Shown piece by piece: positions 1 to 64,000 of a stretch of 64,000 bases of DNA; the stretch's first letter is position 1, and each line of letters begins with the position of its first letter. The stretch covers positions 3,520,001 to 3,584,000 of the forward strand of contig OY771506.1 in assembly GCA_963674705.1 (NCBI GenBank), written 5' to 3'. The position numbers were made by a program, and so were the translations under genes. This stretch comes from Phycisphaeraceae bacterium. Lineage in GTDB: Bacteria; Planctomycetota; Phycisphaerae; Phycisphaerales; Phycisphaeraceae. Below the pieces are notes generated by a model. The model had not been told where the DNA came from. It did not search any database and worked only from the letters and a program-made list of their open reading frames with translations.

Positions 1-105
1 CCAATAATTGAGAAACACTCGGAGCGATCCTCCGGTCATAACACCGGAGACGACAGGTCAAGTGTAACGGCCAGCGGCCAAGTATCCAAGCTGTTAAGCG
101 GCAGA

Positions 106-678
106 TCAGGCCTGAGAATTGTCGGCGTTGTAGAGGCTCATGGTTTTGCCGATGCCGTCTTTGAGCCAGGATTCGATGGCGTCACAGGCTTTATCGAGAG
201 CGGGGTCGAGCTCGGCGAGTTGCTCTTCGGTGAATCGACCGAGCACGAAGTCCTTGCGTGAGGCGCGGGTGGGGGATTCGACGCCGATGCGCAGGCGTGG
301 GTAATCTTGCGAACCGAGTTTAGCTTCGATGTCTTTGAGGCCGTTGTGTCCGCCAGGGCTGCCGGAGGCACGCATGCGGATCGAGCCAAGGGGCAGGGCC
401 GCTTCGTCGACGACGACCATGATGTCTTTGAGTTCGAGTTTGTAGAAGTTGACTGCTTCGGCGACGGTGGTGCCGGAGCGGTTCATGTAGGTCATCGGCT
501 GAGCGAGCAGGCAACGGTGTCCCGCGACCAGGCCGTCGAGCACGCCGGCGCTGAAGCGTGTTTTGACGCCCGTGATGCCGTGTCGATTAGCCAGGCGTTC
601 CAACACCATGAACCCGGCGTTGTGGCGGGTCTTGGCGTATTCGGGCCCGGGATTGCCTAAGCCGACGATCAGGTGCAT
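106..678 (-). CDS. pth: peptidyl-tRNA hydrolase
   Basis: LIVGLGNPG...TRHNAGF, TYMNRSG and GGHNGL motifs; follows rplY as usual. Confidence 0.97.
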   Translation of the reverse strand: MHLIVGLGNPGPEYAKTRHNAGFMVLERLANRHGITGVKTRFSAGVLDGLVAGHRCLLAQPMTYMNRSGTTVAEAVNFYKLELKDIMVVVDEAALPLGSIRMRASGSPGGHNGLKDIEAKLGSQDYPRLRIGVESPTRASRKDFVLGRFTEEQLAELDPALDKACDAIESWLKDGIGKTMSLYNADNSQA

Positions 679-723
679 GGTAATAACTGTCTGTTCGTAT
701 CTGAGGGCTTGCTAAAGCAGACA

Positions 724-760
724 ATGGCAGATGGATTACCGGGTGGTATCCATCTGCCAT
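724..760. repeat. intergenic inverted repeat (hairpin) between rplY and pth
   Basis: atggcagatgga ... tccatctgccat perfect 12-bp arms. Confidence 0.6.
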
Positions 761-789
761 CATCCAATAACTATTCATTATCCACTGAC

Positions 790-1434
790 TTACTCGTCGC
801 CATTTTCGCCTTCGGGCTTGCCGATGACTTGCGGTTCGTCTGCACCGGCTTCGGCTTCGGCTTCCTCTTCTTCGGTGGCCTTGGTCACAGACAGGTGGGC
901 GATCAGGGTATCGGGATCACTCACGGCGGTGACACCGGCGGGCAGCGTCAGGTCGGAGACCAGCAGCGAATCGCCGACGGTCATCTCGGACACATCGAGC
1001 GAGAGTTTCTCGGGGATCGCATCGGCGCGGCACTTGATCGCGATCGTGCTGGCGCTCTGGTCGAGCAGGGCGCCTGCTTCCTTGAGGCCGGCCGCCTCGC
1101 CGATCAGTTCGACCTCGACTTCGACTTCCACTTCTTCGCTCAGGTCGACGCGCGTCAGGTCCAGATGAATGATTTGGCGGCCGAGGTGGTCCCACTGCAC
1201 ATCTTTGACCAGGCAGGGTTCAGCTTTGCCTGCGATGTCGATCTCGATCAGGTGCGCGTTGTGATGCAGGATTTCGATCAGTTCCTTGGCGTCGACGGCG
1301 ACATGGACGGGGTCCTTCTTATGGCCGTAGATCACGCCGGGGATTTTGCCTTCGGCCCGAGCGCGAGCGGCGTAACGTTTGCCGGTCTTGTTGCGGACCT
1401 CTGCTTTGATGTTGGGTTGTGTTGCGGTGCTCAT
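790..1434 (-). CDS. rplY: 50S ribosomal protein L25 (long Ctc/TL5 form)
   Basis: RAEGKIPGVIYG, KDVQWD...IHLDL motifs, acidic C-terminal tail; prs-rplY-pth synteny. Confidence 0.96.
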   Translation of the reverse strand: MSTATQPNIKAEVRNKTGKRYAARARAEGKIPGVIYGHKKDPVHVAVDAKELIEILHHNAHLIEIDIAGKAEPCLVKDVQWDHLGRQIIHLDLTRVDLSEEVEVEVEVELIGEAAGLKEAGALLDQSASTIAIKCRADAIPEKLSLDVSEMTVGDSLLVSDLTLPAGVTAVSDPDTLIAHLSVTKATEEEEAEAEAGADEPQVIGKPEGENGDE

Positions 1435-1482
1435 AGGTTTTACTCTCCGTATTTAAAGCGTTCCGTTGTGTTTAAAAAAGGT

Positions 1483-2466
1483 TTATCTTTTTGTTCCGCC
1501 GCCTACCCGGAACAGGCACGAGACGGACTGATTGTGGTGGATGCGGCTGATGGCCTGTCCGAGCAGTTCGGCCACGGACAATTCGACGAGTTTGTCCTGG
1601 ATCGGGCTGCAGCGCGAGCCGCAGGGGATGGTGTCGGTGACGATGACCTGGCTGATCGGCGCTTCTTCCAGCCGTTCCATCGCCAGGCCGACCAGTACGG
1701 GGTGCGTACATGCTGCGATGACGTCGCGTGCGCCCTTGCTGGTGACGAGTTTTGCGGCTTCGCAGATCGTGCCGGCGGTGGAGATCATGTCGTCGACCAT
1801 CAGGACGGTCTTGCCGTTGACATCACCGATGATGTTGGCCGAGACGACTTCCGTACCGCTGACACGGCGCTTGTCGATGATGGCGATCTCGTCGCCCAGC
1901 GCGGTGGCGAACTGGCTGGCTGTCTTGACGTTGCCGACATCCGGGCTGACCAGGCACATGGGCCCGACCTTCTCGCGGAGCTTGCGTACGTAGTCGAGGA
2001 TGACCGGCGCGGCCGAAAGATGGTCCACGGGGATGTCGAAGAATCCCTGGATCTGTGCGGCGTGCAGGTCGAGCGTCAGCACACGGTCGGCGCCGGCGGC
2101 GGTAATGAGATTGGCCACCAGCTTTGCGGTGATCGGTGTGCGGCCGGCGTCCTTGCGATCCTGCCGGGCGTAGCCGAAGTAGGGGATGACCGCGGTGATC
2201 TGCCGGGCGCTGGCGCGTTTAAGGCAGTCGATGTAGATCAACAACTCCATCAGGTGGGCGTTGACCGGGTGGCAGGTGGACTGGACGATGAAGCAGTCCC
2301 TGCCGCGCACATCTTCCTCGATCTTGACCAGCACCTCGCCGTCCGGGAACAGTTCGGTGTGTCCCTGGCCCATCGGCAGATCGAGCGATCGACAAATGGA
2401 TTCGCAGAGCGTGCGGCTGGCTCGGCCGCAGAATATCTTCAGTTGGTCTTTGTCAACGTTGCTCAT
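1483..2466 (-). CDS. prs: ribose-phosphate pyrophosphokinase
   Basis: FPDGE, PYFGYARQDRK, DLHAAQIQGFF, VDDMISTAGT motifs. Confidence 0.98.
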   Translation of the reverse strand: MSNVDKDQLKIFCGRASRTLCESICRSLDLPMGQGHTELFPDGEVLVKIEEDVRGRDCFIVQSTCHPVNAHLMELLIYIDCLKRASARQITAVIPYFGYARQDRKDAGRTPITAKLVANLITAAGADRVLTLDLHAAQIQGFFDIPVDHLSAAPVILDYVRKLREKVGPMCLVSPDVGNVKTASQFATALGDEIAIIDKRRVSGTEVVSANIIGDVNGKTVLMVDDMISTAGTICEAAKLVTSKGARDVIAACTHPVLVGLAMERLEEAPISQVIVTDTIPCGSRCSPIQDKLVELSVAELLGQAISRIHHNQSVSCLFRVGGGTKR

Positions 2467-3287
2467 GCTGAGGGGGCTCCCAACGTTTCGCGTGACAGTC
2501 TGCGTCGGAGGATCTCGTCGACCTCCTTGAGTTGCTGCGGTGTGTTGATACTGAGCACATCTTCCGGCGGAACGGCCTCGACAACCTCTACACCCCGCCC
2601 CTGGTGTTTAAGGATCGTCGGCACGTCCGTGACGTAATACTCGCCTTGCTGGTTGTGCGGCTGCACCTGGTGTAAAGCTCCGAACAGCGCCGTGCTCTCG
2701 AAGCAGTAATAGCTGGGATTGACTTCTCTGATCTGAAGCTGCTCTTCGTTGGCGTCCTTCTGTTCGACGATCGCTTCCAATGCACCGTCGCTGGAGCGGA
2801 TGATCCGGCCGTAGCCTGTAGGGTCTTCGATCACGCTGGTGGCGAGGGTGGCAGCGGCCTTGCGCCGACGATGCACTTCCAGGAGCCTGCCGAGTGTGCG
2901 GGCACGGATCAATGGTCCGTCGCCTGCAAGGACGAACAGGTCCGTTGCGGGCTGGTCCTGGAACAGGTGTTCGGTGACCTGCACGGCGTGTGCGGTGCCT
3001 TTCGGTTCGGTCTGCTCGGCGAATTCGATGCCGTCAAAGCCGTCCATCGCTCGCTTGACGTCGTCGCCTTTGTAGCCCACGACGACGATGCAGCGGGAGA
3101 CGCCGGCTTCCTGGCAGGCCCGGATGACCCACCAGAGCATGGGCTGGTCGGCAACGGGGACCAGCACCTTGGGCAGGTCGGCCTCACCCATACGTGTTCC
3201 TTTACCGGCGGCCATGATGACGGCTTGGGGGGCCGGGCGTCCGCTGAGGTCGAAGTTGTTCGGGTTTTGAGTCACGTACTTCTCCAC
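2463..3287 (-). CDS. glmU: GlmU-like nucleotidyltransferase (uridyltransferase domain only, no left-handed beta-helix acetyltransferase domain)
   Basis: MAAGKGTRM...PKVL, GYGRIIR, IVEQKDA, QGEYYVTD motifs; only 274 aa; glmU-prs synteny. Confidence 0.8.
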   Translation of the reverse strand: MEKYVTQNPNNFDLSGRPAPQAVIMAAGKGTRMGEADLPKVLVPVADQPMLWWVIRACQEAGVSRCIVVVGYKGDDVKRAMDGFDGIEFAEQTEPKGTAHAVQVTEHLFQDQPATDLFVLAGDGPLIRARTLGRLLEVHRRRKAAATLATSVIEDPTGYGRIIRSSDGALEAIVEQKDANEEQLQIREVNPSYYCFESTALFGALHQVQPHNQQGEYYVTDVPTILKHQGRGVEVVEAVPPEDVLSINTPQQLKEVDEILRRRLSRETLGAPSA

Positions 3288-3319
3288 CGGTCAGAACCGG
3301 GTTGGGGGCTGGCTGTGGA

Positions 3320-3392
3320 ACAGGCCCGCAAGGATTCGAACCTTGAATACCAGTACCAAAAACTGGGGTGTTACCATTACACTACGGGCCTA
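3320..3392 (-). tRNA. tRNA-Gln(TTG)
   Basis: reverse complement TAGGCCC...GGGCCTG acceptor stem, anticodon arm CCAGT-TT-TTG-GT-ACTGG, GGTTCGAATCC T-loop. Confidence 0.96.
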
Positions 3393-3402
3393 GCGGTCTG
3401 CG

Positions 3403-3589
3403 AAAAAAGCCGTATTTATTGGCTCTGAGACCCACAGGCGAGCCGTATCTGACGGCTGCTCGGAAGGGGTCCGGCCTTTATACGACGAACTCGAAGGGGC
3501 GTACCGCCGGTCGGTTACGATCAAACCCTTCTATTGTCCGTGCCTGGGCGGTTAGGCCTCGTCACGGTCGGCTCTGCCGTTAAAGTCAG
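3403..3589 (-). ncRNA. candidate 6S-like structured RNA
   Basis: own sigma70-like promoter (3595-3622), rod-like end-to-end pairing with a central bubble, 3' U-tract; no credible ORF. Confidence 0.45.
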
Positions 3590-3594
3590 CTGAA

Positions 3595-3622
3595 AGTGTA
3601 GGCCTAAGACCGAAGCTGTCAA
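3595..3622 (-). promoter_or_regulatory. sigma70-like promoter (TTGACA-16 bp-TACACT)
   Basis: near-consensus hexamers on the minus strand upstream of the candidate ncRNA and tRNA-Gln. Confidence 0.7.
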
Positions 3623-3708
3623 ATGAACGCCCATCATCAAGCATTTTGTAGGCCCGGGCCGGTGAGAATCGGCTACACTGAGCTCTACCCCTTCCGGAGA
3701 TTCGCCTC

Positions 3709-4932
3709 ATGGGTCTATTAACTCATATCTTCAAGCCGTCGCCTGATAAGTTCGTCCGGATGACGATCAGGCAGCTAAGGCGCGTCGGCATTACGGGTGA
3801 GATTCAGTACGACGCCGGTGCGTTTGCGCTGCGGTTTGAGAAGGACGGGGAACCCGCGTGGCTGAACCTGCAGAACATCTATGCCGAGATTTGTGCCGCC
3901 CCGGCTACCAAGCGGGGAGCGATGCTTGAGCTGTTTGTTCGCAGTTTCACAACAGGGCCATCGACCAAGCAGGCGACGCTTGATGAGATCAAGGGCCGAT
4001 TCCTGCCCCGCATCCGGCCGAACGCTTACTACGGACTGATGGATATCCAGACCAAGCTCCAGAAAATGGACCCCCTTAAGTATCTGGCATTGGATTTTGC
4101 TGAAGGGGTCAAAGCCGAACTGGTCATCGATTTTGACGACTCGATTCAAACGCTCGGCCAGGAACGGCTGGATGAGTGGGGGGTCGACTTTGAGACCTGC
4201 ATGACCTGGGCAAGGGAGAACCTCTGGCGGATCAGCAATGATGACTTTATTGAGATGACGCCGGGGCTGTACCGGTCTCCGTGGCAGGATAACCACGATA
4301 CCGCGCGCGTATTTCTGGAAGACCTGATCTGGCAACTCAAGGTGGAAGGCCGACACGTGGTGACGATGCCAAACCGTGACCTGTTGCTGGTCGGCGGGGA
4401 TGGTGATGCTCAAACGCTTTCGTTCATGCTGGACGCGACGCTCAAGGCTTACGAACAAGAACGCCCGATGGTCGCGGTGCCTTACGTGCTTGAAGGGCGT
4501 TCGTGGACCCCGTTGACACTGCCCGAGGATCACCCGGCCGCGATCACGCTCAAGAAACTGCACCTGACGCAACACGGCCGCGATTGCAATCAGCAGAAGG
4601 AAATGCTGGATCGGCTGTTTGAACAGCAGCAATCCGATCTGTTTGTCGGCACCTTGCTGACACAGGAAGACGAAACGACCGGTGCCTGGCGCAGTATGGC
4701 TGTCTGGGGCGAAGGTGTAGATATGCTGATGCCGGTCGTGGACGATCTCGCCTTTGTCCGCGAAGGCGCAAGCGGCGCCGATCTGCTCGGACTCGCCCCG
4801 TGGGATCGTGTTCTCGAAGTAGCTGGGGATTTGTTTGAAAAAACAGAATACGAACCGACACGCTACCGCCTTCGACACTGGCCAAGCGAATCGCAGCTAG
4901 CGGAGATCGGGCCGAAGAAGCCGGAGAAGTAG
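3709..4932 (+). CDS. hypothetical protein, DUF1444/YtpQ-like
   Basis: 407-aa ORF with GGAG RBS; LVIDFDDSI, LDEWGV, MPNRDLLLV motifs resemble DUF1444-like proteins. Confidence 0.6.
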   Translation: MGLLTHIFKPSPDKFVRMTIRQLRRVGITGEIQYDAGAFALRFEKDGEPAWLNLQNIYAEICAAPATKRGAMLELFVRSFTTGPSTKQATLDEIKGRFLPRIRPNAYYGLMDIQTKLQKMDPLKYLALDFAEGVKAELVIDFDDSIQTLGQERLDEWGVDFETCMTWARENLWRISNDDFIEMTPGLYRSPWQDNHDTARVFLEDLIWQLKVEGRHVVTMPNRDLLLVGGDGDAQTLSFMLDATLKAYEQERPMVAVPYVLEGRSWTPLTLPEDHPAAITLKKLHLTQHGRDCNQQKEMLDRLFEQQQSDLFVGTLLTQEDETTGAWRSMAVWGEGVDMLMPVVDDLAFVREGASGADLLGLAPWDRVLEVAGDLFEKTEYEPTRYRLRHWPSESQLAEIGPKKPEK

Positions 4933-4937
4933 CAAAA

Positions 4938-5006
4938 GTAGGTCCGGGCCTGCCCGTACAATCAAGGGACCTTACGTTAACCATGTTCGGGCGGGCCCGG
5001 ACCTAC
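4938..5006. repeat. REP/REPIN-like inverted repeat between convergent genes
   Basis: 23-bp arms gtaggtccgggcctgcccgtaca / tgttcgggcgggcccggacctac (2 mismatches), GTAG ends. Confidence 0.7.
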
Positions 5007-5017
5007 GGGGCGAAGTT

Positions 5018-6010
5018 TTACCGGCTCATGTGCAGGATCTTCCCCGGGCTTTCGGGTTGGCCGGTGCGGATACTTAATAGGCAGGCGAGGCAGCAGGCCA
5101 TGGCGTTGGTGCGGGTCTGGGGGGTGGCGACGGGGCGAGCGAGGGCGGGGCTGTCGAGCAGGCGTCGCCACTGGTGGGCGAGCATGTCGGTGAAGCCGGC
5201 GGGGATATTGTCGGTCGTTGATTGATCGAGTGCTTCGCCGTCGGGATTGTGCAGTGAATAAGTTGTGTCGGTGACGCGCAGGGAAGCGCTGTCGCCTTGC
5301 ACGCGCAGGATGCGGCGGGTGATGGCGGCGTTGTCGCTGACCTGGAGCAAGGCGGCTTGCGAGTCGGGCATGCGAGCGTGGATGGCCATGCCACCGGTAA
5401 GTTTGTTGAGTGTTTCAGGTGCCTTTTCGAGCGGGCCGATAAGCGAGGCGTCGATCACCTCGGGCATGAGCGTGTAACCGAGGACGGTAAGCCATGCGTC
5501 GTAGAGGCGGGCATATAGGGAGCCGTGTTCGGGCCTGCCTTCACTGATGAAGTTGACGAGGCGTTTGTCGCCAAGCAGTTCGCTGGGATCGGCAGTCGCG
5601 AGGTAGCCGGGCGACTGGCTGAAGACAGGGACTTGGACGATGGGGCCGTTGGCTTCGCTACTGCCGAGCGAATCCGCGGCGTAGAGGCCCTGCAGATCGG
5701 TCGCGATGGGTTCGAGCGTGAGGACGACGGTGTTCTGGTCTGCCAGTACGTGCAGGTCTTCGGGGGTAACGCCCTGATGACTGGTTAAAAGCAGGTACGC
5801 AGCGGGGCGGTCGATGCACATCTTGCGCAGGTCGTCGAAGCTGTCACAGTTCAGGTTCCTGGCAAGATCGCTGACCTCGGCGACTGGTGGGCCGCCGACG
5901 CCGATGGGTTTGACGGCCGAGCCCATGAGGTTCATCACGTCTGCGACCAGCGGCGCGTGAAGTGCGTCGGTCCAGGTGTTGACTTCCGGTGCCAGGCGTT
6001 TGCTTGCCAT
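5018..6010 (-). CDS. hypothetical protein, possibly degenerate Gfo/Idh/MocA oxidoreductase fold
   Basis: long ORF, ATG at 6010; N-terminal part (SFDDLRKM..., VLTLEPIA) loosely resembles the Rossmann domain of Gfo/Idh/MocA. Confidence 0.55.
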   Translation of the reverse strand: MASKRLAPEVNTWTDALHAPLVADVMNLMGSAVKPIGVGGPPVAEVSDLARNLNCDSFDDLRKMCIDRPAAYLLLTSHQGVTPEDLHVLADQNTVVLTLEPIATDLQGLYAADSLGSSEANGPIVQVPVFSQSPGYLATADPSELLGDKRLVNFISEGRPEHGSLYARLYDAWLTVLGYTLMPEVIDASLIGPLEKAPETLNKLTGGMAIHARMPDSQAALLQVSDNAAITRRILRVQGDSASLRVTDTTYSLHNPDGEALDQSTTDNIPAGFTDMLAHQWRRLLDSPALARPVATPQTRTNAMACCLACLLSIRTGQPESPGKILHMSR

Positions 6011-6069
6011 GCGTAGAAGATACCAAGATAGTGCGATCGTGTTTGAGAGATTGAGCGTATAATTCACAC

Positions 6070-6579
<510 letters not shown>

Positions 6580-6616
6580 AACAAAGCCCGCGGTTTAAAA
6601 GCCGTGGGCTTTGTTT
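6580..6616. terminator. bidirectional intrinsic terminator
   Basis: aacaaagcccgcgg-tttaaaag-ccgtgggctttgtt hairpin between rnpB and the convergent gene. Confidence 0.7.
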
Positions 6617-6639
6617 CATTTCAGATTGTGATTGATGCG

Positions 6640-8817
6640 TTACTTGGTCAGCAACTGCACCGCGTTGGAGGTCGGCAACGACAGGGCGCCGTGGGCACGG
6701 GCCGCTGCGATCGCCAGTTCGCCATCGCTGTTCTCTACCAGATCGAGGATGCGGTCGGTCGTGCCGACTTCGAGCATGTTGCCAAAGTAAGTGGCGGATT
6801 CGGCAAGGTGATCGAGCATGGCAAGCTGAAGCTGGCCATCAGTGCTGAGAGCCGAGTCGGCCAAGGCGGCCTGGGCATCGGCATCGTCGATCAGAGCCAG
6901 CACGCCGGCGGCGGCGACCTTCACTTCGTCTCGCTCGTCCTTCAGGGCCTGGATCAGGGCAGGCTCGGCTTCCATAACGTTGAAGACATCGCTGTCGACT
7001 GCGACCTCTCGCAGGAGCCTCAGAGCGGTCAGGGCGAACTGCGTGCTTTCTTCGGCACTGATGGCGCTACCCATGTAGGCGTTGGTCGCGGCTTGAACGG
7101 CGGTCGCCAGATCGTCCGTGTTGTCGCTCATCAATGCGGAACTGACGCGGGTGTCATTGGGGCCCAAGGCGTTACCGAGCCGGACCTGTTCTTCCTGGGT
7201 CTGCAGCGCGAGGATCGGCACGGAGCCGGTCTTGTAATCGTTGACGGTCTCGTTGCGGATCTGGATGACCATATCCGGCTTAACGGCGGTAACGATCAGG
7301 TCGACACCGGGCACTAGATTCAGGTCAGTGGAAACGTCTGCCATGCTCAGGCCGCCGAAGGCTTCAAAGCCCAGGTCGCCAAGAATGGCCAGCAGGTTGT
7401 TGACTGTGTCCTGGTCGTCAGCGAGGACGAGGGCGTAACGGGCGTCGCTTTGACGCACGGCTTCGGAAAGCACGGCGGTGACGCGGTGGGCACCCGGGAA
7501 GGTTTCGGACGGGCGGACCTTCGCCAGGGCTTCGGCCGCACGGAAACGCACGCGGCGGTCGGGGTAGGACAGGGCGGCGAGCAACGGCTGTTTGGCTGCG
7601 CCACGGTTGATCAAGGCATCGGTGCCTGCGGTGTTGGCAAGCGCTTCGATCGCGTCGAGCGCCAGTTCGGCGTCGGTATCGGCAATCGCACGGGCCAGTA
7701 CGTCGTGCAGACGCTCGGGGCCTGCGAGCATGGCGTAGAAGCCGGCGGGCTGAAGGTCGCTGGAGTAGCTCGGGTCGACCTTGTCTTCGGGCAGGCGGTT
7801 TTCACGACGGAGGTTGGCCATGAGGTAGAGGCTCAGGGCCGGATCGAGCGAGTTGTTCAGTTCCAAGGCTTTCTTGGATGAACGCATCGCTAGCACGTCG
7901 CCGTAGATCTCGCCGGGGACGATGATCGGGATCAGGCCGATCTTCGGGCCGTAGGTCCAGACCAGCCCGGACTCGATCGAGGCGTCGTAACCGGGGATGT
8001 TTTTGTTGGCGGAGGTCGCGGTGGTGTATTGAGATTCACCGAGTTGAAGCAGCCATTCAGCGGCGCTGAGGTTGGTGGGCTGACGGGTGGAAGCCATCAA
8101 CGCGTCGTAAGCGACCTGAACCACCTGGCGTGCTTCGGGATCAACGGTCGGCGATTCGAGCACCTGCTTCATCGCGGGCAGCGCCTGCGGGTAACCAATC
8201 TCTGAGAGCACCTGAGCGATGTGGCTCATGGTGATGGGGTCCAGATCGGGGAGTGCTGCGGACAGCGGGGCCACCAGAGGCTGGCCGATCGTCACCATGG
8301 ACGACAGGATGTAGGGATGCAGACGCGACTGGTCTTTATCCAGCAGCACAGCGAGCATCTGCGGCGCCGCGTACTGGCCTGCGGAGGCAAGACGCTGCGT
8401 CGCGTTGCGGTAAGCACGCTGACCCTGCGAGAGCAGTTCGATGTCCTGCTGGATGCGATCCGGGTTGCGGCTCAGCTCGATGCGTGCAGCCTGGATGCGA
8501 TCGTCAAGCGTCTTGGCGACGGTGACGAGGTTCGCATACTCGCTGTTGGCTTCACCCATCTTCGATGCGCGAGCGAGGGTGTTGACCCAGTCTTCCCGTT
8601 CGCTGGATTCGACGGTAGCGAGCAGCGTCGCGTTATCCGCCTGATCCAGCAGTGCCTGGCCGGTCGCTAACGCGAGGTCCGGCTTGGCGATCAGGACATA
8701 ATGGTTAAAGTCCTCCCAGAGCGCTTCAGGTGTCTGCGACTGGGCCAATAACGTACTGGGTATACAGGCTAGAACGGACAGCCAAAGACCCAACAACATA
8801 CGTTGCGTTCCCGACAT
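6640..8817 (-). CDS. secreted HEAT-repeat domain protein
   Basis: signal peptide; repeats such as LLAALSYPDRRVRFRAAEAL and LIQALKDERDEVKVAAAGVL. Confidence 0.8.
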   Translation of the reverse strand: MSGTQRMLLGLWLSVLACIPSTLLAQSQTPEALWEDFNHYVLIAKPDLALATGQALLDQADNATLLATVESSEREDWVNTLARASKMGEANSEYANLVTVAKTLDDRIQAARIELSRNPDRIQQDIELLSQGQRAYRNATQRLASAGQYAAPQMLAVLLDKDQSRLHPYILSSMVTIGQPLVAPLSAALPDLDPITMSHIAQVLSEIGYPQALPAMKQVLESPTVDPEARQVVQVAYDALMASTRQPTNLSAAEWLLQLGESQYTTATSANKNIPGYDASIESGLVWTYGPKIGLIPIIVPGEIYGDVLAMRSSKKALELNNSLDPALSLYLMANLRRENRLPEDKVDPSYSSDLQPAGFYAMLAGPERLHDVLARAIADTDAELALDAIEALANTAGTDALINRGAAKQPLLAALSYPDRRVRFRAAEALAKVRPSETFPGAHRVTAVLSEAVRQSDARYALVLADDQDTVNNLLAILGDLGFEAFGGLSMADVSTDLNLVPGVDLIVTAVKPDMVIQIRNETVNDYKTGSVPILALQTQEEQVRLGNALGPNDTRVSSALMSDNTDDLATAVQAATNAYMGSAISAEESTQFALTALRLLREVAVDSDVFNVMEAEPALIQALKDERDEVKVAAAGVLALIDDADAQAALADSALSTDGQLQLAMLDHLAESATYFGNMLEVGTTDRILDLVENSDGELAIAAARAHGALSLPTSNAVQLLTK

Positions 8818-9074
8818 GGATAAACTCCAGTGTGATTGCAAGTCAGGTAATCACATCAATCTATCGCTGATCCGCGGGAGCGTCAAACGCTGGGAAGGCT
8901 GAACGGATGGGGGAGGTGGGCTGGCGGGAATGAGTTGCGGCTGGGGGAGTGCTGAGGGAGGAAGGCTGAGTGCTGAGGTAAGGTTGGTAATGCCAATCGC
9001 CTCCTAGCTATTGGATCGTATCAGCCTTTAAATTATTGGCTTATGAACTGCTTAGGGTGTGTAGTTGTCGCTGA

Positions 9075-9968
9075 CTAGACGTAATGCTTCACCCAGTCAA
9101 ACTCGCCGGGCTCCCATTCCTGGGTGACGCTTTTGGCTTCGTCGAACAGGGCTTCGACCTCGGCCACGGGTAGGGCGGGGGGCTGGGCTTTGATGATGCG
9201 GACGAGTTGTTCGAGTTGGGTCAGTGAATCGCAGCCGATGACGGCCGAGTCGATGTCCTGGTTGATGGAGAAGCGCAGGTAGGGCGTGATGTCGGCGGTG
9301 TGTTTGGCGCGGCCGGCGCCCATGACTTTCATGCCGAGCACGGCCAGGTTCCGCTTGCGCGCTTCGGGGATGATCTGCTTGAGGTAGCTGTAGTGGTAAG
9401 CCTCATTGAAGATGCCCACGGGGATGAGGATCGCCTCGAAGGGGTAGGCGTCCATGGCCTTGATGTGGTTATGCTTGAAGCAGTGGCCTGAGGCGCCGAC
9501 GTGTTTGATGTGGCCGGCGTCGCGGAATTCTTCGATTGCTTTGAGCACGCCGTCGGGCTTCAGGGCGTTAGCGGTGTCCTGATCGTCTTCGATGCCGTGG
9601 ATGTAGAACAGGTCGATGCGGTCGGACTGGAGGGACTTCAGCGACTGCTCAATGTCTTTGCGAGCACCGTCGTAATCACGTTTATATGACTTGGTGCAGA
9701 TGAAGATGTCGTCGCGATGGCCTTTCAGAGCCAGGCCGAGTCGTTTTTCACTTTGGCCGTTGCCGTAGCCGGCAGCGGTGTCGAACGTATTCACGCCGAG
9801 TTCGATCGCACGGTGGACCAGCTCGACTGCCTCGGCTTCGGGAATCTGCGTATCCCACTTGACTCCGCCGAGTGTCAGCAGCGATGCGTTCCAGTCGAGA
9901 CCGCGCAACTCGCGTTTGGGCATGGTTGCGTGCAGTGTGTCTTGTTCGTTGAAGGTTTGAGTGGTCAT
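9075..9968 (-). CDS. aldo/keto reductase
   Basis: FDTAAGYGNGQSE, IDLFYIH, GMKVMG motifs. Confidence 0.92.
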   Translation of the reverse strand: MTTQTFNEQDTLHATMPKRELRGLDWNASLLTLGGVKWDTQIPEAEAVELVHRAIELGVNTFDTAAGYGNGQSEKRLGLALKGHRDDIFICTKSYKRDYDGARKDIEQSLKSLQSDRIDLFYIHGIEDDQDTANALKPDGVLKAIEEFRDAGHIKHVGASGHCFKHNHIKAMDAYPFEAILIPVGIFNEAYHYSYLKQIIPEARKRNLAVLGMKVMGAGRAKHTADITPYLRFSINQDIDSAVIGCDSLTQLEQLVRIIKAQPPALPVAEVEALFDEAKSVTQEWEPGEFDWVKHYV

Positions 9969-10091
9969 GTCAATTATGATACCGGGCATCGATCAGCAAT
10001 CACGCATGAATCGACAAAACCATGTTAAATACATGACGAGCCTATGATGGTAGAGCGTGTAACTTGTTACTTGGGAAAGTGGAGGTCCTCC

Positions 10092-10976
10092 GTGATCAAC
10101 TTCTTTGCTGCGGTTCTGGTGATCGGATTTGTGTCTGTAGGTTTTGCAATGGCGGAGTCATCACCAGCGCAGCCCTATCCGGGCTATGAACTGATCTGGC
10201 AGGATGAGTTTGATGTGGATGGCCCGCCGAATCCTGCGAACTGGACGTATGAAGAGGGCTTTGTCCGCAACGAAGAGTTGCAGTGGTATCAACCGGAGAA
10301 CGCGCAATGTGTGGATGGGAAACTCGTGATCGAAGCGAAACGCGTTGATTTGCCGAATCCGAATTACGAAGCGGACAGCGACGACTGGCGCTTGAATCGG
10401 CCGAGGATCGAATACACCTCGGCGTGCGTAAGGACGATGGGCCTGCAGCAGTGGTTGTACGGCCGATTCGAGATACGTGCGAAGATCGATATCGGTGCTG
10501 GGCTCTGGCCCGCGATCTGGATGCTAGGATCGGCGCGCGGTTGGCCGGGCTGCGGCGAGATCGACATCATGGAGTATTACCGAGGCAAGATATGGGCCAA
10601 TGCCGCATGGGCATCAGGCACGGGCGGTCGATGGGGTTCGAAGTGGGATTCGTCAGCGACGCCAATCGAGGAACTGACGGACAAGTCGCCAGCCGAATGG
10701 GCGTCTGAGTTTCATGTCTGGCGGATGGACTGGGATGAGAATCAGATCAAGCTCTATATCGATGATCGGCTGCTGAACACGATCGAGTTGGACAAGACCG
10801 TGAACGGGACCAAAGACGGCGCCAATCCCTTTCACGAACCGCAATACATGCTGCTGAACTTCGCGATCGGCGGGAACAACGGCGGCGACCCGAGCGGAAC
10901 GGAATTCCCACGGCGGTATGTGATCGATTATGTGCGGGTGTATCAGAAGTCAGAAAATCCCGGACAGAATCGTTGA
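10092..10976 (+). CDS. glycoside hydrolase family 16 (laminarinase-like), secreted
   Basis: WQDEFD, GLWPAIW, catalytic EIDIME, IDYVRVY; signal peptide; GTG start with GGAGG. Confidence 0.93.
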   Translation: MINFFAAVLVIGFVSVGFAMAESSPAQPYPGYELIWQDEFDVDGPPNPANWTYEEGFVRNEELQWYQPENAQCVDGKLVIEAKRVDLPNPNYEADSDDWRLNRPRIEYTSACVRTMGLQQWLYGRFEIRAKIDIGAGLWPAIWMLGSARGWPGCGEIDIMEYYRGKIWANAAWASGTGGRWGSKWDSSATPIEELTDKSPAEWASEFHVWRMDWDENQIKLYIDDRLLNTIELDKTVNGTKDGANPFHEPQYMLLNFAIGGNNGGDPSGTEFPRRYVIDYVRVYQKSENPGQNR

Positions 10977-11000
10977 ACGGAATCACATCCTCTGGATACG

Positions 11001-11033
11001 AAAAACCGCGCCGGCTTCTGGCCGACGCGGGTA
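11001..11033. terminator. intrinsic terminator between convergent genes
   Basis: A-tract plus GC hairpin ccgcgccggc-ttctg-gccgacgcgg. Confidence 0.5.
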
Positions 11034-11080
11034 AACGTGGAAGGAATACAGGAGTACTATTAGTAGGTCGTCATATGCGA

Positions 11081-11965
11081 TCAGCGACGGCGTCCGCTTG
11101 CGATTGCCAATGCGCCCAGGCCCAGCAGCGCGAGCGATGCCGGTTCGGGGACGAGTGTGATGGTCACGCCACCGTTTTCTTCGACAACGCTGAAGGCCGC
11201 GGCATCGTTGGCGCCGTTGTACTGGATCGTGTTGTTGCTCAGGAACAGGTCGGCGTCGAGTTCAGCGATCGTGTAGTTCTCGAAGCGCAACGTGCCGGTC
11301 GAGCCGGGTAAGAAGTTGAGCGACTTATCGAGTGCGTCGCCGCCGTAGAAACCTGAGTAGAAGGTGGAGCCGTCGAGGACGATCGTGCCGCCCGTGAGTA
11401 GGACGCTGCCCGGGCCGTCGGCGAAGGAGATCAGGTTCCCGACAACCATCGTGCCGGCGGACATGGTGAAGTCATCGATCGGTTTGAATTCGTTGCCGAC
11501 GTTGAGCGTACCACCGAGGACGTTCAGTGCACCGGTGTTGGTCGGGTCATAGATGACGTTGTCGTTGAGGTTAAGCGTGCCTGCCGAGACCTGGAAGACC
11601 GAAGCAGCATCACGGATGATGTTGCCGGCCGTGCCTTGGTTGAACGTGCCACCCGCGACATCGACCACGCCACCGGTCATCTGGATCCATGCGATCCCAA
11701 CGACTTGCGTCCAGCTGCCACCGGTGATCTGAAGCGTGCCGCCGTTGTGCAGGGCGAGGTCGCCGCCGGGGGTGTAGGTGACGTCACCCGCGGTGATCTG
11801 TGCGGTATCACCGTTGGCGGTATCAGGCAGGGCGTCGCCGATCCAGTTGGTATTAACGGTGTACTCACCGTCCGTGCCGTTCCAGACGACCACGTCTGCG
11901 GTTGCGTAGGTTGAGCCCAAGCCGATTGCCAGGGCCGTTGCTAAAAGTTTGATAGGGGTCTTCAT
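11081..11965 (-). CDS. PEP-CTERM sorting domain surface protein
   Basis: signal peptide, Gly-rich beta-helix-like repeats, C-terminal VPEPASLALLGLGALAIASGRRR; AGGAGG RBS. Confidence 0.92.
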   Translation of the reverse strand: MKTPIKLLATALAIGLGSTYATADVVVWNGTDGEYTVNTNWIGDALPDTANGDTAQITAGDVTYTPGGDLALHNGGTLQITGGSWTQVVGIAWIQMTGGVVDVAGGTFNQGTAGNIIRDAASVFQVSAGTLNLNDNVIYDPTNTGALNVLGGTLNVGNEFKPIDDFTMSAGTMVVGNLISFADGPGSVLLTGGTIVLDGSTFYSGFYGGDALDKSLNFLPGSTGTLRFENYTIAELDADLFLSNNTIQYNGANDAAAFSVVEENGGVTITLVPEPASLALLGLGALAIASGRRR

Positions 11966-12043
11966 TTTCTCCTCCTGGTAAGAATTGTGCGTAGACAAGA
12001 TCTTTTTGCGTTCTCTGTTGATGCCCACGAGGGCGGGTAAGTG

Positions 12044-13048
12044 TTATGAATCTCCTGAAAGTGTCGCGGTGGATTCCAAGGGTTCGAACCAGCAGTCGAG
12101 TTTGATCTGCCGGGCTTTGTCTTGCTGGTGGATCAGTTCAAGCAGGTGCTGTAACGCCTTTCGACCGAGCAGTTCTGCATCCTGGCAGACCGCGGAAAGC
12201 TGTGGGAAGGAGCCGAAACGGTCGTGCGTGTCGTCGAAGCCAATGACGGATAAGTCGCGTGGGATACGCACGCCCATGCGCAGCGCTTCGTTGCAGAGGC
12301 CAAGGCCGAGCGCCGGGTCGGACATGAAGATGGCGGTGGGGCGGTCGGACAGGGCCATGAGTTGGCGGAGTATGGCGCCGCCGCCGGATGGCTGGGCAGG
12401 GTTGCGCACGATCCAACGTCCATCGGTGGGGAGTTCGGAACGCGAGAGAAAACGTTGGTAAGCGTCGAGCCGCTTGGCGTGGTCGAAGTCGTCCACGACG
12501 TTCAATGCGATCGCGATCTTGCGGTGGCCCAGGTCGACTAAGTGTTCCAATGCCCGTTCGATCGCGCTGTCTGCATCGCTGTACACACAACCGACACGGT
12601 CGTTGTCGATACGGTCGGCGATGGCGACGGTGGGAAAGCCTTCCTCCGCCAGTTCGTCGCACATGGTGTGTGTCGCGGTGGTCGTGCGGAGTAACGCACC
12701 GGCCACGCCCCGGCGCAGCATCATCTGGCCTAACGACTCACCCGGGCCGCGCCCCCGAGCGGCGTTGATGATCATCAGGTCGTGATCGGTCTGGTTCAGT
12801 TCTTCAGCGATACCATGCAGTACGGAGGAGTCGAAAGAGGAGTCCAGCGAGGATTGGCCGCGGTAGACCAGAGCGATGGAAGTCGTGGCCTTACGCGAAC
12901 CGATCGCGGAGGAGGCCCGCATGCTGTTGGCTGCCTGCAGCACCTTTGCTCGTGCCTTGGGGCTGACGTGCGGCTGGTTGTTCAATACACGTGATACCGT
13001 GCCGACCGACACGTTGGCGGTTTTCGCGATTTCTCGAACGCTGGGCAA
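12044..13048 (-). CDS. LacI-family transcriptional regulator
   Basis: SVREIAKTANVSVGTVSRVLN HTH, IPRDLSVIGFDD; TTG start with AGGAG RBS. Confidence 0.95.
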   Translation of the reverse strand: MPSVREIAKTANVSVGTVSRVLNNQPHVSPKARAKVLQAANSMRASSAIGSRKATTSIALVYRGQSSLDSSFDSSVLHGIAEELNQTDHDLMIINAARGRGPGESLGQMMLRRGVAGALLRTTTATHTMCDELAEEGFPTVAIADRIDNDRVGCVYSDADSAIERALEHLVDLGHRKIAIALNVVDDFDHAKRLDAYQRFLSRSELPTDGRWIVRNPAQPSGGGAILRQLMALSDRPTAIFMSDPALGLGLCNEALRMGVRIPRDLSVIGFDDTHDRFGSFPQLSAVCQDAELLGRKALQHLLELIHQQDKARQIKLDCWFEPLESTATLSGDS

Positions 13049-13072
13049 AGCTCCTCTCCTGGTGATGCAATT

Positions 13073-13092
13073 AATTGGGACAAGTTCCAATT
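13073..13092. promoter_or_regulatory. palindromic candidate operator (LacI autoregulation)
   Basis: aattgggacaagttccaatt near-perfect palindrome 25 bp upstream of the LacI start. Confidence 0.45.
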
Positions 13093-13458
13093 ATGTACCA
13101 ATATTCTACAATGTCTATCTCCCTGTTCAATGAGGTTTTGGACGATTTCATGAGTTTTCAGGTGTTTCATCCCGGAAACACACATCTGGAGGGGCTGTAC
13201 GGGCAATCTGAGCCGCCGTGCCCTCACGGCGGACCGCGTCGAGGGTGACGCGGCTTTGTTACAGCAATCGAACAGCACATTCTGTCGTGGTGTGGCCGTG
13301 TCCGCCCCCTCCCTCTGATTTGGGGCTGAATTGTCGTTATCTACTTGTCAAAGAACGGATTGCGCGATGTCCGCTTTCCGGGGTAGGACGTCCGGGCCCG
13401 CGTTTACTGTCCGTTGATGCGTCAGGCGGACACAGGTGCGGCCATAGGTGACGCGATG

Positions 13459-13493
13459 AAAAAAAGCGTCGTCCCTTATAGGGTGCGACGACG
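13459..13493 (-). terminator. intrinsic terminator downstream of the Fe-S/PAS/phosphatase operon
   Basis: minus strand cgtcgtc(gca)ccctataagggacgacg followed by a T7 tract. Confidence 0.65.
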
Positions 13494-13619
13494 GATTGGT
13501 GCGCACAATGGGGGATGACCGTGAAGTGCGGCAGTCGCTATGTTTGGATTGAGAACGCTCTATACGCCCGTATCGCGGCATCAAGTAGGAAGCGGTTGTT
13601 TTTAACTGAGGGGCTTGAG

Positions 13620-14789
13620 TCAGCAGTATTCGACCTGGACGCGTTTGTGCAGACGTTCCAAGAGCTCGACGTAGCGGTCGATCAGGCCCTTGCGGAGCGA
13701 GACTTCGCGGGGCAGCAGGGGGTTCTGGTAGTACTCGTTGATCTGCTGGCCGACGATCATGTAGATGTGGTCGGTTTCGAGGATGGCTCGGGCGAGCATG
13801 ACAGCACCGTTGTGTTCGTTGGGCAGGCGGGAGATGACCGTGTTGCACTGCTCGATCATCTCGAGCGCTTTGTTCATGGTGAGGATGCCTTCGGTCACCA
13901 GGTCGATGCCGGGCAGTTTTGCGATGGGCGGGATGTCCGGGGTCATGCTTTCGATATCGACTTCGGCGAGTTGGCCGAGGTATCGACCCACGATATTGCC
14001 GGTGGTGCCGCCGCAGACGACCTTTCGGCCATCGAAGTTCAGGACGCGCTCAGCGATCTTTGCATCGTCGGCTTCGTTTAAAGGCGGGCCGGTGAAGAGG
14101 ATCATGGCGCTCTTATGCCGAACGAGCATCCCCGCGAAGCTGGCGTCGTCTCCGATGTTATCGCGGTAATGATTCGCGACTTCGTGCATAAGCCCTTCGA
14201 CGATCCCGCGTGCGACCGGTCCGGCGAGCATGGCCTGTTTTTCCGTGCTCCTGGCGACGTTATCCCAGCCCCAGCCGAAGTCCATCGAAGCGCCGAGGCC
14301 GGCGTGCGGAACGCCGTCGCTTAATAGTGCGATGAAGTCGCCGAGTTCGAGCTTGCCCTCGTAGACTTCGATGGTTTTGCCGCTGATCTCCTGCCTGCGG
14401 TAGCCGGGTTGGTTGAGCCGTCCCTGCTTGAGGTGGATCGGGGCGGGGTTGTCGAAGTTGGCGATCATGTAATTGAGCGTGCTGTTATCGACAACGATGA
14501 CGGAAAACGTCGCGTAAGCCAGCAGCCTTTCCTGGCAGACCGGCAGCGTGCTGATGACGGTATCCAGCACATCCTCCAGCGAGATGTTTTCGCTGAGCAT
14601 GGTGACGAGGATTTCCGCGGTCATGGTGGAGAGGATGTTGGCTTTGACGCCGCTACCCAGCCCGTCGGAGAGGACGAGGACGGTTCTTTCGTTCGTTCGC
14701 CTTACGCGCACGCCATCGCCGCAGAGCTCTTCGCCTGTCTTGGTCAGTTGCTTGCTGTGGATGTCGAGGAAGAAGGGCACGTCAGTCAA
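13620..14789 (-). CDS. SpoIIE/PP2C-family Ser/Thr phosphatase (HfsC-like)
   Basis: EELCGD, LSDGLGSGVKANILST, LSDGV, GDD, KVVCGGTT, DLVTEGILT motifs. Confidence 0.9.
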   Translation of the reverse strand: MTDVPFFLDIHSKQLTKTGEELCGDGVRVRRTNERTVLVLSDGLGSGVKANILSTMTAEILVTMLSENISLEDVLDTVISTLPVCQERLLAYATFSVIVVDNSTLNYMIANFDNPAPIHLKQGRLNQPGYRRQEISGKTIEVYEGKLELGDFIALLSDGVPHAGLGASMDFGWGWDNVARSTEKQAMLAGPVARGIVEGLMHEVANHYRDNIGDDASFAGMLVRHKSAMILFTGPPLNEADDAKIAERVLNFDGRKVVCGGTTGNIVGRYLGQLAEVDIESMTPDIPPIAKLPGIDLVTEGILTMNKALEMIEQCNTVISRLPNEHNGAVMLARAILETDHIYMIVGQQINEYYQNPLLPREVSLRKGLIDRYVELLERLHKRVQVEYC

Positions 14790-15306
14790 TCTCGCGTCGG
14801 AGGGTTTCCATCAACTTGATCAGACTCACCTTGGTTTCGGCAGTGGCTTCACCTAAGAGGCTTGCGATTTCCTGTGCGACCTTCATGTGCTTGTCAACCA
14901 CGGCCCCGACCTGCGAAACGGCTTCGTCCCGGACGTTACGCAATTCTTCAGCGCTGCGGCGTCTCTCCGTCATGTCGATGAAGATACAGGCGACCACTGT
15001 TGGGTTATCCATCTTGAACAGGCGCAAATCGAAAACCTTTGGCGGATTACCTGCACGAAGTTCCTTGGACCAGGTGGTATCTTCACCTCGTTTGAGGCGG
15101 TCGAACGTCTGCTCGAACATCGAGGCGTCTTCGAGGACCTCGGTGATCTGTTTGCCTAAAACTTCACCGCGCGTAACGCTGAATAACTCGCAGAACGCCC
15201 GATTAACCAGCAGGACCCGTCGGTCGGCATCCACAGCAACGACGCCGTTGGGATCGTGATCCCACAGCTTCTCCCAGATTGATTTGTTGGTTTCGATGCC
15301 GCTCAT
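14782..15306 (-). CDS. PAS-domain protein resembling the C-terminus of HfsB/HydS sensory hydrogenases
   Basis: PNGVVAVD...VNRAF PAS start; C-terminal VVDKHMKVAQEIASLLGEATAETKVSL helix. Confidence 0.8.
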   Translation of the reverse strand: MSGIETNKSIWEKLWDHDPNGVVAVDADRRVLLVNRAFCELFSVTRGEVLGKQITEVLEDASMFEQTFDRLKRGEDTTWSKELRAGNPPKVFDLRLFKMDNPTVVACIFIDMTERRRSAEELRNVRDEAVSQVGAVVDKHMKVAQEIASLLGEATAETKVSLIKLMETLRREID

Positions 15307-15623
15307 TATTTACCCTTGGCTTCGATCAGTACGAGCAGTTCCCGCTCGAAGATTTCGTCGATGGTTTCGGTTGTGATGCCGGTGGCGAGGTAGCCGTCGT
15401 AGTACATGACGATGCCGTCGGTACAGGGGCCCAGGCAGAACGAGCCCTTGAGTTTGACCTTGTCATCGACGCAGTATTTTGCCATGAGCTGCCGCAGGCG
15501 TTGCAGGACGGCGTGAGCGCCCTTGTGGTGGCAGGCTGAGCCCACGCAGAGGTATAACGCATCGCGTTCGAGCATGCCTTCCAGGGGCGTTTTCTGGTTG
15601 CAGATGGGCGGGTCTTCACTCAT
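15306..15623 (-). CDS. thioredoxin-like [2Fe-2S] ferredoxin (NuoE/HfsA-like)
   Basis: CVGSACHHKG and GSFCLGPC Cys motifs. Confidence 0.88.
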   Translation of the reverse strand: MSEDPPICNQKTPLEGMLERDALYLCVGSACHHKGAHAVLQRLRQLMAKYCVDDKVKLKGSFCLGPCTDGIVMYYDGYLATGITTETIDEIFERELLVLIEAKGK

Positions 15624-15734
15624 GGTGATTGGTGGTGGTGCGGCGTTGCGGTGAGTCAGCGATTATATCGGCAAGATGACAGGGCAGTCTGATACTGGGC
15701 GATTAACCCGTAGCTGTGTTATGCTTGTTAGCTG

Positions 15735-16370
15735 ATGCAAGCCATATTTGAGATAGCCAGGGACTTGATGGTGCGCGGCGGCGTGGTGATGTGGCCGTTG
15801 CTGGCGCTGAGTCTGCTGTCTGCCACGCTGATTTTCGAGCGGTGCTGGTTCTTCATGTTCTCGAACCATCCCGGGCGGATGGCAAGAGTGCGTTACATGG
15901 CCCGGTGCCTGCGCGAGGGCAATCACAACGAAGCTCAAGCGATTGCCAAGACGGACGGGGGCATCTACGGCAAGGTGGTTCAACGGATTTTATTCGAGAA
16001 GCCTACGCAAGCCTCGGCGATCGAGGTGGTGGAGTTCTACCGGCCCAAGCTGGAGCGTTTCATGCCGACGCTCTCGACGATCATCACGGTCGCACCGATG
16101 CTGGGTATCCTCGGGACGGTGCTAGGGATCATCAGCAGCTTCCAATTATTGTCTGATCCGGGGGCGGTGTCGGACCCGCGGTCGGTCAGCCTTGGGATTG
16201 CTGAAGCACTGTTCACGACCGCGGCGGGTTTGGTGGTCGCGATCCTGACCTTGTTTCCCTACAACGCTTTACGCGTGCAGGTGGAACGTTCACTTTCTGC
16301 AATCGAGACACTCGCCTGGGCGGCAGTGGATGATGAAAAATCTGAAAAGTCTCAAGATTCTGTGGGTTAA
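15735..16370 (+). CDS. MotA/TolQ/ExbB proton channel family protein
   Basis: GGVVMWPL, APMLGILGTVLGII, GIAEALFTTAAGL motifs. Confidence 0.93.
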   Translation: MQAIFEIARDLMVRGGVVMWPLLALSLLSATLIFERCWFFMFSNHPGRMARVRYMARCLREGNHNEAQAIAKTDGGIYGKVVQRILFEKPTQASAIEVVEFYRPKLERFMPTLSTIITVAPMLGILGTVLGIISSFQLLSDPGAVSDPRSVSLGIAEALFTTAAGLVVAILTLFPYNALRVQVERSLSAIETLAWAAVDDEKSEKSQDSVG

Positions 16371-16605
16371 ATCCTCACAAGATGTATACAATCACGCCGT
16401 AAACCGTTACCGATAACGTATCGGACAGCATTCGTACGGGGTACCCGGTCAGTGGGCGTGAATGTAATCTTAGAATTGCACGAGTATTTACTGCTTATCG
16501 GGTCTGTATGGCTTGTGTCTGTTGCCGATATATATGAAACCCTCCGGAAGGTGCGTGGGCTGAACCCGCGATAAGAGGGCGGACCGATAAACACAAGGAT
16601 TGAAA

Positions 16606-19227
16606 ATGCTCCACCCAAGCCAGGCACGGATTCGTAGTTTTGAAGTTGTCCCGTCACTACCTGAGCCGTTGCGCCCGCTGATGCGCATCGCTAACAACCT
16701 GTGGTGGACATGGCATCCCGAGGCGGTTGAACTGTTTGTTCGACTGGATCGCGATCTTTGGAAGGAAAGCAATCACAACCCGGTGAAAATGCTGGGGCTG
16801 GTCTCACAGGCCACGCTCGATGAAGCAGCGGCTGATGAAGGTTTTTTGACATCGCTATCGATCGCGGTAGAAAACCTCGAACGTCATGAAGGACGCACCC
16901 CCTGGCTGGAATCGGTCAAAAAGGAATCCAAGGGTTACACGGTCGCGTACTTCTGTGCAGAGTTCGGCATGACCGAATCGCTGCAGATCTATTCCGGTGG
17001 CCTGGGATGCCTGGCGGGTGATCACCTGAAGTCCGCCAGCGAGTTGGGGCTGCCACTTGTCGCGGTTGGTTTGCTCTATCGCAACGGTTACTTCCAGCAA
17101 TACCTCAACAGCGACGGTTGGCAGCAGGAATACACACCCGATCTGGACTTCTCCACGTTGCCGGTGGACCCGGTCAAGGATAAGTCGGGCGAGCAGGTGA
17201 AGGTGTCCGTTCGACTGCCCGGCCGCGATGTTTCCATCGGCCTGTGGAAAGCGGTCGTCGGGAAGATCCCGCTGTACCTATTGGACACAAACCTGCCTGA
17301 AAACCAGGAAGCAGACCGCCACATCACCAGCCAGTTGTACGGCGGTGATATGGAGATGCGTATCAAGCAGGAAATCGTTCTGGGTATCGGCGGCGTGCGT
17401 GCGCTGGAAGCGATCAACATCACGCCGGACGTCTGTCACATGAACGAAGGTCACTCAGCGTTCATGGCGTTAGAGCGGATTACGAGGATCATCGAGCAGC
17501 GCGGCGTCAGCTTCGACGAAGCCCGCCAGCTTGCCGCAGCCAGCCACGTCTTTACGACGCACACCCCGGTGCCGGCCGGTATCGACCGGTTCCCACCCGA
17601 CATGATTCAGCGCTACTTCAAGAGCTACCACAGCTCGCTGGGGCTGGATATGGAGGGCTTGCTGGCGCTCGGCCGTGAGAACGTCTTTGATAAGAACGAG
17701 TTCTTCTCGATGGCGGTGCTGGCGATCCGTACCAGCCGTTGGGCGAACGGCGTGAGTCGGTTGCACGGGGAAGTCAGCCGGGGCATGTGGAACAACATCT
17801 GGCAGAACGTGCCGCAGGATGAAGTGCCGATCACGCACGTGACCAACGGTGTTCACGCACGTAGCTGGCTCTCCGGTGATCTGATCTTCCTGTTCGACCG
17901 TTACCTCGGTTCACGCTGGCAGAACAATCCGGCCGACCATGCGGTCTGGCAGGCGGTTGAGAACGTGCCGGATGAAGAGCTGTGGCGTGTGCACGAACAG
18001 CGTCGCCGCCACCTTATCAATTGGACACGCGAGAAACTGGAACAGCAGCTTCATGCCCGTGGCGCAAGCCCGGACCAGATCAAGGCGAGTTGCGAGGCGC
18101 TGGACCCAACCGCGTTGACGATCGGGTTCGCCCGTCGGTTTGCCACGTATAAGCGCGGCACGCTGCTGCTTCGTGACTGGAAGCGAATTGAAAGGATCCT
18201 GACCGACACGAAGCGTCCGGTGCAGATTCTTGTTGCGGGTAAGGCCCACCCGGCCGACGGCGGCGGTAAGGACCTGATCCGTCAGATCGTCCAGATCGCT
18301 TCGCAGTCGGATGCGGGACATAAGATCGTGTTCCTTGAGAATTACGATATCAATGTCGCGCGCAACCTGGTGCAAGGCTGCGACGTCTGGCTGAACACGC
18401 CACGCCGTGGTATGGAAGCGTCGGGCACCAGCGGCATGAAAGCAGCGCTCAATGGCGTATTGAACTGCTCGATCATGGACGGCTGGTGGGACGAAGCGTA
18501 CGAATCCGATCTTGGCTGGGCGATCGGCCGGGGCGAGGAATACGCCAACCCCGCGACGGCGGACGACCTGGAAAGCCAGGCCTTGTACGACCTGCTTGAG
18601 AACAACATCATCCCGACCTTCTACAGTCGGGATAAGAACGACCTGCCCGTGAAGTGGGTCGCGATGATGAAGGCGTGTATCTCCAAGCTTGCTCCGCAGT
18701 TCAACACCAACCGCATGGTGCAGGAATACACCGAGAAGCTCTATCTGCCGGCCCTGGATAAGAGCCGTAAACTTGCGGCAAACAACATCGCCGGTGCGAT
18801 CGAGCAGGCCAAGTCGATCGAACACCTGCGTGCGAACTGGGGCGCACTGAAGATCGAAACGGTCGAGGCGGATACCACCGAGCCGCTGGGTGTTCGCCAG
18901 TCGCTCAGCGTCAGCACCGTGGTCAACCTTGGCGGCCTTCAGCCGGACGAGGTGCGCGTGCAGCTCTATAGCGGCCGGCTGGACAACGAATCCCGGTTGG
19001 TCAACGCCAAGTACAGCGACATGACCCACGTCCAGGACCTGGGTGACGGTCGGCATCAGTACACCGGTAGCGTTCTGACCACCACCAGCGGACGCCACGG
19101 CTTCGCGGTGCGAATCCTGCCGGGTGGCACATTGTTCGACGGACTGGTGGTCCCGGGCCTGATCCTGTGGGATGTGGCTGAGGCGCCGGTGCCGAAGCAG
19201 AAAGTCAAGGCCGAGAAGGTTGCTTGA
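16606..19227 (+). CDS. glgP: alpha-glucan (glycogen) phosphorylase
   Basis: YSGGLGCLAGD, HMNEGH, FARRFATYKR, EASGTSGMK (PLP lysine). Confidence 0.97.
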   Translation: MLHPSQARIRSFEVVPSLPEPLRPLMRIANNLWWTWHPEAVELFVRLDRDLWKESNHNPVKMLGLVSQATLDEAAADEGFLTSLSIAVENLERHEGRTPWLESVKKESKGYTVAYFCAEFGMTESLQIYSGGLGCLAGDHLKSASELGLPLVAVGLLYRNGYFQQYLNSDGWQQEYTPDLDFSTLPVDPVKDKSGEQVKVSVRLPGRDVSIGLWKAVVGKIPLYLLDTNLPENQEADRHITSQLYGGDMEMRIKQEIVLGIGGVRALEAINITPDVCHMNEGHSAFMALERITRIIEQRGVSFDEARQLAAASHVFTTHTPVPAGIDRFPPDMIQRYFKSYHSSLGLDMEGLLALGRENVFDKNEFFSMAVLAIRTSRWANGVSRLHGEVSRGMWNNIWQNVPQDEVPITHVTNGVHARSWLSGDLIFLFDRYLGSRWQNNPADHAVWQAVENVPDEELWRVHEQRRRHLINWTREKLEQQLHARGASPDQIKASCEALDPTALTIGFARRFATYKRGTLLLRDWKRIERILTDTKRPVQILVAGKAHPADGGGKDLIRQIVQIASQSDAGHKIVFLENYDINVARNLVQGCDVWLNTPRRGMEASGTSGMKAALNGVLNCSIMDGWWDEAYESDLGWAIGRGEEYANPATADDLESQALYDLLENNIIPTFYSRDKNDLPVKWVAMMKACISKLAPQFNTNRMVQEYTEKLYLPALDKSRKLAANNIAGAIEQAKSIEHLRANWGALKIETVEADTTEPLGVRQSLSVSTVVNLGGLQPDEVRVQLYSGRLDNESRLVNAKYSDMTHVQDLGDGRHQYTGSVLTTTSGRHGFAVRILPGGTLFDGLVVPGLILWDVAEAPVPKQKVKAEKVA

Positions 19228-19269
19228 CGGACCTGTTAGCCCAATATTGGATAGACTAAAATAATATCA

Positions 19270-19311
19270 GCGACGCTCCCGGATCCAATCGGTCCGGGAG
19301 CGTTGTTATTT
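19270..19311 (+). terminator. intrinsic terminator after glgP
   Basis: gcgacgctcccgga...tccgggagcgttgt hairpin plus T-rich tail. Confidence 0.65.
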
Positions 19312-19360
19312 GTGCATGAGGTGACTTGCGGCCATGTCTGGTCGTGGTAGCCTCATAGCG

Positions 19361-19786
19361 ATGGCTGACGATCCCCTGTTCGAGACTTCGGGCGACGAAC
19401 TGTTGATTAGCGTCTATACCCGTCAGGGCAGGACGCTGGATGACTTGCCGTACACTCCCGAGTTTGAAGCGATCTACGAAGCAATCACAGGCGGCGGCGA
19501 ACCACCGGTGACACGACAGGCGATGTTCCATCGGCTGCACAACCTGCGAAAAGCAGGCAAGCTGCCACGGCTCGGTAAGGCACATGGATCGCGTCCACGC
19601 CTGACGCCGGAAGACGAAGCATTGATTGCGGAACTTGTTTGCGATCAGGTGGGTGAGTTATCCAAGCGGGATCAGCTTCTGTACACACGAGCGTTTGACA
19701 GTATCGTTACCAACTTCAACGCCCGCGCCGGGCTGAGCCTGACGGCCCACGATGTCTGGCGCATCATTGCAAAGCTAGCCAAATGA
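19361..19786 (+). CDS. hypothetical protein with two tandem ~65-aa helical repeats
   Basis: DDLPYTPEFEAI...LHNLRK and DQLLYTRAFDSI...IAKLAK internal similarity. Confidence 0.7.
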   Translation: MADDPLFETSGDELLISVYTRQGRTLDDLPYTPEFEAIYEAITGGGEPPVTRQAMFHRLHNLRKAGKLPRLGKAHGSRPRLTPEDEALIAELVCDQVGELSKRDQLLYTRAFDSIVTNFNARAGLSLTAHDVWRIIAKLAK

Positions 19787-20319
19787 TTAGAGCCTGGGAT
19801 GTAAACGAATCGACTATTACTGCTCAGTTCCTGGAACAGCAGCGCATTGATATGCGTGAGTGCCTTGAGAAGATCGAGCACTGTTTTTCACAATTAAGCG
19901 ATGAAGATGTCTGGTGGCGTCCCTACGAAGAGCACAACGCGCTGGGCAATATCATCCTGCACCTTTGCGGGAACCTGGGGCAGTGGATTATCAACGGCGT
20001 GACAGAGAATCCTGACACTCGAAATCGGCCGTTGGAATTCTCAACACGCGAGCCGGTGCCGAAGGATCAACTGCTGGACTGGTTACGGCAGACGATCCAG
20101 CAGGCAGACAAGGTGATCACGGCGCAAAATGAGAAGACTCTGCTTCAACCGCGGACCGTGCAAGGTTTCAGCGTATTGGTGCAGTCGGCGATCCATCATT
20201 CGGTATCACATCTGTGTGGACACACACAAGAGATCATCTGGGTCACACGCTTGCGCAAAGGGCCAGAATACCTCTTCCGCTGGTCGCCCAGCACACCGGA
20301 AGAGGGCGCAACCGCCTGA
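19783..20319 (+). CDS. DinB/DUF1572-family protein
   Basis: NALGNIILHLCGN, RNRPLEF, H...H..QEI metal-binding histidines. Confidence 0.85.
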   Translation: MIRAWDVNESTITAQFLEQQRIDMRECLEKIEHCFSQLSDEDVWWRPYEEHNALGNIILHLCGNLGQWIINGVTENPDTRNRPLEFSTREPVPKDQLLDWLRQTIQQADKVITAQNEKTLLQPRTVQGFSVLVQSAIHHSVSHLCGHTQEIIWVTRLRKGPEYLFRWSPSTPEEGATA

Positions 20320-20337
20320 TCGCCTACAATAGCGCGT

Positions 20338-21285
20338 ATGCGAGAGCTGGAACTACTAGCCCATGTGTATAAGGCCAATCCCGATTTGCCGGGATCGGTA
20401 TCGATCCCGCCGGGTGATGATATGGGCGCGATTGAGGTCGGCGGGACGATGCTGCTGGTGACTGTAGACCAGGTCGCGGATGGTGTGCATTTTGATCTGA
20501 CCGATACGCCACGGGAGAAGATCGGCCGCAAGTCGATCACACGGAACCTGTCAGATGTCGCGGCGATGGCGGCCAAACCTGTCGGGGCGGTGGCGGCGGC
20601 GTGCTTGCCTAAAGGCTATGGTGAGGGGCGAGCCAAGGCGCTGTTTGATGCGATGCGACGCACGGCCGAAGCGTATGGATGCCCGTTGATCGGCGGGGAC
20701 ATATCCACATGGGATCAAAGATTGATCCTTACCGTGACGGTCTTTGCTGAGCCGGCCGGTATAGAGCCGGTTTTACGCAACGGGGCTAAAATCGGTGACA
20801 CTGTATACGTCACCGGCACGTTGGGCGGCAGCATCGAAAAGCTGTCGGAGCGGGATGGATACGTGCATCATCTGGACTTTGAGCCGCGTATCGATCTGGC
20901 CCGGAAACTGGCGGGTGATCCTGCGACTCGGCCCACCGCGATGCTCGATCTGAGTGACGGCTTAGCCCAGGACCTGACGCGTATTTGCGAGCGGTCGAAT
21001 GTTGGCGGGCGTATCGAAGTTGATCGATTGCCGATCAGCCAGGCAGCACTTACTGCCGCGAAGAAGTCAGGCAAGCCCGCCTGGCATCATGCGCTTGGTG
21101 ATGGTGAGGATTACGAATTGTGTTTCACCGTATCAACGCAGAACATGCCCAGCCGGATCGATGGTGTGCCCATCAGTGCGGTGGGTAAGATCGTCGAGAA
21201 GAAATCGGGGCCGGCAATAAAAGCAGTGTTGGCAAGCGGTGAGCAGGTCGATATTCAGGACATGGGCTGGGAGCACAGGGATTGA
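20338..21285 (+). CDS. thiL: thiamine-monophosphate kinase
   Basis: GDD, NLSDVAAM, IGGD, DLSDGL, GEDYEL motifs. Confidence 0.95.
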   Translation: MRELELLAHVYKANPDLPGSVSIPPGDDMGAIEVGGTMLLVTVDQVADGVHFDLTDTPREKIGRKSITRNLSDVAAMAAKPVGAVAAACLPKGYGEGRAKALFDAMRRTAEAYGCPLIGGDISTWDQRLILTVTVFAEPAGIEPVLRNGAKIGDTVYVTGTLGGSIEKLSERDGYVHHLDFEPRIDLARKLAGDPATRPTAMLDLSDGLAQDLTRICERSNVGGRIEVDRLPISQAALTAAKKSGKPAWHHALGDGEDYELCFTVSTQNMPSRIDGVPISAVGKIVEKKSGPAIKAVLASGEQVDIQDMGWEHRD

Positions 21286-21806
21286 CGGACGGACAAGCAA
21301 TTATCGAGATCGAATCGCACAGCGTTGAGCAGACGATGGCGATCGGGAAAGCGGTCGCCGAGCAGGCACAGCCGGGCGATCTTGTTGCGTTGATCGGCGA
21401 ACTGGGCGCAGGCAAGACGCAGTTTGTCCGTGGCATGGCTATGGGTCTGAACATTGACCCCTCTCGCGTTTCCAGCCCGACATTCGTCTTCCTGCAGGAG
21501 TACGATTCGACTGATGCGGACGCTCCCGTACTCGCGCACGTCGATGCTTATCGTTTATCCGGCAGCGATGATCTTGCTACGATCGGCTGGGAGGGTGATG
21601 GTGAAGAGCTTAGAAGTGGGGCGATACTGGTTGTCGAGTGGGCCGACCGGATACCGGATGCCTTAGGTAACGACTATCTCGAGGTTCGTATTACGCATGA
21701 CGGTGACGGCAGAACACTAACATTCAGGTCCTTCGGCAAGTGGGATGCACACATGCAAGAACTGCGTCAAGATTTCATAGCTACGATACAGTCGTGTACG
21801 GAGTAA
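21282..21806 (+). CDS. tsaE: tRNA threonylcarbamoyladenosine biosynthesis ATPase
   Basis: GELGAGKT, SSPTF, HVDAYRL, VEWAD motifs. Confidence 0.95.
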   Translation: MTDGQAIIEIESHSVEQTMAIGKAVAEQAQPGDLVALIGELGAGKTQFVRGMAMGLNIDPSRVSSPTFVFLQEYDSTDADAPVLAHVDAYRLSGSDDLATIGWEGDGEELRSGAILVVEWADRIPDALGNDYLEVRITHDGDGRTLTFRSFGKWDAHMQELRQDFIATIQSCTE

Positions 21807-21817
21807 CGAGGATCAAG

Positions 21818-22000
21818 ATGGCTGAAGCGGATAAGTCCAAGAATGTATGCCCAATCTGCAAAGCGCCGGTCAAGGACGACAGCCCGACGTTCCCGTTTTG
21901 CAGCGATCGTTGCAAGAAGGTTGATCTTGGCCGATGGTTTGACGGTAAATATTTGATAAGCCGCGCGGTTGAAGAGAGCGACCTGGATGAGGGGGAGTGA
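21818..22000 (+). CDS. yacG: DNA gyrase inhibitor YacG
   Basis: CPIC...FPFCSDRCKKVDLGRW; ATG at 21818 with GAGG RBS. Confidence 0.93.
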   Translation: MAEADKSKNVCPICKAPVKDDSPTFPFCSDRCKKVDLGRWFDGKYLISRAVEESDLDEGE

Positions 22001-22004
22001 CGCA

Positions 22005-22083
22005 TTGCTAATCGCGAATGTTTAATCGCTAATCTGAAGTAGACGCGCGAACTCACATCAGCGATTAACGATTAGCGATTAGA
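22005..22083. repeat. inverted heptamer tandem repeats (ctaatcg / cgattag)
   Basis: gctaatcgc...taatcgctaatc versus gcgattaacgattagcgattag between convergent yacG and fur. Confidence 0.65.
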
Positions 22084-22085
22084 CA

Positions 22086-22577
22086 TTAAATATCTTCTTC
22101 CGCCTGTTCCGCTTGCTGGGCTTCGGGGCTGATACCGTAGATGACGAAGCGGTGGCTGACGGGCTCAAAGCCGTGCTGTTTGCAGAGCTGGTCGCGCAGC
22201 TTGGTTAATTCGTTAGCAGAGAATTCGATGATCTGGTTGGTCTCGACGCAGACAAGGTGGCCCATCGGTTCTTTGCCGAAGGAAAGCCGGTAGTGGGCCT
22301 GGCGTGAGTCGATCAGGACCTCGGCGATGATATTGGCTTCAAGCAGGTGCTTGAGCGTGCGGTAGATGGTGGCTTTGCTGACGCGGTGATCGGCTTCGCG
22401 CATCTCCTGGAGCAGTTCGTCGGCTTCGAATACGCCGGATTTGGAGAGCACGGCGTCCAGGATCAGGGCACGTTCGGTGGTGAATTTGAGACCTTGCCGT
22501 TTGAGGAAACGGCGGAAGATCGCACACATCGGCATGATCATCTGATCTTCTTGCGGAGCGTTCTTGGCTTTGCTCAT
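22086..22577 (-). CDS. fur: Fur-family transcriptional regulator
   Basis: TTERALIL, VSKATIYRTL, HLVC, HRFVIYG motifs. Confidence 0.9.
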   Translation of the reverse strand: MSKAKNAPQEDQMIMPMCAIFRRFLKRQGLKFTTERALILDAVLSKSGVFEADELLQEMREADHRVSKATIYRTLKHLLEANIIAEVLIDSRQAHYRLSFGKEPMGHLVCVETNQIIEFSANELTKLRDQLCKQHGFEPVSHRFVIYGISPEAQQAEQAEEDI

Positions 22578-22693
22578 AGGTGTATTGTAGCCGAGGCGAA
22601 CCGGCCCGCACAGCCGGGCTGGCTGAAGTGTTGACTCGCTGGTATCTTGCCCTGTCCTGAAGCTCTAGGATTCATTTTTAAGGGAGACTTGCC

Positions 22694-24013
22694 GTGGCAG
22701 ATTCGGCAATCATCGTAGGTTTGATCGGCTGTGGCACGGTTGGTGGGGGCGTGGCCAAGCTCATCAAAGGCCAAGCGGACCTGTACGCCAAACGTATCGG
22801 TAAACCGATTGTGCTGGGCCGTTTACTCGATAAAGAGAAAGACCGTGTCATCGCCTCCGGCCTGGTCGATGCGGATATCGTCACCGATGATGTTGATGCA
22901 TTCTTCGATACACCTGGCATGTCGATCGTGATCGAACTGGCAGGTGGGACCGGCGCTGCAAGCACATTCGTCCGTCGGGCACTGGAATCCGGCAAGCATG
23001 TGGTGACGGCCAACAAGGCGCTGCTGGCGGAGCAGGGGCCGGAGTTGTTTGCGCTGGCGCGAAAGAACAATGTGAGCATCGCGTTTGAAGCGTCCTGCGG
23101 CGGGGGGATCCCCTGCGTGACGGCGATACAGTTCGGGTTGATGGCCAACCAGATCAATGCGCTTTACGGCATTCTGAACGGGACGTGCAACTACATCCTT
23201 ACGGAGATGACCGGTAAGGGCAAGACGTACGACTCAGCACTCGCCGATGCCCAGAAGCTTGGTTATGCCGAGGCCGATCCGACGCTGGACGTCACCGGCG
23301 GGGACACCGCCCACAAGATCGCGATCCTCGCGTCGTTGGGTTTTGGTGTGAAGATGACATGCGACCAGGTGCCTAACCGTGGGATAGATACACTCGACCT
23401 GAACGATCTGCGTTTCGGAGCCGAGTTGGGTTACGACATTAAGCTGCTAGCTATCGCGGAGCGTGAACCGGGGCAGGACGCGGTGAGTGTGGGAGTCGAG
23501 CCTTGCTTCATCTCCAAGAGTGAACTGCTGGCGCAGGTCGGTGGTGCGTTTAACGCGTTATCGGTGTGCGGCCACGCGGTGGGGCATACGCTTTACTACG
23601 GCCAGGGCGCCGGCCAGATGCCGACCGCCAGCGCGGTGGTTGCCGATGTGATGAACATCGCGGCGGGCTGGTACGGCCAGGCGTTTAACAGCATGAAACT
23701 TACGCCCGACACCCAGGAGCCCGTCAAGCTGGCTAATCCGGATGACCTGGTCAGCCGGTTCTATCTGCGTATCAACGGTCAGGATAAACCCGGTGTGATC
23801 GCGAAAGCGACCTCGGCTTTAGGGGATAAAGGCATCAGCCTTTCGGCAGTGTTGCAGCACGAAGCCGAAGACGGCAGCGAGACGGTTCCGATTGTTATCG
23901 TGACCCATGATGCAAAACGCGGCGATTTGCTTGAAGCTGTAGACCGTATCGCGTCGATGGATGTTATAGAAGATGATCCGGTCATTATTCGGATCGTAGA
24001 TATGCCCGGTTAA
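22694..24013 (+). CDS. hom: homoserine dehydrogenase (with ACT domain)
   Basis: GCGTVG, VVTANKA, EASCGGGIP, GILNGTCNYIL, GYAEADP; C-terminal ACT (DKPGVIA). Confidence 0.96.
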   Translation: MADSAIIVGLIGCGTVGGGVAKLIKGQADLYAKRIGKPIVLGRLLDKEKDRVIASGLVDADIVTDDVDAFFDTPGMSIVIELAGGTGAASTFVRRALESGKHVVTANKALLAEQGPELFALARKNNVSIAFEASCGGGIPCVTAIQFGLMANQINALYGILNGTCNYILTEMTGKGKTYDSALADAQKLGYAEADPTLDVTGGDTAHKIAILASLGFGVKMTCDQVPNRGIDTLDLNDLRFGAELGYDIKLLAIAEREPGQDAVSVGVEPCFISKSELLAQVGGAFNALSVCGHAVGHTLYYGQGAGQMPTASAVVADVMNIAAGWYGQAFNSMKLTPDTQEPVKLANPDDLVSRFYLRINGQDKPGVIAKATSALGDKGISLSAVLQHEAEDGSETVPIVIVTHDAKRGDLLEAVDRIASMDVIEDDPVIIRIVDMPG

Positions 24014-24429
24014 GACGAACACCGACTTGCCGGGGTAGAGCCATCGTGTGGCTTATACGGCTTTTGTGCCAGTGCGCACAGGAGGTCGGGAAGTTGACTG
24101 GAAAACGCGCCACGCGGCATGACACGGTCGGCTCCCACGCCAGCAGCGTCTTCCATACGCTGCACCTCGACATGTGGGGCGAACGCCAACACGCTTGGCG
24201 CTGCCTCATGTTGTCTGGCCAATTCAATCAATCCAATGGCCGCATCACCGATCGTCAGGTCCACGATGACGGCGGTGACGGGTTCGTTGGCTTTACCATC
24301 ATCCACCTGGTCCAGGCGCTTTTGAAGTGCCTCGGCGTCGCGCGCCGGTCGGCAGATCAGTCCGAGCGATTCGGCGGTCGAGTGGATCTTGGTCGCGAAT
24401 ATCAGGTCGTGGCAGCAGTAGACAATCAT
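24010..24429 (-). CDS. atypical single-domain receiver (response regulator-like) protein
   Basis: DLIFATKI, VIVDL, AFAPHV, GADRVMPRGAF pattern. Confidence 0.7.
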   Translation of the reverse strand: MIVYCCHDLIFATKIHSTAESLGLICRPARDAEALQKRLDQVDDGKANEPVTAVIVDLTIGDAAIGLIELARQHEAAPSVLAFAPHVEVQRMEDAAGVGADRVMPRGAFSSQLPDLLCALAQKPYKPHDGSTPASRCSS

Positions 24430-24495
24430 GAAAGCATCATAGCAGTCGTGTTTATGTGAGCGAGTGATTTGCACAACTAAAGTGAGTTCCGTGTT

Positions 24496-25821
24496 ATGAA
24501 TCGAGCACCCGAAATGACCGCATACACAAGTGAATCCGTCCAGGCAGAGTTGGGTTTCCGATACGACCCGTCAGACCTGTATCAGCAGGTGATCGGGCTT
24601 GTGCTTAAGTCGGCAGAGATACTCGACCTGCCAAGGCACCTCCGGTTGATCATGGCACAGCCTAAGAATGAATTAATCGTTCACTTCCCGGTAAAGATGG
24701 ACGACGGCAGATTCCATCTGTTCAAGGGTTACCGCGTTCAACACAACAACATCCTCGGGCCATACAAGGGTGGTATTCGCTACCACGAGAGTGTGAGTCT
24801 GGATCACGTCAAGTCGTTGGCGGTGCTGATGACGATGAAGTCTGCGCTGGTGCATCTGCCGTTTGGGGGAGCGAAGGGCGGGGTGCAGGTCAATCCCCGT
24901 GAACTGTCGCAGGATGAATTAATGCGTCTGACCCGACGGTTTACCAGTACGATCGGTGACAACATCGGGCCCGACCATGATATCCCCGCGCCGGATGTGG
25001 GCACCAACGCACAAATCATGGCATGGATGGCGGATACGTTCATCAACTTCGTCCCCGGCACGCAACGCTGGACCGGCCAGGCGGTTGTCACGGGTAAACC
25101 GCTGGAGTTTGGCGGCTCGCAAGGCCGTGAAAAGGCGACCGGCCAGGGCTTGGTGTTCGTGCTTGAAGAACTGCTGCCCGAGATGGGGATGCGCTTCGAC
25201 CAGGTCAGCTACAGTCTGATCGGCTACGGCAACGTCGGTTCCTGGACCGCCCGACTGATGCAGGACCACAACGCCAAGCTTAAGGCTGTCATGGACCATA
25301 CCGGTTCGATACGTAATGACAAAGGCATTGATGCGCTCGCGCTGGCGCAGTATGTCCTGGTTGCAGGTGGTGTTGCGGGGTATCCGGAGGCCGAAGCGAT
25401 CAGTGAGGAACAGTTCTACAGAACCCAGGTAGACCTATTCATCCCCGCAGCTTTGGAACAGATGCTCGATGTTGAAAACGCGCAGATGGTGGACTGCAAG
25501 GCCGTTGTGGAAGGTGCAAATGCACCAACGACCCCGATGGGGCAGCAGGTCCTGGCCGACCGTGGTATCGAGGTGCTCCCGGCGGTTTTGTGTAACTGTG
25601 GCGGTGTGACCGTCAGTTACATGGAATGGAAACAGAACCGTGCGGCGGAATCGTGGAGCGAGGAAAAGGTAGATCGTCACCTGCGTGAACATATGGTTGC
25701 GGCAGCCAACCGTGTGAAACTTGCTGCACATCGTTACAGTTGCGACATGCGGACCGCAACGTATTGCGCGGCGCTTGAATACATCGGCAAGGTGTATCAG
25801 ATCAGGGGTATTTTCCCGTAA
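24496..25821 (+). CDS. gdhA: Glu/Leu/Phe/Val dehydrogenase (glutamate dehydrogenase)
   Basis: GPYKGGIRY, LPFGGAKGG, DIPAPD, GYGNVG, EGANAP, GGVTVSYMEW. Confidence 0.93.
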   Translation: MNRAPEMTAYTSESVQAELGFRYDPSDLYQQVIGLVLKSAEILDLPRHLRLIMAQPKNELIVHFPVKMDDGRFHLFKGYRVQHNNILGPYKGGIRYHESVSLDHVKSLAVLMTMKSALVHLPFGGAKGGVQVNPRELSQDELMRLTRRFTSTIGDNIGPDHDIPAPDVGTNAQIMAWMADTFINFVPGTQRWTGQAVVTGKPLEFGGSQGREKATGQGLVFVLEELLPEMGMRFDQVSYSLIGYGNVGSWTARLMQDHNAKLKAVMDHTGSIRNDKGIDALALAQYVLVAGGVAGYPEAEAISEEQFYRTQVDLFIPAALEQMLDVENAQMVDCKAVVEGANAPTTPMGQQVLADRGIEVLPAVLCNCGGVTVSYMEWKQNRAAESWSEEKVDRHLREHMVAAANRVKLAAHRYSCDMRTATYCAALEYIGKVYQIRGIFP

Positions 25822-25836
25822 AATGCCGCTTGCGGC

Positions 25837-26472
25837 TTATCGATACAGTTCGTGTTCATGGATGTACTGTTCGACCTTGGGATGTACCAATCCCGCGATG
25901 GATTCACCTCGCGCGATGCGCTGCCGCACCTCGGTCGAACTGATATCCATGGCCGGCACATCCACTAGCCTTGAAGCCCATTCGATTCGCGCTTGTTCAT
26001 CGGGTAGTGATGCCAGCAGTGATTCCCGTGTGTCGGGAGGGCGGACCATAACGATCGGTTGCGCCAATTCGATGATGCGCTGCGGTTCGCGCCATTGATC
26101 GAAGATCCTTACTTGATCTGCACCGATCAAAAGGTTTAGCTTGACTTCATTTCCCAATCGAGTCCGCAGAACTGCGAGTGTGTCTACCGTGTAACTCGGG
26201 TCGCCCGTTGCTCCACGATCTAATTCATCTGTGAAAACTTCCGCATGCTCCACGTTTTCGAGCGCCAGCCTGAGCATTGCTAAGCGGTGGACTGGATCGG
26301 TCTGGACTTTATCGAGTTTATGCGGAGCTTTTGCGGCCGGGATGTAGGCGACGATATCCGCGCCCACCGCTTCTCGTGCGGCCATCGGCAGCATTACATG
26401 CGCCACGTGAGGTGGATCGAAGCTGCCGCCGAAGAGGATGATATGCCTGGGGTGCAAGGGATATAGGCTCAA
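25837..26472 (-). CDS. nadD: nicotinate-nucleotide adenylyltransferase
   Basis: FGGSFDPPHVAH, SYTVDTL, LIGAD, ISSTEVR motifs. Confidence 0.95.
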   Translation of the reverse strand: MSLYPLHPRHIILFGGSFDPPHVAHVMLPMAAREAVGADIVAYIPAAKAPHKLDKVQTDPVHRLAMLRLALENVEHAEVFTDELDRGATGDPSYTVDTLAVLRTRLGNEVKLNLLIGADQVRIFDQWREPQRIIELAQPIVMVRPPDTRESLLASLPDEQARIEWASRLVDVPAMDISSTEVRQRIARGESIAGLVHPKVEQYIHEHELYR

Positions 26473-27539
26473 GGTACGGGGTTCAAGGGAACATTGTTCT
26501 TGCTGCTATCTAGAAACAGTTCGTCGAGTATATCCCATTCTTCGGGCTGCATCTCCCATTCACTGTAGATCGCGATTCCCCGGTAATTGTCCGGCAAGGT
26601 ATCGAACTTCATCAGTCCGTCGTGTATCCCGGATAATCCATTACGCAGATTTTCTACAGCGGGGTCGTGATATTCGACATCAGCATCGTCGTAGGCAGGC
26701 AGGCCCAGGAGCACATCCGTATTGCCCGACCACTCAAGGACCTCTCGCGTCCATGCACTCATCAGGGATCGATAAAACTTGGCATTTGTCAGTGAGGTGT
26801 CATACATCATCACGACGAGTTGATCCGCGTGTGAGGCGACTTCATTGAAGTAGGTTTCTTCCCAATGCACCTCCGGATAAGGGTGCCAGCGGGTAGGTGG
26901 GGGATAGGCGGCGACTGACAGAATCTCATCTGGCTTGAGTTGTGCGCGCAGTTCTTCCAGTAGCGTGATAAAGTCCCGGTTCCCACTTGGGCATGGTTCG
27001 ATATTGATGTGGATTCCGGCAAATTCAGGGTAGTTATCCAGTAATTCGCGGATAGTAATGCAGAAGTTTTGACGCCACGCTTCTTTTTCAGGGAATGCCT
27101 GGACACCCCATGCGCCGCCGATCCAAGGCATTACACGAAAGCCTTCAAATTCGTTAAGAAACAATACCGTCTGGTCTTGATCGATCGGTGGCAGTCGGCC
27201 GTCACTTTCGGTTGGTGCGACGTGGGGATAGACATCTGTGAAGTGCTTTTCTCGCAGTTGTTCGGCAAGTTTTCGGATATGTGTCTTGTCGCGGAACTCG
27301 GGGATGCGGTCGGTTTTGTTGTACTTCTCAAACCAGCCGGCATCGCCTAACCAGCCGTGTTGAAGCCAGATGCCATTGTGGTTTTTGTCGTGTCGGCCGT
27401 CGGTAACGGTGGCTCCGGGTGACCAGAGCAGATAGCCCAAGCCCGCAATCAAAAGAAGCAAAGAGGCCGGCACAAGCGTCCGCCATGGCGGTTTTCTTAG
27501 CCTGCTGATTATCGAGTTTGTTGCAGGTTTATCACTCAT
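26469..27539 (-). CDS. membrane-anchored GH18-like TIM-barrel protein
   Basis: N-terminal TM helix; GIHINIE (degenerate DxDxE), VMMYD, LLGLPAY motifs. Confidence 0.65.
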   Translation of the reverse strand: MSDKPATNSIISRLRKPPWRTLVPASLLLLIAGLGYLLWSPGATVTDGRHDKNHNGIWLQHGWLGDAGWFEKYNKTDRIPEFRDKTHIRKLAEQLREKHFTDVYPHVAPTESDGRLPPIDQDQTVLFLNEFEGFRVMPWIGGAWGVQAFPEKEAWRQNFCITIRELLDNYPEFAGIHINIEPCPSGNRDFITLLEELRAQLKPDEILSVAAYPPPTRWHPYPEVHWEETYFNEVASHADQLVVMMYDTSLTNAKFYRSLMSAWTREVLEWSGNTDVLLGLPAYDDADVEYHDPAVENLRNGLSGIHDGLMKFDTLPDNYRGIAIYSEWEMQPEEWDILDELFLDSSKNNVPLNPVP

Positions 27540-28531
27540 GGGTTGACTTGGTTCACCGGCTTATCTTCGACGAATGCCCTCAGATTGTCCGCGGCGATCT
27601 GCATCAGGCGGTGTCGAGGCTCGACGGCGGCCCAGGCGTTGTGGGGGGTGATGATGCAATTGGGGGCGCTGAGCAGGGGATTATCCGATGCGGGGGGCTC
27701 GGTACTCAAGACATCAACCGCTGCCCCGGCGATCAGGTTGTTACTCAAGGCTTCAGCTACCGCTTGTTCATCCAGCAATGGGCCTCGGCCGGTGTTAATC
27801 AGGTAGGCCGATGGTTTCATCTGTTTGAGCCGATCGGCGTTGACCATGTGTTTGGTCTGCTCGGTCAGCGGGGCATGGAGCGTGATGACATCGGATTGCT
27901 TGAATAGATCCTCGATGTCGACCCATTCAGCGGGTACCTCAAGCTCTCGCTTTGTTCGGCTGTGGATCAGCAGTTTCATGTCTAGAGCGTGGCCGATCTT
28001 CGCAACGCGTTGCCCAATGTCCCCGGCCCCGACGATCCCCAGCGTCTTGCCGGCCAGTTCGTAGATCGGCCCAAGCGTGAAGCTGAAGTCCGGACAGTTG
28101 ACCCATCCGTTCAAGCCTGTGCCGTGCACCGCCCGGTCATGTTCAGCCACACGGTTCGTCAGTTCGAGCAGGAGAGCGAAGACATGCTGAGCCACGGCCG
28201 CGCCGCTATAACCGGGCACATTTGTCACTACCACACCGGCTTTTCTCGCCGCTTCCAGGTCCACCACGTTCACCCCCGTCGCCAGCACACCGATGTACTT
28301 CAATTCGGGTAATTGTGCGATCGTTTCGGCGGTCAGTGGGGTCTTGTTCGTCAGCAGGATCGGTACGTTTTTTGACCGTTCTAGAATCTTGTCATTGGGG
28401 GTGCGATCATAAACCGTCAGGTCACCCAGTGCAGCGACAGGCTTCCAATCAGGCTCATCCTTTGGGATTAGTTTGCTGGGCTCGGCGCGGGTGAGTGTGT
28501 AGCCATCGAGAACGACAATTTTTTGCGGCAT
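27536..28531 (-). CDS. D-2-hydroxyacid dehydrogenase (glycerate dehydrogenase-like)
   Basis: GAGDIG, LHAPLT, INTGRG, DVLSTEP, TPHNAW. Confidence 0.93.
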   Translation of the reverse strand: MPQKIVVLDGYTLTRAEPSKLIPKDEPDWKPVAALGDLTVYDRTPNDKILERSKNVPILLTNKTPLTAETIAQLPELKYIGVLATGVNVVDLEAARKAGVVVTNVPGYSGAAVAQHVFALLLELTNRVAEHDRAVHGTGLNGWVNCPDFSFTLGPIYELAGKTLGIVGAGDIGQRVAKIGHALDMKLLIHSRTKRELEVPAEWVDIEDLFKQSDVITLHAPLTEQTKHMVNADRLKQMKPSAYLINTGRGPLLDEQAVAEALSNNLIAGAAVDVLSTEPPASDNPLLSAPNCIITPHNAWAAVEPRHRLMQIAADNLRAFVEDKPVNQVNP

Positions 28532-28557
28532 TTCAGTCTCCAAAACGCACATATTAT

Positions 28558-29127
28558 TTAAAGTATGCCGATTTCACGCTTGATCTGCGACCAGCGCGGT
28601 TCCTGGCTCTCGTCGAGGATAACGGGTTTGAAGCCTAGCCGCAGGTAGGTCTTGATCGCAGCCAGGCGAAAATCTTCGGTGTTCAGGAACATGTATTGAT
28701 GACCCTCGTCCCTAGCGTATTGCATGACCGCAAGGCTGACCACGTATGCCAGGCCGCGGCCGCGATGTTCCGGAGCGGCGCAAACCCAGCCAAGTTTTGA
28801 AAACGTTCCTGTTGCATCTTTGTAAGCGTATGCGTTGGCTGCTGCGATCGGCTGATCATCCAATGTCGCGAACCAGATACTTTCACGAGGCAATGGATCA
28901 TTTTCATCCTGAAGCATGCGATTGAGCCTGTCTCGGTTCCAATCCCCAAAGTCCGACACGTTGAGAATGGACAGCCATGCCTGCTCATCCCCTTCGCGGT
29001 AGGGTCGTAAGCCATAGCCATCTAACACCCTTTGCTTGGGTAGATCTGATAGCCCGTCCCGGCGCATCCGCAGCTTGCTGACGCCAGATTCGAGCCATAG
29101 TTCCCACGTGAGTTGATAGGGCTGCAT
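28558..29127 (-). CDS. GNAT-family N-acetyltransferase
   Basis: PEHRGRGLA acetyl-CoA motif, AIKTYLRLGF; ATG at 29127. Confidence 0.88.
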   Translation of the reverse strand: MQPYQLTWELWLESGVSKLRMRRDGLSDLPKQRVLDGYGLRPYREGDEQAWLSILNVSDFGDWNRDRLNRMLQDENDPLPRESIWFATLDDQPIAAANAYAYKDATGTFSKLGWVCAAPEHRGRGLAYVVSLAVMQYARDEGHQYMFLNTEDFRLAAIKTYLRLGFKPVILDESQEPRWSQIKREIGIL

Positions 29128-29258
29128 CGATACCTCGCCAGCGTGACAAAAACAGTCGTGATCGTCTTCTAATCGAGATATTACTGTACCTGTACGCGTT
29201 CGGGCTGTCCGGAGCATCTGCTCTGGAAGCAATCGAGGGTTGGCCATATCATGCACAC

Positions 29259-29864
29259 ATGGCGATTTATCTTGATGACCAACCTGCGGACCTGGCCGGC
29301 GAAAGCCTGGCGGACATTCTGGCCTCGGCAACGGAGGGCCTGGCTGTGGACGGCCGGGTCGTGGTCGAAGTCCAAGTCGATGGGCAGCTCATCGGCGGAG
29401 ACGACCTGAGCGACCATGAGAACGACAATATCACCGACTCCGAGGTTCGCCTGACATCTGCCAACCCTAAAGAACTGGCTGTCTCGACCCTGACCCAGAT
29501 CCGTGAGCAGTTGCCACAGGTCGGGGCGCTGCACGAGCAGGCGGCCGAGGAGCTTCAGGCAGATAATCCCACTGAAGCGTTGCAACACATCGCCCAGACC
29601 ATCGAGATGTGGATGCAGACGCAGGAGGCCGTGCTGGGTTCGGCCGGTGTCGTCGGGCTTGGGCTGGATGATGTGAAAGTCAACGGCGAACCGATGTCCG
29701 GATTTACCGAAGAATTGATCCAGCAACTGCAAGGTCTCAAGGAATTGATCATCAGTAAAGACACCGTTGCGCTGGCGGATGCCATGGCCTACGAGTGGCC
29801 AGCCATCGTTCAGCGATGGGATGAACTGATTGAAGTATTGATTGATGAGATTGAAGGAAAGTAG
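29259..29864 (+). CDS. hypothetical protein (acidic, helical C-terminus)
   Basis: 201-aa ORF with coding-like composition; DTVALADAMAYE motif. Confidence 0.75.
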   Translation: MAIYLDDQPADLAGESLADILASATEGLAVDGRVVVEVQVDGQLIGGDDLSDHENDNITDSEVRLTSANPKELAVSTLTQIREQLPQVGALHEQAAEELQADNPTEALQHIAQTIEMWMQTQEAVLGSAGVVGLGLDDVKVNGEPMSGFTEELIQQLQGLKELIISKDTVALADAMAYEWPAIVQRWDELIEVLIDEIEGK

Positions 29865-29989
29865 AAGCAGGTATCACAGGGGATACAATCCCGATACCCG
29901 AAAACACCCGGCCCTTCGCTTCGCTCAGAACCGGCGTTGGCCCCCGGAAGTGCTAGACACCCAGACCCTAGACCCCAGACTCAACACCC

Positions 29990-30559
29990 ATGCCAAAACT
30001 AGATCATCCGACACTGCCGATCGTGAAAGAGAAGTTTGCTGACCGCAAGTTGTTTGCTACGGAATTTCGTGGGCAGACGACACTGATCGTGGACAAGGCC
30101 GACCTTCTGCATGTCATGGCGTTTCTGCGTCACGATGAGCGTTGCCAGTATGACTTCCTTTCGGATGTGACATGTGTTGATTACATGGACTATCCGGGCA
30201 ACGTGGAGACAGCGGAAGGTGCTCCGAGTGGGCGGTTCGGTGTGGTCTATAACCTGGTCAGCTACCCGAATAACACACGGCTGTTCGTAAAAGTCATGCT
30301 TGATCCGACGCTTGACACCAAGGGGATCGAGGATGATCCCGGCTTGCATCTACCAAGTATGTGTGGGATCTGGCCCGGCGCCGAGTGGACCGAGCGCGAG
30401 GTGTTCGACATGTTCGGCATCCGCTTTGATGAACACCCGGACCTGCGCCGCATCCTTCTCTGGGAAAGCTATCCCGCTCATCCGCTACGTAAGGATTATC
30501 CGGTCAAGGGCCGACAGGAGCGCGAAGAATACGTGGTGATCGACCGCGATAGCGCGTAG
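29990..30559 (+). CDS. nuoC: NADH-quinone oxidoreductase subunit C (orphan)
   Basis: LSDVTCVDY, EREVFDMFGI, HPDLRRIL, HPLRKDYP. Confidence 0.95.
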   Translation: MPKLDHPTLPIVKEKFADRKLFATEFRGQTTLIVDKADLLHVMAFLRHDERCQYDFLSDVTCVDYMDYPGNVETAEGAPSGRFGVVYNLVSYPNNTRLFVKVMLDPTLDTKGIEDDPGLHLPSMCGIWPGAEWTEREVFDMFGIRFDEHPDLRRILLWESYPAHPLRKDYPVKGRQEREEYVVIDRDSA

Positions 30560-30602
30560 TTTAGAGTAGTTGAGAAGTAGAACAGGAGATCAGTAGATTC
30601 TT

Positions 30603-31460
30603 TCACCTGTTCACCTGCTCACCTATCTTCATCCCGCACTCCGGGCATTCGGTTCTTCCCGCTGCGACCGTGCCGCGCAGGTCGTAGCCGCAGTTTTCAC
30701 ATGAGGGTAATAGCCTCGTGCGACGGTATTTTTCGCGCCAGTAGAGCAGGATGATCCCCGGGCCGAACGCCCATAGTAATACCGTGCCTGCAAGTACGAG
30801 CGTCGTATAGGTTCCGCGGCAGCAGTAGCATTCACGCTGTCTCGCTGCCCAGATATGGACGGGCACAGCAATGAACAGCTCCAGGATACTGCCAACGATC
30901 AGGGCACGGATCATCTTCCCGAGTTGCGTGTAGCGGTCACCTTGTCGCCAGTAGATGAAAAAGATGACCGCCCAGAAAATCCAGATGATGAGCATGCCCG
31001 CCCAGATGTAGAAGACGCCTTTGCCATCATGTGCTTCCATAACCGGTTGCCAGAGGTTGGGTAGCTCCATCAGCAGGGCGATCCCTCCGGTCGACAGCAG
31101 CATCGCCATGATGGCCGCGGTGATAATGGCCGTTTTCAGAGGTCGGCCTTCTTGTGTCAGTCGAACGGTGAAACCTTTGCCCGGACGAAGGAACGCCCAT
31201 TGTGCCAGCATGAGCAAGCCCATGAACAGAACCACATTCACGGCGTATTGCCAATCTTCCAGTTCCCATAGGGCCCCGGGGGTCAGGGGCGTCCCCATCA
31301 GGCCGGCAAAGATCGATTCGTGACCAAATGGAGAAGCGCCGAACACATGCTCGCCCCAGTAAGGCGAGGTGATCCAGCCCAATCCCAGGATCACATAGAG
31401 CAGCCCGGCTATCAGGATCAGCCGACGCATGCGGTATGCTTTGTGTTGGCAGTGCGTCAT
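30603..31460 (-). CDS. multi-TM membrane protein with C-terminal zinc ribbon
   Basis: about 6 hydrophobic segments; CENCGYDLRG...CPECG. Confidence 0.75.
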   Translation of the reverse strand: MTHCQHKAYRMRRLILIAGLLYVILGLGWITSPYWGEHVFGASPFGHESIFAGLMGTPLTPGALWELEDWQYAVNVVLFMGLLMLAQWAFLRPGKGFTVRLTQEGRPLKTAIITAAIMAMLLSTGGIALLMELPNLWQPVMEAHDGKGVFYIWAGMLIIWIFWAVIFFIYWRQGDRYTQLGKMIRALIVGSILELFIAVPVHIWAARQRECYCCRGTYTTLVLAGTVLLWAFGPGIILLYWREKYRRTRLLPSCENCGYDLRGTVAAGRTECPECGMKIGEQVNR

Positions 31461-31546
31461 CGGCCTCTCCGCGGTAGTGGGGGGCGAGTTGCTATTAAGA
31501 AGACGGATTGCCCCTCGTTAAGAATCGGATAAATCAGGATTCCCGG

Positions 31547-31574
31547 TTGACAATACCCCATTCTGTGCGATACT
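31547..31574 (+). promoter_or_regulatory. sigma70-like promoter of the aroF leader
   Basis: TTGACA-16 bp-GATACT preceded by TGn (extended -10). Confidence 0.7.
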
Positions 31575-31582
31575 TTGGGGTT

Positions 31583-31654
31583 ATGAACGAGCGGTACTTC
31601 TTTTTTGGCTACTTTTGGTTTGACCGGACGCACGCCGCGTTGGGCAAGATGTAG
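31583..31654 (+). CDS. aromatic-amino-acid attenuator leader peptide MNERYFFFGYFWFDRTHAALGKM
   Basis: 8 aromatic codons (5 Phe, 2 Tyr, 1 Trp) in codons 5-13, directly upstream of a terminator and DAHP synthase. Confidence 0.88.
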   Translation: MNERYFFFGYFWFDRTHAALGKM

Positions 31655-31681
31655 TCAACCGCCTGGACTTGACGAATCACC

Positions 31682-31710
31682 ACCCCGACGCGGAAGCGTT
31701 GGGGTTTTTT
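31682..31710 (+). terminator. attenuator terminator of aroF
   Basis: accccgacgc-ggaa-gcgttggggt then T-tract; 5' arm can instead pair with ccgcgttggg (31635-31644). Confidence 0.88.
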
Positions 31711-31820
31711 AATTGGGTACGAGGCAAGCCGATGATGTGGTATTGGCGCAATATGAACTTTACACGGGCAGGGGCGTACGATGCGCCCCTCGCCCGACAG
31801 GAACACAAAGGAGCGTAGCG

Positions 31821-32879
31821 ATGATTGTTGTCATGAGGCCGGATGCGACGGAACAGGAGGTGGACCACGTGGTCCAGCTGGTTAACGAAATGGGACTGAC
31901 CGATCACGTGATCCACGGTACGGACCTGACCGTCGTGGCGGTGATCGGCGACGACCGCAAGAAAGACGGCTCCGTTCTCGAACGTGCGGCGGGTGTCGAC
32001 CGCGTGATGAAGGTACTCGCTCCGTACAAGATGGCGGCACGCGAGACGCGCGTCGGCGAAAAGACCAAGGTTGACATCGGAGCCGGTTGCGTTTTCGGTG
32101 GTAAACACATTCCCGTGATCGCAGGGCCATGCAGCGTCGAAGATGAAGAAAAGATTCTGGTCGCGGCCCGTGCGGTGAAAGCGGCTGGGGCGCATGCACT
32201 TCGTGGCGGGGCGTTCAAACCCAGGACCAATCCCTACGCTTTCCAGGGCCACGGCGAAGACGGCCTGAAGATGCTCGCCGCCGCCCGTGCGGAGACAGGC
32301 TTGCCGATCGTCACCGAAGTGTTAACACCTAATGATGTGGATCTGGTCTCCGAATACGCCGACTGCCTACAGATCGGTACACGTAACGCCCAGAACTACA
32401 AGCTGCTGGAAGCCTGTGGTAAGCAGCCTAAACCTGTTCTATACAAGCGTGGCATGGCAATGACGCTTGATGAATGGCTTCAGGCAGCCGAGTACATCCT
32501 TGCTGAAGGCAATCCCAACGTCATCCTCTGTGAACGTGGCATCCGCACCTTCGAGGACCACACCCGTAACACGTTGAGCCTGTCGGTTGTGCCTGAACTG
32601 CACTTCCGCACGCACCTGCCGATCGTGATCGACCCGTCTCACGGCACGGGGCACGCCCGGTTGGTTCCCGCGATGGCGCGTGCTGCCGTTGCTGCGGATT
32701 GTGATGGTCTTGCGATCGAAATGCACCAAGATCCTGAGCACGCATTAACTGATGGCGCTCAATCGATCACACCTGAGGTGTTGACGGAGTTGATGGCCAG
32801 CCTGCAGCGCGTGGCTGCAGCGGTTGACCGTGAATGCACCCCGGCAACGTCACGTGCTGCCGAGGCCGCAGCGCGATAG
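31821..32879 (+). CDS. aroF: 3-deoxy-7-phosphoheptulonate (DAHP) synthase, class I-beta with N-terminal ferredoxin-like regulatory domain
   Basis: [48 protein letters not shown] before ATG 31821. Confidence 0.96.
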
Positions 32880-32888
32880 TATGGAGGC

Positions 32889-34043
32889 ATGAGTAACAAC
32901 ATTATCCGTCTTGGGGCCGGCGATTTTGACGAGGCCATGGACTTCCTGAACATGGTCTTCAGTGAACATTCACCGCATGACTTTGCCAGGATGCTTTCGA
33001 GCATCTATCAGCCGACGAACGAGCTGATGCGGTGCAACTATGCTGTACGCGACGGCGACAGGCTCGGGGCTGTCGTGGGCGTGTTTCCGATCAACTGGCG
33101 TGTCGGCGATGTTACGCTACGCGTCGCTGGTGTTGGGGGTGTTTCGGTCCATCCGCAAAGCCGTGGCAAAGGTTACATGAAACTCCTGATGGATCACGCC
33201 GTGCAAGAGATGCGTCGGGAGGGGTACGACTTGTCGTACCTCGGCGGCCGACGTCAGCGCTATGCTTACTTCGGCTACGAGGTGGCTGGCACAGCGGTGC
33301 GGATCAACTTCGGCAAGGACAATGTGAGGCACGCCCTGCCTGCAAGTGACCAACCCGTGACGTTTGAGCCGTTAGGTGATTCGCCTGATTGCAATGAGTT
33401 ACTCAAGGCAATGCATGACGCTAGATCAGCGTACTGTGAGCGGCCGGTTGCGACGTTCGATCGTTACCTGCGTAGCTGGAGTTGTGTTCCAACACTGATC
33501 AGAGATGGAGCCGGAGATATCGTTGGCTACTTCTGCGCCCAGCACACCGACCCAGTCATCAATGAATTTATCGCCAAGGATACCCACGTAGCCACGGAAG
33601 CCGTCCGAACATGGATCGAGGGCGGCAAGGATAAGCTGACCATCATCATGCAGAAGCCGGCTGATGCGATCATGCGTCAATTGCATAGCTTCGCTGAGAC
33701 GGTCCACCTCTATCACGAGGGGAACTACCAGGTTTTTGACTGGGTTAAAGTGTTGGATGCGTTGTTGAGGTTGAAGCACGCAAACGAGCCGTTGATCGAT
33801 GGGACGGTCGTGATCCGTATCGAAGATGCAGGCGTTGTTTTAAAGTTAACAGTTGAAGGTGATACCGCGATATGTGAAGCGAGCGACCAAACGCCGGACA
33901 TCAGTTTTGATGCATTGACAGCGGTGCGAGTGTTATTCAATCTGGCTGGGCCGACATCTGTGTTGGATATTTCTAAGAAAGCGTCCGCGTTGGCAGCCTG
34001 GTGCCCGCTGCCGATGGGTTTCTCTTTGCAGGATCACGTGTAG
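32889..34043 (+). CDS. Eis-like GNAT acetyltransferase
   Basis: GVGGVSVHPQSRGKGYM, RYAYFGYE; 384 aa with SCP2-like C-terminus. Confidence 0.85.
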   Translation: MSNNIIRLGAGDFDEAMDFLNMVFSEHSPHDFARMLSSIYQPTNELMRCNYAVRDGDRLGAVVGVFPINWRVGDVTLRVAGVGGVSVHPQSRGKGYMKLLMDHAVQEMRREGYDLSYLGGRRQRYAYFGYEVAGTAVRINFGKDNVRHALPASDQPVTFEPLGDSPDCNELLKAMHDARSAYCERPVATFDRYLRSWSCVPTLIRDGAGDIVGYFCAQHTDPVINEFIAKDTHVATEAVRTWIEGGKDKLTIIMQKPADAIMRQLHSFAETVHLYHEGNYQVFDWVKVLDALLRLKHANEPLIDGTVVIRIEDAGVVLKLTVEGDTAICEASDQTPDISFDALTAVRVLFNLAGPTSVLDISKKASALAAWCPLPMGFSLQDHV

Positions 34044-34047
34044 GATC

Positions 34048-34124
34048 AGCCACAAAAAGTCACAGAAGGGCCGTTCAATTGAAAGTCGGGAGCCATTTTG
34101 TGCCTTCTGTGTCTTATCGTGGCT
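34048..34124. repeat. imperfect intergenic inverted repeat
   Basis: agccacaaaaagtcacagaagg ... ccttctgtgtcttatcgtggct between convergent genes. Confidence 0.55.
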
Positions 34125-34150
34125 AAAGAATGATTTTCAGTTGAAACAAA

Positions 34151-35077
34151 TCAAACTGCAAGAACGATATCCAGTATCCCTGCCGCGCCAAGCAACAGAC
34201 TGATGATGCCGTTGACTGTCAGGAAGGCGATGTGAATGTGATGGGTGGACGACCGCCAGACAATCGTCTGCTCGAGTGTGAGTAGAGCAGCGGACAGGAA
34301 CGCTGCAATTTGAAAACCGATGCCGAGTAGTGGATTGTGGTAGCTGAGTGTGATCAGCAGTGTTGCAGAGATCACGTGCAGAAGCCTGCTGATCCACAAC
34401 GCTCGATTAACACCAAGCCGAGACGGCATCGAGAACAGGCCCATCGATTCATCGTGTTCGATATCCTGTAGCGCATAGATCACATCAAATCCGCCGACCC
34501 AGCACGTGACCACGCCCGCCAACAGCCAGGGGGATGATTGACCGAGATACCCCGGCTCGATCGCGATCGTTGCTGCAATCGGGCTTAGAGCAAGTGCGGA
34601 ACCCAGATATACATGGCACAGCCAGGTGAAGCGTTTGGTATAGCTGTACCCCGCAAGATATGTCAGCACGACAGGTGACAGCAGGATCGGCCAGAAGTTG
34701 TCACGCCATAGCCAGAACCCACCGGCACACACGATCAACAACAAGGCACAAACGCCGGCGGTCGTTTTTACAAATCGTGCATCAAGTCGACCGCTTGGTA
34801 TCGCGCGCCCGGCGGTGCGTGGGTTGGTGGCATCTAAATTGGCATCCGCCAGACGGTTGATGGTCATCGCAAACGTACGAGCGAAAACCATGCACAACAC
34901 GATGAGCAAAAACTCGTCGATACCCGGAAGTCGGCCGGCCCAACCGGCGGATAAGAAAGTCGCCAACAGCGCAAATGGCATCGCAAAAACCGTATGGCTC
35001 AGCTTGATGTCCCTTGCAACATGCGCAAGCTTGCTCGGAACGCCTTGGACAGCCTGGTCTGTCATCGCGCTACTCAC
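34151..35077 (-). CDS. ubiA: UbiA/MqnP-family prenyltransferase
   Basis: IKLSHTVFAMPF, NRLADANLDATNPRT, YSYTKRF, DVIYALQD. Confidence 0.9.
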   Translation of the reverse strand: MSSAMTDQAVQGVPSKLAHVARDIKLSHTVFAMPFALLATFLSAGWAGRLPGIDEFLLIVLCMVFARTFAMTINRLADANLDATNPRTAGRAIPSGRLDARFVKTTAGVCALLLIVCAGGFWLWRDNFWPILLSPVVLTYLAGYSYTKRFTWLCHVYLGSALALSPIAATIAIEPGYLGQSSPWLLAGVVTCWVGGFDVIYALQDIEHDESMGLFSMPSRLGVNRALWISRLLHVISATLLITLSYHNPLLGIGFQIAAFLSAALLTLEQTIVWRSSTHHIHIAFLTVNGIISLLLGAAGILDIVLAV

Positions 35078-35736
35078 GATGTCTCGGCCCCTCGTTTTGC
35101 TTTGTCCTCTGTCAGCTTCTTCTGCGCCCAGCGAATGTCTAGCTCATGTTGTACATTCAAGAGGTCCAGGCATCTACCAACTACAAAGTCGACAAGAGCC
35201 TCAACCGTCTGGGGCAGCATGTAAAAGCCCGGGCTGGCTGGGGCAATGATTCCGCCCGCTTCGGTGACCGCCTGCATGTTCTTGATATCAACCAGAGATA
35301 AAGGCATCTCACGATGTACGAGCACCAGCCGACGCCGTTCTTTGAGTGTGACATGGGCTGCACGGTGCAGCAGGTTCTGTGCTGAACCATTGGCGACGCA
35401 ACTGAGGGTATTGGATGAACAGGGGACCACAATCATCCCATCATGCTGAAAAGAGCCCGATGCGATCGTCGCACCGACGTCACGGTAATTATGCAGGATC
35501 AGATGCTCGGGGAGATCGGCTTTAGAAGTCAGGCCGGCTAGCTCGGGTAAATCTACGCCTTCCATGCCGAGTTCATCATGTAATAATCTCTGGCCCAATG
35601 GTGACACGACCAGGTGCGTCTCGATGTTGGCGGCTATGAGCTGCTGGATAAGCCTCTGTGCATAGATCGCACCGCTGGCACCGCTGATCCCGACGATGAT
35701 TCTTCTGTGCTGGTGGCTCAAGTTACCGCTCCTCAT
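35074..35736 (-). CDS. ubiX: flavin prenyltransferase UbiX
   Basis: GISGASG, IASGSF, VPCS, LKERR, REMP, PGFY. Confidence 0.95.
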   Translation of the reverse strand: MRSGNLSHQHRRIIVGISGASGAIYAQRLIQQLIAANIETHLVVSPLGQRLLHDELGMEGVDLPELAGLTSKADLPEHLILHNYRDVGATIASGSFQHDGMIVVPCSSNTLSCVANGSAQNLLHRAAHVTLKERRRLVLVHREMPLSLVDIKNMQAVTEAGGIIAPASPGFYMLPQTVEALVDFVVGRCLDLLNVQHELDIRWAQKKLTEDKAKRGAETS

Positions 35737-35789
35737 TAGTCAAGCATGGTAGGCCGCAGAGTCGATTAAGTCATCTTTAGCCTGACCTT

Positions 35790-36560
35790 TCATTCGGTAG
35801 GTTCTGCTTGGATGATAAGCGATACGCTGTCGTCGTCGACCTGCATCCCGATGATCCTGGCCTGACGTGCGCCATCGATCGGCAGGATCGGATCGAATGC
35901 CTCTTGGCCCAGCAGCACTGCGATCGTGTGTGATGGCTTTGCATCATTATCGCTTCCACCCGGCAATTGCTCGATGACGGTCTCGGTTGGCAAAGGCAAA
36001 CGCCCGCCACGGATACCGTCTACGTGCAGCTTCGCCTGGCCGTTCTCAAGGAATTCAAGCGACAGTAACACGCTGAAGACCTGGTCGATCTCGTTGTGCT
36101 TGTAACGGAACACGGCCACAAGTGAGTCACCACTGGAGGTTAACATCGGTCCGCTGACACCCGGCGGCAACTCCCTTTTCTGATTGATCAACCAGTCGTT
36201 CAGCCGCGTCGCCAACCAGGCGTTTGCCTCTTGGAAGTCCAGATGGATAGTACGAACGCCAAGTGTTTTATCGCTCCCGCTGTTGCCTTGGTACCCGCTC
36301 GAATTCGACAGTTCACTCATGACGCGGTTAAACGCGCGATCCGCCATATTGGTTAATTGTGCTTGACTCGTCTGAGTGGTAAACGATTGGTTATTCGTCC
36401 AGTATGTCGGCTCACTTCGCCAGAGATGCCTGCCGTACAGGAATAAACCGAGTGCTAGTAGGCCAATAGTGAAAAGCACAACAGCCGCGCAGCCGAGTCG
36501 CTTTTTCCAGCGGCCCTTGGGTCTGGTCTGTAAAACAGGACGCATCATGGATTCATTCAT
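35790..36560 (-). CDS. hypothetical membrane-anchored protein
   Basis: ORF with a single N-terminal TM helix, in operon context. Confidence 0.7.
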   Translation of the reverse strand: MNESMMRPVLQTRPKGRWKKRLGCAAVVLFTIGLLALGLFLYGRHLWRSEPTYWTNNQSFTTQTSQAQLTNMADRAFNRVMSELSNSSGYQGNSGSDKTLGVRTIHLDFQEANAWLATRLNDWLINQKRELPPGVSGPMLTSSGDSLVAVFRYKHNEIDQVFSVLLSLEFLENGQAKLHVDGIRGGRLPLPTETVIEQLPGGSDNDAKPSHTIAVLLGQEAFDPILPIDGARQARIIGMQVDDDSVSLIIQAEPTE

Positions 36561-36579
36561 GGAACAACAAAACCTGTCA

Positions 36580-37218
36580 TTAACGTATTGAGCGTGCGGC
36601 TTTCGCCAGTCGTTGATGCATCTTCTCGTGGTCGGTAAATACCGCAAGTCTTGATTCCAAGGCTTCGAATAGCTCGTTACCGGTCAAGGTCTCGTCGACC
36701 TGCGCCAAAGCTGCGTCACCCAGTTGTTCCGTAGCGTCGATAAACCACTGGGCCGGGTCTTGGTCGGCAGCGGGGGGGTTGGTCGTGCAACTCACATCCG
36801 GGCCGACGAAAGACTTGAACGTCCAGGTTGATTCATCTTGCTTGTTATCAACAAACAGGACCTCAATGAACTTTTTCGCCAGCCGGGCATGTTCTTGTAT
36901 GGAGCGAGCATCGACTGCGGTATGCGGGTGCGAAAGTACAAGGCAGCCGGCTTGTTGTTCGTCTAACCAGTTGTAAGGATCGAAACCGGCATCACCGCTG
37001 CCAATCTGGATATCACCCGCCGTCGCAGTGATCCGACGTTGTCGACGTGCTTCCTGAAGCGGCAACAGAATCCGCGCGTAGTATCCGAATTGCCCGGCCT
37101 CCCTCGCCAAAGCTAACGCCTTAAGGCACTGCGACTCGCACTCCAGGTAATCCATTTTCGCCAGCGCCTGGCTGGCCTGTTCCATGATCGTATTCAGTTG
37201 TTCAAGCATGGCCGTCAT
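36580..37218 (-). CDS. hypothetical protein
   Basis: 212-aa ORF, ARILLPLQEARRQRR motif, operon context. Confidence 0.75.
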   Translation of the reverse strand: MTAMLEQLNTIMEQASQALAKMDYLECESQCLKALALAREAGQFGYYARILLPLQEARRQRRITATAGDIQIGSGDAGFDPYNWLDEQQAGCLVLSHPHTAVDARSIQEHARLAKKFIEVLFVDNKQDESTWTFKSFVGPDVSCTTNPPAADQDPAQWFIDATEQLGDAALAQVDETLTGNELFEALESRLAVFTDHEKMHQRLAKAARSIR

Positions 37219-37252
37219 ATCAGGATTGTAACCGTTAGGCAGTCGTGCGGAA

Positions 37253-38239
37253 TCAACTCAGCCACCAGATAATCACCGGTAGCGGCAAAAGTGCAAACAG
37301 TACGGTATTTACAAGCCAGAGCGTACTGGCCATCCGGCCGTCCAGGTGGAACAGGTTCGCGATCATCACACTCTGGATCGCCATCGGCATGAATGCCTCG
37401 ACCAGCACAACACGCTGCCCGAGATCCGCCAATGGGAACGGTGTCAGGTTCACCAGTGCCAGGATACCCAGCGAGAGGATGGGGATGCCCATGAACTTGA
37501 CCGCCGCCAGCACCGCATGCTCTTTGAGGTATCGCCGGATATCGCCCAGACGCAGGCGCAGGCCGATTCCGAAGTAGCCACCGAATCCACCCAGGTAGAA
37601 CAGGATTGTGATGATGTAGTACTTGTCGATGACTTCCGGGAATGGCACATTCATGTAAGCAAGGAAGCATCCGACGATCGCGCAGTGGACCATCAACGCT
37701 CGCATGTCGAAGAAACAGGTGACGATCAACCTGGTGACGGATTGGTCGCCTGTGTGCTGTTCGCCAAAGTGACGTGCAAGGGGATAGAGCGCAAGCACGC
37801 CGAACATTGCCATCAGATTCACCTGCGCAACCGCATAAGCCAAGGCTGCTTCGCTCTGGCCATCAGGACCGCCCAACAGCGTGTAGCAGAGATACGCACC
37901 AAGCGTGAAACCGAGATTGCCCAGCCCCGCGCTCGTCGCCACCACGCCTGTCTGTTTATCATCGCAGCCCATCCAGCGTGCGATCGGGATCACCGCGAAC
38001 GCAGGGATGATTACCAGTAAAGGCTCGATCGCGATCAGCCAGAGATTGGCACGTTCCGGCGGCAGACGCCAGATACTGAATAAAGCGACCCCGCCCCAGA
38101 TGATGCTGACCGTGACAAAGTGCAACGGCTTGGCAAGATGCTCCCCGACGAGGTTCTTGCGTCGTGCGCCGTATCCTGCTGCCAGGCATAGGGCGTTGAA
38201 CACGCAGAAAATAATGAACCGGATGGTTTGCGTATCCAT
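37253..38239 (-). CDS. AEC (auxin efflux carrier) family transporter
   Basis: about 10 TM helices; GNLGF, VKFMGIP, EAFMPMA motifs. Confidence 0.85.
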   Translation of the reverse strand: MDTQTIRFIIFCVFNALCLAAGYGARRKNLVGEHLAKPLHFVTVSIIWGGVALFSIWRLPPERANLWLIAIEPLLVIIPAFAVIPIARWMGCDDKQTGVVATSAGLGNLGFTLGAYLCYTLLGGPDGQSEAALAYAVAQVNLMAMFGVLALYPLARHFGEQHTGDQSVTRLIVTCFFDMRALMVHCAIVGCFLAYMNVPFPEVIDKYYIITILFYLGGFGGYFGIGLRLRLGDIRRYLKEHAVLAAVKFMGIPILSLGILALVNLTPFPLADLGQRVVLVEAFMPMAIQSVMIANLFHLDGRMASTLWLVNTVLFALLPLPVIIWWLS

Positions 38240-38263
38240 GCGTGTCCCGTGATTTACTGAGGA

Positions 38264-39592
38264 TTATCCTACGAACGCCTTGTAAATCGCACGCATTGCT
38301 TTCTCGAAGTCGTCAGCATGCACGCCCACGATGATGTTCAGTTCGCTGGAGCCCTGGTCGATCATGCGGATGTTGATCCCCGCGCCCGCCAGCGCACCGA
38401 ATAGCTTGGCCGCCATACCCGGGATATACGACATACCCCGGCCGACCGTTGCGATCAACGCCATCTCAGGCATGACATCCAACGAATCCGGCTTAACCTC
38501 GACCTTTAAGCCTTCCAATAAGTCGTCCAGCTTGTCGCCCAGTTGACTATCTGAAATCACCAGCGACATCGTGTCGATACCCGAGGGCAGGTGCTCGAAA
38601 CTCACCTGGTTATCTTCCAGTACGCTCAGGACACGTCGGCCGAAGCCGATCTCTGCGTTCATCATCGTCTTTTCGATCGCGATGACGGTGAAGTCCTTGC
38701 GGCCGGCGATGCCTGTGATTTTCCCGGAGACGTCCGCCGACCCATCTCCCGGAACGATCATCGTGCCGGCATCATCGGGACGATTCGTGTTGCGTATATT
38801 CACCGGGATACCGGCATGACGCACGGGGAAGACCGCCTCGTCATGCAGGACTGTTGCACCCATGTACGCAAGCTCGCGGAGTTCGCGGTAGGTCAGCGTA
38901 TCGATCGTATTGGGATTATCGATAATCCGGGGGTCCGCCATCAGCAGGCCGGAAACATCGGTCCAGTTCTCATAAAGGTCGGCGCCGACACCACGGGCTA
39001 TGATCGCGCCTGTGATATCCGAACCACCCCGGCTGAATGTCTTGACATTTCCCTCCGGCGTGCTGCCATAGAATCCGGGGACCACCGCACGCTCTACCCC
39101 CTTGAGCTTTTCTGCGATTGCCGCGTAGGTCTTCTCTTCATCGAGCCGGCCACGCTGGTTGAAAAAGATCAACTCCGCGGCATCGAAGAATGTGGCATCG
39201 AAGTATTCAGCCAGGATAAGACCATTCAGGTATTCCCCTCGGCTGGCGGCATAGTCAGGACTACCACCCTCGGCCGCGATCCTGGCGATGTCATTCTTTA
39301 CCTGTTCCATGTGGGGTGGCAGCCCCGGGTCCACCCCCAGGTCCGAAGCGATCTGGTTATACCGATCCGCGATGAGCTTGAAGACCTCATCGAACTTCAG
39401 CCCCTGCTTGGCGTGCTCGTGGCAGAGATACAGCAGGTCGGTGATCTTCTGGTCATCTTTCGAGCGTTTGCCGGGGGCCGAGGGCACGATAAAACGCCGG
39501 CTCGGGTCGGCCTGGATGATCGACTGGACTTTCCGGATCTGGTCGGCGTCTGCCACCGATGATCCACCGAATTTACTGGCTTTAATCTGCAT
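38264..39592 (-). CDS. lysC: aspartate kinase
   Basis: KFGGSS, VPSAPG, TFSRGGSD, WTDVSG, ADPR, two ACT domains. Confidence 0.96.
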   Translation of the reverse strand: MQIKASKFGGSSVADADQIRKVQSIIQADPSRRFIVPSAPGKRSKDDQKITDLLYLCHEHAKQGLKFDEVFKLIADRYNQIASDLGVDPGLPPHMEQVKNDIARIAAEGGSPDYAASRGEYLNGLILAEYFDATFFDAAELIFFNQRGRLDEEKTYAAIAEKLKGVERAVVPGFYGSTPEGNVKTFSRGGSDITGAIIARGVGADLYENWTDVSGLLMADPRIIDNPNTIDTLTYRELRELAYMGATVLHDEAVFPVRHAGIPVNIRNTNRPDDAGTMIVPGDGSADVSGKITGIAGRKDFTVIAIEKTMMNAEIGFGRRVLSVLEDNQVSFEHLPSGIDTMSLVISDSQLGDKLDDLLEGLKVEVKPDSLDVMPEMALIATVGRGMSYIPGMAAKLFGALAGAGINIRMIDQGSSELNIIVGVHADDFEKAMRAIYKAFVG

Positions 39593-39708
39593 GATGAGTC
39601 CTAACCGGGGGCTTGCCCATAAGAGCGGGGGATTGTACCGGTTCCGGGCGTCTTGGGCACATCAGTACGGCTACGATCGACCGCTTGCGACGTCTCAAAG
39701 AGCGGCAC

Positions 39709-39736
39709 TCGACAAGGGCGCATTCCTCCCTATACT
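39709..39736 (+). promoter_or_regulatory. sigma70-like promoter of tRNA-Leu
   Basis: TCGACA-16 bp-TATACT. Confidence 0.65.
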
Positions 39737-39750
39737 GTCTGACTCACCCA

Positions 39751-39836
39751 GCCCGGGTGGCGGAACTGGCAGACGCGCCGCGTTGAGGTCGCGGTGGAGG
39801 TAAAACTCCTTGGAGGTTCGAATCCTCTCCCGGGCA
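39751..39836 (+). tRNA. tRNA-Leu(GAG)
   Basis: GCCCGGG/CCCGGGC acceptor stem, CCGCG-TT-GAG-GT-CGCGG anticodon arm, long variable arm, GGTTCGAATCC. Confidence 0.97.
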
Positions 39837-39838
39837 TC

Positions 39839-39864
39839 GGCTCCCAAATCGGGAGCCTTTTTTA
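39839..39864 (+). terminator. intrinsic terminator after tRNA-Leu
   Basis: ggctccc-aaatc-gggagcc followed by a T tract. Confidence 0.85.
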
Positions 39865-40014
39865 TGCGCATAAATCACTGTATTTACCGTTAATTACGCA
39901 AAATTGAGTCTGACACTTTTTTGACAGGAATACGCGCTTTTCTTGACTGACAGCAATTTGACAGTTATTCTTTGTGCTCGCATAACACCCCCCTGTCTAT
40001 AAGGAGTCGGGCAC

Positions 40015-41400
40015 ATGGCACGCACAATCAAATCAGGCAAAGAGCTGAGCTGGCACAAGGGCACCAAACGCTGGTACAAGACTCACAATGGCAAGCCATA
40101 CTACTTTGGCTCAGGTACCAGTGAACGTGACAGACGCAGCTATGAGGTTGCAGTCAGAAAGTATCATGCATGGCTAGATGAGCGTGAAAAAACAGAGAAG
40201 GCAGCCGGGGTGATACAGCTTATACCTGAGCTCATGCAGCTGCTGCGTCAAGTGGAGTACGGCAAGCAACCTGTGGCAGCTCTCGAGCAGCCCAGGTACG
40301 GGAATCTGGGCAAAATCGTGGCTAAAGATATTCGTGACAAGTGGCGTATTGATGACAAGGGCTACACCACCTTAGAGGGTATCGAGTTTGGCCCACTCTC
40401 AATGCAGCCACTTATTGATGCCGCACTCGGTGAGGTAGAGGCAGCTGGCCCTGCTACCCAGGCAGACAAGCCAGGCAAGAAGCGCAGCAACATAAACGGA
40501 CACATAGAAGCGTGGCTGGCTGAAGAGCAGACCAGGGTAGATGCTGGCCAGCTGACTGCTACAGCCCAGAGGGACAAGACAAACGGCATAGCTACGCTGC
40601 GTGAGTTTTGCGGTACACAGAGCTTTGGCAAGCCTGAAGACGTAGACCAGCTATGCCTGGACTACAGGCAGTGGCTGATGAGAAAAGTAGCGGCAGGCGA
40701 CTACTCAGCCAACACTGTGAACGACAAAACTAAGTTTGCAGGTCAGTTTATTGAGTATTGCTGGCAGCGAGCTGTAATCAAGCAGCTGCCACGCACACTA
40801 AAAGAGTTACGTAAGAAGCTACACACAGAAAAGAAGGGTAAGCCAATCAAACTTACAGACCTACACAAGATATGGCATGCCGCTGGCCCACGCATGAAGT
40901 GCTTTATAGCTATTGGCCTAAATGGAGGCATGAAAAATGGCGACATCTCAGCGCTCAAGGGCAGTAACCTGCAGGGTGATAGGCTGGTGGGCAAGCGCGA
41001 GAAGACTAAGAAGAGTAATGTACCCTACAACTATAAGCTATGGCCCCTTACGCAGAAGCTTATCAAAGACCAGCGTGACAGGACTGGTGACGATGAGCTG
41101 CTATTTGTGAACAAAAAAGGCGGGCGTATCACCACAGATAGCTTTAGCCGTTTGTTTAAGAGGGTGGCCAACAAAGCAGGCGTAGAGGCTACATTTGAGC
41201 AGCTCAGAGATACAGCAGCTGAATACGTCAAGCAAGAGCTATTTAAGCAGGGTGGTGAGATGGGCCCGCTACAAATCTTCTTGGCCCACAAAGACAAGAG
41301 CACAGCCAAGTATTATGTGTCAGACGATGAGGCACATCTCGTGGTGCCTAAGCTGGATAAGATCGTGATGGGCATGCAGAAGACGTTTGGCCTAAAGTAA
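40015..41400 (+). CDS. tyrosine recombinase / phage-type integrase (divergent)
   Basis: N-terminal arm-binding-like WYK...YFG, GLNGGMK..DI, REKTK, QLRDT, LAH, KYY; AAGGAG RBS; adjacent to tRNA. Confidence 0.85.
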   Translation: MARTIKSGKELSWHKGTKRWYKTHNGKPYYFGSGTSERDRRSYEVAVRKYHAWLDEREKTEKAAGVIQLIPELMQLLRQVEYGKQPVAALEQPRYGNLGKIVAKDIRDKWRIDDKGYTTLEGIEFGPLSMQPLIDAALGEVEAAGPATQADKPGKKRSNINGHIEAWLAEEQTRVDAGQLTATAQRDKTNGIATLREFCGTQSFGKPEDVDQLCLDYRQWLMRKVAAGDYSANTVNDKTKFAGQFIEYCWQRAVIKQLPRTLKELRKKLHTEKKGKPIKLTDLHKIWHAAGPRMKCFIAIGLNGGMKNGDISALKGSNLQGDRLVGKREKTKKSNVPYNYKLWPLTQKLIKDQRDRTGDDELLFVNKKGGRITTDSFSRLFKRVANKAGVEATFEQLRDTAAEYVKQELFKQGGEMGPLQIFLAHKDKSTAKYYVSDDEAHLVVPKLDKIVMGMQKTFGLK

Positions 41401-41493
41401 CAACGCCCCCGCTAGCACAAGGCATGAGCGCTTCCGGGGGCGTGGTTACGTCGGTATTTTTAATCTGCCGCATTGGTGGTCAAGACGCGACCC

Positions 41494-42588
41494 CTATTCG
41501 CTATGCAGTTCACTGAACAGGTCGCTAGTAGCCGCGAGCTCGTCGTCGCCTTGGGTCTCGCGGTGGCTATTAAACGCTACGAGCTCGCCGTCGTCGTCGT
41601 CGGACCACGGCTTAACCACATACTCGGCGGGGGGCTTCCCGACAAGGGCGTCTTCGATGTCGCTGTATAGGTCGCCACCTGCGGTTAGGTCGTCGGGCTC
41701 GCCATACTTCATAACGACGTCGGCGTTATTGCGGGTGCCGGTGACGACGGATAGATAATAGGACGGGCTAAACGATCCGACATCATCACAATCAGGGTCG
41801 AGGTTATTAGCTATGTTGGCCTCGACTAGCGGCAGCATCGCGTCGATACACAGGCCTAATAGCTTTTTCTTACCACCACGCCTTAGCGGGGTGCCTTCCA
41901 TCCAGTTACGCAGCCTGCTATCGAGCCATTTCTCGGCTTCACCCTTAATATCGGCTTTGCCCTGAGGGGCGCTAGGCGCCGCGCTAACGGGCTCAGGCTT
42001 AGCGGGTTCTATCGGACTGGCTTTGCGCTCGAGGCGCAGCTTGACTGGCTCTAGGCGCTCTGAACGGATCGGACGCTTCCACCTAAACTGCTCGAGCAGA
42101 TCGAGGTCGGCAGGCTCGGGCGACTTCTTACCATAGACAGCCTTAAACGCTTTCCACAGGTCGGGATGATCTAGGCTATTGACTACATGCTTAACGAGCT
42201 CGGGATTCGTGAACCCGCCCCGGAAGATTACTCGGCCGTCATGCTTCTTACCGTCGACCTTGGTCCCGGTGTCGACCTGGCCGTCGCCGAGCATATATGT
42301 ATTCGAGGTCTGTTTGCCGTCGTCGGTGGCACAGCGGGTAACCGTTAACACCCCTAACCATTCCAGCTCATACAGGGCACGCCGGATAGTGCTAAGGCTT
42401 TTTCCGGTACGCTTGGCTATGTTTGCTTGCGTATACCAGCAACAGCTACCAGGGCGGGACAGCTCGAATAAGACGCTAACGTGTCGGGGGGCGAGTCGAT
42501 GGAAGATCGGGGCTAGCTCGGCCGGTAGGCTGGCATAGCCGGGGGAATACTTACGAGGCGGGGAGTCTTTACGGTCTTTCGATTTCAT
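41494..42588 (-). CDS. helix-turn-helix protein, putative replication initiator
   Basis: CWYTQANIAKRTGKSLSTIRRALYELEWLGVL...QTSNTY, a typical HTH_36-like N-terminus of phage/plasmid Rep proteins. Confidence 0.7.
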   Translation of the reverse strand: MKSKDRKDSPPRKYSPGYASLPAELAPIFHRLAPRHVSVLFELSRPGSCCWYTQANIAKRTGKSLSTIRRALYELEWLGVLTVTRCATDDGKQTSNTYMLGDGQVDTGTKVDGKKHDGRVIFRGGFTNPELVKHVVNSLDHPDLWKAFKAVYGKKSPEPADLDLLEQFRWKRPIRSERLEPVKLRLERKASPIEPAKPEPVSAAPSAPQGKADIKGEAEKWLDSRLRNWMEGTPLRRGGKKKLLGLCIDAMLPLVEANIANNLDPDCDDVGSFSPSYYLSVVTGTRNNADVVMKYGEPDDLTAGGDLYSDIEDALVGKPPAEYVVKPWSDDDDGELVAFNSHRETQGDDELAATSDLFSELHSE

Positions 42589-42839
42589 AGCTAGGCTGGC
42601 TCCAAGGGTGCTGAACCCTGCCCGGGAAATTCGGAGCGCCAGCTATGAGAGGCCCGGACAGGGGTTATCAGCGTCAAATTTTAATTAGTGGGGCTGGCGG
42701 CTCCATCTAATCCCATCTTAGCGCAAGTCTAAATTTTGGATCGTCGTCTCGCTTGGGCAAAAGGGCGCTAGCGGGCCAGAAACAAGGATATACAAATAGG
42801 CCTAAAAAATATTTAACTGTAAGGGGCCTGACCCGGGCA

Positions 42840-42941
42840 TAGGGTGTTCGCATAGGGTAGACATGTAGGGTGTTCGCATGGGATGAACAGGTAGGGTGTT
42901 CGCATGGGGTAGACAACGAATATCAAGGGTTAATATCAAGG
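42840..42941 (+). repeat. iteron-like direct repeats
   Basis: tagggtgttcgcat at 42840, 42866, 42892 (26-bp period); aatatcaagg at 42919 and 42932. Confidence 0.8.
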
Positions 42942-43437
42942 TAGAAGAACAAACAAGAATAAGGGCTGCGCCGCTTTGTTCTTGTTCTTATTTCTATCTC
43001 AAAGTCTATGGGTATTGGATAGTCTATGCCGCTGGACAATCTGCAATAGCTGCCGTCCGCCCTGTTTATTGACTATGCCGCTTGCTAGCCTGTCAGCTTG
43101 CCAGCTTGATCTAAATATGCCGTCGTGCATTTGTGCCGCATGTGCTGTCCATGCTGCGAGTAACTTAGATTGTCTATGTCATATGCCCGCATGCCTAATA
43201 TGTCTTACATGTGCCTCATGTCATGTCCATGCTGCATGTGCTGTTTTTAGACTTGTGCATCATGTGTTTCTTGTATGTGATTTAGCACGGCCATCCACCT
43301 TCTTGAGCCAATTTTACGAGTACCCTCTATCCAGACGACCTATCCACGAATATTCGCACGCGTGCGCGCTTTCATGTTGTGAATACTAGTCAGGTATCCT
43401 CGCACGAAACCGTGTTGACCGACCATGGTCCAGCGCA

Positions 43438-43446
43438 TGTTATAAT
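43438..43446 (+). promoter_or_regulatory. extended -10 promoter (TGTTATAAT)
   Basis: perfect TGnTATAAT upstream of the two paralogous genes. Confidence 0.55.
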
Positions 43447-43588
43447 GTAGTTATAGGCATATGATGCCTTCGGCCGACCGGATCCTCACAGGGTCTAGGC
43501 ACACCACGTGAACGGCCAACACCACTCAATCAAGCATCGTTAACCGCGCAACCGTGGGGCATTCCCCTGCGCGCACATGGAGAATAAA

Positions 43589-44101
43589 ATGGCAAAGAAG
43601 TACTCCCGCAGATCTAACCGTTACCACCTCACGCACCACGTGATCAAGCTCATGCGTAACAGGCGCTATTTCAGCAGCAGCCAGTGCGCCTTGTGCGTCT
43701 ACCTGGGCGCACCCGAGGTCTACCCCCAGCAGCGCAAGCGGATCCGCCAGTTGCTTGATAAGTACGTCCAGGCCGGCCTGCTGGAACGGAACGACGATCT
43801 GGCAGCCTGTCCGATTTACCGACACAGGGAACCAGTAGAAGACCAGATCGATAAGGCGTTGGTCAGATTGTTCGAAGAACACGCCAGCAGGCATTCTTGG
43901 TCCTTAACGGATAAGCTCATGATGGGGTTGCTGGAGAAGTGCGAGTTGGATCGTCTAGCACCGGCCAATCCCGACCCTGCAGACTTTATGAAGGACGGCC
44001 GGCTACTGCCCGGGTCTGGCTCCGGAGGGTCGCACTACATGTGGGATCGCGTGGAGCCCGAAGAGCCAGGTGTGTTGGACTACCTCAAGAAGCCGGCTTA
44101 A
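43589..44101 (+). CDS. hypothetical winged-helix-like protein, paralog 1
   Basis: GGAG RBS; QQRKRIRQLLDKYVQAGLLERND shared with the next ORF. Confidence 0.75.
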   Translation: MAKKYSRRSNRYHLTHHVIKLMRNRRYFSSSQCALCVYLGAPEVYPQQRKRIRQLLDKYVQAGLLERNDDLAACPIYRHREPVEDQIDKALVRLFEEHASRHSWSLTDKLMMGLLEKCELDRLAPANPDPADFMKDGRLLPGSGSGGSHYMWDRVEPEEPGVLDYLKKPA

Positions 44102-44173
44102 CCGTCTCTCGTATCGTAGTGTTATCCGTAACGTTGAAGCAGTGACTCCTCAGCGCGCCCTGGAGGGCTTCTG

Positions 44174-44671
44174 ATGCTTCCCATTGAACACCGCGCCCCT
44201 AGCCGTATGCACCTTGTCCACAGCGTCATAGCGCGCCTGCGTGGCCGTGGGTACTGGTCTGCACACCAGGTCGCTCAAGCCACGTTTTGGGGTTGTGGTC
44301 GGTTGCATCGACAGCAACGCAAGCGGATCAGGTTGATACTCGATAGATATGTCGATGCCGGCATCTTAGAACGTAACGACACGATCGCGGCATGCCCCCT
44401 TTACCGCCACCGAGACGTCACGTTGAAGGATGTGGATCAAGAGATGGTTAAACAGTTCGAGGCCCACGCCAATCGCCGCCGAGTGACGCCCAGCTATGAG
44501 ATGGACCTAAGAATGCTTGACATGTACTTGGACCAGCTGATCCCGCAGGACACCGATCCCGAACTATTTAATGAGTATGGTCACCTGATGGGTCGAGAGT
44601 TGATGGCTATGCAGGATCAGTGTTGGGTAGTGCCGGAAAGGTCCACGGCGTTTGGGGTATTTGGAGTGTGA
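44174..44671 (+). CDS. hypothetical winged-helix-like protein, paralog 2
   Basis: GGAGG RBS; QQRKRIRLILDRYVDAGILERND. Confidence 0.75.
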   Translation: MLPIEHRAPSRMHLVHSVIARLRGRGYWSAHQVAQATFWGCGRLHRQQRKRIRLILDRYVDAGILERNDTIAACPLYRHRDVTLKDVDQEMVKQFEAHANRRRVTPSYEMDLRMLDMYLDQLIPQDTDPELFNEYGHLMGRELMAMQDQCWVVPERSTAFGVFGV

Positions 44672-44799
44672 GTTAGGCTATTCCGTTAATATGGCATCAA
44701 AATAATAATTACACCATAGAGTAGTCGCGCATGCTATTGCGACCTCACCCTGAGCAAGGGTACAGCAACATGATCAAGTATTCTCTGAACAGTATCGTA

Positions 44800-45984
44800 T
44801 CAGTTCGGATTACCGCTGCCGCGGACTTCATCGAAGAAGGGAGTACTTCCACTTGAAACGCAGGTATCGGCATACAGGTACATGGCGGCAGACCAAGTCT
44901 GCCAGTCGCGCCCTATGGGCTTGCCCGTCTGAGCCTTGATCTGTTCATTGAAGCCCCATTCGGCCTGATTCTCGTGCCAAGGCTTGACCAGATGCGCCAG
45001 GGCCTTAAGACTTCTAGCCGCGATCTGTGGGCGTTTCGCCGCTACAGCCGCCGCGACGTAGAAGCCGCAGATAAAAGGCCAGACCCCGCCATTGTGGTAT
45101 TCGCCGGGCCGGTTGAACTTCGCGTACCGGGGACGCCAGTCGCTGTCGTTCTCTTGCATATAAGGGAACAGGCAGGGGGGCAGGTCCACCGCCAATTCGC
45201 CGCGCTTTCGCATCAGCTCGCACTCACCCTCGATCCACGTCATTAGCTTATCCGCCCTGGACAGCGAGGCCACGCCCGAGAGCACGGCCCAGGCGTTGCC
45301 CAAGAGGTCGAAACGTTCGTTGTGTTCGGTCTTGTAGGAATACAGGGCGTAGTAAGGTTTCTTTGGGACGACTAAACCTTCGTGAACGTGCGGGGGTTTA
45401 CTCTCTTGCGTTATTTCGAAGCGGTTGGTCAGGTTGCGGAGCATGTCTGCGTCGTCGTGCTGCCCAAACATCCGTAGGGCGGTGTAGTAGACCGTGTTAA
45501 CGAACAGGCCGTAACCCAGCACCCAGTGCTCGTCGCGCCAGTCGCTGGTGGGCAGTTGACCGATCATCACGCGGTCGTCGGGGCTCTGGTAGCGCATCCA
45601 GTTCAGCGCCCGTTGTGCCGCGTCTTCGAAAGCATCGGTCTGGCCCGTCTTTTGGCGGTAGACGCCGACGCCGAACAGGAACAACGGCGTCGTGTCGCTG
45701 GCGCCGCGGTTATCCGGGTCGTGTGCCAATGAGGGGATATGGCCGCGGGGGGAGATGTTGCGAGCCAATGCGGATAAGGTGCGGTCCAAGGCGTCAATAA
45801 GTTCAGGCCGGCCGCTGACGGCATAGCCCAGGGCCGCGATCATCAGGTCACGGGTGTAGGGCTCGGGGTAGCCCCACCCAGCGGTGCGGGGCAGGCCGCG
45901 GTATGGGCCGTGGGCGTTATGCAGCAGGACCTGGACGGCCGCTTCTCGCGCCTCGGTCAGGATGTTCGGCGCGTCAGCGTTCAT
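44800..45984 (-). CDS. (alpha/alpha)6 glycoside hydrolase, GH100 invertase / amylo-1,6-glucosidase-like
   Basis: YTRD, DTTPLF, SDWRD, YHNGGVWPF, FNE, QTWSAA motifs. Confidence 0.85.
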   Translation of the reverse strand: MNADAPNILTEAREAAVQVLLHNAHGPYRGLPRTAGWGYPEPYTRDLMIAALGYAVSGRPELIDALDRTLSALARNISPRGHIPSLAHDPDNRGASDTTPLFLFGVGVYRQKTGQTDAFEDAAQRALNWMRYQSPDDRVMIGQLPTSDWRDEHWVLGYGLFVNTVYYTALRMFGQHDDADMLRNLTNRFEITQESKPPHVHEGLVVPKKPYYALYSYKTEHNERFDLLGNAWAVLSGVASLSRADKLMTWIEGECELMRKRGELAVDLPPCLFPYMQENDSDWRPRYAKFNRPGEYHNGGVWPFICGFYVAAAVAAKRPQIAARSLKALAHLVKPWHENQAEWGFNEQIKAQTGKPIGRDWQTWSAAMYLYADTCVSSGSTPFFDEVRGSGNPN

Positions 45985-45991
45985 AGCCCAT

Positions 45992-47134
45992 TCAGTCAAT
46001 GTTCAGGTGCTTGGAAACCAGATCGATAAAGCGACGTGCGACGGTGTGGTACTCATAGCGTTCGACCGCCCGCCGTCGGCCAGCTTCACCGAGGCGATGC
46101 CGCAGCGGTGCATCTGTCATCAGGGTCAGGAGAAACTTCGCAATATCATCAATATTCGCACGGTAGTCAGCGGTCTTCATACTCGGGAACACCACTCGGT
46201 GGCCCTCCTCGTATCCCTGGTCTTGGCCCAGCACGGCCGCATGGATCTTAATCTCCTGCGCGACCCGGGCGAGCAAGGCGTTTTCATTGTGGGTCATCGT
46301 ATCAAGGAACGCCATCGCATTCATAGCGATGACTGGCTTTCCGCAAGCATTGGCTTCGACCTGGATCATGCCAAACCCTTCAAGTCGTGAAGGGGCGGCA
46401 TAGATGTCGCAGGCCGCCAGCAGGTAAGGCATGAAGTTACGCGACACCACGTTCGCGGTGTATACCACGTTTTTATCGATCCCCAGATGGCTCGCCAGTT
46501 GTAGGTCCAGCAAGTTCTGCGATTGTGTCCGCGGCTGTGGCCAAACTTTGCAGACATATTTCCAATCTGGTGCCTGTGTATCGATCATTGCCAACGCTGA
46601 CATGACTTCCTGTGAACCTTTTGAAGCAGCATCGCCGCCGACAGTGAGGACCATGATCTGATCTTCAGCTATTCCAAGTGACTCACGGATGGCCATTACT
46701 TTTGGGTCGTCGCGGTCGCGGGGGCAGAAGTTGTCCGTGTCAATGCCGACCGGCAGGACCTCAATGTTGTCGCCTTTTACACCGTCACGGATGTATGTGT
46801 CTTTCACCCACTGAGACGTGACCAGGATCAGCGGCAGTGCGTTAAGGACCTCGTGGTACCCGGCGACGTACCCGTCGGCGACCAGCCACGGCACCGGGGT
46901 GATCCCGTAGCGTTGGGGGTGCAGCACCAGGTGTGGGGTGTGCCCCCAATACCCGATCCCCACCACCACGTCCGGCTCAAACCACCGGTAGTACCATTCC
47001 TTTTCCTGGGGTGACTCAAAGTTCACCGCGTGGGCATCGACGCCGATATCGCGAAGGCCGTTGTAAAGGTGGTTACCCTGGGTTGCCAGCCCGCCGGGAG
47101 ACGCGGGGTAATCGTACTGAACTAACACTTTCAT
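45992..47134 (-). CDS. glycosyltransferase family 4
   Basis: PVGID, PSRLEGFGMIQVEANACGKPVI motif. Confidence 0.93.
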   Translation of the reverse strand: MKVLVQYDYPASPGGLATQGNHLYNGLRDIGVDAHAVNFESPQEKEWYYRWFEPDVVVGIGYWGHTPHLVLHPQRYGITPVPWLVADGYVAGYHEVLNALPLILVTSQWVKDTYIRDGVKGDNIEVLPVGIDTDNFCPRDRDDPKVMAIRESLGIAEDQIMVLTVGGDAASKGSQEVMSALAMIDTQAPDWKYVCKVWPQPRTQSQNLLDLQLASHLGIDKNVVYTANVVSRNFMPYLLAACDIYAAPSRLEGFGMIQVEANACGKPVIAMNAMAFLDTMTHNENALLARVAQEIKIHAAVLGQDQGYEEGHRVVFPSMKTADYRANIDDIAKFLLTLMTDAPLRHRLGEAGRRRAVERYEYHTVARRFIDLVSKHLNID

Positions 47135-47772
47135 GGGCTGACCTTGTGTTTGCGGATACGTTCAACAGCCGATCTCGGTGAATTAAAACACCAGAACCCT
47201 TCCTCGCGAGGTGTTACCCTCGCCTCCCAGCTCTCGGGGCTAAAGCCGTACACCTCAGTGATCATACGCTGTTTCTTCCACCACACCTCTTCGGGTAGGC
47301 AAACGCGCTGGTCGGCATCATGGCGGACCCTCGGCAGCACCGTGCGGTTATCGTCCTCAAATGCGAACATCCACAAAGCCTCCGCCTCCAGCACGCCTGA
47401 CGACCAAAGGTCAACCACAGCCCGGCAACACTCTTCGTGGCGTCGGTGCCGTGTGTATTCACCTAACGGGCCATGTGTCAATACGAGATCGTACCGCCGA
47501 TGCGGAAGCAGACGTGTTATCGTCCGACTGATCTCTTCGGTTGACAATGGATGCTGTTCTGGCCCATCGTCCAGGTCACCCATTGATCCGCTGGCGCCCA
47601 ATAGATCGCAAATCCGCGCAAACTTTGGCGCGCGGTCCAGATCGCTCTCACGGCAGAGCGTAAGGATATGCCAAAAATAGCAGGTGTCCATCAGGATCTG
47701 CCCCCCACACCACAGCGTCTCATCGTCCGGATGGGCAACGATCGCCGCCGCATATTTTACCGGTTCGTCCAT
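47131..47772 (-). CDS. PIG-L family deacetylase
   Basis: VAHPDDE, THGPLGEY..H..H motifs. Confidence 0.9.
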   Translation of the reverse strand: MDEPVKYAAAIVAHPDDETLWCGGQILMDTCYFWHILTLCRESDLDRAPKFARICDLLGASGSMGDLDDGPEQHPLSTEEISRTITRLLPHRRYDLVLTHGPLGEYTRHRRHEECCRAVVDLWSSGVLEAEALWMFAFEDDNRTVLPRVRHDADQRVCLPEEVWWKKQRMITEVYGFSPESWEARVTPREEGFWCFNSPRSAVERIRKHKVSP

Positions 47773-48245
47773 AGTCAAGCGTTCCTGATACCCGCAAGTA
47801 TTATGATTTCAACTGACCGAGTATCTAAAAAGATTCATTGGGAGAGATACTTTGGAGTTTTCAGTATGCCCTGCTTTGTCTACAACAAGTCGCGGTGATT
47901 CTAGGGGGAGTAATGCTGACATCAGAAGGGCGAATCACTTTGCAACTGACACACGATAGAGGGGTTCCTTTATCAGTTCGGGAAACCCGAGCATGTAACA
48001 GCTTCTTCAGACATCACAAAGCCGATTTGGCCCATGAATCGGCTCCAACAACCGTGGATTGAGCGGAAGTTCGATGGATTATGACGCGGACCTTATACTG
48101 GATGCTAACAATACTGGTGATTATACTTGGAGAATACCGAATGGGAAGTATCTGAATTGTTGCATGGGTCTAGAAGACGGATCTCCAGCCAGTTATAATC
48201 TGACAAGAACATTTCTGACTAGCGATGACAACGGAGTGTTTCTTA

Positions 48246-49784
48246 ATGAGAATACTGCTTGTCTTCCCCGAATTCGCGGAAAGTTTCTGGAGTCTGAGCC
48301 GAGCGCTGGACATCATTAAACGCCAGTCCCTGCTTCCGCCGCTAGGTCTTCTGACCGTCGCCGCGATGCTGCCCCCGGCATGGGAGAAGCGGCTGATCGA
48401 TATCAACGTGCAGCCGTTGACCGATGCTGACCTACATTGGGCCGACGTGGTGCTTCTTGGAGCGCTTACCATTCAATGGCAAGGTGCGGAGAAGGTGATC
48501 GCCCGTTGCAAGGCGATGGACAAAAAGATCGTTGCCGGGGGTCCGCTGTTCACCGCCGCGTACGCGCTGTTTCAGGATGTTGACCATTTCGTCCTCAACG
48601 AGGCGGAGTTGACGGTGTCGGATCTGGTATCGGATCTGGAGAGAGGAACCCCCAGGCGGATGTATCGAACCCGCGAATTGGCGGACATGCGAACAACACC
48701 TTCGCCACTTTGGCGGCTGGCGAAACTGGACCGCTACGCTCTCGCGGGTATTCAGTACTCGCGCGGATGTCCATTCGATTGCGACTTTTGTAATGTGACC
48801 GCCATGCTCGGTCGTAATCCTCGTGTGAAAGACGCGAGCCAGATTACACGTGAATTGGATGATCTATACGCCGCTGGTTGGCGTGATCGCGTCTTCTTTG
48901 TCGACGACAATCTGATCGGCAACAAGCCGGCGGTTCGCAAGGAACTTCTCCCGGCATTGATTGCCTGGCAGGAGTCGCACACACGTTTGCCCTTGTGCAC
49001 GCAGGTGTCGATTAACCTGGCCGATGACGCAAAGATGATGCGTGATATGGTCGAGGCCGGTTTTGACATGATCTTCATTGGCATCGAATCGTCGGACCCC
49101 GCAAGTCTTGCCGAGTGTCAGAAGAGACAGAACTGCAACCGCGACATGATTGCCAACATCAAGTCGCTCCAGCGAGCCGGCCTGGAAGTGCAGGGCGGGT
49201 TCATCGTCGGTTTTGATCATGATACCGCTGATGTTTTCCAGCAGCAGGCCGATTTTATTGCTGAAAGCGGCATCGTGACCGCGATGGTTGGCCAGTTGCA
49301 GGCAGCGCCCGGTACACGGCTGAAAGATCGACTGGCGTCAGAAGGCCGGCTTCAGCGTGGCAGCCTCGGTCATAACACCGACGGCAGCACAAACTTCGAG
49401 CCGATCATGGGCTTGAACTTATTGCGGGATGGTCATGCATGGGTATTACGTACCATCTTTGCGCCGCCGGCCTATTACCGCCGGATCAAGACGCTTCTCA
49501 AAGAGTTCCCCTCGCCAGCCGTGCGCCGCCCCCTGAGTCGGGGAGACTTCAAGGCCTGGTGGCGTACGATGATCCGCTTCGGCATCTTGGGTGCTGAACG
49601 GGTGGAATACTGGAAACTAGTGATCTGGACGCTATGGCATAAGCCGCGACTGCTGGCGATGGCGCTACGCCTGGCGGCAATCGGTCATCATCATCGGCGA
49701 ATGTCCGATCAACTGTCGGCAATCTTGACCGAAACGCACGAACGGGAGACTTATCGAAGAACAGCACCCGCACAAGTTGTTTAG
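48246..49784 (+). CDS. cobalamin-binding radical SAM protein (class B methyltransferase-like, DUF4070 C-terminus, HpnP-like)
   Basis: PPLGLLTVAAM B12-binding start, SRGCPFDCDFC, VDDN, GIES, GFIVGFD. Confidence 0.9.
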   Translation: MRILLVFPEFAESFWSLSRALDIIKRQSLLPPLGLLTVAAMLPPAWEKRLIDINVQPLTDADLHWADVVLLGALTIQWQGAEKVIARCKAMDKKIVAGGPLFTAAYALFQDVDHFVLNEAELTVSDLVSDLERGTPRRMYRTRELADMRTTPSPLWRLAKLDRYALAGIQYSRGCPFDCDFCNVTAMLGRNPRVKDASQITRELDDLYAAGWRDRVFFVDDNLIGNKPAVRKELLPALIAWQESHTRLPLCTQVSINLADDAKMMRDMVEAGFDMIFIGIESSDPASLAECQKRQNCNRDMIANIKSLQRAGLEVQGGFIVGFDHDTADVFQQQADFIAESGIVTAMVGQLQAAPGTRLKDRLASEGRLQRGSLGHNTDGSTNFEPIMGLNLLRDGHAWVLRTIFAPPAYYRRIKTLLKEFPSPAVRRPLSRGDFKAWWRTMIRFGILGAERVEYWKLVIWTLWHKPRLLAMALRLAAIGHHHRRMSDQLSAILTETHERETYRRTAPAQVV

Positions 49785-49833
49785 TGGGTTAACGCCTTCC
49801 AGGAACAGTGTTCGCTCTCATACTCCGAATGAA

Positions 49834-51060
49834 TCAACTGCCGCAAGCGGTGCTCGGCGACGAAACTTCTGACCGACTCCCACCCATGTGTAGGTTGATT
49901 CGGCGCTCGAGCGGCAACAGCGCATCTTTACCCTTGATCAATACTACCTGCCATAGCTGAAGATCTCCCCAGCGGAACGCGGCTTCCGCTCCTTGCAGGT
50001 ATAGCCACCACATGCGAGCAAACGATTCGTCGTACATGGACGCGACCTGAACACGCACGGCCTGAAAACATTCCGACCAGCAACTAAGCGTCTTGGCGTA
50101 GTGTCGGCGGAGGTTCTCAACATCCCCGATCCAAAGGTCCTCCCCGGCAGCTTGTGAGGTGATCTGCGTCAGAGCCGGCAGGTATCCGCCGGGAAAGATA
50201 TATCGCCGAATCCAAGGATCGACCGGCTTTGGTGTCATCCGCCCAATGGTGTGCAGAACCGAAAGACCCCCATCAGCGAGCAAATCATGCCATCGACGGA
50301 AGAACTCCGGGTAATGTTTCATACCCACGTGCTCAAACATGCCGATACTGATGATCCGGTCGAAGCGACCCGTTACGTCCCGCCAATCGCCACAAATAAT
50401 ACGGACCTGATCGCCTAGTCGTTGTCGTCTGGCTTCTGCTTCGATGTAATCAGCTTGTGCCTTCACCGGCGTGACGCCGACAGCGCGGACGCCATGATGA
50501 TTAGCGGCATGGAACAACAGCGAACCCCAGCCGCATCCGATATCCAGCAGCGTCTTCCCAGGCCGTAGACACGCTTTTTGGCAGACGACTTCTAGCTTCT
50601 GCTGTTGTGCCGTGGCCAGGTCGTCATCCTCATGAAGGAAGTACGCACAGGAGTAGGTCAGCGTCGGGTCGAGCCAGAGCTTGTAGAAGTCGTTGCCGAT
50701 GTTGTAGTGGTGACGAGCGTTGGATATGGCTTGGCGGCGTGAGTTCCGCCATGAAAAGCTGTGGCACCATTCGGTCATGCAATAGTGCCATTCCGAAGCG
50801 ATCCCCGGCCATGCGCAATAAAACCCTTCGAGCACGTCCAACAGATGACCACGGACCTCGATATCCCCCTTCATGTAGGACTCGCCGAATGTAAGAGACG
50901 GGCAACGCCAGAGCCTCCACATGAGAGTGGGCCTGTGTATGATGATCTCTGCCGCCACCTTGCCTTGACCGAGGGTATAGCACTGGTCCCCGACTGCAAC
51001 ACGTACGGCTGGTCTTGGCCAGTATTTTTGAAGATGCGTAATTACCTGTTTAGCAAACAC
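49834..51060 (-). CDS. cfa: cyclopropane-fatty-acyl-phospholipid synthase family methyltransferase
   Basis: HHYNIGNDFY, YSCAYF, LDIGCGWG, SIGMFEHVG, YIFPGG, HYAKTL. Confidence 0.93.
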   Translation of the reverse strand: MFAKQVITHLQKYWPRPAVRVAVGDQCYTLGQGKVAAEIIIHRPTLMWRLWRCPSLTFGESYMKGDIEVRGHLLDVLEGFYCAWPGIASEWHYCMTEWCHSFSWRNSRRQAISNARHHYNIGNDFYKLWLDPTLTYSCAYFLHEDDDLATAQQQKLEVVCQKACLRPGKTLLDIGCGWGSLLFHAANHHGVRAVGVTPVKAQADYIEAEARRQRLGDQVRIICGDWRDVTGRFDRIISIGMFEHVGMKHYPEFFRRWHDLLADGGLSVLHTIGRMTPKPVDPWIRRYIFPGGYLPALTQITSQAAGEDLWIGDVENLRRHYAKTLSCWSECFQAVRVQVASMYDESFARMWWLYLQGAEAAFRWGDLQLWQVVLIKGKDALLPLERRINLHMGGSRSEVSSPSTACGS

Positions 51061-51572
51061 ACGACCTTCCCTATGCCAAATAGTTCAGAACACTACCCCC
51101 TGGGTGCGATGTCGGAACGCTGAGACAAAGGCCGGCGACGGTGATCCTAAATGATAGCACTATCATCTTCAAATCCGTACATTCGTTGGGATATGGAGTA
51201 GGATGCGAGAGCGTAAAAAACCCAACTACTATGCAATTAATGGGGTTATTCTGGAAAGAAGGCGATCTTTTGACTCATGTGTAACAAAACTCCTCCTATT
51301 TCCTCTCAGCCGCTCATCATCATGCCTTCTTGCATCGCCACGCCTGCCATCATCTACCGCAATCCTAAATCAATCTGGTCATCCCCGCATTAATATGCAC
51401 CATGATCACCCGCAGCTTCCCTATGATCTGCCCCGGCGCGTGTTGATTCCTGGCCATGACCTGCCCGTTCGTTAATGCGTCCGCGATCACGGGATCGTCC
51501 CATAAATCTTGGACTGGTATTTAGGGGACATCCCAAATCAACATAATATCGACCCGAGATATCTGGTTTTAC

Positions 51573-51600
51573 TTGCTTTCCTAATTTAACAGTCTATGGT
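51573..51600 (+). promoter_or_regulatory. sigma70-like promoter of RNA motif copy 1
   Basis: TTGCTT-16 bp-TATGGT placing +1 at about 51607. Confidence 0.6.
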
Positions 51601-51606
51601 GTAGGC

Positions 51607-51748
51607 AGTGTTGGAGCCAACGCAGTGCTAGATCGGCTCCGGCACCGGATGACTGGATAAAGGGCAGGCGCTCAGGCGGCAGGCCCGTTAACAAGTAAGC
51701 CGATGTGGTTCACCACCTTAGGGTGCGGAACCACATCGGCTTTTTTTT
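51607..51748 (+). ncRNA. structured leader / ncRNA motif, copy 1 (ends in intrinsic terminator)
   Basis: conserved with 61579-61722; three hairpins, the last followed by T8. Confidence 0.8.
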
Positions 51749-51841
51749 GTCGATTTTCCTGACCGTTCAGGATGCCCACTAAGCAAACAATCTCTTGGAT
51801 GGGCGGCGTAAATGACATTTGAACACTTTAAGGGATAGACC

Positions 51842-52120
51842 ATGACCACGAAGAGCACACTGGATATCAGCCCATTGGGTACCGACAGCCGCTGGGAACA
51901 TATCGGGGAGAATCAGGGCTGCGCCAATCACGATCACGACCTCGTGCACGAATTGAGCCGCAGGCTGGATTCAGTCTGGCGATATGACCAGTTCATCGCT
52001 AACGCGGAAGGTCGTGAAGCACTTCAGGCCTGCTGGCGTGAATTCAAGGAACAGGATATGCGGAGCATCGTGCGGTTGAAGGAGATTTTGAAGGATGAGA
52101 TCAAGAATGGCTGCTTCTAA
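51842..52120 (+). CDS. small ferritin-like helical hypothetical protein
   Basis: HDHDLVHELSRRLDSVWRYDQF...WREFKEQD; AAGGGA RBS. Confidence 0.7.
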   Translation: MTTKSTLDISPLGTDSRWEHIGENQGCANHDHDLVHELSRRLDSVWRYDQFIANAEGREALQACWREFKEQDMRSIVRLKEILKDEIKNGCF

Positions 52121-52161
52121 AAGACGCATACCGATCTTTGCGACGATCGAAGAAGGATCTA

Positions 52162-52581
52162 ATGAATGAGAACCAACTAACGATGGCACAACAGGTGGCT
52201 CGTGCGGCCAGCGCTTACCAGTTGCGACGAACCGGACATGCCCCGAAAGCGGTGTCGGTCGTCCTGAGTGAAGGAACGCTGGTAATCACGCTTCACGGTG
52301 CTCTTACGCCGGCAGAACAGGCCTTGGCCATGAACCCCGAAGGCGCCGCACAGGTGCAGGATTTTCACCGCCAGCTCTTCGCCAACTCCTCGGATTCGCT
52401 CAGGCAGGAGATCAAGCGTATCACCGGGGTGGATGTGCGGGAAGCGGCATCGGAAGTCGAAACTTCCACCGGGACCGTGGTACACGCCTTTACCAGCGGC
52501 ACGATGGTCCAGGTGTTCCTGATGGCTGAAAACCTGACCGCGGAAACATGGAACGAAACTGTGGACATTAGGCAACCCTGA
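52162..52581 (+). CDS. DUF2294 / MpsC-family protein
   Basis: TGHAPKAVSV, LHGALTPAEQAL, LRQEIKRITGV pattern; AAGGA RBS. Confidence 0.85.
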   Translation: MNENQLTMAQQVARAASAYQLRRTGHAPKAVSVVLSEGTLVITLHGALTPAEQALAMNPEGAAQVQDFHRQLFANSSDSLRQEIKRITGVDVREAASEVETSTGTVVHAFTSGTMVQVFLMAENLTAETWNETVDIRQP

Positions 52582-52697
52582 CACCGGAGACCTGAGGATG
52601 GCGACGTATTCAATTGAACGACCTTGCGATACAGCCGGAATCCACGCGTGGATTGACGGCCCCTGGGAATCGCGCCGCGCTGCCATTTGTGCCGGTC

Positions 52698-52787
52698 ATG
52701 CCCCCGGCGTTCTCGTCCGACGACATCGTTCGGCGCGCGTTCGACATCTACGTCAAGAAGGGCCGCCAACAGGAGACCGCGACATGA
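52698..52787 (+). pseudogene. truncated DUF2934-like remnant
   Basis: frame encodes MPPAFSSDDIVRRAFDIYVKKGRQQETAT, similar to HDDISRRAYEIYIRSG of 58301-58507 but lacking the NWxxAE end. Confidence 0.55.
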
Positions 52788-52905
52788 AAGCTTGACGCTT
52801 GCTCGGCTAACAACATCACAATGCGGGGCTGGCGTGATACTGGATCGAAGTGATCACCTGGCGCGAGGTAACTAGGACTACAAGGGCACTACCTGAAAGG
52901 AAACG

Positions 52906-54480
52906 ATGATGGACCAACTCAATCAGCTTATGGTCGAGTTCTGGCAATATTTGCCGTATCTCGTTGGGGGCATTGCCGTCTTGGTGGTCGGTTGGATCGT
53001 GGCCTGGCTTGCAGGGAGTCTCACCCGCAGGTTGGTCAGTCGGACGCGCGTGGAGGACCGGCTCGGCGCGGCTATTAACAAGCAGTCCGGCGAGCGGACG
53101 CGACTTGCCCATTGGTTGGGCACATTGGTGTTTTGGATCATCCTGGCGATAACTCTGATCGGCGCATTGTCTGTCTTACAGCTGGCAGCGATTTCTGACT
53201 CGCTTCGTCAGGCCGTCGATGAGGTATTGCGGTATGTGCCGCAGTTGATTGCCGCGGGCATTTTGCTGCTGGCGGCTTGGCTCACGGCTGAAGTCCTGCG
53301 CTGGATCATCGTGAAGGCGTTGGAAAAGGCCAACCTGGGGCATCGACTCGGTGCCGCAGGCGGCAGCGTAACCAGAGCAGTGGGGCAGGAGTCGTCTAAA
53401 GTCACCGTGTCGCCGGAGGGTCAAAGCAGTGCAGTGACTGATTCCCATGACCTCGCTAAGACAATTGGCGATGTCGTGTACTGGACGGTGTTCCTCCTGT
53501 TCCTTCCCGCGATTCTTGGAGCTTTATCGCTCCAAGGCATTCTGGGACCGGTGCAGAGCATGGTGGATAAAGTTCTGGCCTTCCTACCCAACATCCTGGT
53601 CGCTGCGGTCATCTTGGGATTGGGCTGGTTCTTCGCGAGCATTCTCAGGCGGGTTGTCATTGGAATTCTGACCGCGTTCGGGGCAGACCGGTTGGGCAAT
53701 CGGATCGGGCTGAAGGCCGAGGATGGGAGGTCGGGGTCGATTTCTCACGTCGTAGGTTGGACGGTGTTCCTCCTGATATTGATTCCAGTGTTTCTCGCCG
53801 CACTTGATGCGTTGCGGTTGCAGTCGCTGACCCAGCCGACAAGCGAGATGCTCGCCCGAATCCTCAACGCGGTTCCGTCCATCTTCGCGGCCACTCTGGT
53901 GCTGGTGATCGCCTACGTCTTAGGCCGTATTATCAGCCAATTGGTAACGAAAATTCTGGAATCGGCGAAGTTTGACGCCTTGCCGGTAAAGCTGGGGCTG
54001 GGCGAAATGACGCCACAGTCGCAATGGGCGCCATCGAAGATGGCAGGCAGCCTGGTGTTGATCGCAATCCTGTTGTTCGCGACGATGACAAGCCTGGAAC
54101 TGCTGGGATTCGTGCAACTCTCGGCCATAATGACGAGTTTTCTGTATCTGGCGGGGCGCATTCTGCTGGGGCTGACGATCTTCGCGCTGGGGTTGTTTCT
54201 GGCCAGGATCGTCGGGCGCGCCATCACCAGTCGGGAGCACGAGTATGCATCTATCTGGTCATTGACGGCGCGAATTGCGATCCTTTTCCTAGCCGGCGCC
54301 ATGGCACTTCGCCAGATGGGCCTGGCGGACGAGATCATCTCTTTGGCTTTCGGCTTGACGTTTGGCGCCATGGCGGTAGCGGCGGCCATCGCCTTCGGGC
54401 TGGGCGGGCGCGACCTCGCGGGGCGGAAGCTTGAAGAATGGGAACAGCACCTTCGTGAGAGGCAGGAAGAGTCCAAATGA
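52906..54480 (+). CDS. mechanosensitive-channel-like conserved TM-helix repeat protein (CmpX-like)
   Basis: repeated YLP/YVP/FLP/AVP-TM units; C-terminal AAAIAFGLGGRDLA. Confidence 0.85.
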   Translation: MMDQLNQLMVEFWQYLPYLVGGIAVLVVGWIVAWLAGSLTRRLVSRTRVEDRLGAAINKQSGERTRLAHWLGTLVFWIILAITLIGALSVLQLAAISDSLRQAVDEVLRYVPQLIAAGILLLAAWLTAEVLRWIIVKALEKANLGHRLGAAGGSVTRAVGQESSKVTVSPEGQSSAVTDSHDLAKTIGDVVYWTVFLLFLPAILGALSLQGILGPVQSMVDKVLAFLPNILVAAVILGLGWFFASILRRVVIGILTAFGADRLGNRIGLKAEDGRSGSISHVVGWTVFLLILIPVFLAALDALRLQSLTQPTSEMLARILNAVPSIFAATLVLVIAYVLGRIISQLVTKILESAKFDALPVKLGLGEMTPQSQWAPSKMAGSLVLIAILLFATMTSLELLGFVQLSAIMTSFLYLAGRILLGLTIFALGLFLARIVGRAITSREHEYASIWSLTARIAILFLAGAMALRQMGLADEIISLAFGLTFGAMAVAAAIAFGLGGRDLAGRKLEEWEQHLRERQEESK

Positions 54481-54652
54481 GAATCGGATTGGATACAGGG
54501 AGACAGATGCCGCAGGGCACGGATGGATCGTGAATGAGCCGATCCATCCGCCGACGACGATCGAAGCCGCGACCGAGATTCAATGAAATACTCCAACGGG
54601 ATGAATCCTGTTGGCTTGATCGAGACCAACGAACCGTATTAAGGAACATGAA

Positions 54653-55483
54653 ATGACCCGTAACCCGATTCAGATCGTGACCCTGACCGCCGCCCTTGGC
54701 TTGCTTGGCGTATTCGCCATGGGTCAGACTCAAACTACCAGCCCGCCGGACATCGGTGCTGGACAAGGATACAAGTCCGCCGACGATTCCACCGTGAAGC
54801 CCGGCAAGCACGCTGATGGCATGAGGGAACATATGAAGGGCATGATGGAGAATATGCCGGATGACACGAAGATGCGCTGTCAGATGCAGATGAACATGGT
54901 GGTCAGTCCCAGCGACCCGAGCGCCATCCTGGCCCTGAAGGATCAACTCCTACTCACCACAGACCAGACCACGGAGTTGGATGCCATCATCAAGGAGGCG
55001 CGGACCCAAGCGGTTGCCGTGCTCAATGCCGACCAGCAAACAATGTTGAACACTCTGCCGCAGACACCTCATACGATGAAAGTTCTGCACGAGAAAATGA
55101 TCAGCCAGATGCAACCGATGAGGACAACGACACCGAGCAACAAGCCAATGGATTGTCCCGTGATGCAGATGATGCGGGATCAGGCCTCGTCAACGACGCT
55201 GCCAATATCCGGCTCACCGTCTATGGCGCCGACTGATAAGACAGCCATTGAACCCAAAACCGCCACCGATGTCTTGGACAGCGGTGACGCTAACACGGCC
55301 AAGGCGGCTACGCTCCTCAGCCAACTCGAGCAATACACCACCGATAACAAGATCGATCTTGCCGAGAAGACACTCAACCAACTCGACGGGATGGAAGGAT
55401 TGCTCCCCGCATCACTCCAGAGCCAGATCGAGACCGCTCGGACGGCACTGAAAGCGAAACAAGCGGCGGCAACCATGTACTAG
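54653..55483 (+). CDS. secreted Met-rich Spy/CpxP-like protein with extra C-terminal helical domain
   Basis: signal peptide; LLLTTDQ and VLNADQQ (LTxxQ-like) motifs; Met clusters. Confidence 0.7.
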   Translation: MTRNPIQIVTLTAALGLLGVFAMGQTQTTSPPDIGAGQGYKSADDSTVKPGKHADGMREHMKGMMENMPDDTKMRCQMQMNMVVSPSDPSAILALKDQLLLTTDQTTELDAIIKEARTQAVAVLNADQQTMLNTLPQTPHTMKVLHEKMISQMQPMRTTTPSNKPMDCPVMQMMRDQASSTTLPISGSPSMAPTDKTAIEPKTATDVLDSGDANTAKAATLLSQLEQYTTDNKIDLAEKTLNQLDGMEGLLPASLQSQIETARTALKAKQAAATMY

Positions 55484-55605
55484 TCGTGATACGAACTTGA
55501 TTCGACGGCCTCAGCTTAACCTAGATGTCGCATGACTACGCGTCGTAATACTCAGATTTTTCGCGCATGTTACTGAAACACATTAACCGCAAAGAAACAA
55601 GGAAC

Positions 55606-56202
55606 ATGACAATGTCTCGCCACCTGATTGTGACCGTGATTCTAGCCACCACCATGCTTGTCGGCTGCGGCCGCGAGGAACCCAAGTCGACACCGCAGAC
55701 CAAAGCCGCCGCATCTCGCAGCGCTGTGGAGGATGCGGCCGCTAAGGCCGCAATCGATACAAAGAAGGCAGCGGACGCCAAAATCGCTGCTGATACAAAA
55801 ACGGCCACTGCCGTAAAGGTGGCTGCTGATCGGGCCGCAGCCGACACAAAGAGCGCGGCAGACGCAAAGATCGCCGCGGATCTCAAGGCCGCTGAAGTTG
55901 CCAAGGCTGATGCCGATCAGGCAGCCGCCGACGCCAAAGCCGCACTCGATCAAAAGACGGCCGCCGATGTTAAGGCCGCCGCAGAGGTTAAAGCGGCCTC
56001 TGATCAAGCTACAGCAGAGGCGAATTCGCTTCTCACGCAGGTACAGCAGTACATCAAGGACAACAAGTACGAGCTTGCGGAGCAGACACTCGACAAACTC
56101 GACGGCATGAAAGGCTCGCTACCGGTATCGCTCCAGAACCAGATCGAAACCGCACGGACAGCCCTCAAGGCAAAACAAGTAGCCGGAATACTGCCGAAGT
56201 GA
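55606..56202 (+). CDS. Ala/Asp/Lys-rich lipoprotein
   Basis: lipobox LVGC; AADxK low-complexity repeats; C-terminal domain shared with the upstream ORF. Confidence 0.8.
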   Translation: MTMSRHLIVTVILATTMLVGCGREEPKSTPQTKAAASRSAVEDAAAKAAIDTKKAADAKIAADTKTATAVKVAADRAAADTKSAADAKIAADLKAAEVAKADADQAAADAKAALDQKTAADVKAAAEVKAASDQATAEANSLLTQVQQYIKDNKYELAEQTLDKLDGMKGSLPVSLQNQIETARTALKAKQVAGILPK

Positions 56203-56287
56203 TTTGGATAAGTGTTGGCAAATACTGCTTGCTTTGATTCATCTTGGGCGTAAGAACTGCCCAGATACCAACCTTGGAAGACACACC

Positions 56288-57172
56288 ATGAAGGACCATG
56301 ACATCCAACGAGATCCAGAAAGCATATTAACGGCTCCTAATAATGGATCAAGAAGGTCCGTATCGGACAATCCACCTCAGACGCCGAATGCCGGATCGCA
56401 TCACGCGATTAAGCAGCGGATGACGGAGGCCGAACAGCGGGCTATACAGCTGTGTAAATTAGCCGTCGAGCTGAAACAAGACAATGCGCGGGATCGCCGG
56501 GACCTGGCCCGGGTTCTGCGTGACGACCTCCAGCAGACGCTGGTGGCGGCTTACCTGTGGGTCAGGATGACAAGGACGAAGGACACGGAGCAAGCATTGA
56601 AAGAGGCCCTTGAACCCGTGGAAGAATTGATCAGTCAAGGCCTTGTCACCCTGCGCTCGCTGGCCAGTCAATTGAGCCCTCAGCTTCTCTATGAGAGCAG
56701 CTTCGTCTCGGCCCTGGCGTGGCTGGCTCGTGAGGCGCAGGCAATGCATGGCATGGAGGTCAGCATCAGTGCAGATCCACATGTCGAGCCAAGCACTCAA
56801 GAGGTGCGTTCCGTCCTGTTCCGCGGCGTTAAGGAACTGCTGTTCAACAACGTCAAGCACACACCGGTACGGACCATATCGATCACGGTCATACGGGCTG
56901 TGGATAAGCTGCGCGTGACCGTGGATGGCCGGGGCGTAGGTTTTAATCCCACCGGATCTGAAAACACAGCCGACGGAGGTTTCAGCTTGATTTTGATACG
57001 TGAATGCCTGACCTATCTGGGTGGGAGCCTGGAGTTGAATGACACTCCCGGGCATGGGACCCGGGCCGAGTTTGTAATCCCGCAAGAACCACGAGAACAC
57101 AAAACAAGCATGCCTAGATTAGTAGCTAAAGCCTGTGTGGCGCAAAACAGTACACATCATTGTAAGGAATAA
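56288..57172 (+). CDS. NarX/UhpB-type (HisKA_3) histidine kinase-like protein, degenerate
   Basis: LARVLRDDLQQ (H replaced by R), LSPQLL, ELLFNNVKH, DGRGVGF, PGHGT. Confidence 0.75.
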   Translation: MKDHDIQRDPESILTAPNNGSRRSVSDNPPQTPNAGSHHAIKQRMTEAEQRAIQLCKLAVELKQDNARDRRDLARVLRDDLQQTLVAAYLWVRMTRTKDTEQALKEALEPVEELISQGLVTLRSLASQLSPQLLYESSFVSALAWLAREAQAMHGMEVSISADPHVEPSTQEVRSVLFRGVKELLFNNVKHTPVRTISITVIRAVDKLRVTVDGRGVGFNPTGSENTADGGFSLILIRECLTYLGGSLELNDTPGHGTRAEFVIPQEPREHKTSMPRLVAKACVAQNSTHHCKE

Positions 57173-57176
57173 AGAT

Positions 57177-57719
57177 ATGACGGATCACAACTCGGTCGTA
57201 GGTATTTTCGAATCGCACAAAGCCGCCGAAGACGCAGTTAAGGAATTACAGCGCAGCGGAATGAACATCAAGAAACTGTCACTCGTCGGAAAGGACTACC
57301 ACACCGATCAGCACGTGGTCGGGTACTACAACACGGGCGACCGTGTGATGTACTGGGGCAAGCAGGGCGCCTTCTGGGGCGGCATCTGGGGGCTGCTGTT
57401 CGGGTCGGCGTTCTTTTTTATCCCCGGGATCGGGCCGTTGGTAATTGCCGGCCCGCTGGTCAGCATGATCGTGGGTGCGATGGAGGGCGCCGCGGTTGTT
57501 GGTGGTCTTAGCGCTGTGGGTGCGGGGCTGTACAGCATGGGCGTCCCCAAGGACAGCATCATCAAGTACGAGACCGCCATCAAAGGCGGCAAGTTTGTCC
57601 TGGTCTACCACGGCACGCATGAAGAAGTCGAGAAGACACATGTGATCCTCGATCGTGCCGAAGCCGTGGAAACATCGTTGCACTTGTATGAGCCGGAGAC
57701 AAGCGCGTTGACACAATGA
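57177..57719 (+). CDS. general stress membrane protein (DUF1269/YflT-like)
   Basis: AEDAVKELQRSG, WGKQGAFWGGIWG, IPGIGP, glycine zipper. Confidence 0.85.
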   Translation: MTDHNSVVGIFESHKAAEDAVKELQRSGMNIKKLSLVGKDYHTDQHVVGYYNTGDRVMYWGKQGAFWGGIWGLLFGSAFFFIPGIGPLVIAGPLVSMIVGAMEGAAVVGGLSAVGAGLYSMGVPKDSIIKYETAIKGGKFVLVYHGTHEEVEKTHVILDRAEAVETSLHLYEPETSALTQ

Positions 57720-57815
57720 CCGCATAGGGTGCATCACTGTCACCCGTCCAGGATCAGGACTTGAACGTGTAGAAACTGGTATGAACGGATTCACCCAATG
57801 TAAGGAGGCAGCATC

Positions 57816-58112
57816 ATGTTGGTGTTATCCCGAAGAAGCCATGAATCGGTGATGGTCGAAAACCCTGACGGTTCGGGTTCCACACTCAAAGTCACAGTAT
57901 TAAGGTCCAGGGATGGCGAGGTCACACTGGGCTTTGAAAGCCCGGTCCGACTCGCCATTATCCGAAAGGAGGACTGGAACCGGATCCGTAACAATGTCCT
58001 GGAAAACTATCCATCCAATTTCCCTCGTCGCAAGAAATTACGGACAACGGTCCGCCGCGACGTTCAAAGCGACCGCCTCTTGTACAAATCATATACATCG
58101 AAAGGAAACTGA
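57816..58112 (+). CDS. csrA: carbon storage regulator CsrA homolog with C-terminal extension
   Basis: MLVLSRR..ES, VTVL, VTLGFESP, IIRKE; AAGGAGG RBS. Confidence 0.85.
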   Translation: MLVLSRRSHESVMVENPDGSGSTLKVTVLRSRDGEVTLGFESPVRLAIIRKEDWNRIRNNVLENYPSNFPRRKKLRTTVRRDVQSDRLLYKSYTSKGN

Positions 58113-58114
58113 TC

Positions 58115-58267
58115 ATGTTATGGACTATTGCAGTCATTACCGTCATGTTATGGTTACTTGGATTACTCACCTCTCACACGTTCGGCGGTGTTCTTCACAT
58201 CCTGCTTGTGATCGCATTGGTCACGGTGGTTATTCAAGTAATCCAGAATCGAAGAATATCGGCGTAG
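58115..58267 (+). CDS. lmo0937-family small membrane protein (missed by the ORF track)
   Basis: MLWTIAVITVMLWLLGLLTSHTFGGVLHILLVIALVTVVIQVIQNRRISA; AAGGA RBS. Confidence 0.88.
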   Translation: MLWTIAVITVMLWLLGLLTSHTFGGVLHILLVIALVTVVIQVIQNRRISA

Positions 58268-58300
58268 AACGGTTATACACATATTTAATGGGCATGTGAT

Positions 58301-58507
58301 ATGAAGACAAACAAGAAACAATCAGAGACATCCATGCGTTCAGCCTCGCGTCAGGAGTATCACTTCCCGCAAGCCGGAGTCCTCAAGCCATCTCACGACG
58401 ATATCAGCCGTCGCGCATATGAGATCTATATAAGAAGTGGCTTCATTCAGGGCCGGTGTCAGCATAACTGGCATCAAGCGGAGTGCGAACTGCAAAGGAA
58501 CAAATAG
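58301..58507 (+). CDS. DUF2934 domain protein
   Basis: DDISRRAYEIY...G...NWHQAECEL. Confidence 0.85.
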   Translation: MKTNKKQSETSMRSASRQEYHFPQAGVLKPSHDDISRRAYEIYIRSGFIQGRCQHNWHQAECELQRNK

Positions 58508-58658
58508 AAGGAGCAAAAACCGGCGATAAGTCAGCCTATGGCACCCGAGGCAAATGTCGGTCTACAACCAGGCGGAAACGGTCGCCGGCCTTATGGGGAG
58601 AAGAGGCCGGTGCCTCCCGCCTGGTGAATACTTGAAGTGTATAGAAAGGAAACCCCTT

Positions 58659-58823
58659 ATGGGACTGATTCTGCTCATCATCGTGATTCTATTGCTTGTT
58701 GGGGCTCTGCCCAGGTGGGGGCACAGCCGGAATTGGGGGTACTACCCCAGTGGTAGCTTAGGACTGGTTCTTATGATCCTGGTTGTGCTGTTACTGATGG
58801 GGTATCTGCCCAGGGGTTTTTGA
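58659..58823 (+). CDS. DUF3309-family small membrane protein
   Basis: LLVGALPRWGHSRNWGYYPSGSLG; AAGGA RBS. Confidence 0.9.
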   Translation: MGLILLIIVILLLVGALPRWGHSRNWGYYPSGSLGLVLMILVVLLLMGYLPRGF

Positions 58824-58877
58824 ACGACCAACCCCGTATCAGATCCGATTCTCAACATGCCCTAATAAAGGTGACCT

Positions 58878-59114
58878 ATGAAAACCATATTGATTCTGTT
58901 TGTTCTAATCATTGTAGTCGGTGTGGGCTTGGGCTATTACCGGGGCTGGTTCAATGTATCTTCAGACAACACTGAGGGCACTCACAACGTTACCGTGTCG
59001 GTGGACGCCGGCAAGATCAAGGCCGACAAGGACGAAGCGGTAGACAAGGTACAAGACCTGGGACGCAAATCGGAGGACAAGGCCGAACCAACGCCCAAGA
59101 CGGGGCAGGAATAA
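58878..59114 (+). CDS. small membrane-anchored hypothetical protein
   Basis: TM helix then YYRGWF...VSVDAGKIKADK. Confidence 0.75.
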   Translation: MKTILILFVLIIVVGVGLGYYRGWFNVSSDNTEGTHNVTVSVDAGKIKADKDEAVDKVQDLGRKSEDKAEPTPKTGQE

Positions 59115-59275
59115 ACCGCTCCAGTACAGAAGTACCACAGGCAAGATTGGATCAACGGATCCACGGCCACCCCAAATAAAAACTCTGCACTAACGTAGAT
59201 CGCAGGATACTGAATGAAACCGGTGAGTCTGGCTGACCAGGCCCCCTGTCAAACAAGCGAAGAAGTAAGCAAACT

Positions 59276-59992
59276 ATGAAATCAACTCTCACCATCATGG
59301 CGACGGGTACCATCCTTGTTGCCGCTGGATACACCTCGGCCATGTCCCTGTCTGGCGACGTAAATATGGTTCACTCGCCCGTCTCCGTACAGGATGGCGA
59401 CCGGACCAACAACCATAAGGCACTGCTCTTCACTGAGCAGAACAATACCGCCCTTGGCGGTAACCTTAAAGTCGAGGCTTACCTCCCAGGCAAATATGAT
59501 GGCTTGGCTGCCACGGCAGGCCGTACACTCGCCGCGGGACGCACGGTCAGCAGCTACATGCTCCATGCCGATGTCGATTCTGATGGCGTTACGCCTGTAA
59601 TGATGACAGGCAGCATCAGCTTCAACGAGAAGATCCTGGGTGTGATCTTTGGGAACTTCGATGCCAGCGACGCCCTCTTGGGAGCCCCAGGCACCTCATA
59701 CGAGTCAACCAGCGGTCACGGGCTGGACTTCAACGATCCCAATGGTGATATGTTCCGCATCAGCAAGAACCGCATGCGGTTTGACTTCAGCTTCACTGTC
59801 AGCGGCATCACCGACCAGATCCGTATCATCACCGCAGGCAATACCACCCCGTCGGATTCGAGCGGGAACCCGATCCCTGAGCCGGTTACAACGACGCTGT
59901 TGGCCATGGGTCTTGGTGGCTTGACACTGCGCCGCCGGCACATCGAAGGATCGACAAAACGTTTGAACGTGACTCGTACAGCGCCTACATAA
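59276..59992 (+). CDS. PEP-CTERM sorting domain protein
   Basis: signal peptide; IPEPVTTTLLAMGLGGLTLRRR. Confidence 0.88.
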   Translation: MKSTLTIMATGTILVAAGYTSAMSLSGDVNMVHSPVSVQDGDRTNNHKALLFTEQNNTALGGNLKVEAYLPGKYDGLAATAGRTLAAGRTVSSYMLHADVDSDGVTPVMMTGSISFNEKILGVIFGNFDASDALLGAPGTSYESTSGHGLDFNDPNGDMFRISKNRMRFDFSFTVSGITDQIRIITAGNTTPSDSSGNPIPEPVTTTLLAMGLGGLTLRRRHIEGSTKRLNVTRTAPT

Positions 59993-60024
59993 AAAAAGGG
60001 ACAGCCAACTCAAAGGAGGACGGC

Positions 60025-60267
60025 ATGTACAAAATGAAACATTTATCCCCTGGGTCAAGAACTCACGGACGGCAGCCACACACTTCGGGAGTGATGTCCT
60101 ACCGCCAGATCGCTGAGGTCCTCGAAGAGCTCGAAGGCGAACCGATCAGCGCGGACCGCGTGGCACATATCTGCAGGGAAGCCGAATGGAAAATCGTGGA
60201 TGCGGTAGAAGCAGACCCTATGCTCGGCAAAAGATTCAGGTCGGTACTAGATGTGAACACCAATTGA
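60025..60267 (+). CDS. stand-alone sigma-70 region-4-like HTH protein
   Basis: MSYRQIAEVL...ISADRVAHICREAEWKI; AAGGAGG RBS. Confidence 0.65.
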   Translation: MYKMKHLSPGSRTHGRQPHTSGVMSYRQIAEVLEELEGEPISADRVAHICREAEWKIVDAVEADPMLGKRFRSVLDVNTN

Positions 60268-60357
60268 GGTGTTCGCGGCATCTGAGTATGTATATCTCAA
60301 ATGTAAAGTAGTTTGCTGTCAATGTTCATGTCCGTCGCACAACGTTTGGAATTTACC

Positions 60358-60576
60358 ATGAGTATTCAAAAAATAAGTGGGTTCGTCCTTTTTATAATTG
60401 GTGTAATCCTGTTGATCAACGGGATGGACACGTCAGGCTCTGTGACTGATCGGCTGAGCAACATATTTACCGGGCACTTCACTGAAGCCACGACGTGGTA
60501 CATCATTTCTGGTATCGCTTCTGTGGTCGGGGGCCTGATGCTGTTTTTGCTCGGTAGCCGCAAGGCCCTGGTGTGA
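60358..60576 (+). CDS. DUF3185-family membrane protein
   Basis: two TM helices flanking SVTDRLSNIFTGHFTEATTWYI. Confidence 0.85.
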   Translation: MSIQKISGFVLFIIGVILLINGMDTSGSVTDRLSNIFTGHFTEATTWYIISGIASVVGGLMLFLLGSRKALV

Positions 60577-60715
60577 GTTTCAAGTCGATCCGTCGCGATC
60601 GGTCGGACGGTGCGGATTGGTCGCCGGAAACGTATCCGGCGGCATGGATTCAAGACAAAAATCGCTACCCGGACCTTGTCCGTGTGGCGTCAGAATGACT
60701 TTGAAAGGTCATGCT

Positions 60716-61264
60716 ATGAAAAAGTATCATATGTCATTAATGTTAGCTGGCATGATCGTTTTGCTGGCACTAAGTGCCTGTTCCACAGCGCCCAGTTCGG
60801 TGGCAGGCAAAGCCGACATCGAATCAGATGCAGCGGTGGCGCTGGCCAAGGCTAAGAAAGCCGATACCACTCTGATCAAGGTATTCGATTCGGCCGCAGG
60901 TTACGCGGTGTTCCCATCGGTCGGAAAAGGGGCCATTGGGGTTGGAGGAGCGTACGGTAAGGGCGTGCTCTACGAGCGAGGCGTCGCCGTGGGCTACTGC
61001 GACCTCAGCCAGGCATCGATCGGCTTGCAACTCGGTGGGCAAGCGTACACGGAGATCATCGCGTTTGAAACCAAAGCGGCCGTTAAGACCTTCAAAGAGG
61101 GCAAGTTCCGCTTCGACGCCCAAGCCTCGGCCGTGGCATTGAAGTCAGGCGCTGGGGCGAATGCCAAGTATACAAACGGTGTGGCTGTCTTCACGATGGA
61201 CGAGGCGGGCCTGATGTATGAGGCCTCCATCGGCGGACAGAAGTTCAGCTACCAGGCCAAGTAA
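60716..61264 (+). CDS. YSC84/SYLF lipid-binding domain lipoprotein
   Basis: lipobox LSAC; YAVFPSVGKG, GGAYGKG, GLQLGGQ, GLMYEASIGGQKF. Confidence 0.88.
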   Translation: MKKYHMSLMLAGMIVLLALSACSTAPSSVAGKADIESDAAVALAKAKKADTTLIKVFDSAAGYAVFPSVGKGAIGVGGAYGKGVLYERGVAVGYCDLSQASIGLQLGGQAYTEIIAFETKAAVKTFKEGKFRFDAQASAVALKSGAGANAKYTNGVAVFTMDEAGLMYEASIGGQKFSYQAK

Positions 61265-61333
61265 CCAGCCACTTCGACCGTCCGGAACCGTTCCCGGGCG
61301 GCGATGTTCTGAGCTGTCAAAAAGGAGACGACC

Positions 61334-61471
61334 ATGAATATGCACAAGATTATGATCGCGGTAACACTGCTTGCGGTACTGACAGTCACGTTGTCGTTGA
61401 CCGCATGCAACACATGGAAGGGAGCCGGTAAGGACGTTGAGAGGACGGGCGAAGTCATGCAGGGCGAATGA
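61334..61471 (+). CDS. entericidin A/B family lipoprotein (missed by the ORF track)
   Basis: MNMHKIMIAVTLLAVLTVTLSLTACNTWKGAGKDVERTGEVMQGE; AAGGAG RBS. Confidence 0.9.
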   Translation: MNMHKIMIAVTLLAVLTVTLSLTACNTWKGAGKDVERTGEVMQGE

Positions 61472-61544
61472 TCATCCGCAGTAAATCGCGGATTCATTGC
61501 AGCTTATAAGCATGTACAACCAGCACGTCATTGCTGCTGTAACC

Positions 61545-61572
61545 TTGACTTGTACGCATTGACCGCTATTAT
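61545..61572 (+). promoter_or_regulatory. sigma70-like promoter of RNA motif copy 2
   Basis: TTGACT-16 bp-TATTAT placing +1 at about 61579. Confidence 0.65.
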
Positions 61573-61578
61573 TGACCG

Positions 61579-61722
61579 AGTCAAGGAGTCAATATTTTAC
61601 ACGTATACGACTCCAACTTCGGATGACTAGCTAAGGGGCAGGTCGCAAACGGCGACAGGCCCGTTGAAGAGTAAGCCGATGTGGTTCAGCACTAAAGGTG
61701 CCGTGCCACGTCGGCTTTTTTT
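61579..61722 (+). ncRNA. structured leader / ncRNA motif, copy 2
   Basis: conserved with 51607-51748, with compensatory changes; terminator followed by T7. Confidence 0.8.
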
Positions 61723-61743
61723 GTTTCGCTGATTTAGTCAGCA

Positions 61744-61926
61744 ATGACTGGCTCTAGAACAATGACAAGAGGATTGGCAACCCGACAAATCCGAAACCTG
61801 CCGGTAATCGATACCGCAGGTGCCGTGATCGGTATGATCTCGCTTGGGGACCTGGATGCCCACGACCTCGGCGGCCAGCTGTTGGAGAATCACTATCTGA
61901 AGAAGTATCTCTACGCCCGCAATTAA
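61744..61926 (+). pseudogene. single-CBS-domain fragment (likely 5'-truncated CBS pair protein)
   Basis: QIRNLPVIDTAGAVIGMISLGDL is one CBS repeat; no partner repeat and no clear RBS. Confidence 0.6.
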
Positions 61927-61989
61927 TCTTGTACTCAATCAGTTGAGACAAAGCCGCCTATAACACCTTCACACTTATGGATTATATCA

Positions 61990-62637
61990 ATGAACAAAGA
62001 TAATCATCCCAAATCAACTAACACCGTTACTCAGATCAACACGAATGCGTCTTCGCAGAAAGCTCTGGACGGTTGGGCGACCGACGGTGGAACAATGAAA
62101 CGGATTAAGACAGCCGGTCGACCTTCTGGTACGACGCACACGATCAATCCCGCTGTTCTTAAATCACTAAACAAGCAGATCCAGCACGAGCAGTGCAACG
62201 CACACACCTATCAGGCCGTGTCTTTGTACTTCGGGAGCATCAATCTTCATGGGATTGCGGCATTTATGGAGCATCAGGCCGAAGAGGAAAGGCAACATGC
62301 GTGGAAGCTCATCCGGCATGCAGTTGACCGAAAGGCGCAGGTGGAGCTCGGGTCTATACCAGCTCCTGATGTGGACTACGCTTCACCCTTGGAAGCGGCT
62401 GTATCAGTTGCGGAACTTGAGCGAACCACGTCACAGATGATCAATCAACTATGTCAACTGGCCCGTGACGAGGGCGACTATGCCTTGGAGGTCCTGCTTC
62501 ATTGGTATATCACAGAGCAGGTTGAAGAGGAGAAGTGGTCACAGGAGTTGGTGGAACTTATTGAGAGACTTCAGGACAGGCCCGGTTCGCTATACATGTT
62601 AGACGACGTATGGGGCAAACGCCTCATAGAAAAATAA
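61990..62637 (+). CDS. ftnA: non-heme ferritin
   Basis: LNKQIQHE, QAEEERQHA, WYITEQVEEE ferroxidase ligands. Confidence 0.88.
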   Translation: MNKDNHPKSTNTVTQINTNASSQKALDGWATDGGTMKRIKTAGRPSGTTHTINPAVLKSLNKQIQHEQCNAHTYQAVSLYFGSINLHGIAAFMEHQAEEERQHAWKLIRHAVDRKAQVELGSIPAPDVDYASPLEAAVSVAELERTTSQMINQLCQLARDEGDYALEVLLHWYITEQVEEEKWSQELVELIERLQDRPGSLYMLDDVWGKRLIEK

Positions 62638-62692
62638 CACCCATACACGGTAATAACATGCACCTGGTTGGAGACCCGCCCGAGAACCAACA

Positions 62693-63316
62693 ATGATAAA
62701 GCGCCTAATATCTATATTCCTTCAGGGATTGATCGCCATCATGCCGCTGGCGGTCACTGTATTTATCATTCTGTGGATGGTATCAGCGGCGGAGCGGACC
62801 TTCAGCGTCGCCGTCAATTGGATTCTGCCTGATAGATGGTATACGCCCGGTATGGGTGTGGCTTGTGGTGTCGCCTTGGTTTTCGGGATCGGCCTGCTGG
62901 TCAATATCTGGGGCGTGCCGCGTCTAATCCACTTGGCCGAATCGTTCATTGCCCAGATACCGCTCGTAAAGACGATCTACGGGGCCGTGCGTGATCTGCT
63001 CGGATTCTTCAGTAAATCAGGCGGACTCGGTGACGGCAAGGTCGTTATGGTCTCGATCGGGAGCACGGATATGCGGGCTATCGGATTGCTGACACGAGAC
63101 GGTTTGGATGACCCACAGTTGGGCCTCCGTGGCAAAGGATATGTTGCCGTGTATCTCCCCATGAGCTACCAGATAGGCGGCTTCACCGTATTCGTGCCAC
63201 GCGAGCGTGTAGAGCTCTTGGACATGCGGATCGAGGATGCCTTGCGCTTTATTGTAACCGCGGGCGCAAAGAGTCCGACGTCGACCATGTCATCGAATAG
63301 CGCACCTGATGAGTGA
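62693..63316 (+). CDS. DUF502 membrane protein
   Basis: IPLVKTIYGAVRD, VYLPMSYQIGG, ALRFIVTAG. Confidence 0.9.
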   Translation: MIKRLISIFLQGLIAIMPLAVTVFIILWMVSAAERTFSVAVNWILPDRWYTPGMGVACGVALVFGIGLLVNIWGVPRLIHLAESFIAQIPLVKTIYGAVRDLLGFFSKSGGLGDGKVVMVSIGSTDMRAIGLLTRDGLDDPQLGLRGKGYVAVYLPMSYQIGGFTVFVPRERVELLDMRIEDALRFIVTAGAKSPTSTMSSNSAPDE

Positions 63317-63734
63317 GGAAAGCAAAATGTCTTCCACATCACCGACAAGTTCGACTGCCGTCGTGGATATTCCGGATAAGTACGGTATCACACGACTCAA
63401 CAGAGCCACCTGGAGCAGGGATCCACGTGCAATAAAGTTCCTGCTGGCTAAGGGGGCCAATATCAATGGCCTGGGCTACCACGGGCACACCTTGCTCCAG
63501 AGCGCAGCTATCAGCGATGACTTGCCTTGGGCCCGATTGCTTCTGGATTACGGTGCAGATCCAGATGTTTTAGATCCGGGCAACGGACTGTCTGCATTGA
63601 ATTATGCAATACAAGCCGGACACAAGGAGATTGTTGAACTACTGCTTGCCCATGGCGCTAAACGAGGGCGATCGGTGCCGCACGATCAACCATTGCCAGC
63701 AGTTGATTCCCAGACACAAAGATTATCTGAATGA
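63309..63734 (+). CDS. ankyrin repeat protein
   Basis: LLAKGANIN, LLDYGADPD, GHKEIVELLLAHGA. Confidence 0.88.
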   Translation: MSEESKMSSTSPTSSTAVVDIPDKYGITRLNRATWSRDPRAIKFLLAKGANINGLGYHGHTLLQSAAISDDLPWARLLLDYGADPDVLDPGNGLSALNYAIQAGHKEIVELLLAHGAKRGRSVPHDQPLPAVDSQTQRLSE

Positions 63735-63991
63735 GCAGTCACAATCATGACTTCCAAACCCGAGCGAGAGAGATGCCTTCGTTGGTTCACTATCTTGCTG
63801 AACATCAACAGAGCATTACCGGGCCCAGGACCTTGGCCCGGACGTTTACCGATTATCGGCGACTTCTGATATCCGGAGCGGTCAAATTGGTCAGATATGA
63901 ACATGAGCAAATCCTAAGTATGAACCCAGACAAAGTGAACTGGATCGACGCCTATGAATGGTGGAAGAGTAGTTCTGAAACAATGTCTTGA
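63731..63991 (+). CDS. hypothetical protein
   Basis: 86-aa ORF overlapping the ankyrin gene stop (ATGA coupling). Confidence 0.5.
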   Translation: MSSHNHDFQTRAREMPSLVHYLAEHQQSITGPRTLARTFTDYRRLLISGAVKLVRYEHEQILSMNPDKVNWIDAYEWWKSSSETMS

Positions 63992-64000
63992 CGACATACG

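Follow-up and report, generated by a model that had tools for sequence, protein, structure and literature searches.

The window, the whole 64,000-nucleotide stretch of Phycisphaeraceae DNA that we analysed, carries on its forward strand two copies of one arrangement, in which a predicted promoter is followed by a structured leader, an intrinsic terminator and co-directional genes. In copy 1, a sigma-70-type promoter is predicted from TTGCTT (51573-51578) and TATGGT (51595-51600), separated by 16 nt, a pattern that recurs before homologs of the leader. It is followed by P1, a predicted 5′ hairpin at 51608-51645 with a GGAGCC (51613-51618)/GGCTCC (51635-51640) core; by a hairpin at 51646-51702 that is the conserved core of the element and that we call the antiterminator hairpin on the strength of its nascent-RNA fold, its conservation among homologs and compensatory changes; and by an intrinsic terminator at 51698-51748, with a 15-pair stem, an inner hairpin and eight Ts at 51741-51748, whose predicted fold includes the strongest covarying pairs. 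CGGATGACT sits at 51646-51654 and AGTAAGCCGATGTGGTTC at 51694-51711, and the outer stem of hairpin P2, with its AG/AG loop, pairs GGGC (51662-51665) with GCCC (51683-51686). Copy 2 has the same layout at 61545-61722: a predicted promoter (61545-61572; TTGACT, 16 nt, TATTAT) precedes a leader at 61585-61722, scoring 111.7 bits with the covariance model described below, in which P1 occupies 61585-61614, the antiterminator hairpin 61619-61679 and the terminator 61674-61722. The forward strand of the window has exactly two occurrences of each of two diagnostic motifs, where 0.04 and 0.01 would be expected, and folding z-scores are -5.8 for copy 1 and -6.0 for copy 2, with none of 200 shuffles equalling them. 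All the sequence features named in the preliminary description of this DNA lie at the positions it gave, including a sigma70-like promoter at 51573-51600; a promoter scan at its thresholds listed the copy 2 promoter only, and neither of the long terminators.

The first gene 3′ of copy 1 (51842-52120, forward strand) encodes a 92-aa protein without a Pfam family, homologs of which separate the leader from mpsC-B at another host locus and in two further genomes (G004 and G161). It has a conserved stretch rich in His, Cys and Asp and is possibly a ferritin-like or metal-binding stress protein. The second gene (52162-52581, forward strand) encodes a 139-aa MpsC/DUF2294 protein of type B (PF10057, E 2.5e-22), and would be under leader control if the leader is an attenuator. 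The rest of the cluster (52598-61471, forward strand) comprises, by Pfam, mechanosensitive-channel-like, histidine kinase, YflT, CsrA, DUF2934, DUF3309, DUF3185, Ysc84 and entericidin-like genes; gene orientation agrees with the earlier claim that everything from 51842 to 61471 is co-directional. Behind copy 2, the first intact gene is Ferritin/Dps-like (61990-62637, forward strand; PF00210). It is preceded by a 60-aa remnant (61744-61926) that starts like the leader of the mpsC-B-like gene behind matching copies elsewhere (L001:10990 and L215:10340) and has a weak CBS match in mid-sequence; a deletion here likely placed the ferritin gene under copy 2.

The conserved segment between P1 and P2 had been described as single-stranded; we predict instead that it pairs with the foot of the terminator arm. 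In the predicted fold, CGGAUGACU pairs with AGUAAGCCG at the terminator 5′ foot, forming a long irregular antiterminator hairpin that in copy 1 runs, from base to apex, through CGG-AUG-ACU/AGU-AAG-CCG, a 3x3 loop, UAA/UUA, an A·G mismatch and P2 (51662-51686). GGA-N-GACU and AGUAAGCCG are nearly without variation across the 141 distinct homologs: GG pairs with CC and ACU with AGU, flanking a symmetric ANG/AAG loop, and a second 3x3 loop, a helix of three pairs, an A·G mismatch and P2 follow towards the apex. The terminator 5′ foot (GCCG) is common to the antiterminator hairpin, and since the CCG of the hairpin is the foot of the terminator 5′ arm, the two folds are mutually exclusive. For an RNA ending just past the hairpin, the antiterminator was the lowest-energy fold in five of the six copies in the host genome; for the full-length RNA, the terminator was better by 7.5-11.0 kcal/mol across copies (8.0 in copy 1), meaning that, on these computed energies, the default state would be OFF.

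Covariation speaks for part of this structure. In an alignment of the 141 homologs that was itself fitted to the covariance model, 17 of the 20 most covarying column pairs were proposed pairs; a tree-aware test with a home-made null left three pairs at E<0.05, two in the terminator and one in P2, with none in the basal helix. The basal helix is near-constant in sequence and hence untestable by covariation within the leaders of this kind, which we term type I. Its outermost pair is formed in 64% of homologs, and the basal stem of copy 1 is short. Two further elements of the preliminary description lost their place in the model: P1, taken there as a defining part, is optional, GGAG..CTCC being found in 42 of 137 homologs, and ATCGGCT, put forward as an antiterminator, is present in 17 of 137, gives the lowest-energy early fold in one of six genome copies and would be transient in copy 1.

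A promoter-like pattern, TTG-N15-19-TAnnnT, lies upstream of 100 of 137 homologs, with TTGCTT the most frequent -35, compared with 4 of 137 behind the terminator, 8 on the opposite strand and 13.6 in shuffled sequence. Within 220 nt downstream, a ribosome-binding site with an open reading frame follows on the same strand at 104 of 133 elements, as against 26 of 133 in the antisense control; where that gene is mpsC-B, its match starts 20-68 nt past the T run in 32 of 45 cases. The promoter pattern upstream and the gene start downstream favour a leader over a free sRNA and, together with the overlapping alternative fold, support the original proposal of a cis attenuator placed before co-directional genes; we regard this role as very probable. 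Among 35 hand-picked open reading frames behind type I leaders, the labels were CsbD, DUF892, ferritin, DUF3309, YtxH, BON, hibernation factor, sigma factors, KaiC-like and desaturase, with several carrying no label.

Two copies 10 kb apart had been reported; both are real, and the genome holds six in total, on contig C1 at 2014919, 2016865, 3571646 (copy 1), 3581620 (copy 2), 3585678 and 3604947. They head clusters encoding MpsC, ferritin, Hsp20-GroES-GroEL, a fatty acid desaturase, glycosyltransferases and a kinase-regulator pair. The two copies near 2.01 Mb belong to a second, part-duplicated cluster (G000:C1:2014350-2021000) with a divergent mpsC-A, two leaders, two mpsC-B-like genes, a desaturase, a CBS protein, a GroEL-like protein and a radical SAM protein. 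A covariance-model search for relatives had been suggested, and a model built from 11 sequences found matches at E<=0.05 in 36 of the 144 family genomes, of which 26 reached E<1e-10; the ten weak matches (E 1e-7 to 0.04) were kept out of the strong set, and the four of these that we viewed resemble decayed copies. In an even sample of the phylum, 5 of 151 genomes matched, four strongly. A pattern scan of species genomes gave at least 137 stretches, of which the model confirmed 69 of 80 with flanks and 47 of 57 others; among the matches listed, every model-confirmed record is planctomycete by title, and distinct homologs across Planctomycetota number more than 140. Limnoglobus roseus is one carrier that is in culture. 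Among viral contigs, a loose pattern gave 120 stretches, of which 80 were screened with the model and none matched, and an MpsC scan gave two loci, neither with an RNA match at E<=0.001.

The spread is patchy, with strong matches in 2 of 11 genomes of the genus. A tyrosine integrase and a helix-turn-helix gene lie about 10 kb upstream of the cluster (40015-42588), an integrase-core IS gene is found at L002:9594-10223, and the G+C content of the cluster is slightly below the genome mean. The nearby integrase and IS genes and the presence in 2 of 11 genomes suggest that the cluster is mobile.

The leader had not been matched to any catalogued family, and this stands: Rfam at its gathering threshold returned nothing for the leader in the window, where its only matches were RNase P class A RNA (6071-6582) and a tRNA (3321-3391); an E-value search with the copies gave best local E-values of 0.36 and 1; and ten homolog loci gave five matches, every one below gathering. 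A literature search covering the main texts of openly accessible papers found no description of the leader or of an MpsC-RNA pairing, and term searches of the main texts of PMC8632094 and PMC7266159 returned nothing relevant.

What does track the RNA is MpsC/DUF2294, which had been named as a candidate partner. PF10057 occurs in 26 of 144 family genomes, that is, in 23 of the 26 with a strong RNA match and 3 of the 118 others; the three strong-RNA genomes without it are drafts (G012, G068 and G135), and one genome, G060, has MpsC and no strong RNA match. Among the matches listed for loci found from the RNA pattern alone, mpsC lay within 2.5 kb at 38 of 69 confirmed loci, overlapping loci being counted separately, versus 0 of 11 unconfirmed ones. 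For the 31 confirmed loci without a nearby mpsC, one of which overlapped a positive locus, 30 genomes were searched and 29 encode MpsC elsewhere; MpsC was found in 0 of 11 control genomes, most of which are from other phyla. We conclude that the element is a real, uncatalogued attenuator RNA tied to MpsC/DUF2294.

MpsC comes as two paralogs, A and B, 30% identical, and these occupy different positions. Of 133 elements, 45 have a type B gene downstream in the sense orientation and none has one in antisense; 44 have a type A gene upstream in divergent orientation and eight have it upstream in tandem. Either type lies within 900 nt of 69 of 124 fully flanked elements, the other 55 being without one. 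Being mostly divergent or upstream, mpsC-A falls outside the controlled transcript, the position expected of a regulator, and since the host's stand-alone type A gene is at the 2.014 Mb locus (C1:2014350-2014688), away from copy 1, its product would act on that copy in trans. DUF3309, a gene of the cluster, is likewise associated with the RNA (20 of 26 RNA-positive genomes versus 9 of 118 others), so a stress cluster that travels together accounts in part for the co-occurrence of MpsC at the genome level; what speaks for MpsC is its fixed position and its persistence where the stress genes are gone.

We saw that persistence outside type I. In the phylum sample MpsC occurs in 14 of 151 genomes, and of the ten that have it without a strong RNA match, eight carry, right behind mpsC, a type II leader: GG-CAG-AUY/RAU-ARG-CC with its own promoter-like site and a terminator. 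Two type II leaders precede genes that we take, from a motif, to be PEP-carboxykinase-like, and at L405:589-2424 (G169) an MpsC domain forms the N-terminus of a GTP-type PEP carboxykinase behind a variant leader. In Bacillota, sampled as the phylum of a Clostridia genome, MpsC is present in 93 of 301 genomes, and it is also found in Bacillus subtilis. At the best 30 Bacillota mpsC loci the planctomycete model matched 21 at E<=0.005; in 16 of these the match follows mpsC within 200 nt on the same strand, and in three it stands just before the gene. Because terminators commonly end genes, these matches were inspected by eye, and the core was seen in 17 matches at 16 Bacillota loci. In a plasmid collection, two of three mpsC loci (Acetoanaerobium and Anoxybacillus) have the top match directly behind mpsC, and the Staphylococcus locus has no clear leader. 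The Anoxybacillus plasmid has another long structured leader with a terminator-like end before mpsC (L413:5820-5990), so that two terminators flank mpsC ahead of a bicarbonate transporter, and the Staphylococcus pettenkoferi plasmid has an IS-flanked mpsABC-type operon with a terminator-like hairpin and T run before the first gene (L414:1452-1490; RNA model E about 1).

Sequence comparison across the groups also bears on the helix that is constant within type I. The first pair of the inner helix is A-U in 134 of 138 type I rows and, in 19 Bacillota rows, A-U in 13, U-A in three and G-C in one; the second is C-G in 133 of 138 type I rows and, in eight type II rows, U-A in five and mismatched in three, the Bacillota and type II rows having been picked by eye. 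Pair counts from the Bacillota alignment were set aside because that alignment includes chance matches fitted to the structure. Between groups, the changes in the helix thus appear compensatory. A quick tree built from 53 MpsC-A proteins places the 25 that adjoin type I RNA together on one side of a branch with SH-aLRT 100 (one long row being unsure), and the type II and Bacillota proteins fall apart from this clade; G059, from the same family as the host, has type II RNA together with type II MpsC-A. On these sequences the RNA subtype follows the MpsC-A clade and not host taxonomy, a concordance that is equally expected from co-inheritance alone. The targets differ as well: of 17 genes scanned behind Bacillota leaders, four are PEP carboxylase, two PurE, two SbtA bicarbonate transporter and one a CO dehydrogenase subunit.

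The predicted structure of MpsC-A (pLDDT 89.6) runs helix, two strands, three helices, two strands. A sequence search of solved structures found no relative, the ESM Atlas returned only MpsC clusters and Foldseek with the model gave no match at E<=0.001; in a fold search the best match was VIA (Z 6.8), with the RNA-binding RbfA at Z 6.0, level with unrelated folds, no match stood out from background, and HutP, CAT and ANTAR were not among the matches listed. With a median pI near 6.3, MpsC-A is not basic overall. Across phyla it conserves a GRGP motif, Lys68 and Arg71, which are replaced in type B; Arg25 is a further conserved residue of MpsC-A. Longer MpsC homologs carry a receiver domain in 48 of 120 cases and PAS, PilZ or MarR in others, a set of partners typical of an output domain. 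The host genome has, downstream of its sixth leader (G000:C1:3606416-3610487, equivalent to L003:6417-10488), a CheB-CheR-PAS-HWE histidine kinase followed by a 293-aa receiver-MpsC fusion. Passages of PMC6689103 report that Staphylococcus aureus can do without mpsC both in growth, the deletion mutant being normal in air, and in the function of MpsAB, and that mpsA is down-regulated at 5% CO2; this dispensability removes a role in transport, and equally counts against MpsC as an essential activator of mpsAB there.

We wondered how this pair compares with established antitermination systems. The RAT, as passages of PMC12591593 describe it, is an irregular stem-loop in the leader that partly overlaps the intrinsic terminator and is held by a protein; like the RAT sites of BglG, SacY and LicT, with their CAT domains, our leader has an irregular hairpin overlapping a terminator, with several leaders and, here by prediction, one trans-acting regulator. 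Unlike them, its hairpin is about 57 nt rather than about 30, its partner is MpsC/DUF2294 and there is no PTS link; CAT (PF03123) was not found in the host genome, the one genome searched (96.6% complete; the control was found in 4 of 14 genomes), nor did MpsC proteins match it. The same paper describes the ANTAR output domain occurring alone or fused to a receiver domain, and MpsC likewise occurs alone or fused. In contrast to ANTAR proteins (AmiR, NasR and EutV), which bind dual hairpins, MpsC is linked to one long hairpin with an optional P1 and is an alpha/beta domain without an ANTAR Pfam match; PF03861 gave no match in the host genome and its control likewise matched nowhere.

HutP of B. 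subtilis, again from passages of PMC12591593, is a small, four-stranded alpha/beta protein that stands alone and is encoded ahead of the terminator it controls, resembling the mpsC-leader-target order of Bacillota and type II loci. HutP destabilises its terminator through two clusters of three NAG triplets, whereas the MpsC-linked leader keeps a separate antiterminator hairpin and the MpsC model has a different order of elements; PF09021 was absent from the host genome, the one genome searched, and its control was found in B. subtilis. Terminator-type riboswitches, the DUF1646 (Na+) and other curated classes included, share the promoter, conserved structured domain, overlapping intrinsic terminator and co-directional genes, but no Rfam model fits the leader, and what constantly accompanies it is a protein family rather than a pathway. 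MpsC is not mentioned in the text of PMC12591593. By analogy, the leader most likely works like RAT/BglG or ANTAR antitermination while belonging to neither.

We propose MpsC-dependent antitermination, in which MpsC-A binds the nascent hairpin and keeps the terminator from closing, and consider this probable. A promoter-proximal leader whose antiterminator hairpin and intrinsic terminator overlap would be a default-OFF attenuator: the modelled hairpin would form first and then be invaded by the terminator 3′ strand, and unassisted transcription would halt at 51741-51748. MpsC of type A, acting in trans on six leaders, may bind the invariant purine-rich internal loop (GG-ANG-ACU/AGU-AAG-CC) and hold the basal GG/CC pairs long enough for read-through. 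More tentatively, the input here might be general stress, arriving partly through the receiver-MpsC fusion and its histidine kinase, and in Bacillota and other planctomycetes the RNA-MpsC pair might guard CO2/bicarbonate genes. Type B MpsC, whose gene would usually be switched on first and which lacks the conserved Arg/Lys of type A, could, speculatively, be a feedback partner or an inhibitor. Counting against a role for MpsC are the lack of a recognisable RNA-binding fold, the elements without mpsC within 900 nt and the co-travel of DUF3309.

Invariant purine-rich internal loops within a terminator-overlapping fold would also suit a new riboswitch, with the hairpin as aptamer for a ligand such as CO2/bicarbonate, an ion or a stress nucleotide and with mpsC only a regulon member or neighbour; the CO2/bicarbonate-related Pfam labels of 9 of the 17 genes behind Bacillota leaders, and mpsC-B itself lying downstream of the leader, point the same way. 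We consider this unlikely: the conserved core amounts to a single unbranched hairpin in which some 15 bases are invariant, its loop bases differ between subtypes (ANG versus CAG), the downstream genes change wholly between subtypes, from stress to carboxylation, while mpsC is constant, and mpsC-A is mostly outside leader control. Of the two forms of antitermination originally offered, ligand-dependent and protein-dependent, we therefore favour the second.

A protein-dependent attenuator might be run by something other than MpsC, such as a co-inherited stress-cluster gene or a general RNA-binding or Nus-type factor, with MpsC separate, for example as a sensor acting on that factor. The DUF3309 distribution and the fold of MpsC leave room for this, yet mpsC is the one gene whose placement next to the RNA holds in type I, type II and Bacillota loci alike, and we judge such a factor improbable. 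Less probable again, though raised at the outset, is a stand-alone sRNA of about 140 nt, possibly a decoy titrating MpsC, with downstream genes using their own promoters: a promoter-like site of its own, a strong terminator and several copies per genome would fit it, but the same-strand gene starts, the short distance from T run to mpsC-B, the near-absence of the promoter pattern behind the terminator and the conserved alternative fold all make it very doubtful beside protein-dependent antitermination. CsrA, proposed earlier as a binding partner and encoded by a paralog within the cluster, is the least credible controller of termination through the GGA, for although CGGA(U/A/C)G resembles a CsrA site, such sites consist of several unpaired ANGGA motifs, whereas the leader has a single conserved GGA that is predicted to be paired and is GGC in type II, an A two bases before GG occurs in 5 of 141 homologs, and CsrA is present in 143 of 144 family genomes, which makes it uninformative on partnership since it does not track the RNA.

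Taking MpsC-dependent antitermination further, the pieces can be joined into one reading, to which we give somewhat less than an even chance. MpsC/DUF2294 would be an RNA-binding antiterminator domain that has gone unrecognised, with this hairpin as its target, and the two would join CAT/RAT, ANTAR and HutP as a new family. Ancestrally, the pair would sense CO2/bicarbonate supply and gate carboxylases and bicarbonate transporters, as in Bacillota; in planctomycetes it would have been turned into a mobile, multi-copy regulon for general stress that operates through control at the RNA level, with two-component input through receiver-MpsC and an induced, binding-dead MpsC-B as feedback. Such a reading offers a testable function for a widespread family misnamed after a transporter that does not need it, defines an uncatalogued regulatory RNA, and bears on how heterotrophic bacteria tune genes for CO2/bicarbonate uptake and carboxylation and on how planctomycetes control the general stress response. 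With a 126-aa protein and a 57-nt hairpin, the system is small and could serve as a portable ON switch. At two loci, L304:2495-2728 and L372, leaders stand back to back in tandem, possibly as a two-step gate.
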